Source: the human T2T-CHM13v2.0 reference genome, Homo sapiens
Length of the DNA stretch: 64,000 nt
Reading direction: 5' to 3' (one strand)
Assembly (NCBI RefSeq): GCF_009914755.1
Contig: NC_060927.1
The notes under the pieces: generated by a model
The model's database searches: none
What the model was told of the DNA's origin: nothing
What the model saw: the letters and a program-made list of their open reading frames with translations, nothing else
Made by a program: the position numbers and the translations under genes
Part shown: positions 1 to 64,000 of the stretch, one piece after another
Layout of the letters: each line of letters opens with the position of its first letter
How positions within the stretch are numbered: position 1 is the first letter of the stretch

Positions 1-160
1 CTAGTGCCATTCATGGGGGTTCTACCTCGTGACATAATTACCTCCCAAAGGCCCCACCATAATCACCTCGAAAAGTTCCCTAATACCATGACATTGGGGG
101 TTAAGATTTCAACATATTAATTTGGAGGGTAGGGAAGACATAAACATTCAGTCCATTACA
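1..160 (-). mobile_element. MLT1-type MaLR LTR fragment
   Basis: taattacctcccaaaggcccc...gggggttaagatttcaacata...aaacattcagtccattaca resembles the MLT1 LTR terminus. Confidence 0.65.
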
Positions 161-780
161 CAGAAAGCACACAGGGCAGGGTGTGGGTTAATTTAAATGG
201 TTGGCTCTGGCTCTGTGATTCTATACACTGGTTCTCTCATATGTCACTGTCAACGACATTCATTTGCACAACAATAAAAATGATATTTGACATAAGAGGC
301 TTTCTGGAAGGTTAAGTCTTTACATCCATATTAGGTTTATTTCCAAATATTGAAAATGACCATAGAATAATGTTGTTATTTATAAAGTCTCTTTCTAATA
401 ATTCTTATTTGAATTTTTAGATCAGTTCTTACAGTCATTTTTTCTGAAAGGACTTTTACGTCTGCAGAGTCAAATGCGCCCTCTACTTAAAACCGCCTAC
501 CATCCTCAAAATAATAAAAACTGGACGTAAGCTGTCTGAGGGCAGGGCCATTTCTGTTTTGTTCATTGCCTGGAGCATAGTTGATGTCTGATGAATATTT
601 GTAAAGAGAAAAAATAATGATGCATAGGTAGCATTTACAGAGCACTTGGCATGTGCCAAGAACCGTGCTAAGACTGCACATACATTATCTCATAGCAGTC
701 CCATAAGGGAAGGGCTATCATTTCCTCCAATTAAACATAATGAAATAGAGGCTGAAAGGGGTTTTTAAAAATTTTCTCTT

Positions 781-1163
<383 letters not shown>

Positions 1164-1685
1164 TTAACTATGAGTCTATGAAGAAGAAATTCAAAATACT
1201 AGTAACACTCAGCACCTTAACAGAGGATAATCCCAAAAAGAAGCCATAGAATTGAAGATTTTGAGTGCTATATGTCTATCTGTATTTCCAAGAGCATTAT
1301 GAAATGAATCATCCTCACCAATCATTGGACAATTCATTATTTCAGTCATTTCAACAAGGCAACAACCAATTGGCATAGTACATTTATTTTTAAAATAATC
1401 AAGGATTATGTAAAAATTCTAAATATATATGAGCACCTAGATATATAAAGCAAACACTATTAGAGCTAAAGAGAGAAATGACCCTAACGTAATAATAGCT
1501 GGAGACCCCACTTTCAGTGGGGTAATAATAGCTCAACACCCCACTTTCAGCATTGGACAGATCATCCAGACAGAATATCAACAAAGAAACATTGGACTTT
1601 ATCTGCACTATAAACCAAATGGACCTGATAGATATTTATGAACATTTCATCCAACAGCTGCAGAATACACATTCTTTTTTCTGTT

Positions 1686-2298
<613 letters not shown>

Positions 2299-3149
2299 AG
2301 AATACACATTCTTCTCCTCAGCCCATGGATTATTCTCAAGGATAGACCACAAATTAGGCCACAAAACAAGTCTTAAAAAATTGAAATTGTATCAAGCATC
2401 TTCTTTGACCACAACGGAATAAAACTGTAAATCAATAACAAGAGGAGTTTTGGAAACTGTACAACCATACGGAAGCTAAACAATATGTTCCTGAATGACC
2501 AGTGGGTCAATAAGGAAATTTTAAAATTTCTTGAAACAAATGAAAATGGAAACATAACATACCAAAATCTATGGGATATAGCAAGAACAGTACTAAGAGG
2601 AAAGTTTATAGCAATAAGCACCAACATCAAAGAAGCAGAAAATCATCAAATAAACAACCTAATGATACCTCTTAAAGTATTAGAAAAGCAAGAGCAAGCC
2701 AAAATCAAAATTCCAAGAAGAAAAGAAATAATAAAAATCAGAGCAGAAGTTAATGAAATTAAAACAAAAAAATACAAAAAATCAACGAAACAAAAAGTTG
2801 ATTTTGTGAAAAGATAAAAGACAAACAAAATTGACAAAACCTTAGCCAGGCTAAGAAAAAGACAGGATCCAATTAAATAAAATCAGAGATGAAAAAAGAG
2901 ACATTACAAGTGACACTGCAGAAATTCACGGGATCATTAGAGACTACTATGAGCAATGATATGCCGATAAATTGGTAAACCTAGAAGTGGACAAATTCCT
3001 AGACACATACAACTTACCAAGATTGAACCATGAAGAAATCCAAAACCTGAATAGACCAATAACAAGTAATGACAGTAAAGTCGTAATTAAAAGTTTACCA
3101 ACAAAGAAAAGCCCAGGACCCAGTGGCTTCACTCTTGTATTCTACCTAA

Positions 3150-3448
<299 letters not shown>

Positions 3449-4840
3449 CTACCAAACATTTAAAGAGGGACTAAAACTAACCCTAGTCAAACTATTTCAA
3501 AAAAATCAAGAAAGTGGGAATACTTCCAAACTCATTCTACAAGTTCAGTATTATCCTGATACCAAAACCAGACAAAGACACAATGAAAAAAAATAAAAAC
3601 TGCAGGCCAGTATCTCTGAGGAACATAGATGCAAAAATCCTCAGCACAAGACTAATAAACCAAATTTAACAATACACTAAAAAAAATCATTAATCACGAC
3701 TAAACGGGATTCATCCTAGGGATGCAAGGATGATTCAATATACACAAATCAATGAATGTAACACATCATATCAACAGAATGAAGGACAAAAACTATATGA
3801 TTATTTAAATTGACACTGAAAAAGCATTCAATAAAATTCAACATTTATGATAAAACTTTATGATAAAACCTCTCACAAAATGGGGTACAGAACAACATAC
3901 CTCAACATTATAAAAGCCATATCTGACAGACCCATGGCTAATATCATACTGAATGGGGAAAAACTGATAGGTTTTCCTCTAAGGTGGGGAAGAAGACAAG
4001 GATATCAACTTTTACCACCATTATTCAACATAGTACTGGAACTCCTAGCTAGAACAATTAGACAGAAAATGAAATAAAGGGCATCCAAATTGGAAAAGAA
4101 GAAGTTAAATTATCCTTCTTTGCAGACAATATGATCTTATATTTAGAAAAACCTAAAGACTCCAGCAAAAAACTGTTAGGTCTGGTAAATAAATTCAGTA
4201 AAATTGCAGGATACAAAATCAACATACAATAATGAATAGCATTTCTAGATGCTAACAGTGAACAATCTGAAAAAGAAACCAGGGAAGTAATTCCATTTAT
4301 AATAGCTACAGATAAAATAAAATGCCTAGGAATAAACTTAACCAAAGAAAAAAATCTCTATTATGAAACTTACAAAAAACATTGATAAAAAATTAAATAA
4401 GACACACAAAAATGGAAAGGTATTCCATGTTCATGGGCTGGGAGAATCAATATTGTTAAAATGTTCATACTATCTAAAGCAGTGTACAGATTTAATGCAA
4501 TCCCTATCAAAATACTGATGACAGTCTTCACAGAAATAGAAAAAGATTATTAAAATTTATATGGAATCACAAAAGACCCAGAATAGCCAAAGCCACCCTG
4601 AGCAAAAAGAACAAACCTGGAGGAATTGAATTACCTGACTTCAAATTGTACTACAGAGCTACAGTAATCAAAGCAGCATGGTACTGACATAAAAACAAAC
4701 ACATAGAACAATGGAACAGAATAGAGAACCCAGTAATAAATCCACACATCTATAGTGAACTCATTTTTTACAAAGGTGCCAAGAACATACACTGGGAAAA
4801 GGATAGCCTCTTAAACAAATGATGATGGAAAAAAATGGAT

Positions 4841-4991
4841 ATTTAGGACAGCAATTTTTAACCACAGGCAATTTTTCTCCCCAGGGGCACATGTGGCAAT
4901 AGTTGGCAACACGTATGGTTGTCACAACCGGGGAAGGCACCTACTGGCATCTAGTGGTTAGAGGCCAGGGATGCTGCTAAACATTCTACAA
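4841..4991 (+). mobile_element. MER20 5' fragment embedded in the L1 (copy of the 8628-8768 segment)
   Basis: ggcatctagtggttagaggccagggatgctgctaaacattctacaa MER20 core; lacks the 3' terminus. Confidence 0.85.
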
Positions 4992-5329
4992 GAGACAATG
5001 AAACTAGACCTCTAGCTCTTGCCATATACATAATTCAATTAAAATGGATTAAAGGCTTAAATATAAGACTGATGCTATGAAACTCCTAAAAGAAAACATT
5101 GAGTAAACTCTCCAGGACATTGTTCTGGGCAAAGATTTCTTGAGTAATACCTCAAAAGCACAGGCAACCAAAGCAAAACTAGACAAGTGGGATCACATCA
5201 AGCTAAAAAGCTTCCTCACAGCAGAGGAAACAATCAACAATGTGAAGAGCCAAGCCACAGAATGGGAGAAAATATTTGCAAACTACTCATCTCACAAGGG
5301 ATTGATAACCAGAATATACAAAGAGCTCA

Positions 5330-6733
<1,404 letters not shown>

Positions 6734-7832
6734 TCATCTCATCCCAGTTAAAATGGCTTTTATTCAAAAGACAGGCAATAACAAATGCTGGCAGGGATGT
6801 GGAGGAAAGGGAACCCTCGTACACTGTCGGTGGGAATGTAAATTAGTACAGCTACTGTGGAGAACAGTATGGAAGTTCCTCAAAAAACTAAAAATAGAGC
6901 TACCATACGATCCAGCAATCCCACTGCTAGGGATATATCCAAAAGAAAGAAAATCAGTATATCGAAGAAATATCTGCACTTCCATATTTATGGCAGCACT
7001 ATTCACAATAGCCAAGATTTGGAATCTAAATGTCCATCAGCGGATGAATGGATAAAGTAAATGTGGCACATATACACAATGGAATATTATTCAACCATTA
7101 AAAAAGAAGATCCTGTCATTTACAACAGCATGGATGGAACTGGAGGACGTTACGTTAAGTGAAACAAGCCATGCACAGAAAGACAAATTGTGCATATTCT
7201 CATATGTGGGAGCCCACTTAGCCCCTGGTAATATATATTGTTAAAATTAAAACAATGGATCTCACGGAAATAGTAGAATGATGGTTACCAGATGCTGGGA
7301 AGGGTAGTGAGGATAAACTGGGGAAGGTTAATGGGTACAAAAATATAGTTAGATAGAATAAATAATTCTAGAATCTGGTAGTATAACAGGTGACTATGGT
7401 CAATAATAACTTATTGTATATTTCAAAACAACTAAAAGACTGAAATTGGAATGTTCCTAACACAAAGAAATGATAAATACTTAAGTAGATGGATACCCCA
7501 ATTACCCTGATTTTATTGTTACACATTGTATGCCTGTATCAAAACATTACATGTGCCCCATAAATGTATACACCTATTATACACCAATGATCATTAAAAA
7601 ATAAAAAAAAATCAAGGTGATAAACCTAATCCTTCTGAAACTCATTTGGAAGGAATGAAAGATCAAGGACCCCAAGGTTGTGAGTACGTACAGAAGCAGT
7701 ATAGTAATTGGTAGGTATGTACTGCTGCATTTTCCCTATGCAGTCAGTGATACCTATTGGATATCTACAAAGCATCTGTCACAAGAGACGACAGAGGAGA
7801 AGTTTAACATACTTCTTTAAAGAACTTCATTC

Positions 7833-7984
7833 TGGCTAGGCGCAGCGGCTCGTGCCTGTAATCACAGCTCTTTGGCAGGCCGAAGTGGGAGGATTGCTTG
7901 AACCCAGGAGTTGAGGCTGCAGTGAGCTATGATTGCATGACTGCACTCCAGCCTAGGTGGCAGAGTCCCTGTCTCAAACAAATA
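7833..7984 (+). mobile_element. Monomeric Alu (FAM/FRAM-like)
   Basis: Single right-arm-type monomer flanked by the TSD aacttcattc. Confidence 0.75.
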
Positions 7985-8635
7985 AACTTCATTCCATTTG
8001 CACAGTTAAGACAAACACATGTGAAGTAGTATATATACTCGGGAGCTAAGTGGGGCCTAAAAAATGTAATTTAATCCTGTCAACCAGCCTGTAAGGTAGG
8101 GATGGCTGTCCCCATTATGCTATTGAGGAGACAAAGCATAGAGAGACTAAACTAGTTGCCCATGTAACACAGTTCATGTGTAGGAGTGTCAGGGCTATAC
8201 CCACATTCATCTGATCCTGAAGTCCATTCACAGACCCACCAGAGCTTACTGCTTCCAAATCAAGAGGACACAAACAAGGGCCAAATAAACCAGGAAACAT
8301 TATATGAAGCAATGGGACTTACGCCTGACCTTGAAAGGCAAGCAACAGTTGGACAGGCAGAAACTAAAAGATATGACACCATAAGATGCAGGAAAGCATG
8401 CACAAAAGCCCAACTGTGAGATTTAGCTTAATACAAGAGGACTAGGAGAGCAGGGAGGTAGTGACTGATTGATGGGATGAAGCACAAAAACAGGAGGAGG
8501 TGGGAGCAGAGGTGACTTGAAATCACATGGGGCCAGTGGCAGGTGTGAGGAGAGTTTGAACATGGTGTGATGGGCAGTAGAGAACCATGGGACTTTTAGG
8601 AGCATGGAAGTGATATCAAAAATCACAATTTAGTG

Positions 8636-8839
8636 CAGTAATTCTTAACCACAGGCAATTTTGCTCCCCAGGGGCACATGTGGCAATAGCTGGAGACACT
8701 TATGGTTGTCACAACAGGGGAAAGCATCTAGTGGTCAGAGGCCAGGGATGCTGCTAAACACTGTACAATGCACAGAACAGCCCCCACAACAAAGAATTAT
8801 CCACACAAAATGACAGTAGTAACAAAGTTGAGAAACCTG
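8636..8839 (+). mobile_element. MER20 (hAT-Charlie), full length
   Basis: cagtaattcttaacc...gttgagaaacctg termini and MER20 core. Confidence 0.88.
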
Positions 8840-9076
8840 GCTTTAGGAAGATAGTCTGGCAGTGGCTGCCAAGATGGAACAGAGAGAAGAAGTCAAGAGC
8901 CCAGGGGAGATGTTCATTCGGGGAGATGCTCATTCAGGGAGATGGGAGTGAGATGAGGGACCAGAAGGGGAGAATGGCAAACCCTCCAAGTATTTCAAAG
9001 GAAAAAGAAAGATGCAATTTCTAATCCCTCTTACAGGAAGTTTTCTACAAAATGTGGAAAACTGCACTTAAGACTT

Positions 9077-9367
<291 letters not shown>

Positions 9368-9872
9368 AAGACTTTTTTCTTTTAAATCATCTGAGGGCAC
9401 CTTATTTTCTGATCTAAAAAATTGTAAATAATACACAACTCCAAGAAAATCACCACCTCGAGAGTGTAGGGCACAAACCTTTAACTATTATCAGTAACAT
9501 TTTCTGTCTTTTTGTTAGAACAGAATCTGAAGCAAATTTGGCAAAATGTTAACATCTGTTAAATTTGGATGATGGGTACGTGGTTGTCTGTAATATTATT
9601 TTCTATACTTTATAGATACTTGAAAATTCTCATGATTAACAAAAAACAGGGTGGGGGAAGAAAGAAAAAGAAAGTCTTAGAGGGGCAGTTAATAACTTAT
9701 ACTAGAATTTTTCTTGGTATTTTAAAATATCATTTGTTAAATTACAGAAGTTATATGTGAATATGTGTTCATTGTAAAAACCATTCAACAATACAAAAAT
9801 AAAAATAAAAAATAGAAATTCCCCTTTCATTCTATTTCTTTTTCTCTCTCCTTAGGTTACTACTGCTACATG

Positions 9873-9875
<3 letters not shown>

Positions 9876-9921
<46 letters not shown>

Positions 9922-12620
9922 TGTGTATATATACACATTATACTACATATATATGTATATATAGTATAATACATATATTATACTATATATGCATATATAG
10001 CATAATACATATATTATACTATATGCATATATAGTATAATGTATATGTATATAGTATATGTATATATACTATACATACTATTGTATACATATATAGTATA
10101 TATACTATATATTGTGTGTATGTGATATATATACTATATACATTAATGTATATTATATATTATATGTATTATACTATAAACATTAATGTATATTATATAT
10201 TATATGTATTATACTATAAACATAGTATAATACATGTATTATAGTATATAATACATGTATATACATAGTATAAACATGTATTATAGTATATAATACATGT
10301 ATATACATAGTATAAACATGTATTATAGTATATAATACATGTATACACATAGTATAACACATGTATTATAGTATATAATACATGTATTATACATAGTATA
10401 ATACGTGTAATACAGTATATAATACATGTATACACATAGTATAATACGTGTATTGTAGTATATAATACATGTATACACATAGTATATACGTGTATTGTAG
10501 TATATAATACATGTATACACATAGTATATACGTGTATTGTAGTATATAATACATGTATACACATAGTATATACGTGTATTGTAGTATATAATACATGTAT
10601 ACACATAGTATATACGTGTATTGTAGTATATAATACATGTATACACATAGTATATACGTGTATTGTAGTATATAATACATGTATACACATAGTATAAACG
10701 TGTATTATAGTATATAATACATGTATTATACATAGTATAACACATGTATTATAGCATATAATACATGTATTATACATAGTATAACACATGTATTATAGTA
10801 TATAATACATGTATACACATAGTATAACACATGTATTATAGTATATAATACATGTATACACATAGTATAACACATGTATTATAGTATATAATACATGTAT
10901 ACACATAGTATAACACATGTATTATAGTATATAATACATGTATACACATAGTATAACACATGTATTATAGTATATAATACATGTATACACATAGTATAAC
11001 ACATGTATTATAGTATATAATACATGTATACACATAGTATAACACATGTATTATAGTATATAATACATGTATACACATAGTATAACACATGTATTATAGT
11101 ATATAATACATGTATACACATAGTATAACACATGTATTTTATAGTATATAATACATGTATACACATAGTATGACACATGTATTTTATAGTATATAATACA
11201 TGTATACACATAGTATAATACATGTATTATAGTATATAATACCTGTATACACATAGTATAATACATGTATTTTATAGTATATCATACATGTATACACATA
11301 GCATATACGTGTATTGTAGTATATAATACACGCATACACATAGCATATACGTGTATTATAGTATATAATACACGTATACACGTAGTATATACGTGTATTG
11401 TAGTATATAATACACGTATACACGTAGTATATACGTGTATTGTAGTATATAATACACGTATACACGTAGTATATACGTGTATTGTAGTATATAATACACG
11501 TATACACGTAGCATATTACATGTATTATAGTATATAATACAAGTATACACGTAGCATATTACATGTATTATGTACATAATACACGTATGCACGTAGCATA
11601 ATACATGTATTATGTACATAATACACGTATGCACGTAGCATAATACATGTATTATGTACATAATACACGTATGCACGTAGCATAATACATGTATTATGTA
11701 CATAATACACGTATGCACGTAGCATAATACATGTATTATGTACATAATACACGTATGCACGTAGCATAATACATGTATTATGTACATAATACACGTATGC
11801 ACGTAGCATAATACATGTATTATGTACATAATACACGTATGCACGTAGCATAATACATGTATTATGTACATAATACACGTATGCACGTAGCATAATAAAT
11901 GTATTATGTACATAATACACGTATGCACGTAGCATAATACATGTATTATGTACATAATACATGTATTATGTACATAATACACGTATGCACGTAGCATAAT
12001 ACATGTATTATGTACATAATACACGTATACACGTAGTATAATACATGTATTATAGTATATTATACATAGTATAATACATGTATTATAGTATATTATACAT
12101 AGTATAATACATGTATTATAGTATATTATACATAGTATAATACATGTATTATAGTATATTATACATAGTATAATACATAGTATAATACATGTACTATATA
12201 TATACATGTATAGTATAATACATGTATTATACTATATATAGTATATATTACATATATTATACTATATATGTATATACAGTACACATATACAGTATAATAC
12301 ATATATTATACTATATGAAGTATATATAGTATACATAGTATAATACATGTATTATAGTGTACATATATACATATATACTATGAACATATATGTATATATA
12401 ATACATAATACATATATACTATATATGTTATATATACACACTAACATATATATACTAACATTAGTATATTACTAGTATATTACCATTAGATATATACTAA
12501 TATTAGTATAACATTAGTGTGTGTGTTTATATGTATACACACACATTCACTAACAGTGTGTATACATATGTGTGTGTATATACACACACACACTAACATT
12601 AGTGATTGTGTATATATATT
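9876..12620. repeat. (TG)n followed by ~2.7-kb AT-rich compound minisatellite (42-, 43-, 42- and 33-bp unit blocks)
   Basis: Example units: aatacatgtatacacatagtataacacatgtattatagtatat (43 bp) and acacgtatgcacgtagcataatacatgtattatgtacataat (42 bp). The 14-aa and 11-aa periodic ORFs confirm the periods. Confidence 0.95.
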
Positions 12621-12977
12621 GATATGATTCGTCTCTGTGTCCCCACCCTAAATTTCATCTAGAATTGTAATCCCAACATGTCGAGGGAGGGACCTGGTGG
12701 GAGGTGACTGGATCATGGGGGTGGTTTTCCCCATGCTGTTCTCATGATAGTGAGGGAGTTCTCATCAGATCTGATGATTTGAAAGTGGCAGTTTCCCCTG
12801 CACACTCTCTCTCCTGCCACCATGTAAGACATGCCTTGTTTCCCCTTCTCCTTCTGCCATGATTATAAGTTTCTTGAGGCCTCCCCAACCATGTGGAACT
12901 GTGAGTCAATTAAACCTCTTTCCTTTGTAAATTACTCAGTCAGGTATACTTTATAGCAATATGAAAATGGAACACAT
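12620..12977 (+). mobile_element. THE1/MST-family solo LTR
   Basis: tgatatgatt...gtccccacc...aattaaacctctttcctttgtaaattactcagtc...tttatagca. Confidence 0.85.
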
Positions 12978-14761
12978 AAATATAGTCACATGGAATAATA
13001 TCTTATATATGTGTGTGTGTAAATACATATATATGCCCCTAATTATTTTCCTACGCATTCGTAGAAAGGAAAGAAGGGAGGAAAGGGGAGAAAGGGAAGA
13101 AGGGAGGGAAGAAGAGAGAAAAAGAGATTTATGAGATATCTAGATAGATATCTAGATAGCTATCTACCTATCCATCTATCTTATGAGGGACCACAACACA
13201 CAGGCAACATGATTTTCACATTAACACATTTTAGAGGGTTGCTCTTCCGTGTCAATTTATAAAGATCTACCTCTTTCTTTTTACTTCTTCAGAATATTTC
13301 ATAGTGTAAATGTACCATAATTTGTTTACTACTAAGATTGCTATATATTTAGGTTGATTCCAATGTTTTGCTATTTCAAACAATCCTGGAACATACAACT
13401 TTGTGTTCGTATATAAGAATTTTTGTAGGGGAGATTCCTAGAAATACAATTTTTGGATCAAAGGGTATATACATTTCTGGTGTTGATATACAGTAAGATT
13501 GTGCCCCCCTGCAAAAAAACCGTGGGCTCCTCATTTCTCTAAACCCTCACTGATGCTGTATGCAATCAACCTTTAAACATTTTTCCACAATTACCAAAAC
13601 TGCATCCAAAAACTACTCCACAGACATATTCACACTTATGGGAAGTCATGAATGTACACTGCACTGTTAATGGAAAAATACTGAAAAAATATTTCACCAA
13701 TAGGGAAACATTTGGACAGATTGTTGTATATCTGCACAATGAAGTTCTGTGCATCTATTAACAAAATAGCAAGGACTCACTGTATATATCCATAGGGGAA
13801 GCTCTTGAAGGTAGAGGAACAAAGCAGGATGCAGAGCAATTTATACAGTGCATAACCACTAGTGTTTAAAGTGGTGGTAGTAAATATACATGTTTTACTG
13901 TATGTACATTAAAGACAGTGTCTGGGAAATTACACAAGATATTGATAACGGATTGCATTGAGGGAAAAGGCACAAGAGATCTGGGAGAAAGAGGTGGAAA
14001 GGGAACTTTCCACATACATTTTTTATACCTATTTTCATCTTTATCGTTGAACCCTTTAAATGTACTACCTATTCAAATAATTTTTACAGTTTGAATTCAG
14101 ACATTAAAAATCTGCCAAATGGTAGATGATGAGTGCTCTCACTGCTGTTTCAGAGTGCAGTTTCCTAATTGCTGGTGACATTGAACTTGTTTTTATGTTT
14201 ATTGGCCATCCACTCCCTACTCAGATGTCTTTCGCATTTTGCAACTGACTTGTTGCTTTCTTTCCAGATTGCTTTTTAGGGTTTGTTTTTTTTTTAATAT
14301 ATCAATGCTTTTTTTTACAGTTTTATTGAGGTAGATTTTACATACCATAAAAGTCAACCACATAAGTGTGCCATCCAGTGATTTGTAGCAAATGTATAGA
14401 GTTGTACAATCATCACCATATATCAAGAATATTAAGCCATTGGTTCCAGAGCTCCTTGATGCCTCTTGATTACATAATCCTTTGCAGCTTAGCTAGAGGA
14501 AATAGTTTTCCCCCACTGTAACATCTGTCTTTTAGTTTAGACTCCGATATGGACAGATGAAAATTAATCCACCTAGAGAGGCTTGAACATAGACAAAAGT
14601 GACCAAATACAAGGGGCAAATGCAAGTCTCCTACTGAGTCTCAAGAAGAAAAAAGAAGGTTTCACTATGCAAACAGACCATATGAAATATTATTTGACAG
14701 TGTGGCTAATTTCATTCATAAAAACTAAATATGAACTGTGGGTGTCTGAGAATATGTAGAA

Positions 14762-14970
14762 TTCAAGACCAGCCTGGCCAACATGGTAAAACCCCCATCT
14801 CTACAAAAAATACAAAAAAATTAGCCAGGTGTGGTGGCACCCACCTGTAGTCCCAGCTACTAGGGAAGCTGAGGTGGCAGGATCACCACCTGAGCCCGGG
14901 AGGTTGAGGCTGTGGTGAGCTGAGATGGTGCCATTGCACTCTAGCCTGGGTGAAAGAGGGAGACCCTGGA
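14762..14970 (+). mobile_element. 5'-truncated Alu
   Basis: Starts at ttcaagaccagcctgg; its tail is expanded into a purine repeat. Confidence 0.85.
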
Positions 14971-15058
14971 AAGAAAAGAAGGAAGGAAAGAAGGAAGGAG
15001 TGAAGGAAGGAAGGAAGGAAGGAAGGAAGGAAGGAAGGAAGGAAGGAAAAGAGAGAAA

Positions 15059-15107
<49 letters not shown>

Positions 15108-15339
15108 AAAAGAAATGTGGGAGGGAGGGAAGGAAGGAAGGAAAAGAGAGAGAAGAAAGAAAGAAAGAAAGAAAGAGAAAAGAAAGAAAGGTGGTAGGGA
15201 GGGAAGGAAGGAAGGAAGGAAAAGAGAGAGAGAAGAAAGAAAGAAAGAAAGAAAAGAAAGAAAGGTGGGAGGGAGGGAAGGAAGGAAGGAAGAGAAAGAA
15301 AGAAAGAAAAAGAAAGAAAGAAGAAAAGAAAAGAAAGAA
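14968..15339. repeat. Polypurine (GGAA)n/(GAAA)n compound repeat with higher-order units
   Basis: Almost pyrimidine-free ~370 bp; (GGAA)11 at 15005-15048. Confidence 0.95.
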
Positions 15340-17639
15340 CTATCAGAGAGCTTGGAGTTGGGAGAAGAATAATAAAACAAAACCCATATTCCTAGGTTGC
15401 TAAGACTTGCACCCAGATCTGTCAGCCTACAGAGTCCAATGTCATAACCATGGAACTCTACTGCCTCCCAAGCCTGAAAGTGCTATAAAATGACTCTTGA
15501 AATTTTAAAATCTCATATTTCTATGTAGCTTTCTTTTCCCAGATGTGCATGCACACCATTTCTCTTACCAATCAGCAGTGTGTGTGTGAGTGCTTGTGTG
15601 TGTGTGTGCACCTGTATGTTTTCTTTTTACTTTCTCCATGATAAATTTTTCCAGGTTGTCTCAATAATTCAATACACAAATGTCCTATTCTACATTTTAG
15701 ATATTCCTGTATCCAAATGTATTTTTTATAAAGCAGCTTTTACCTCCATAGGCCCAACTGGAAATTTTTTACATTTTAAAACCGTAGGCAAATGATAAAC
15801 ATTTCACTTGCTTCCCAACTTTCTCTCCCATGTGGAAACAGAAGCGGATATGTAGACTGCTTTCCTACATCCAAGTAAATAAAGATAAAATCTCTTTGGA
15901 AACGTACCATTTTGATAATGATCTTTTCCTACCCAAATTTCCATATTTGAAATTCTAAAGGGATCTAGAAAAACAGTTCCACCCAATAAACAATGTTTGC
16001 ATAGTTCTCTTTGCTAGAACTCCTTTGGAGATAACTCTGGAGATAAGTGTAAGTATAAATTGGATTTAAAAAGCAACTGCCATGTAAAGAAATCTGTTTC
16101 TAAGAGCAACTGAAATTACAAGAGTCATGTGAAAGAGTGCTGAGAACGCCATCTTTCCCTAAGCCCAGAGTTTGTCTCTTTTCTGAGTTATGTATCTGTT
16201 ATTTTGATGCAATTTCTTCTGATCTATATGTTGTGCTACTAAGGCAGCTGAAGAGGTGACAAAGTTTATTTGAACTAGGCAGTGGAAGCATCAACAGACA
16301 GCTTGGATCAAGTCAGAGGACACATACGAGTAGATTCAAAAGACAGTGGTAATTTAGCTTAACTCTAGATTATCTCTTACATTGAATTGCCAGTGCCAAC
16401 TATTGCATGGGAGTTATATTGCTTTCTTTAAATATTCATAAAGCCAGCAATAGCTGACACTCATGGATCTTCTAAAGTAGAAAGGTTCCCAAAAGAATGT
16501 TTAAAATATAAACTTGTTAAGAAACAAATCTAAAGGAAAATGTCCAAAGATATCCAGCAATTTACACTTCTATGGGAAAATGGCTATCGCTGGAGTTGTT
16601 CTCTGCGCCAGGCCCTTTTTATATATACTTGTTATCGTCTGCAGAGCAAGTATTAGTATCCATATTTAGAGAGGAGAAAGCAGTCCCAGGAAGAAAGGCT
16701 GAGTTATCCAAAGGCACACAGCTGATGACAATCGTGTTTATCTGGTACCAATCCCTGGGCTATTTTTTACTCTACTAGGCTTATTAACTTTCTTTCCAGA
16801 AGACTCCTTCTCCGGAACACTTCTCAGTGACTTCTTGGACTTCACAATTTTGTGTTGATTTACATCTTCATCTTTCTAACAAGGAATCAGATTCCCTCAA
16901 TAATTTCATTTCAGGCTATTTGTCATCAAGCTAACAACAAATGACTCCCTCAGGATGGAGTTATGTTGATGTGTCTACTAATCACTCCCCTGGTTTGCAG
17001 ATCTTGGTTGCATTCAGTCTCTGGTCACAGAAGAGGCACTTTCGATCTCATATGATAGTTTGTGGAGCAGGGATAGAAATTATGAAGGACATGTTCTATC
17101 CTCCTGCCTCTGTCAGCCAAGAAGACCTTGATCATCTGTCATGCATGGTAACGTTCTCTACAGACCTCAGGCTTGGCCTCAGAATCCTTCTCAATCTAAC
17201 ACCCCACACAAACCAATCCATTAAAATTGACAAGTGAGATGAAATTCAATTGCTATCACCTATACAGGAAAACCTTCTTTATGCCTACCAGATACAGAAA
17301 CCTTTCTTAATTAGTAAAGTGTCCCAAAATAATAACTTCCAAGTATACAGAGCTAGAATTCAAATTATCTTATGAAGTCAAAATTTAACCCATAATCAAG
17401 AAGAATTTGTAATTAAATCAGAGAGCTGACTAAATAGGCATTAAAGTTTACTTTAAATATAACCAAAGAGGCACCTAGGGCTATATCTCAAAAAAAAAAA
17501 AAAAAAAAAAAAAAGGCAGAGGTATCTGGAAACCCAAATTCTTTGTCTGCTTTTATTGGGCCTTGGGTCTTTAGTATATCAAATGCAACTCAGAATCACC
17601 CAATTAATCAAAGGAGCTGTTAAAAATCATCTGATTATC

Positions 17640-18850
<1,211 letters not shown>

Positions 18851-20247
18851 TTTTTTTTAATTGTCTGATTATAAATCCAGGGAGATCAAATTTTCTCTTC
18901 TCTTGTTCAAAGCCCTTTTTATTTTTATTCATTCATGTAACAAAAGCTTACTGAGTGCCAGCCCTCTGCCAGCCACAGTGCTTGATGCTGAGGTTGCCGG
19001 CAATGACCGTGGCAGAGGGTATCTCTGCCCTCACTGAGTGCTCAGCTTAGCTGTCTTCATTCATGCATGCATCCCTGGGCAGTAGCCTCCTGCTGGAAGC
19101 TCAGCCGTGGCCTAAGGGGAGAGGCCCCTAAACCTCCAGTCTCTTGCTGTAGCTGCTGCTCCAGACAGCTCCGAACGGTTCCTCATACCTCTTTTTTTAA
19201 CCACGTGGTGCATTTAACAGCCAACCTGATAAATCTAAAGGAAAAAAGTCCCAAGCACAAATATGATTTTTCAAGTGTTGGGAAAAGCCACATTATTTCA
19301 TGGAGAACTCCACTGTAATTCCTTGAAAGCTTTAGTTACTCTAAATTGAGTGTAGCAGACACATACTTAAATGTTTGGAAAGTTTTACCTTACTTAATTT
19401 CTCTAATTTTTTTAAAGAGAAAGAAACAAGATTAAGGGAAATGGGAGTATGTGTTAAAGGGTGGGAAGAAGTTAGAGAAGTAAATACTGAGTATTTATTC
19501 CCACAAGTGAAATGTGAATTTTTCCTTTGAGCTCCTCAGTGGACTTTGGCATAGTTTTGTGACTTAGGTATTTAAAATATTTGAATATTTAAGCTATAGG
19601 GTTTATTGTAAATGAACATAACACTAGAATATGATCCCTACTACACTATATACTCTCTATAGGCAGGGATTGTATCCATCCTCAGCACCCAACATAATGC
19701 CTGGTGCAGAGGAGGCACTTGATAAATATTTAAGGAGTCAATAAATAAGCAAACAACTGATCGGGAGACTATAGAATTATAATTACTAGATGATGCTACT
19801 TTCTATATTTAGCATTTTCCTTTTACCTGTGCATTTGATTTAAGATTGCACTGCTCCAGTGCTTTCTCTATCAATTTCAATGTACATAAAATTTTCTCTG
19901 GACATTACTTGGCTTAGGTGATTTCCTTCCTGGCATTTTCATGCTTTGATCTGGAAAAAAAACTTGTCTGCAGCTTTGAAGGATACTATAAACCTGAAAA
20001 TACATTTTAAAATATTGGTTTTACATTTCAGGTCTGCAATAAATAAAAGACTGATTTACAAAATGTAGTCTAATCTTGAAGAATATGATGGAACAAGAAA
20101 ACTTGACTAAACCCAGGGCTCCAATCGTAAAGGCAGATGGATTCCAGCCACCCTTCTCCTAACACGCTGGCCTTCAGAGAAAAAACTATGGAGGCAGGAA
20201 TTGTATCAAAATCCTCAGCCTGCACAGCCTCCTGGGAAGAAGGGGAC

Positions 20248-20603
20248 TGTTATGGACAGAATGTTTTGTCTTGCTCCGAAATTCATATGTTGAAATCCTA
20301 ACACACAATGTGATGGTATTTGGAGGTAGAGCCTTTGGGAGGTAATTGGGTCATGAGGGTGAAATCCTCATAAATGGGATTAGTGAGTGCCCTTATAAGA
20401 AGAAACCAGAAAGCTAACTAGCTCTTTATCTGCCATTTCATGAGAAATGGGAAGTTTACAATCCAGAAGAGGGCCCTCAGCAGAACCCAACTATGCTGGC
20501 ATCCTGATCTCAAACTTCCAGCCTCCAGAACTGTGGACTATTTCTGTTGTTTATAAGCCACCAGTCTATCGTACTTTGTTATAGCAGCCCAAACTGATTA
20601 AGA
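20248..20603 (+). mobile_element. MLT1A-like LTR
   Basis: tgttatggacagaatg...aattcatatgttgaaatccta...ttgttatagcagcccaaactgattaagac. Confidence 0.8.
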
Positions 20604-22289
20604 CGGGGAACAAATGGACATCTGCTGGTTTTGCCTGCTGAGAATTCTTGCTCTGTTAGTTAAAAGCATCCTGACTTTCCTTTGGATATACAGAAACCAC
20701 TGAAAGCAGTTTTGGTGGACTGTCAATCATAGCCCTACCTAGTCCAGAGATAAACACATGCAATAAGCAAGACCAATAAATGTTTTCTTCTAAGAATCTG
20801 AATCATGAACTGTAAAACACAAGGACAGAAAAAGATTACAACATAATCATTCCAACAGTGTTCTTAGTTTCTGATTCCTATATTTCAGGACCTGTGTAGA
20901 TTCTTATCCTTTGAGCTACCTCATATCTTTCCTTTAAATCCTTGTTTTGATTTTGTTTTTGTGTTTTATATAGATTGACCAGAATCGGTTGTTTCTGCTG
21001 CTCACAACCAAAAAATCCTGTTCATGCTGAAACTAAGGTTCCGACTACTTTGAAGTTGAAAGTTATCGAAAATTATCTGGTGACTTGAGGTTAAGATAGA
21101 GCATGGTAAGACCTACTTTAAACCCAATGGCACAATTTAAAAAAATAGAACATGGAAGTAACAAAAAAAGAAGACATTTTCTTATGTGATGAGAGCAGGC
21201 GTTTCAGACCTGCCATGGCCCCACTCTGAGCCCATTGATGAGCTCAGGGATTAGGGTTCTTTCTACCCCAGATTGCTTACTCCACACAAAATGCTAGGAT
21301 CTCCACTTTAGCAGGTACTTCTATGGAATGCAGAGGCCATTTGGAAGCTATGTCCTCTCAGTGGGCTCTGCATGTGTGTCCTTTGCATTGAGTACTTGCT
21401 GATTCAGTGTTATAATGAGGAAAAGACCATTTTAAACCAAGTCCAAGTCATCTTTTACTCCAGGATCCAAGTTCAGTCCACTTTTTGTGGCCTGGCCCAG
21501 CCCAGGGATGGCTGTAATCAAGGTCATAGAGATGGGAAGAAGGGACAAGGAGGCTCCCAAGAGGGAATATTGTGTGGCTGGGAAGGACCATGAGTACTGA
21601 CCTGTGTACCAGGAGTCAGTTGGATGGAAACTTTTAAAATAGACCCAGTAGGCAGCTAAATCAGAACCTGCCTCATGCATCTCTGCTTCTTAGTGGTAAA
21701 CATCAACCCACAGGAACTGGCAGTATGCAAGAAACTAATGAGTTATAACCCTCAGGCCCACCAGTCCAGCAAAGAGCCCTGTTCCTTAAGTGTAACTCGG
21801 AGTGAAGATGTGCACCCCCTGGAGGGGCCATTGAGGCCTATTTTGGGGTTGGCTGCAGCAACAGCAGCAACAAAAGCCACCAGGGCAGGCAGATCGGCCC
21901 AAGCCACATCTCTTTCAACTACAGATTAACTTTCCAAGTGCTGGTTTTGCCAGCAGCAGCAGCATGAATGAGAGATCATGAAAAGCAGGCATATGTGGCC
22001 ACTTGGGTGTCTTTTCAAATGCACAGGTTTTATTAGGAGATGGTGCCAGGTCTCTAGATCTGACAGGAGCAGCAAATTCTGGAGCAGGCAGCATCCTGGA
22101 CAATGGTTGAGAGTCCTCAAGCCTCCAAGAGACACACATAAATTGTACACCTGAGATGAGAGCTCTCAGAACCAACCCTGAAGATCTGGCAGCTATTAAG
22201 AAAAGAAATCCTAGACAGAGGAAAAGGAGTAACAGCAGACTTGAGGGGAAGATAACCAGTTTGTTTGGTGCACTGCTGAGTTTGCTGTG

Positions 22290-24583
22290 TGACGTAGAAT
22301 ATATATCCCTGCCAAATCTCATGCTGAATTGTAATTCCCAATGTTGAAGGTGGGCCTGGTGGGAGATGTTTGGGTTATAGGGGTGGAACCCTCATGGCTT
22401 GGTGCTGTCCTCACAATAGTGAGTGAGTCCACACAAGATCTGGTTGTTTAAGTGTGTGGCACCTCCTCCCCACTCTCTGCTCTTGCTTTCGCCATGTGAT
22501 GTGCCTGCTCTGGCTCCTGCTTTGCCTTCACCATGAGTAAAAGCTCTCTGAGGCCTCCCCAGAAGCCGAGCAGATGCTAGTGCCATGCTTGTACAGCCTG
22601 CAGAAACATAAGCCAATTAAATCTCTTTTCTTTATAAATTATCCAGTCTCAGGTATTCCTTTATAGCAATGCAAGAATGGCCTAATGCAGAAAATTGGTA
22701 CCAGGGAGTAGGCATTGCTATAAAGATACCTGAAAATGTGGAAGCAACTTTGGAACTGGGTAATGGGAAGAGTTTGGGTGGCTCAGAAGAAGACAGGAAG
22801 ACAAGGGAAAGTTTGGAATTTTTAATAGCCTGGTTAAAATCCTGATAGTGATATGGACAATAAAGTCCAGGCTTACGAGGTCTCAAATGGAAATGAGGAA
22901 TTTTATTGGGAGCTAAAGCAAAGGTCACCCATTTTATGCTTCAGCCAAGAACCTGGCTGCGTTCTGTTTATGCCCTAGGGTTCTATGAAAGTTTGAGCTT
23001 CAGAGTGATGGTTTTGGATATCTGGCAGAAGAAATTTCTAAGTAACAAAGCATTTGAGAAGTGGCATGGCTTCTTTTAATAACCTATGCTCAGATTTGAT
23101 AGCAAATAAATGACTTAAAGTGGGAATTTATATTTAAAGGGAAAGCAGAGCATAAAATTTGGAAAATTTGCAGCCTGGCCATGTGGCAGAGAAAGAAAAA
23201 GCTTTTTCAGGAGAGAAAGTCAAGCAGGCTGTAGAGCAATCATTTGCTAGAGAAATTTGCATAACTAAAAATGAGCCAAGTGCTAATAGCCAAGACAATG
23301 GAAAAAAGGCCTTGAAGGCATTTCAGAGATCTCTGAGGCTGTCTCTGCCATTAGAGGCCCTTAGGCCTAGGAAGACTGAATGGTTTTATGGGCTAGGTCC
23401 CCAGCCCCACTGCCCTGTGCAGTCTTTGGGACAGTGCTCCCTGTGTCCCTGGGACAATGCTCCCTACATCCGGGCACTCTGGCTCCAACTCAGCTCAAAG
23501 GTCCCCAGATACAACTTGGACTCCTGCTTCAAAGGGTGCAAGCCATAAACCTTGGTGGCTTCCACATGGCATTAAGCCTGCAGGTGCACAGAGTGCAATA
23601 GAGAAGGGGGCTTGGCAGCCTCTATCTAGATTTCAGAGGATGTATGAGAAAGCCAGGGGTGGAGTCCTCACAGAGAACCTCCACTAGAGCAGAACAGAGG
23701 GGAAATGTAGGGTTGGGTGCGCCACACAGAGTCCCCACTGGGACACTTTCTAGTGGAGCTGTGGGAAAGGGGCCACCATCCTGCAGATCCCAGAATGGTA
23801 GATCCACTGGCAGCTTGCACCCTGCACCTGGAAAAGCCACTGGCACTCAACAATCTGTGATGGCAGCTGTGCAGATTGAACCCTGCAAAGCCACAGGGAT
23901 GAAGCTGCCCAAGGCTGGGGAGCCCAACCTTTGCACCAGTGTACTCTGAATGTGGGATATGTAGTCAAAGAAGATTATTTTGGAGCTTTAAGATTTAATG
24001 ACTGCCCTGTTGGATTTTGAACTTGCAGGGTCATAGGTAGAAGGAATGCATTTCCACATGAGATTTTGGACTTGGGACTTTTGATTGAGTTGATGCTGGA
24101 ACAAGTTAAGATTTTGGGGGGCTGTTGAGAAGCCATGATTGTATTTTGTAATGTAATAAGGACATGAGATTTGAGGGGCCAGGGACAGAATTATATAGTT
24201 TGAATATATGTCCCTGCCAAATCTCATGTTGGATTGCCAATCCCCAATGTTGAAAGTAGGGCCTGGTGGGAGGTGTTTGGGTCATAGGAGCAGATCCCTT
24301 GTGGCTTGGTGCTGTCCTTGCAATAGTGAGTTAGTTCTCACAAGATCTGGTATTGTTGCACCTCCCACACCTTCACTCTCTCTTTGCTTTCACCATGCGA
24401 AGTGCCTGCTCCTGCTTCACCTTCTGCTATGAGTAAAAGCCCTGAGGCCTCCCCAGAAGCTGACTAGATGCTGGTACCATGTTTGTACAACCTGCAGAAC
24501 CATGAGCCAATTAAATCTCTTTTTTTAATAAATTGCCCAGTCTCTGGTATTTCTTTATAGTAGTGCAAGAATGGCCTAATACA
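22290..24583 (+). mobile_element. Complete MST-family MaLR provirus (LTR 22290-22689, internal, LTR 24191-24583)
   Basis: Two homologous LTRs; internal start gaaaattggtacc; purine tract before the 3' LTR; 5-bp TSD CTGTG at 22285-22289 and 24584-24588. Confidence 0.9.
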
Positions 24584-24827
24584 CTGTGTCTGCAGGATAT
24601 AAAGGCAGAAATATCTACTTGGTAGTTGTTTCTACTTGGTTGGAGTCCAAGAGAAATGTCAAAGCTGAAGACATGGGTATAGGTAGGAGTCAAAGACATG
24701 GAACTGGATGGTGTGCACCACAGAAAATGCATCAGGAGAGGAAAGTGAAAGGTTAAGGAAACTTGGGTAATTCCAAAATTTAAAAAATTATAACATGAAG
24801 AAGAAAAGAGAAGGGGTGATCAAAGAT

Positions 24828-25029
24828 CAGGTTTCTAAATCTCAGCACAATTGATATTTGGGCCCGCATAATCCTTTGTCTCAGAGGGCTGTCCTTGGCA
24901 TTTGTTTAGCAACAGCACTGGCCTCTGCTCACTAGAAGCACTCTCCTCCCTGTTTTGACAATCAAAAATGCCTCCAGATACTCCCAAATGCCTTTGTGGG
25001 TAAAATTGTCCCTGATCGAAAACCATTGA
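24828..25029 (-). mobile_element. MER20, diverged
   Basis: Reverse-complement MER20 termini caggtttctaaatctcagcac...gaaaaccattg. Confidence 0.7.
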
Positions 25030-25704
25030 TCAAAGATCTAAGAGGAAAACAGGAAACAAAGTGTGTCACAGAAGCCAAGGGCTTGAAAAATAGTTAACAA
25101 TGTTAAAATCCTAAGAGATATTGAGTAAAACGAGAACCAAAGGAACCAGTGTTTGTCCAGAAAGTCATTGGTGAACCAATCAAAAGCAGTTTCAGTGGAA
25201 CAATTAAGGAAGGACACCAGACTGGCTGAATGTCCATCCAACAAATAAACAGTAAATGACATTCACCAGTTAAAAGGGTATTTGGTTGAACTAGGTGATC
25301 ATTTTAAGGTTCCTTCCAACCCTGAAATTGTGTCATTCCAAATGGTCTCCAAGGAAGATCTTTCAGGATCCCTCAAGCCCTGGGCTGCTGGTGGCTGCTC
25401 ACAAGTTGACATGTCAAACTAGCATGTCTCTGCTTGCCTTACTCAGGTCACAGGAAATAAAAATCCAAGGGGAATTGCTATGCGATCCGGACCCAATCCA
25501 TGATAAAAACTAAAATATGGTTTTCTTTATGTCATCACATAACCAACTGTTAAGCAATAGAATGTGTTAGACTTTAAAGGCAGTTGCGATTTACAGAGAG
25601 GCTGAGTTCATAAGTAAAGTCCAGGTTTAAGGTTGGTCTGAGGAGAAAGGGCCATGGGGCTGAAGTTGCCCAGGGTCTGCTGGAAGTATGTGAGCATTGT
25701 CAAG

Positions 25705-26072
25705 TGTATTAGTCCATTTTCACACTACTATAAAGATACTACCCAAGACTGGGTAATTTATAAAGGAGAGAGGTTTCATTGACTCACAGTTCTGCGTGGC
25801 TGGCGAGGCCTCAGGAAATTTACAGTCGTGGAAGGCAAAGAAACAGCAAGCACCTTCTTCACAAGGCAGCAAGAAAGAGAGAAGAGAGAGTGAAGGGGGA
25901 AGAGACCCTTATAAAACCACCTGATCCCATGAGAACTAACTACTATCATGAGAACAGCATGAGGGAAACCACCTCTGTGATCCAGTCACCCCCCACCATG
26001 TCCCTCCCTCAACATCTAGGGGTTACAACTGGAGATGAGACTTGGGTGGGGACACAGAGCCAAATCATAACA
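25705..26072 (-). mobile_element. THE1-family solo LTR
   Basis: tgtattagtccattttcacac...gggtggggacacagagccaaatcataaca. Confidence 0.88.
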
Positions 26073-26344
26073 TCCAACACCTCTAGACTTGATCCTGTGG
26101 GCTGGATCAGATGAGGAGAGTCCTGTCTGCAGATCAAACCCACAGTGGCTGGAGTGCACTAACTGTGCCATGGAATGCCTGCATAGTAATTGACCTTCAC
26201 AATTGCAGCACTCTTCTCAGGCTTTTGAACAATCAAACTAACTTCTATATGAGTAAAAAAGAAATTAAAAGCAAAGATCAGATTTTCAAACTAATTCAGA
26301 AAGAAAGGATAGCAGAGATTCTGTTTTTAAAATGCTGAATTGAA

Positions 26345-26640
26345 GGCTGGGCATGGTGGCTGACATCTATAATCCCACCACTTCTGGGAGGATCACTTGA
26401 GGCCTGGAGTTTGAGACCAACCTGGGAAACATGGCGAGACCTCATCTCTACAAAAAAATTAGCTGGGTGTGGTGGCATGTGCTTGTAGTCCCAGCTACTT
26501 AGGAGGCTGAGGCAGGAGGATCGACTGAGCCCAGGAGATCAAGGCTGTGATGATCCGAGATGGCACCGCACTATACTCCAGCCTGGGCAATAGAGTGAGG
26601 CCCTGACTCAAAAAAATAAAAATAAAAAAATAAAAAAAAA
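26345..26640 (+). mobile_element. AluJ
   Basis: Diverged dimeric Alu with A tail. Confidence 0.85.
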
Positions 26641-27927
26641 GCAGAATTGAGAAACAAGAATTTTATTCCTGGCTTAGTTACTAACAAAGGGTGAGTCACC
26701 TCCCTTCTCTGCATTCAGTTTCCACACCTGAAAAATAGGGGTTTGAGCCAAGATGCTTTTTGTTTCTGAAGTAGAGTCGGGGGTTCCTGATGTGTGTTTC
26801 CACTGTTGAAGTTCTTATTACACTTCATAGTATGGCTTGTTTAATTGAATGTCCTCCAATTAACAAGTGTAGTGACCTGTTCCACCACAGTCACTACAAT
26901 TCACTTGTCCACCACTGAATCCCCTGCAGCCTGCAGTCCTTGACAAATATCTGTTGAAGGAATCGATACTCCTACCTACAAAAGGCAGCTCTAGGGAAAA
27001 AGTTATTTGGTATAAATTTCAATACCATGAGCTAGGATCAGAGCCTCCCATCACACTTTGCTTCTTTAAGTTTTTATAAAAGCTCAGCTATGGGCTACAG
27101 TAAGTGGCAACATTCTAAAATACTTCCCACACCTCTGATATGGATATCACTACCATCCTATCTTATGACTTCCAACTAAAGCAAAATTGGAAGCTGCATC
27201 CCAAGTCAACTATTTTAAAAGACAAAAAATCCAACACTATTAATTCTGGTACGTTACTCACCTGCCCCAATGAGGTTAACTTGCCTTGGGACACCAGAAA
27301 ACGACGCACAAGATTTAATGGGTAAGGAATCTTACTTTGGAGTGACAGGAATGTTTTATAACCAGATAGAGGTGATGGTTGCACAATATTGGGGCTGTAA
27401 TTAATGCCACTGAATTGTTCCCTTAAAACTGTTTAATTTTATGTTATGTGATTTTCACCTCAATAAATTATTAAAAATAAGAAATATAGCACCTAAAATA
27501 TATTTTTATGTGAATTTGCTGTTTCAAAAAACCCACTTTATTAAACATTTACTTGAATACAAAAATGAATTCCAAATTAAATAATTCCTTCTGGAGAAAG
27601 GCCCAGAAAAAGAATATAGAGCTGCTTATAACTCATTGTTAATTTGCAAATGATGCTGAACCCTTGCCATGCTTCTGCATAATGTGGTTCAGTCAAGGGT
27701 TTGGTAATGAGCAGTTCATTTGGAGCCATTTTTCCAGAATAAAGGATGCTATTCATGAAATGATTCCTCAAGTATTTATAGTTATATGCCAATCTTTATT
27801 TTTTAGTTTATGGGGAGACTTCTTTTTGAAAGGCTTAATTTGGGACTTAAGAAATTTAAGGGGCCTCAGGTTGCTTCTCATTGATAACTGATCATTCCTT
27901 CTCCCCATATTCAATGTGTTTGAGTGG

Positions 27928-28272
27928 TGTAGTAGTTTTCTAAGGCTGCCATAACAAAATGCTAAAGACTGGGTGGTTTAAACAACAGAAATTAATTTTC
28001 TCATAGTCTGGAGACTAGAAGTCCAATATCAAGGTGTCGGCAGATTTGGTTTCCCCTGAGGCCTCTCTTCTTGGCTTGCAGATGAGCACCTTTTTGCTGT
28101 GTCTTCACATGGCCTTTCTCCTCTGTGCTCATCCTAATTCTTCTTGTGTCCAAATTTCCTCTTCTTATAAGGACGCCAGTCAGGTTAGATTAGGGCCCAC
28201 CTAATGGCCAAGGTTAGGGGTTACAGCTTCAACATATAAATTTTGAAGAAACACAGTTCAGCACATAACAAG
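27928..28272 (-). mobile_element. MLT1B/C-like LTR
   Basis: ggctgccataacaaaa...gactgggtggtttaaacaacagaaatt...agattagggcccacc. Confidence 0.8.
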
Positions 28273-29544
28273 CAGTATCTAAATGGACCCACCACATATT
28301 ACAAAAGTTTCTAATAATAATGCAATATTAAAGTAGATTCAACCTCAACATTGGCAAAGACAAGCAGCTTCATGATGCTTTTCCCGTTTTGCTTCTCCAG
28401 CCAAGAGGAGAAAAAAAGAAATATTTTAAATAGCATAAATCTGCTTTTGTTTTCCAAGGGTCTATTTTTTTCTTTTCCTAGGCAAGTCCTAGTTATAAAT
28501 AAAATAATCCTAATCAAGTTATTGATAATTTTAATATCCTTTTAATTAAGTACATGAGGTATTAAATATAAATTTAACTAAATCTGATTCCCATTGGGAA
28601 ATGAATGACTACTCTGAGGTGATTCACATTTGTAAAATGGCAATGATACTCATCTATGTCACTGGAAACACATAAAAATAATATACATCAACATTGATTG
28701 TAATCTATGAAATGCAACATTAATACAAGGTGAAATTATTAATAATGCCATTCAGTACAAACAAATGAAGAATGATGCAATTATATAAGAAATAAATTTG
28801 TGACAGAAAATTTCTCAGTTAATTTTTATGTAAGCTTTGCTTTTTTGGCTTAGTTTTATTTCAAGAATTATTGAATGAGTTTAGAAAGAGTAGTGAGTTG
28901 TAGGTATACGCCATTAAGCAAGTTGCTCCTTTCGTTAGCTAAGAAAAGAATCTGGAGGTGGGGGGTTAGGAAGGAAAGAAGCTCAACCAGATTCTAATCT
29001 CGTTTTTCCTTCTATGTACAGATTTTTTTTTTTTTGCATGAATTTGCTTGAACTCAATCAGCACTCCTTTTGTGAAAGAAATGAGCGGAATAAAGGGGAT
29101 TTGAGAATTGGGCAAGTGCCTATGGCAACACAACATTCTAAGGACTGACAGTGCACATCAATCTGTGCTATCTGATGGCAAATGAGAGAAGCTGGATGCA
29201 TGACTGGAGAAAGGTGGCAATCAGCTTCAATTTGTCTGCCGTAAATAAGGATTCACTTTCTTTCAACAGAAGTTCAAAGCTTTTCATTTTTATCTTTCCT
29301 ATCTGCATAAATGCCCACCAAAGAAACATTAGACTTAGAGAAGATCCTCACAATTCGTAATCGCTTTCTCTTTTTCTCTTGTTAGGTACATGTTGTGAAA
29401 TCCTGGAAGAAAGCTGAGTTGTTAACACCAATTACTTTAATCCTGATTTATTATTCAGCTTTGCAAATGTCAGTCCCCATATGTCTCTGCTTCTACACCT
29501 AACTTTGAAGGTTATACATAAGATAAAGATACACATATTACAAT

Positions 29545-32544
<3,000 letters not shown>

Positions 32545-32545
<1 letters not shown>

Positions 32546-32913
32546 AATTAGTTTTCTAGGGCTGCCATAACAAAACGAATTAAGCAACACAATTTTATTT
32601 TCTCATAAATCTGGAGGCTCAAAATTTGAATCAGCAGGCTTGATTTCTTCTGAGGCTTCTTTTCTTGGCTTATAGGTGGTTCTCTTCTCTAAATGTCTTC
32701 ACATGGTCTTCCCTCTGTACACATTCTGTGTCCAAATTTCCTCTTCTTAAAAGGACACCAGTCATATTAGATCAAGGACCACCCATGTGACCTCATTTTA
32801 ACAGAATTATCTCTTCAACAACCATATTTCCAAATACAGTCACATTCTGAGATACTGGAGGTTAGGACTCCAACATATGAATTTGGCACAGGAACACAAT
32901 TCAGCCCATAACG
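32545..32913 (-). mobile_element. MLT1B/C-like LTR
   Basis: Same family motifs as 27928-28272; ends acacaattcagcccataac. Confidence 0.8.
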
Positions 32914-34178
32914 GACGCATGCATATCAGTAAAACTATAATGAAAGCCAAAAAAAATAAAAAGAAAAGAAAAAGAAATTTCCCTATGTAGCTAATCCAGA
33001 AAAGATACACAGAGTAAAATCCTGAACATGTGTTAATTGTGAAAGTTCCATATTAGCTCATCTAATTAGGAAATGAGTGCTTTACCATAATTTGACAACA
33101 CATTTTAAAATGTGTTTGTTTCTTTTGTAAAACATCTATAACCTGAAAAAAAGTAATTATAGATGACTAGATGATAAAATGTTTACTCTTGAATTCGCGA
33201 TTCAATCTCAAAAATGAATAGTATCAAATTCTTCTACTTAGAAAAAAATTAATGTATCAAGAAAAGAGAAATAAGGACATTCATATGATAAAATGAGACG
33301 ACTTTAGCTTATTTCTACAATAGTAAACCCAGATGGGCTCATGCAAACTTGAAAAACGATATCCTCTCCACTTTCCTACTTTACAAGCTAATGGTGTTTA
33401 TACTTATAGAAAGGAACAATAGAGGAGGTGACAGTTGCAAAGTGCTCTCATTGTCAATGGAAACATTATCCAAGAAGATTTGAATAAAGCATCTAGAAGG
33501 ATAAATTGGATTGTTTTTCTCCCCTTTGGAACTCTTGTGGATACAGTATTTTGCACTCTGGCACAAGAAGGAAATAAATCTTAGAAAGTAATTACAATAC
33601 ATTCAGCAGACATTTATACATAGCACTTACCAAGGGACTCAATTAACTGAGCACCTACAATGTGCCAGGGACTACATGTGAAGCCACAGCATATAAAACT
33701 TCTACATTTTTCTCCTGTTCAATTGAATTTAATTAGGTCAAAAACTTCTATATAGAGACTGAAAGCAGATCACTGGTTGCCTGGGGCTTAGGGTAAAAGT
33801 GTGGATTGGATGTCATTTACTTTTGAGATTGAATTTTTGAGATTGATTAGCTTGCCTGTTCAACAAGCATTTTATACTCTAGTCATTTACACATAATTAC
33901 TCTTTTTTTCAGGTGATAGTTGTTCCAAAAAGAAAAACACTTAAATGTAGAGGAAAATTTCTGTGATAATAATAATGTTCTAAAACTAGATGGTGGTGAA
34001 TGGTAATGACAAATGACTTTTCAAAAGGATTTTCTCCAAATCCTATGAATTAAAAAATATGGCCCAATATGATATTTAAACTTTGTACTAATACTAATAA
34101 TTCTTGTGTATATCAACTTTACATAAAATAGGTATTTGTGCATGAGAAGTTTTTCTAAAAAACAATTACAAAATTTGA

Positions 34179-34488
<310 letters not shown>

Positions 34489-35104
34489 CCTGTACTTTCT
34501 TGACTATTTTATGTAACAGTTAGTAATATATTGCTAGAATTTTTAAAGCTCAAGTGAAATTGTTACATCTATGATAAACATTTAATTATATTTAGTAGGC
34601 AAATTTTAAGGAGTCATATCTAATTGATGATTACAGAGATATGAAAACATCTACCTTGGCTCTTAAAGTTTACACAAATTCCATATAATGATTCCCTACA
34701 GAAAACAGTTCACCTAAAATAAAATTCTTAAATTTGCTTTAAATTATGTTTTTTCTTATTATTTGTCATATAATGTGATCATTATTATATTTTAGAAAGC
34801 TACAGCTTGATAAAATTTGATTTAATTTTTACTGCAAGATTTATATTCAACCAAGGGTATAACAGGTTCCCTCCAGCCACAGGGCCTTGGCGCATGCTGT
34901 TTGTCTTGTTTGCCATGCTCTTCATTCATCCTTCAGATCTCAATTCAGACATCTCTACCTATAGGAAGTATTTCCCCAGGCCCCTAGTTTAGATCAGATT
35001 CCTTTATTATACACTCTCTTGGAGGCATTTAGTTCCTTTAGAGCAGTTCTTTGGTTTGCAATTATATAATCATTAAGTTAGATGTTGAACTAAGGGCAAT
35101 CTCA

Positions 35105-35701
35105 GACCAGGTGCAGTGGCTCATGCTGTAATTTCAGCACAAGGCAGGAGGATCACTTGATGCCAGGAGTTCAAGACCAGTCTAGACAGCATAGTGAGAT
35201 TCTGTCTTTACAAAAAAAAAAAAATTTTTGAGATAAGATCTCACTTTGTTGCCTAGGCTGGAGTGCAGTGGCAGGATCAAAGCTCACTGTAGCCTCAACC
35301 CCCTCGGCTCAAGATATCCTCCTGCCTCTGAGTCCCAAGTAGTTGGGACTATAGGCACATGCCACCATGCCCGGCTAATTTTTGTATTCTTTGTAGACCT
35401 GGGGTTTTGCCATGTTGCCCAGGCTAGTTTTGAACTCCTGATCTCAGGCCATCTGCACACCTCAGCTTCCCGAAGTGCTGGGATTACAGGCATGAGCCAC
35501 CGTGCCCAGCTTCTATAATTTTTTTTTTTTAATTAGCCAAGTGCGGTGGTGCATGCCAATAGTCCTAGCTCCTCAGGAGGCTGAGGTGGGAGAGGACCAC
35601 TTGAGCCCAGGAGTTTGAGGTTGCAAGAGCTATGATTGTGCCACTGCACTCCAGCCTGGGCGACAGAGTGAGACTCTTTTAAAAAAAAAAAAAAAAAAAA
35701 A
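35105..35701 (+). mobile_element. AluJ (+) split at its A-rich linker by an antisense Alu (~35225-35511)
   Basis: Left arm 35105-35223, then an antisense Alu, then right arm 35533-35701. Confidence 0.85.
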
Positions 35702-37917
35702 GTCAATCTCCCACAATCCAACCCTCCAGAGCAGCAGACTCTGTGTCTGGTTTGGCACATTATTACTTATATCTCTTTCTTCTAACAGAGCGCCTGGAAC
35801 ATAGCAGATACATAAAATATTCACTGAAAAAGGAAAGAAGGAAAAGAAAAACAACACACTAGATGGTTTTCCTGGAATCATCCCTTTCCCAGTCCTGCCA
35901 ACTTTACTGAAGACTGAATGCTGGGTACAAATGTCACAAACTCAGAAAGCAAACTAATTATGACCACATGCCTTGAATCTGGCCAATTAGACCTGTCTTC
36001 TCCCAAGAATTTGAATCTTAAGGGGTTACTTAGGCTGAAAGGGGCAGATGAGACCATCATCTCAATGGCATGGGCCCCTGAGAAGATGACTGTCAGCTTT
36101 TGTGCTATTGGGTCCTGGACAGCCACTGAGACTTGGTTCTTCAACTTTCCTTAAATTCTGTAAGCTACTCCAAAATTTTTTATTTTTGCTTAAATTAGCC
36201 AGAGTTAGTTTCTTTGGCCCACAGCCAAAGAACTCCAACTGTTATATTTTCCTATCTCTTTTACCTTAATCAGATGTAAAGATTTCTATATGCAGTATTT
36301 CTCAAGACTAGAGATGAATGCTATGAATTTCAGAATTGTAACTAAAGGACTGTGCTACATTTAACCAACACAAATGCTTACAGTAAATGGTTGCTTCAAA
36401 ATGCTGTTTTGCATTGGCTCAGGCCAAGCCCTTCTCCGACTGCCCTTCTAGTTCATTTCTAGCACATCTTTTCCAAATCCTCCTTCATTCTCTGTCTCCA
36501 AGCTGTGATGTGTAGTTCTTTCTACGCCAAAGAATCTTTCTCAAAATTCAAACAGCTTTGTTAAGTCCCATATGGAAAACTCCAGTCCCATGAACTTCTT
36601 ATTTATCTTGAGCTTACCTACCTCCATCCATCCTCCCTCCTTCAGACCAGGCAACCTGGCACTTGTGTGTCTCTTACGGTCTTACCTTCCGGGTGGTTAC
36701 AGCTAGCATTCACTGAGCCAGGGATGGCTCCAAACACTTTACATGTGTTACTTCATTAAACCCTGACAACAGCCCTAAGTGATAGAGACTTCTATTGCAG
36801 ATCAGGGCAGTGAGGCTCAGAGAAGGTAACTAACTTGAGTAAGGACAGGAAAAAATATTTGACCTGGACAACTTGACTCCTGAGCAGGTACCCTTAAACA
36901 CCACGTTTGTCCGCCTCAGTGTTTTTCAAATTTCTCAATATTTTTCAGATCTCACTCCTCTCCACTTCCCTCCCCGTTAAAATAAAAGTCTGTCTTCATC
37001 TTGCATCTTCCTGTGGCCTTCTTCCCTTCACTTTCCAGTCTTCACTGCCTCCACTGTAGTCTAGCTTCCAGCCTTCCAGCCTTCTGTTCTCACTAAATCT
37101 GCCCTTGCTGAGATCACAAAGAGGCTCCGCCAAGCACCAGGTACCTTACACATTCAACTGTGTTGAATTCATCTACTCATTCACCAAATGGTTTTGAGCA
37201 CCTACTCTGTTCCAGAAACTGTGAAATATGAACTGGGTATATAGTAGCGAACAAAACAGATGGAGTCCCTGCCATCACATATCTGAGATCATCAGTGACT
37301 TCTTACCTTCCAGGTACAGGAGCCACTTTGGCCACTTCTCATATTTTCTCCTGCTTAATCTCTGCAGCATTGGTCATGCCAATCATTTCTTCCTTGAAAT
37401 TTGGAGCTGCTTTGGCTTCCGTGAAGCCTCTTACCCCTGATTCTCTATTTCTGGGACCATGCCTTCTCACTTCCTTTGATAAGTTTCTCTTTTTCCATCA
37501 ACCCCTTAAATGTTGGAGTTTCTGAGAGTTCTATCATGGAGCACATTAAAGTCAATATGCCTGAAACAATGTTTTTTCTACCTCCCATCCACATCTTTCC
37601 ATCTTTATTCCTTGTTCTTGTGAATGGCAGCATTTGACACCCAATCTCCCACTCTTTTTCTGCCCCACGCCCTTACCCAATTGTCAGAAAATCCTCAGAG
37701 TTCTACCTCAATATACCCCTTACCTGTTAACGCTCTCCTTACCTCTCCTTGGACAAATGCAATGGAATCTTTTTTTTTCTTAACAGCTTCATTGAGATAT
37801 AATTGTTATAAAATACTGTTAATACCGTTAAGTATATTTTTCATCTCAGACACTGTATTTTTCATCTTTAGAAGTTCAATTTGGGTCTTTAAAATATTTT
37901 CTATGTCTCTATTTCAC

Positions 37918-38205
37918 TTTTTTTTTGAGATGGAGTTTTGCCCTGTTGCCCAGGCTGGAATGCCATGGCACAATCTCAGCTCACTGCAACCTCCAACTCC
38001 GAGTTCAAGCGATTCTCCTGTCTCAGACTCCTGAGTAGCCGGGACTACAGGTGCATGCCACCACACCCAGCTAATTTTGTATTTTTAGTAGAGACAGGAT
38101 TTCGCCACGTTGGCCAGGCTGGTCGCAAACTCCTGACCTCAAGTCATCCGCCCACTTCAGCTTCCCGAAGTGCTGGGATTACAGGTGTGAACCACTGTGC
38201 CCGCC
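37918..38205 (-). mobile_element. AluS within an old antisense L1 fragment
   Basis: Antisense Alu; ttcactttt on both flanks. Confidence 0.88.
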
Positions 38206-39194
38206 TCTACTTCACTTTTAAAACATTTGCAATCCAGTTATAATAACTAATTTAATATCTTTCTCTGCTAATTCCATCTGTGTACGTTCTCAGTCAGTTT
38301 AAATTGATTGATTATTCTTCTTATACTGGGCCATAATTTCCTGCTTCTTTGTAGGGTAATATTTGATTGGATGACAGAAATCACAAATTTTACCTTGTTT
38401 GGGTACAAGGTACACTTTTTGTATCCCTGTAAATTTTCCTGAGTCTGGGATGAAGTTAAATTACTTGGAAATAGTTTGATCCTTTCAGGTCTAGCTTTTA
38501 TGACTTGTTAGGCAGATCTGCAGCAGTGTTCAGTCTATTCCAATACTGAGGCAAAAGCTTCCTGATTAATCTACCCTGGATTTTGGGTTTCTCCAGTCTG
38601 GCTGATGGGAGGAGGTATTGTTCCTGGACATGCCTGAGTACCAGCTACTCTTCTCTCTAACTCTTCTGAGTGGTTACATCCCTGGCCTTACACGCGTGCT
38701 GCTTAGCACTTTGCTGAATACTGAAGGAGCGTCTGCACATCTCCAGGCTTCTCTGCCTTTGTGCAGCTCTCTCCTCTGTGGTGCTCTGTTCTAGGAACTT
38801 GTCTTGGTCTCCCCAAACTCTCAGCTTGGTCTCCTCACTCAGGGAGACCGCTGGGCTCCACCTGGGTTTCCTCTCCCTGCATCAGAGTCTGGAAACTCTC
38901 TCAAAGCAGTGCGTAGGGCTGTAGGATTTGTCTATCCTTCATGTTTCCTGTTTCACAAGGATCTCTGTCTTTTATTGCCTGATGTCCAGTGTTTTGAAAA
39001 CCATTGCTTTAGGTATATTGTTTGTTTTTGTTGTTTTTGTTGGGAAGTTAAATCCAGTCCTGTACCTCCATCTTGACCAGAAGAGGAAGTCTTCCAACGG
39101 AATCCTAACCAATCAATCACCTTATCTCAAACTTTTGCAATCCAGTTTTCTCACTTTATCAAAATTTTATTTTTTCTTAAAATACTAATCTCTT

Positions 39195-41322
<2,128 letters not shown>

Positions 41323-41389
41323 AAATACTAATCTCTTGTTATTCCCTTGCTTCAAACTTTTTTATGGCACCCCCATATTTTTATAATAA

Positions 41390-41834
<445 letters not shown>

Positions 41835-42155
41835 TAGACTAATTTGACTCTACCATTACTCACCGTCTGACTTAATCAAGGTATTTTACTTCTCTAAGCC
41901 TCAGTTTTGTCTTCTGTAAGATGGAGAAAATACTAATATCTACAACAGAGTTTTCATTTGTTTAAGAATAGTTTGAGACACTTTTAAAATTCTTAGTTCT
42001 ATGTCAAATATAATAAGTACTCAATAAACAGGAACTTATTTCAGTTTATTATTACTAAAACAATCAATCAATTGGTTATTTTGTTGTCTGTTCAAGAATA
42101 TCATGATTACAATTTTTGTTTCTATCCAGTGAACCTCTGTAGAAATAAAGTTGGG

Positions 42156-42455
42156 GGCTGGGAGTGGTGGCTCGCCTCTGTAATCCCAACACTTTGGGAG
42201 GCCAAAGCAAGAAGATCACTTGAGCCCAAGAGTTTGATACCAACCCAGGAAACATAGTGAGACGCTGTCTCTACAAAAAATTAGAAAATTAGCCTGGCAT
42301 GGTGACATATGCCTGTAGTCCCAGCTACACAGGAGGCTGAGTAGGAAGGATCACTTGATCCTGGGAGGTCAAAGCTGCAGTAAGCCATGATCATGCCACT
42401 TCATTTCAGCCTGGGTGACAGGGCTAGACCCTATCTCAAAAAGAAAGAAAGAAAG
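42156..42455 (+). mobile_element. AluJ
   Basis: Diverged dimeric Alu. Confidence 0.85.
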
Positions 42456-43490
42456 TTAGATAATTCTTGCTGTGATCTATTTTGTTATTTTGTAGTCTAG
42501 GAAAATTAATGACACTTTCAAAAATAGATGCATTCCCTTCCAACAGTACAACATAAAATACAAAATTAAACTGTCACAAAAGTCTTCCCAAAAGATTGAA
42601 AATTATATGATTTAATACTTTTAAGTATCTTTCTAAAGCGGCGCATTTTCAAATATTTCTAACATTGGGAGAAAAGCCCATCTGCTGAATCTTCTAGTTG
42701 AAGCAAGGAGTTTTCAGTTCTGTTGAGCCTTTCCCAGGGAACGATAGGAAAGGTGGGTGGACCCGAAGAGAAGATGGCTGTGTCCCCAGTGGGGAAGGAG
42801 TAAACAAGGCCTGTCACTAATTTCTGTGGAAATTCAGAGTCAATAAAGCTGAACACTGGTGAGCAAAATGAGACAGAAGTGGAGTTTCAGAATGGGAAAG
42901 AGGAAAGAAAGAAAGAACAAACAATCAGGGCCTAACAAGGGGCAGCATATCGGAGACACATTTTTCCAAAGGCTGGGAAAGAAGGATGTCTGGTGACAGG
43001 TGTTTTTCCACATTCTGTAGAAGGGCAGAGAAAGAGAGAGAATACATACAAGAGGAGAATAATGAGATTGGCACCTGGAAATCCTCAAGAACAGGCATCT
43101 GTAGTAATAGTGTGAACACATTTTCACATTTAACTCTCCAAAAACCCTAAATGCCAAATTCTAATATTATCCCCATTTTATGGGGAAAGAAACTGAGACT
43201 TAGAGAGGCCAATGAACTTCCCCCGGACCACACAGCAAAGTTAGCAGCAAGTCAGGAATTTGAATCTGGGTCTATTTAATCAGAGCCTGCATTCTTCTCC
43301 ACCTTGCTGTACTACTAGCTCTTGGTAATGCGAGGAAAGCAGGAGATTCAAAGGAATTTAGGAAAGCAGTGGGGGAATGTGAAGAAAAGGTACTGGCAAA
43401 ACTTCATACCTCTAGTTCTTAAGTAAAAATTTATTTAAATTTTTCTTTGTGTGTGTTTTTTTTTTAAGCCTTGGCAAAAATGTTATCTTA

Positions 43491-43843
<353 letters not shown>

Positions 43844-44600
43844 ATGTGAAGATTCTTAAGTAATTTTATGTAAGGGGGCTTATTTGCAAAAGTCAAACTT
43901 CAAGTACTAGTTTATACAATTACTCAAATATTGTGAAAATCTCTTTGGAGATGATGATTCCTATTTCTGCTTAAGAATTAGCTTTAGATTTATTAAGGAA
44001 GTATTTTTTAATAAGCTTAATATAATCAGAAAATGTGTCTCTAAGTCTTCAGGAAGAGAGTCATGATTTTCTAGAATTTTATATTTTCTGTGTTAACCAT
44101 TTAAAACCATGATTATTCAACTAAAATAAATTTCATCTGTTAAAACGTCCATATGGTATTGTTGTATATAAAGCTGGACCCACACTGCCATCTGCTGTGT
44201 CAAGATTAGGTTTAACATCACCCACATAAACCGGGTTTAAGAAATGCAAAAAAATTATATTGAAAACCCGTATTACTTTGCTTCTTGGAAAATGAATGCA
44301 GGGGAAAATAAGTACTAGCAGTTATTTATTTCAACTTGTATTAGCAGTGTGGGGAGAAATTGTATGTGTTTGTGTGTTTTAACATGACATATTTCAGGGA
44401 CACAAAAATGAATAGAGAATAATATAACAAAATTTATGTTTCCACCATCTTTACCAAAAAATGAATATTACCAATGCCATTGATACTTGCTGGGTTTGTC
44501 TCCCTGGTCTCATTGTCACCACTCCCACCCAAGGAAATTACCCTCATGGTTGTCATGTTTATCACTGGGAAAGCCTTTCACAGGCAAATATGCACATCTA

Positions 44601-44875
44601 ATAGGTAAATGTGTTCACCTTTTACTTCTGTGTGCTTTACTAAGGTTGACCAGTGAAGAAGTTTCTATGCTAGCAACTTCACCCTGGAAAATTAGTGGAG
44701 AGAGCTCTATTCCAAAACAGTCCTGTTATTCCCAGGAGGATTTTTTCCCAAATTTAAGATTCAGAGATGCCCAGATGATCTCCCCTTGGTTGCCGCTAAG
44801 TGATTGGTGTTCCCTTTCTTTGGTATGTCTATGGTAATATGTAAATTATAAGCCCCCATTGTCACATTACAGGTT
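44601..44875 (+). repeat. Dispersed direct duplication, copy 1 (~275 bp)
   Basis: Colinear with 47048-47323; 29 identical bases taaatgtgttcaccttttacttctgtgtg. Confidence 0.9.
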
Positions 44876-45596
44876 CATGTGGGGAGAAAAGTATTCTACA
44901 TAAAGGGAAAGCTGAAGAAGAGACACAGAAATGAGAGAGGATAGTAAGTATATTTGGGGAAGAGTAAGTAGACTGTCACAGCTGGAGCATCAGGGGATAC
45001 GGGACATAAAGATGGATTTCTACGGCCTACAAAAGCCACTGTGCCATTGACAGAATGAAGGGAAATGGAACCACAAGAGTCATGTTGGGAAAGGACAGTA
45101 CAATGTAGCATTGCCTCTGCTGCATTCGAGGTGATTCCACACAGCCATGCGAGAACTGGCAGCTGCAACAGGAGACTGCATAGGTGAGGAGAGAAGTAGA
45201 AACTGGGAGTTTCAGACCCACCCTTACAATCCCTACAGAAATAAGAGTTCAAGGGAGGTAAGAGAGAGGTTGAGCAGTCAGAAGTAGGGCCTGGGAGAAG
45301 AGCAGGGGCCATGGATGCTAGAAAACAAAACTGGGGAGTCAGTCATGAGATGCAGCAGTATATCCCTCTACAAACGATGAAAATGCTCTTACTGCAATTC
45401 TCCCCAGTATCTGACCACTCTAGCTAACTATAACTTAAACCTCTTTCTTTTGGTCTTATCATGTAACTGCCCTTCTAATAATGAACCTGAATAGAGACAA
45501 TTCCAGGGGGAAAAATATTGAGCCAGAGACACCACACCATCTGTAATCCAGTTCCCCATCTCCTTCAACACTTTTATGTAAGAATGAACTAGTTTA

Positions 45597-45887
<291 letters not shown>

Positions 45888-46250
45888 CTACTTTAAATGT
45901 ATATCAGGCAGGCTAGAAAGAAAACAGAAGATAGCGCCACAGAGGAGCCTGCAAGGTCTAGGTTAAAGGACCCCAGAGAAAGCCATCTCAGATGGTATTG
46001 CTAAACAGAAATCTTAGACATATTGGTGACAGACTGCATCTTTCTGAGTCGGGTTTCTGTGCATGAGGTGGTATGTGTGTGTGGGTGGTGCAAGAAATGG
46101 GAGACAAGGAAAGCTGGAGAACTCCAAGCCATTCAAAACTCAAAAGCAAATCCCATAATTTGTTCATCTCTATAGATTTCAATTAGAGCTACGGTCTCAA
46201 CTCTTGTTGGGTACTGTACTGGAAAGGAGGGGTGCTTCATGGAACAAGTA

Positions 46251-46460
46251 CAGTCATATGTCCCTTAATGATGGGAATACATTCTGAGAAATGCCTTTTA
46301 GGTGATTTTGTCATTGTGTGAACATCATAGAGTGTACTTACACAAACTTAGATGACACAGCCTGTTGCACGCCTAGGCTATCTTGTATCACTATTGCTCT
46401 GACCACCACCGTATATGAGGGTCGTCGTTGACTGAAATGTGGTTATGTGGCACATGACTG
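46251..46460 (+). mobile_element. Tigger3-like DNA transposon (internally deleted)
   Basis: Terminal inverted repeats cagtcat...atgactg flanked by TA; core cattgtgtgaacatcatagagtgtacttacacaaac. Confidence 0.85.
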
Positions 46461-46464
46461 TATA

Positions 46465-46983
46465 TGCATTAGTTGTATTATTACTTTAACAAATTACCAC
46501 AAATTTAGTGGCTCAAAACAACACAACTTTATTATCTTACGGTTCTGTAAGTCAGAGGTCTGATGTGGGACTCACCGGGCTAAAATTAAGGTGTTGCCAG
46601 GGATGAATGTCTTTTGGAGGCTCTAGAGGAGAATCCATTTCCCCGCTTTTTCCAATTCCTAGAGGCCACCCACAGTCCTTAACTTGTGGCTCCCCTTCTC
46701 CATCTTCAAAGCCAACAATGTAGCATCTCTTTGACCCTGTTTGCATTGTCATACCTCTCTCTCTGAACTTCTGTTTCCCTCTTTCATTTTTAACGATCCT
46801 TGTAATTACATCGGGCCCACCCAAATTATCTAGGATAATCTCCCTATTTTAAGGTGGGTTGATTAGCAATCCTAAATCCATCTGCAACCTTAATTCCCCT
46901 TTGCCATGTAAGGTTACATATTCACAGTTTTCAGGGATTAGGATGTAGACTTTTTGGGGACACCATTATTCTGTTTGCTGCAA
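46465..46983 (-). mobile_element. MLT1D-like LTR
   Basis: aacaaattaccacaaatttagtggc...ggaggctctagaggagaatcc...gggattaggatgtagac. Confidence 0.8.
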
Positions 46984-47047
46984 GGTGCTTCCATGTACAT
47001 TGACCTGTCATAAACACAATTAATTGGTGGCACAATTCATTTTCCTC

Positions 47048-47323
47048 ATAGATAAATGTGTTCACCTTTTACTTCTGTGTGTTTTATTAAGACTGACCAG
47101 AGAAGTCTCCTTGAAAGCAACAATTATCCTGGAGAGTTCATGCAGAGTTCTATTACAATACCTTTGCTCTCAAGAAGAATTTCCCCAAATTTAAGAGTCA
47201 GGACTGCCCAGCTAACCTCTCCTTCATTGCTGCTAAGTCTTATACCAACCATAGTGTTCTCTTTTCTTTGATATGTCTAAGTTAATATATAAATTATGAA
47301 CTTCTATTGCCACATTACAGGTT
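47048..47323 (+). repeat. Dispersed direct duplication, copy 2 (~275 bp)
   Basis: Shares cccaaatttaaga and the terminal cacattacaggtt with copy 1. Confidence 0.9.
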
Positions 47324-47912
47324 TAGAAGTAGCATGTTCCCATTTTACATGATTCCTTTTCTAGCAGGCAGTTACTGGTTTACGGCAATTTTTATGTATC
47401 TTCTTTCCAACAGATATTTACTTAGAGCTTCCCACGTGTTAGGCTTTGGGGGCAATACAGAGCAAGGGCAGCATGTCCCTGCTCTCAGAGATTATACTCT
47501 AGTGGGCATTCAGGGACAGTCACAAATGCTCTGTGGAGGGAAGTGCAGAGTACACCCTGGAGTGGAAGAAGGGTCTAACCCAGAGACGGAGACAGTAAGG
47601 GAGGTTCCCAGGAAGATGTGACATCTCAGCAACAACCCTGTAGAACAAGTTGCTCAGGTGAGGGGCATCCTGAGGAACAGCATTTCAGCAAACAGAAATC
47701 ACTCCAGGAGGGCAGGGATTTTGTCTATTTTGGTTATAGCTTTATCCCTTTTGCTAAAAACAATTCTGCGGACACATTAGGCACTCAATAAAATATGTGG
47801 AACAGATGACTATGCAAAGGTGGAAGATAGGAACAAGTGTGGCTACATTTGAGGAAATGAAAGCTCAGTGTGTTAAGAGGGCAGTGGTGAGAGGTGAAAT
47901 TTAAAAGGTTGA

Positions 47913-48250
<338 letters not shown>

Positions 48251-48309
48251 TTAAGCCCTTCGTGCTTTGTATCAGGAGCAATAGGGTTTTTTAATTATTG
48301 GGAGTTTTT

Positions 48310-51860
<3,551 letters not shown>

Positions 51861-51914
51861 GATTTTAAGAAGCAGAGTGAATTAAGCAGATTCACATTTT
51901 AGAAATCATTCTGG

Positions 51915-52189
51915 CTACAGGCTCACGCCTATAATCCCAGCACTTTGGGAGTCTGAGGTGGGAGGACTACTTGAGGCCAGGAGTTTGAGACCAGCCTGGG
52001 CAACGTAAACAGACTCTGTCTCTACAAAAATTTTTTTAAAAATTAACCAGGCGTAGTGGTGCATGCCTGTAGCCCTAGCTACTTGGGAGGCTGAGACAGG
52101 AGGATCATTTAAGACCAGGAGTTCGAGGTTACAGTGTTATGTTCGTACCAATGTAGGCGGCCTGGGTGACAGAGCAAAACCCTGTCTCT

Positions 52190-52222
<33 letters not shown>

Positions 52223-52910
52223 AGAAAAAGCAAGTGTTGGGGTGAAGAAATTAGAACCTCATATACATTGCTGGCAGAAATGTAAGATGCTGCAACTGTT
52301 ATGAAAACAGTTTGGCAGTTTCTCGAAAAGTTAACCATAGAATTACCATGTGACCCAGTAATTCCACTCTTAGGTGTATACCAAGAAAATTGAAAATAGG
52401 GATTCAAACAGATACTTGTACATCAGTGTTCACTACAGCATTATTCACAATAACTAAAAGATGGAAACAACCCAAATGTCTATTAATGGATGAATGAGTA
52501 AACGAATTGTGGTATATATATACATAGAATGGAATACTATTCAGTCATAAACAGATATGAAGCTCTGATACATCCTACAACATGGATGCACCTTGAATAC
52601 ATTATGTTACTTGAGAGAAGACACAAAAGGACAAATATTGTATGATTCCACTTTTATGACATGAAGTATCTATAATAGGCAAATTCCTAGAGACAGAAAT
52701 AAGATTAGAGGTTTCTTAGGATTGAGGGGAGAGGAAAATGGGAAGTTGTTGCTTAATGGGTACAGAATTTTTATTTGGGGGTACTAAAAAGCTTTTGGAA
52801 AAATATACTGGCGTATTCCACAACATTGTATCATGGAATTGTCACTTGAAAATGGCTAAAAATAGCAAATTTTAACACACATATTACAACAATAAAAAAT
52901 AAAAAAGTAA
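51915..52910 (+). mobile_element. AluJ (51915-52228) followed by L1MB-like 3' end
   Basis: Alu, then gaattaccatgtgacccagtaattccactcttagg... L1 3' region ending aataaaaaataaaa. Confidence 0.82.
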
Positions 52911-53022
52911 AGGTTTGTCAGGCATTTAATAATTAATACCTTTCATTGTTTTTGTCTGGAAAGAGTGTGTGCAAAGATACTTAACAACCAAATGTAATGT
53001 GTGATCCTTGATCGGCTCTTGC

Positions 53023-53088
53023 ATTTTTTTTTTTTTTTTTGAGACGGAGTCTCACTCTGTCGCCCAAGCTGCTGGAATGCAGTGGCGC
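53023..53088 (-). mobile_element. Severely 5'-truncated Alu (~65 bp) with TSD
   Basis: Poly(T) plus gagacggagtctcactctgtcgccca; TSD gat(c/t)ggctcttgc at 53010-53022 and 53089-53101. Confidence 0.85.
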
Positions 53089-53313
53089 GATTGGCTCTTG
53101 CTTTCTAAATAAAATGCCTATAAGATATTCTTAGGACAAGTGGGGGAAATTAAATCGGGAAGAGAATTATTATGAAATTAATGATCTTAGGTATAATAAT
53201 TGTACTGCGGTTATGTAGCAGAACATCTATTCTTAGGAGATACATGCTGCAATGTTAAAGGGTTAAGGGTTACAATGTCTGTAACTTACTTGCAAATGGT
53301 GACCCCAAAAAGG

Positions 53314-53433
<120 letters not shown>

Positions 53434-53765
53434 ACGCGCTTTGGAAGGCTACAATTGCGAGAAGCGCAGGTCTCCGCCACCGAAGCTTTAGACTCATAAG
53501 CCGGGTCAGGCCAAATTCCGCTGTGCGTAGGGGAACAAACGGCACAAACGGGGCACAAACGGGGAACAAACGGCATACGCAACCGTCCCCGCGGGAGCCC
53601 CGGCCCAGCTCAGCGCACCCGCCAGCATGCCCCACCCTGATTGGTCCACTTGCTCAGCTCGCCGGCACCCCTATATCCAATTGGCGTAGCGCTTGCTGAG
53701 CGGCGGCGGCAACCGACGTACACAAGGGGCTTGAGCGTTCTGTGGAGAGAGTGCGAGGTCAGGCC

Positions 53766-53776
53766 ATGAACTTGGG
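53766..53776 (+). CDS. CCDC66: CCDC66 coding exon 1 (ATG AAC TTG GG; M-N-L-G)
   Basis: gccATGa start in a CpG-rich region, followed by donor GGG|GTAAGC. Joins in frame to exon 2 to give MNLGDGLKLE, the N-terminus I recognise for CCDC66. Confidence 0.9.
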
Positions 53777-53823
53777 GTAAGCAGGGGTAAGCAGGGGTAA
53801 GCTGGGGTAAGCTGGGGTAAGCA
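53774..53823 (+). repeat. 10-bp tandem repeat (GGGGTAAGCW)x5 spanning the exon 1 splice donor
   Basis: GGGGTAAGCA GGGGTAAGCA GGGGTAAGCT GGGGTAAGCT GGGGTAAGCA read directly. Confidence 0.97.
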
Positions 53824-55378
53824 AGGTGGTCGTCAGCGGAGAGGGAGGCATGTGTGTCTGGGTTGTCCCTTGGAGTCTTTACTGGAGAACGTTCCCAACC
53901 TGCGCCGCCGAGAGGGGCAGAGCCCAGTTCTCGGGTAGAAGATCGAGGCAGATGGGTCGGCCCTTAGCGACTCCACAGACCTTACGTTTTCACTTAATGA
54001 CTAGCATTAAAACTGCCAGTGATCCCCTTTCGGTCCCTTATTTACCTCAGGATGAGGAGGGAAGAGAGGTGAGGAGGAAAGGAGAGAAATGACGAGACAG
54101 TTAGAGGAAGCGTGGCGGCTCCTGGGGAGGACTCCTGGCCCATGCCCCGGGTTCTTCGCCACCTTGTTTTTGGAGTCTTGCAGAATGTTGAAACGCCCAA
54201 ATTCGTTTTAGGCCCACGAGGCGGGGAACCAGGCTTCTCAAGAAATCGATGTAGTACCAGTGCCTAACACCTAGTAGGCGCTCCTTAAGTAGGGGTGAAT
54301 AAATAAAAAGGGCTGGTGCATGGTCTTCATCACTCGCAAGTTTGATATTTTGAGAAGATGAGAAGCCACCAAACTCAGACCTAACTACACATCGTTCAGC
54401 AAATGTTATTATGTTTTAGAATCTGGGGATATGGAAATAAATAAGATAGTGTGTCCCTTAAGGAGATTACAGTGCAGTGCGTCATTGAAGGTACTTTACC
54501 ATTGAAGCTCTTTTCTTTCTTGGTGACGTTTCACCAACATAAACACGAACTGTTCATAACCCTACAATAAGGAAAGCCGTAAAACCTATTCTTTCCAGTG
54601 TTTTACCTTTAATAGTTAAGGTGAGGTAATTTGATTTCCCCTACCTGAGCAACACCGCAAATTTCGCATTCCTAATCAGACCTTTCCCAGCCTCTCTCTC
54701 CCTTGACTGGCTTGCTGGATTTAATTTTCTCTCTCTGAATTATGGACTGTATGTATGGGCTGCCATTTTTGTTCTCAGTGGAGTTTTAGGACCTTAACAG
54801 ACGTTCAAGTTTTGTTGGCAGTGGCTACTGTTACTTTATGCCTTTGCTTCTGATATGCACGTATAAAGCACCATACTAAATATCACTATGTATTATTTGA
54901 AATATTGAAAGTGGTACTCTTTGCTCAAGCAGTTACTAACCTTGATGGCATTGTTAGTAGTCATATCGATGCTCCAGCACTCCATAGAATGTTTTAGTCA
55001 TGAGTTCATTATGAAACTAATGAATGGCGGTTAAATATATCTTGTTCCTTTAACTTATGTGAGGAGTTTTGGTAACAGCATTATTAAAAAATGGTGGTAT
55101 GATAACTTAATTTATAGTTTACCAATAACAAAATGAGATTTCAGGTTAATGATAACAATGCTTGTAGTATTGAAGAGTTTCAAGAATTTTCCCCCTGTAG
55201 TTGTGGGTTTTATCTTGGATTGCAAACGTTTTTAATTAAAACACTGGTTCGATGTGTACAAGATTCCTGCATAAATTCAAAATAATGGATTTATTGTCAG
55301 GTTCAAATGAACATTTCTGGTTATTTAAAATGTTGCGGTTTGTTAAAAATGAGAGACAACTTTCTTTTTTTATTACAG

Positions 55379-55443
55379 AGATGGTTTAAAGCTTGAAACT
55401 GAATTACTGGATGGAAAAACCAAGCTAATATTGTCTCCATATG
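55379..55443 (+). CDS. CCDC66: CCDC66 exon 2 (65 nt; DGLKLETELLDGKTKLILSPY)
   Basis: Acceptor tttctttttttattacag|A and donor G|gtatgt; phases fit exons 1 and 3. Confidence 0.92.
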
Positions 55444-56101
55444 GTATGTTGTGTTACAGAAATCTGAAATGTTAACTTTTAAATTCATACATAAAATTTA
55501 TATTAGTTCAACAGACTTTTTGCTTGTAATAGAGTGATATTTAAATGATATTTTAGAAAAAGCTGTTTCCTCAAACTTCTGCAGATTTCCTTCTAGCCAA
55601 ATAAAATCACATTACAACACTGCTTACTACTGTCAGTATTCAGACTCATAACATTTAATGTTCCAGTATATTGCATGTTCATTATATCCATATAGCAAAT
55701 ATCCTCATTGCCTGATGAATAATACAAGTAAAATTTATGTAATTATGTTCTTTGCATGTAAAGAATGTATCATTTGAGAAAAGTTTATAGTAAGACCACC
55801 GTAAAATGCTAAAGTCACTTTTAGTATTCGTTTTTAAACTCAGTGTACTTTGGTACCTTCTCCTTCGCATTTTTTTTTCTGTTTATAGTTTTACCTTGGA
55901 AAGATAAAAAACAAAAATAAAATAGAAGTAAATCCTTGAACTGGATTAGAAAAAAATACTCAGTCAAGATCTAAAGTTTATGCTTTCGAGGATAATGTTG
56001 CTAGCTTAAAATCTTATAACAATATTAATTACAGTTTTCTTGCATTAACACCTTAGTATGCTTTTGGTGGATAGTTTAGTAATTTCTTTTTTCTTTTGTA
56101 G

Positions 56102-56127
56102 AACATAAATCAAAAATTTCTGTGAAG
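56102..56127 (+). CDS. CCDC66: CCDC66 exon 3, 26-nt micro-exon (EHKSKISVK)
   Basis: Acceptor tttcttttttcttttgtag| and donor AAG|gtaagc. Exons 1-3 total 102 nt (34 codons), in frame with exon 4. Confidence 0.9.
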
Positions 56128-56384
56128 GTAAGCCGTATAACTTTGACCTGACCTGTTTTCAAATGTAAAATGCAGTTTTATTTACAGTGGTTAGAAAATA
56201 ATTCCTGGGAAATGTCAAGTGTTCTAAGGGGTTTGGAATTATAGTGAGGAGTTATTATTTTCTTGCTTTCAGATTGGTCCTTTCACAGAAATTGAATCAT
56301 TTTAGGTTTAGCCCAATAGAACCTCTTTCTCTAGATAAGTGCTATTCAGTAAAGCATCTGTGTTAATGGAAGTGTTCATTAATA

Positions 56385-56538
56385 AAATCAGTATTATCGA
56401 ATATGGAAGCCACTAGTCATGTATAGTTATTGAACCCTTAAAATGTAACTAGTATGACTGAGCAACTGAATTTCTAATTTCCTTTAATTTTTAATGGAAT
56501 TTAATGGATAATGGATTGTACTGGACAATGCACTCCAG
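56385..56538. mobile_element. MER3/MER33-like DNA transposon remnant
   Basis: agccactagtcatgtatagttattgaac...tagtatgactgagcaactgaatttctaattt. Confidence 0.6.
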
Positions 56539-56765
56539 AGATCTTTAAAAATAGATATTCAGACTTTAAACAGAAATGTTTTTTCTTTTCATACTCAAAT
56601 TCCATTTGCCCACACCAAAGGGGAAATTTAATTCACAAATTGTAGCATGCATTTAGCATTTTCCTTTAAAAGGTTGCACTTGAGCTTAAGGGTAATTTTC
56701 CTTTTAAATTATTTTCCCTTATCAGAAATCTATTGTGCTTTTTTCTACAAAATACATTATCACTT

Positions 56766-59905
<3,140 letters not shown>

Positions 59906-60215
59906 TTAAAAAAATTTTTTTAATTGAAAAAAAAAAAAAGAGATAATGTAGGTGGTATAATCTAATGACATAAGATTCAAAGCTGGAGTATAGTGGAGAT
60001 GTCCTATAACAACTATAATAAAAGTTCCTGAAGTAAGATAATTTCTAGTTGTTGATGAAGATTTGCAAGTATTAAGAGTTAGTTTCTTATGGTTATATTA
60101 CCTAAATAGCAAAATGGAAAAAAGTTTAGAGGACTGATTTATCACAGATCATATAAAGATAATTGGTGATTTTTCTTGGACAGTTATAAAGAATAAGCTT
60201 CTGGTGTTTTAACAG

Positions 60216-60657
60216 ATGGGAAATAAGGCCAAGATTGCAAAATGTCCTTTAAGAACAAAAACTGGGCACATTCTAAAATCAACACAAGATACTTGTATTG
60301 GGAGTGAAAAACTTTTGCAAAAGAAGCCAGTTGGTTCAGAAACATCACAGGCAAAAGGTGAAAAAAATGGAATGACTTTTTCATCCACTAAGGATTTATG
60401 TAAACAATGTATAGATAAAGACTGTCTTCATATCCAGAAAGAGATTTCACCTGCAACTCCTAATATGCAGAAGACTAGAAACACCGTAAATACATCTCTA
60501 GTAGGTAAACAGAAGCCTCACAAAAAACACATCACAGCTGAAAACATGAAGAGCAGTTTGGTGTGTCTAACACAAGACCAACTACAACAGATTTTGATGA
60601 CTGTAAACCAAGGAAATAGATCTCTTTCCCTGACTGAGAATGGAAAGGAGGCAAAAA
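60216..60657 (+). CDS. CCDC66: CCDC66 exon 4 (442 nt; MGNKAKIAK...NGKEAK)
   Basis: ORF-track 60216..60683; acceptor ttttaacag|ATG; donor A|gtaaga; non-repeat peptide recognised as CCDC66. Confidence 0.95.
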
Positions 60658-61778
60658 GTAAGATTTTTCTAAAGTTTTCATGAATTTTGATTTTTTCAAT
60701 ATGTGTTTTAGAATATCAGATTCATTGGGTTTTATGTAACTGTGACTCTTAAACTCTAATTTAACCTGTCAATCTATTAAAATAATTGTTCTTTTGAGGA
60801 CTTTCTCTAATATGCAAAATTATTTTTATAGTTGTGCCATATTTTAAGGTTAGTGTTCAGAATATTAAGAAACCTAGTTTCTGTGGATTTTAGAAAAAAT
60901 GTTAGTACAAAAAACTATTATTATACTTATTTTAGAATATAGGAGGCTTTACTCATATTTAAAATAGTTATATGAAACATTGTTTAAAAACAAATTACGG
61001 TATTTCCAGTGAAAATTAAGGAAACCTTACTATGACTATTTGACTTAAGTTACTGAAAAACATTGCTTTCCTGGCCACAGCATTTACTCTTCCTGTTCCT
61101 CATTCCATGCTAAGAAATGGCAGTACTTTTTTTAAAAAACAAGGTTAACACAGATTTGGAAGGAACAGTAGAGTGTTACATGCTTTGTCTTTCACAAGTC
61201 CTGGCATTGTATTGTGTTTTTAAAAGCCTTCTAATTTCCACTTTGGGATAAGGAATTGCGAATATGAAGACAATAGAAATATCTAAAATTTTATTAGGCA
61301 ATAGTGAAATAAATAAAAAATTAACAGTTCACATGGAGAGGCCCCACAAATGGTTTGGGGACCCATTAACTCCTGAATATTCCCGTGATACTCAAGATGG
61401 AATTATTTACTCTCTTGTTATAGATTATTCTTGGTAAAATGAGGGAGCTGGATTTTGTCTTTAAGGCTAAAATTCTAGCAACAACCTGCTTATTAGGCAT
61501 AACGAGAAATCATATCAACAAAGTTAAAAGCAGAATTTGCCTAATCACGTAGACTTTCATGATTTCTTTCTCTTCACTGGGAGAACTAGCACATTCAAAA
61601 GAAATCAGAACATTTTTTGAGCCATCCTGTGAGCCCTCTAAAACATCTGATTTTGATATTATAGCTGGGCATAGAGACAATTCATGAAAAGGTTTTCCAC
61701 TGATTTCACAGCTAAATAAGAAAAATAACGTCAAGGTAATGAGTATTTATCAAGATATTTGTATTTATTCCCCTTTAG

Positions 61779-62972
<1,194 letters not shown>

Positions 62973-63143
62973 CTTCCTTTTTTTCTTTTTGACAGGAAGG
63001 GAAACTTAATGGCTACCTCAAGGATTGTTTTGAGAGTTAATTTAAGTAACGTATAAGACATGTAAGAACTGTATAGCACTATGCCAAGTATTATAACAGA
63101 TGTAATTTAGTGTTAATTTTAAAACATGTATTTTACCTCCTAG

Positions 63144-63309
63144 GTCAATATAGTCTATATTTAAACAGTATTTCTAATCAGCCAAAGGATGAGAACATTA
63201 TGGGATTATTCAAAAAAACTGAAATGGTTTCATCTGTCCCAGCTGAAAATAAATCTGTCTTAAATGAACATCAGGAGACATCTAAACAGTGTGAGCAAAA
63301 AATTGCCAT
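63144..63309 (+). CDS. CCDC66: CCDC66 exon 5 (166 nt; SQYSLYLNS...CEQKIA)
   Basis: Acceptor ttttacctcctag|GT and donor AT|gtatgt; lies within ORF-track 63110..63385; phases consistent. Confidence 0.93.
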
Positions 63310-63499
63310 GTATGTAACTCCTATCTGTTGTTATTGTGTGGTCATCTTCAGAATATGGTTTTGCTTTTCCTTTACTTGCATGTGAAATAGTTACTCTGAA
63401 TACTTAGAGCTATTTAAAAGCTTATTACTTAATATTTATGGAGTCAGTTGTGTAGAAATGTATGATACAGTTTCTGTTATCTTTTGTGTTTTACCTTAG

Positions 63500-63603
63500 A
63501 GAGAATGAATGGAAACCAGCTGATATATTCAGTACTCTGGGGGAAAGGGAATGTGATAGAAGTTCGTTGGAAGCAAAAAAAGCCCAGTGGAGGAAAGAGC
63601 TAG
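63500..63603 (+). CDS. CCDC66: CCDC66 exon 6 (104 nt; IENEWKPADIFSTLGERECDRSSLEAKKAQWRKEL)
   Basis: Acceptor ttttaccttag|A and donor G|gtaggt; stop-free in the spliced frame; gene continues past the window end. Confidence 0.93.
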
Positions 63604-63659
63604 GTAGGTAACTTTTATACCTTTATTATAGTTTTATTGGCTTAAAGAATATGTATTGA

Positions 63660-63998
<339 letters not shown>

Positions 63999-64000
63999 TC

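What the first reader, a model, noticed from the sequence alone, without database searches (positions are those of the whole stretch)
53766..53823. CCDC66 exon 1 splice donor is a tandem repeat: five identical 5' splice sites, only the first keeps the frame open
Seen: a 10-bp unit repeated five times puts the same 9-mer GGG|GTAAGC at 53777, 53787, 53797, 53807 and 53817. Splicing at donor 1 gives MNLG-DGLK.... Any later donor retains ATG AAC TTG GGG TAA, a 4-codon uORF. The out-of-frame ATGs in exons 2-3 (55381 MV*, 55411 MEKPS*, 55441 MNINQKFL*) all stop before the exon 4 ATG, which has a strong context (aagATGg) and starts a protein 34 residues shorter. Inference: repeat copy number could act as a heritable dial between long isoform, N-truncated isoform and NMD. 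A 10-bp unit gain would also be mis-annotated as a coding frameshift when left-aligned. I recall such a common indel at this gene but cannot verify it.
Basis: partly seen in the sequence, partly recalled or inferred. Interest (0 to 1): 0.8.

Follow-up and report, generated by a model that had tools for sequence, protein, structure and literature searches.

The report
Repeated splice donor at CCDC66 exon 1
The end of CCDC66's first exon lies in a common 10-base repeat that copies the same splice signal five times; this is real but belongs to a known kind of repeat, and available evidence suggests mainly the first copy is used.

Summary
A 10-bp unit repeated five times (53774-53823) starts 3 nt before the end of CCDC66 exon 1. 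It gives five identical GGG|GTAAGC donors. Only the first keeps the ATG-53766 frame open. Later donors leave a 4-codon uORF (MNLG*), and the exon-4 ATG (60216) then starts a protein 34 residues shorter.

Most of this is already known in pieces:
- The repeat is a catalogued common VNTR: 4 copies in GRCh38, 5 here, alleles of 20-60 bp.
- It is a reported expression-associated VNTR, but fine-mapping gave it a causal probability of 2.9e-5.
- The short protein is RefSeq isoform 2 (914 aa).
- Minisatellites that reiterate a splice donor are a described class (F7 IVS7, IFI6, CBS). In those genes only the first one to three donors are used.

RefSeq annotates only donors 1 and 2 here. MNLGDGL is the N-terminus in 27 of 68 long representatives of an unnamed library, down to about 30% identity. 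A macaque gene model implies only 2 units.

The "heritable dial" idea is untested and weakly supported. My four searches found no paper linking this VNTR to its donor copies. I rate it a new member of a known kind, of moderate interest as a natural test of 5' splice-site choice at 10-nt spacing.

The parts
53679..53776 (+). CCDC66 exon 1 (alternative starts 53679 and 53698), ending at donor 1
   Evidence: Hub annotation; sequence and junctions read.
53766..53768 (+). First ATG (caggccATGa). It starts the 948-aa isoform when donor 1 is used and a 4-codon uORF otherwise.
   Evidence: P0021 (948 aa) starts MNLGDGLK.
53774..53823 (+). 10-bp tandem repeat, 5 units (GGGGTAAGC + A/A/T/T/A). This is the known polymorphic CCDC66 VNTR.
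   Evidence: Literature.
53777..53782 (+). Donor 1 (GGG|GTAAGC), the only one that keeps the ATG-53766 frame open. It is the donor of the selected transcript.
   Evidence: U1 duplex -9.2 kcal/mol; hub annotation, exon end 53776.
53787..53792 (+). Donor 2 (identical 9-mer). Used by at least one annotated transcript and gives the MNLG* uORF.
   Evidence: Hub annotation, exon 53679-53786.
53797..53822 (+). Donors 3-5 (GT at 53797, 53807, 53817). Identical 9-mers with no annotated use.
   Evidence: No first exon in the hub table ends at 53796, 53806 or 53816.
53778..53780 (+). TAA inside unit 1. It is in frame with ATG 53766 whenever donor 1 is not used.
   Evidence: MNLG*.
53758..53763 (+). Annotated alternative donor GAG|GTCAGG upstream of the ATG. 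Its use removes ATG 53766 from the mRNA.
   Evidence: Hub annotation, exon 53679-53757; (U1 duplex -6.0).
53774..53817 (+). Canonical G-quadruplex motif: five GGGG runs with 6-nt loops on the sense (non-template) strand.
   Evidence: It is one of 4 such motifs on the + strand of the window, with none on the - strand. G4Hunter maximum is 1.92.
55379..55443 (+). Exon 2, with out-of-frame ATGs at 55381 (MV*), 55411 (MEKPS*) and 55441 (MNINQKFL*).
56102..56127 (+). Exon 3. It holds the TGA of the third short ORF, 2 nt before the exon-4 ATG in the mRNA.
60216..60218 (+). Exon-4 ATG (gtgaagATGg), the start of the 914-aa isoform 2.
   Evidence: P0012 (914 aa, named isoform 2) starts MGNKAKIAK.

Best explanation
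This is the known, common CCDC66 exon 1/intron 1 minisatellite. It has a 10-bp unit, with 4 copies in GRCh38, 5 in this assembly, and population alleles of about 2-6 units. Its first unit spans the exon-intron junction, so the donor GGG|GTAAGC is reiterated in intron 1.

It belongs to the described class of donor-reiterating minisatellites (F7 IVS7, IFI6/6-16, CBS IVS13). It most likely behaves like them:
- The upstream-most, cap-proximal donor is chosen for most transcripts. This yields the N-terminus MNLGDGL..., which is conserved in distant relatives.
- The second donor is used in a minority. That turns ATG 53766 into a 4-codon uORF and leaves only the exon-4 ATG, giving isoform 2 (914 aa), with or without partial decay of the mRNA.
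- Copies 3-5 are mostly silent intron.
- Changes in copy number are then largely neutral. The published expression association would mainly reflect linkage to other variants.

Shown here: the anatomy, the frames, the polymorphism, the annotated use of donors 1 and 2, and conservation of the long N-terminus. Inferred: the relative usage of the donors, the fate of donor-2 mRNAs, and neutrality.
For: Anatomy and frames.

Donor strength: all five donors have the same predicted U1 pairing, -9.2 kcal/mol with 6 of 9 consensus matches. Sequence strength therefore cannot separate them; position must.

Annotation: first exons end only at 53757, 53776 and 53786 (hub table).

Protein models: human isoform 1 has 948 aa and isoform 2 has 914 aa. 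Of the 120 primate models listed (best 120 of 523 hits), 85 start MNLGDGLKLETE and 14 start at the exon-4 Met.

Conservation: 27 of the 68 long (>=600 aa) representatives start exactly MNLGDGL, and 41 of 68 carry a loosened form of the motif. The Met aligned with human Met35 is present in only 4 of 15 aligned relatives.

Polymorphism: GRCh38 has period 10 and 4.0 copies, and 2,176 of 2,504 samples are non-reference. Alleles span 20-60 bp.

Fine-mapping against causality: p-value rank 118, CAVIAR rank 101, probability 2.9e-5.

Precedents (Borensztajn 2006): in F7, only the most upstream of 5-9 identical donors is used, in several cell types. IFI6 and CBS use the authentic donor plus two pseudo-sites (for IFI6, the two most proximal).

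Macaque: a gene model implies 2 units, through an exact 30-nt gap against the window. Copy number has therefore changed in primates while MNLGDGLKLETE remains the commonest start among the primate models listed.
Against: - I saw no RNA-seq junction counts, so the dominance of donor 1 rests on annotation and analogy.
- The F7 units are 37 nt apart, not 10. According to Borensztajn's introduction, IFI6 uses three of its donors constitutively (I recall a 12-nt period, but I did not see it). Leakage at 10-nt spacing could therefore be substantial, and decay could hide it.
- The expression association is negative (-0.12, longer allele means less mRNA). It replicated in the Icelandic and Geuvadis cohorts and was found independently in lymphoblastoid lines (p 1.19e-6). 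That is the direction a dial would give.
- The fine-mapping used a 20-bp unit model for a 10-bp repeat. This may have blurred genotypes and understated causality.
Confidence: 0.6

Rival explanations
1. Each added unit adds a competing, equally strong donor. Longer alleles then divert more transcripts from the long isoform to uORF-laden mRNAs, which are degraded or translated from the exon-4 ATG. Copy number becomes a heritable quantitative control of CCDC66 dose and isoform ratio.
For: - The five donors have identical predicted U1 pairing.
- Donor 2 is used in annotation (hub table).
- The short isoform is annotated in human and other primates.
- The replicated expression association has the predicted negative sign, and there is an independent association in lymphoblastoid lines.
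- IFI6 and CBS use more than one reiterated donor.
Against: - CAVIAR causal probability is 2.9e-5, rank 101.
- F7 shows no use of downstream copies over 5-9 units.
- No annotated exon ends at donors 3-5.
- The lost N-terminus is conserved in distant relatives, while the repeat is highly polymorphic in healthy people. That fits tolerance better than a large dose effect.
Confidence: 0.2
2. A G-run or G-quadruplex element. The five GGGG runs act as intronic G-run enhancers (hnRNP H/F type), or fold into a quadruplex in the pre-mRNA or in the non-template DNA. This would leave or favour donor 1 and mask the later copies. Copy number would then act through transcription, pausing or R-loops rather than through donor competition.
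For: - There is a canonical quadruplex motif at 53774-53817 with G4Hunter up to 1.92. Only 63 of 63,976 windows reach 1.75.
- No competing Watson-Crick structure is predicted (z = +1.02).
- GGGG next to a donor changes splicing through hnRNP A1 and H.
Against: - 48% of human first introns have four or more G-runs in their first 100 nt, so this is not distinctive.
- In the reporter of Han 2005, GGGG at intron +8 to +11, the spacing found here, had no added effect, and GGGG within +3 to +10 was silencing rather than enhancing.
- Quadruplex folding was not tested here. From recall, RNA quadruplexes are reported to be largely unfolded in cells.
- The F7 authors found no need for auxiliary intronic elements.
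Confidence: 0.12
3. A U1-recruiting promoter-proximal element. Several strong 5' splice sites within about 140 nt of the cap raise U1 snRNP occupancy and so boost transcription or suppress premature polyadenylation. More copies would mean more expression.
For: - There are five strong U1-complementary sites 79-140 nt from the annotated starts.
- The array lies inside RefSeq 'enhancer' features (hub table).
- The general effect of promoter-proximal 5' splice sites is recalled knowledge and was not checked here.
Against: - The reported effect has the opposite sign: longer allele, lower expression.
- At 10-nt spacing, neighbouring sites probably cannot all be occupied at once (inference).
Confidence: 0.05

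Closest known systems
F7 (coagulation factor VII) IVS7 37-bp minisatellite (Borensztajn et al. 2006, PMC1557585; abstract, Introduction and Discussion read)
   Same: The first monomer spans the exon-intron junction: the last 4 bp of the exon there, the last 3 bp here. The authentic donor is followed by strictly identical copies. Copy number is polymorphic (5-9 there). The upstream-most site is the physiological one.
   Different: - The unit is 37 bp against 10 bp.
- It sits on an internal exon rather than the first exon.
- The F7 donor is weak (TGG|GTGGGT), whereas this one is strong (GGG|GTAAGC).
- In F7 the pseudo-sites are silent, whereas here donor 2 is annotated as used.
- Here the repeat lies 11 nt after the start codon, so the alternative is a change of start codon rather than a broken protein.
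IFI6 (6-16) intron-2 minisatellite that provides multiple splice donors (Turri et al. 1995; seen only as a citation and as described in PMC1557585, because the paper is not held)
   Same: It has a short period (12 nt, from recall). [quoted passage not shown] This is the closest analogue for annotated use of donors 1 and 2.
   Different: The array has about 26 copies. From recall, its 12-nt period keeps the frame, so the products differ by whole codons. Here the 10-nt unit shifts the frame and carries an in-frame TAA.
CBS IVS13 minisatellite, and the LMNB2 and PDGF intronic minisatellites (as listed in the Introduction of PMC1557585)
   Same: The first monomer spans an exon-intron boundary. Either only the first donor is used (LMNB2, PDGF) or the first plus two others (CBS).
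   Different: The units are longer and the exons are internal. No link to the choice of start codon is described.
Published CCDC66 VNTR / eVNTR entries (adVNTR, PMC6211647 and PMC8024321; VNTRseek TRID 182857044, PMC8096271)
   Same: This is the same locus and repeat. The listed pattern TGGGGTAAGCAGGGGTAAGC matches the window from 53773, with period 10 and 4 copies in GRCh38.
   Different: Those papers label it 'Coding' and treat it as an expression marker. In the passages and supplement rows I saw, none mentions that each unit is a splice donor, or the uORF and isoform consequences.

Membership tests
Minisatellite whose first monomer spans an exon-intron boundary and reiterates the splice donor (class described in PMC1557585) | Tandem repeat whose first unit contains the annotated exon end and donor | tested here: met
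   The repeat starts at 53774 and the exon ends at 53776 (hub annotation).
Minisatellite whose first monomer spans an exon-intron boundary and reiterates the splice donor (class described in PMC1557585) | Downstream units carry donor sequences identical to the authentic one | tested here: met
   There are five identical 9-mers GGG|GTAAGC, all with a U1 duplex of -9.2 kcal/mol.
Minisatellite whose first monomer spans an exon-intron boundary and reiterates the splice donor (class described in PMC1557585) | Copy number polymorphic in the population | tested here: met
   This assembly has 5 units and GRCh38 has 4.0. 2,176 of 2,504 samples are non-reference and alleles span 20-60 bp. This rests on published tables, not on my own genotyping.
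Minisatellite whose first monomer spans an exon-intron boundary and reiterates the splice donor (class described in PMC1557585) | Splicing uses the upstream-most donor, alone or with the next one or two copies | tested here: inconclusive
   Annotated first exons end at donor 1 and donor 2 only (hub table). No junction read counts were available.
Causal expression VNTR (eVNTR) | Repeat length associated with expression of the gene, and replicated | tested here: met
   Effect -0.12 in whole blood, replicated in the Icelandic and Geuvadis cohorts. Lymphoblastoid lines gave p 1.19e-6. Literature only.
Causal expression VNTR (eVNTR) | Fine-mapping places the repeat among the likely causal variants | tested here: not met
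   Best p-value rank 118, CAVIAR rank 101, causality probability 2.9e-5. Caveat: that study modelled a 20-bp unit.
Alternative 5' splice site that switches the start codon through a uORF | The alternative donor converts the main ATG into a short uORF, and a downstream in-frame ATG in good context exists | tested here: met
   MNLG* with donors 2-5. The exon-4 ATG sits in gtgaagATGg, 97 nt after the uORF stop for donor 2.
Alternative 5' splice site that switches the start codon through a uORF | The shorter protein is actually made from those transcripts | not testable with these tools
   Only annotation was available: isoform 2, 914 aa, P0012. I saw no ribosome profiling or proteomics.
Canonical G-quadruplex-forming sequence | Four or more runs of at least 3 G separated by loops of 1-7 nt | tested here: met
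   53774-53817 holds five GGGG runs with 6-nt loops; G4Hunter maximum 1.92.
Canonical G-quadruplex-forming sequence | Folds into a quadruplex in DNA or RNA | not testable with these tools
   No biophysical or rG4-seq data were available. ViennaRNA as run here gave no significant structure.

The most novel reading that the evidence does not exclude
The array is a 'donor ladder' coupled to a reinitiation switch. The number of retained units is set both by the inherited copy number and by which donor is chosen. It fixes the distance from the 4-codon uORF stop to the three out-of-frame ATGs of exons 2-3 at 8, 18, 28 or 38 nt to the first of them, and 97-127 nt to the exon-4 ATG.

Ribosomes that resume scanning after MNLG* would skip the nearby decoy ATGs and restart at the exon-4 ATG. 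Repeat length and eIF2 status together would then tune the ratio of full-length CCDC66 (with its conserved N-terminus) to N-truncated CCDC66. It would be a heritable, stress-sensitive isoform dial in a cilium and centrosome gene, arisen within primates, since macaque has 2 units.
Probability: 0.1. Interest if true: 0.7.

Novelty: new member of a known kind. Interest (0 to 1): 0.38.

Why it matters
If donor 1 is chosen regardless of copy number, this is a natural case in a human population where up to six equally strong donors lie only 10 nt apart. That spacing is closer than two U1 snRNPs can probably sit side by side, yet the first donor would still win. Common alleles of 2-6 units already exist in cohorts with RNA-seq, so the rules of 5' splice-site choice could be tested without building anything.

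It also has a practical side. Gain or loss of a unit among the first two is left-aligned into the coding sequence and across the donor. Pipelines can then call a common, probably harmless length variant a frameshift or splice-donor loss in a gene linked to retinal degeneration in dogs and mice.

If the dial reading were true, a common repeat would set the dose and N-terminal form of a ciliary protein.

Tried and rejected
- RNA secondary structure masking the later donors: folding 53698-53860 gave z = +1.02, and 168 of 200 shuffles folded at least as well. Rejected.
- Known RNA families in 53000-56500: only a sub-threshold SCARNA2 match, 16.8 bits against a gathering score of 48. Rejected.
- Donor strength as the discriminator: all five donors are equal. 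Rejected.
- Literature searches that led nowhere:
  - CCDC66 + sQTL: 0 papers.
  - The 9-mer as a text term: 115 papers; the 25 listed looked unrelated by title and abstract, and none was opened.
  - The misannotation search gave nothing on this gene.
  - The hydroxychloroquine retinopathy, xenograft and UK Biobank pLOF papers concern other CCDC66 variants.
  - The spl-TR catalogue supplements list only a non-significant intronic GTTTT repeat for CCDC66, and their file 1 could not be searched.
  - The adVNTR 2018 supplements had no CCDC66 entry, and file 1 could not be searched.
  - Column headers for the VNTRseek tables were not found.
- Turri 1995 (IFI6) is not held.
- Genome-wide rarity: three GGTAAG at a 10-bp period gave 6 matches at 4 loci, 3 of the matches being this locus. 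The tool's reversed-pattern control hit satellite DNA and is uninformative, and the counts are lower bounds.
- Orthologous DNA from other species could not be fetched with these tools. Only a macaque read-through gene model served as a proxy.

Full report
**What is there.** Reading 53600-53960 shows ...gccATGAACTTGGGGTAAGCAGGGGTAAGCAGGGGTAAGCTGGGGTAAGCTGGGGTAAGCAAGGTGG.... Tandem Repeats Finder reports 53774-53823 with period 10, 5.0 copies, 95% matches and score 86. The units are GGGGTAAGC followed by A, A, T, T, A.

The annotated exon 1 ends at 53776, so the repeat begins 3 nt inside the exon. Each unit offers the same 9-mer GGG|GTAAGC, with GT at 53777, 53787, 53797, 53807 and 53817. The 9-mer occurs 6 times in the window against 0.35 expected, and 0 of 100 shuffles reach 6. 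The sixth copy, at 58380, is deep in intron 3. A three-unit pattern matches nowhere else in the 3.1-Gb assembly. Three GGTAAG at a 10-bp period gave 6 matches at 4 loci genome-wide, 3 of them here. That count is a lower bound by the tool's own warning.

**Frames.** I built the mRNA for each donor.
- Donor 1 gives MNLGDGLK... with the frame open.
- Donors 2-5, and the weak sixth GT at 53826, give MNLG*.
- The annotated upstream donor at 53758 removes the ATG altogether.
- The exon 2-3 ATGs give MV*, MEKPS* and MNINQKFL*. The last of these stops 2 nt before the exon-4 ATG.
- The exon-4 ATG (gtgaagATGg) lies exactly 34 codons into the long CDS.

For donor 2, the uORF stop lies 8, 38 and 68 nt before the three decoy ATGs and 97 nt before the exon-4 ATG. 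Each further retained unit adds 10 nt.

**Donor strength and structure.** All five donors have the same predicted pairing to the 5' end of U1, -9.2 kcal/mol with 6 of 9 consensus positions. They are among the strongest of the first six exons. The upstream donor 53758 scores -6.0 and 53826 scores -5.9. The U1 sequence was typed from textbook memory.

The region has no significant Watson-Crick fold (z = +1.02) and no Rfam match. The five GGGG runs with 6-nt loops form a canonical quadruplex motif on the sense strand. It is one of 4 on the + strand of the window, with none on the - strand, and G4Hunter reaches 1.92. [quoted passage not shown]

**It is a known polymorphism.**
- Bakhtiari et al. 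2021 (PMC8024321; Table 1 passage; supplement row and header) list chr3:56557249-56557289 (GRCh38) with pattern TGGGGTAAGCAGGGGTAAGC, gene CCDC66, labelled 'Coding'. That string is the window sequence from 53773. Observed alleles span 20-60 bp. The effect is -0.12 in whole blood, replicated in the Icelandic and Geuvadis cohorts. The lowest p-value is 2.0e-6, but the best p-value rank is 118, the CAVIAR rank is 101 and the causality probability is 2.9e-5.
- The adVNTR paper (PMC6211647, passage and Figure 4 legend) shows population frequencies for this 'coding VNTR in CCDC66'.
- VNTRseek (PMC8096271; Discussion passage; supplement rows) lists TRID 182857044 at chr3:56557251-56557290 with period 10, 40 bp and 4 copies. 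The row reads '328, 2176, 2504, 0, 0/1, 1082'. I did not find a header. The arithmetic of this and neighbouring rows indicates 328 reference-only samples, 2,176 samples with a non-reference allele, 2,504 genotyped, and 0/+1 as the commonest genotype in 1,082. The lymphoblastoid expression test gave p 1.19e-6 and FDR 1.96e-5.

**Mis-annotation.** I simulated duplication and deletion of each unit. A change among units 1-2 (A-type) left-aligns to an insertion after 53773, or to a deletion of 53774-53783. That places it in the CDS and across the donor. Right-aligned, the same change sits at intron +17 to +26. Changes of the T-type units or of the last unit stay intronic under either convention. 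In all ten cases the exon 1 sequence and donor 1 are unchanged.

**What the isoforms are.** The protein database returned named models. Human isoform 1 has 948 aa (P0021, MNLGDGLK...) and isoform 2 has 914 aa (P0012, MGNKAKIAK..., the exon-4 Met). The 120 primate models listed (the best 120 of 523 hits) start as follows:

| N-terminal start | Models |
|---|---|
| MNLGDGLKLETE | 85 |
| Exon-4 Met (MGNK...) | 14 |
| MMGNK | 10 |
| Other first exons | 11 |

MMGNK is what the exon-2 terminal ATG joined directly to exon 4 would give; that is my inference. The hub table lists first exons ending at 53757, 53776 and 53786 only. The N-truncated isoform and the use of donor 2 are therefore already in RefSeq. 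Which transcript encodes isoform 2 I recall but did not see.

**Conservation.** A search of cluster representatives with P0021 gave 264 hits, of which the best 150 were listed. Of the 68 that are 600 aa or longer, 27 start exactly MNLGDGL, and 41 have a loosened form of the motif within the first 15 residues. This holds down to about 30% overall identity.

Fifteen relatives with MNLGDGLK-like starts were aligned. Only 4 keep a Met at the position of human Met35. The long N-terminus, which needs ATG 53766 and donor 1, is ancient. The exon-4 start is found only in some lineages. The library carries no names, so I cannot assign taxa.

**A glimpse of another primate.** One macaque ab initio model (P0113) reads straight through exon 1 into intron 1. 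A tblastn of it against the window aligns with an exact 10-residue (30-nt, three-unit) gap inside the repeat: macaque ELGVSWGKEGG against human ELGVSRGKQG*AGVSWGKQGG. The macaque sequence behind that model therefore has 2 units, and its second 9-mer probably ends in G. This is inferred from a protein model, not from DNA.

**Comparison with what is known.** Borensztajn et al. 2006 (PMC1557585; abstract, Introduction and Discussion read) describe exactly this class: minisatellites whose first monomer spans an exon-intron boundary.
- In F7 IVS7 (37-bp unit, 5-9 copies), only the most upstream of the identical donors is used, in several cell types. The downstream copies are functional but silent, and no auxiliary intronic element was needed.
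- Their Introduction reports that IFI6 (6-16) uses the authentic donor plus the two most proximal of 25 pseudo-sites.
- CBS IVS13 uses two pseudo-sites, and LMNB2 and PDGF use only the authentic site.
- The original IFI6 paper is not held.

CCDC66 fits the class on anatomy, identity of the copies and polymorphism. Usage (donor 1 plus donor 2) matches the IFI6/CBS pattern by annotation only.

It differs in three ways. It has a very short 10-nt period. It sits at the first exon, 11 nt after the start codon. Each unit carries an in-frame TAA, so the alternative outcome is a uORF plus a change of start codon.

Across four searches (CCDC66 with 'tandem repeat', with sQTL, with splice-site or VNTR terms, and the 9-mer as text) I found no paper stating that the units of this VNTR are splice donors. 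Supplements I could not open may bear on this: file 1 of PMC10078293 and file 1 of PMC6211647.

**Mechanism, and how sure I am.** I think it most likely (about 0.6) that position decides. The upstream-most, cap-proximal donor is taken for most transcripts, the second leaks, and copies 3-5 are silent. Copy number would then be near neutral, and the expression association mostly linkage.

The association has a replicated negative sign. The published fine-mapping used a mis-specified 20-bp unit. IFI6 uses several of its reiterated donors. Decay could hide the products.

A G-run or quadruplex role (about 0.12) is possible but undistinctive. GGGG at +8 to +11 had no added effect in the one reporter I read about (PMC1079783, passages). 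A U1-recruitment role (about 0.05) predicts the wrong sign.

None of these could be separated without junction-level RNA data, which these tools do not hold.

**Verdict.** The polymorphism, the expression association and the short isoform are already known, and the kind of element is known from other genes. The specific link between this VNTR and its reiterated donors appears not to be in print. It offers a cheap test in existing population data of how 5' splice sites are chosen at 10-nt spacing.

Noticed in passing
window 53316-53433: A (GT)59 dinucleotide repeat (118 bp, 96% matches) lies about 250-360 bp upstream of the annotated CCDC66 transcription starts. It is likely polymorphic and could be among the variants linked to the VNTR in expression studies.
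   Followed up: no
window 53530-53573: An 11-bp tandem repeat (GGGGAACAAAC-like, 4.2 copies) sits about 105-150 bp upstream of the transcription start, inside the RefSeq 'enhancer' 53120-53823. It is a second G-run-bearing short repeat in the promoter.
   Followed up: no
window 53504-53513 and 53757-53766: There is an exact 10-nt direct repeat GGTCAGGCCA, 253 nt apart. The second copy contains the annotated upstream donor (GAG|GTCAGG) and runs into the A of the start codon. It may be chance.
   Followed up: no
window 55441-55443 with 60216: Exon 2 ends in ATG and exon 4 begins with ATG. Skipping the 26-nt exon 3 would give MMGNK..., which matches the start of human isoform 7 (P0014, 915 aa) and 9 other primate models.
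   Followed up: partly
P0113 (macaque model) against window 53627-53960: An ab initio macaque gene model translates the promoter, exon 1 and intron 1 as coding sequence. It is wrong as a protein but useful as a proxy for the macaque genomic sequence. Human has stops (TAG, TGA) where the model reads W and G.
   Followed up: partly
window 53823/53824: The boundary between two RefSeq 'enhancer' features (53120-53823 and 53824-54495) falls exactly at the 3' end of the repeat. The reason is unknown; it may be an artefact of how the assayed fragments were mapped around the repeat.
   Followed up: no
window 13076-13108, 18680-18705, 41143-41164: These are the only other canonical quadruplex motifs on the + strand of the 64-kb window, and there are none on the - strand.
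   Followed up: no
G000 C2:170966749-170966774 and C23:108486516-108486541 (-): Two other places in the assembly carry three GGTAAG at a 10-bp period (units GGTAAGTGTG and GGTAAGGTGR). Whether either sits at an exon boundary was not checked.
   Followed up: no
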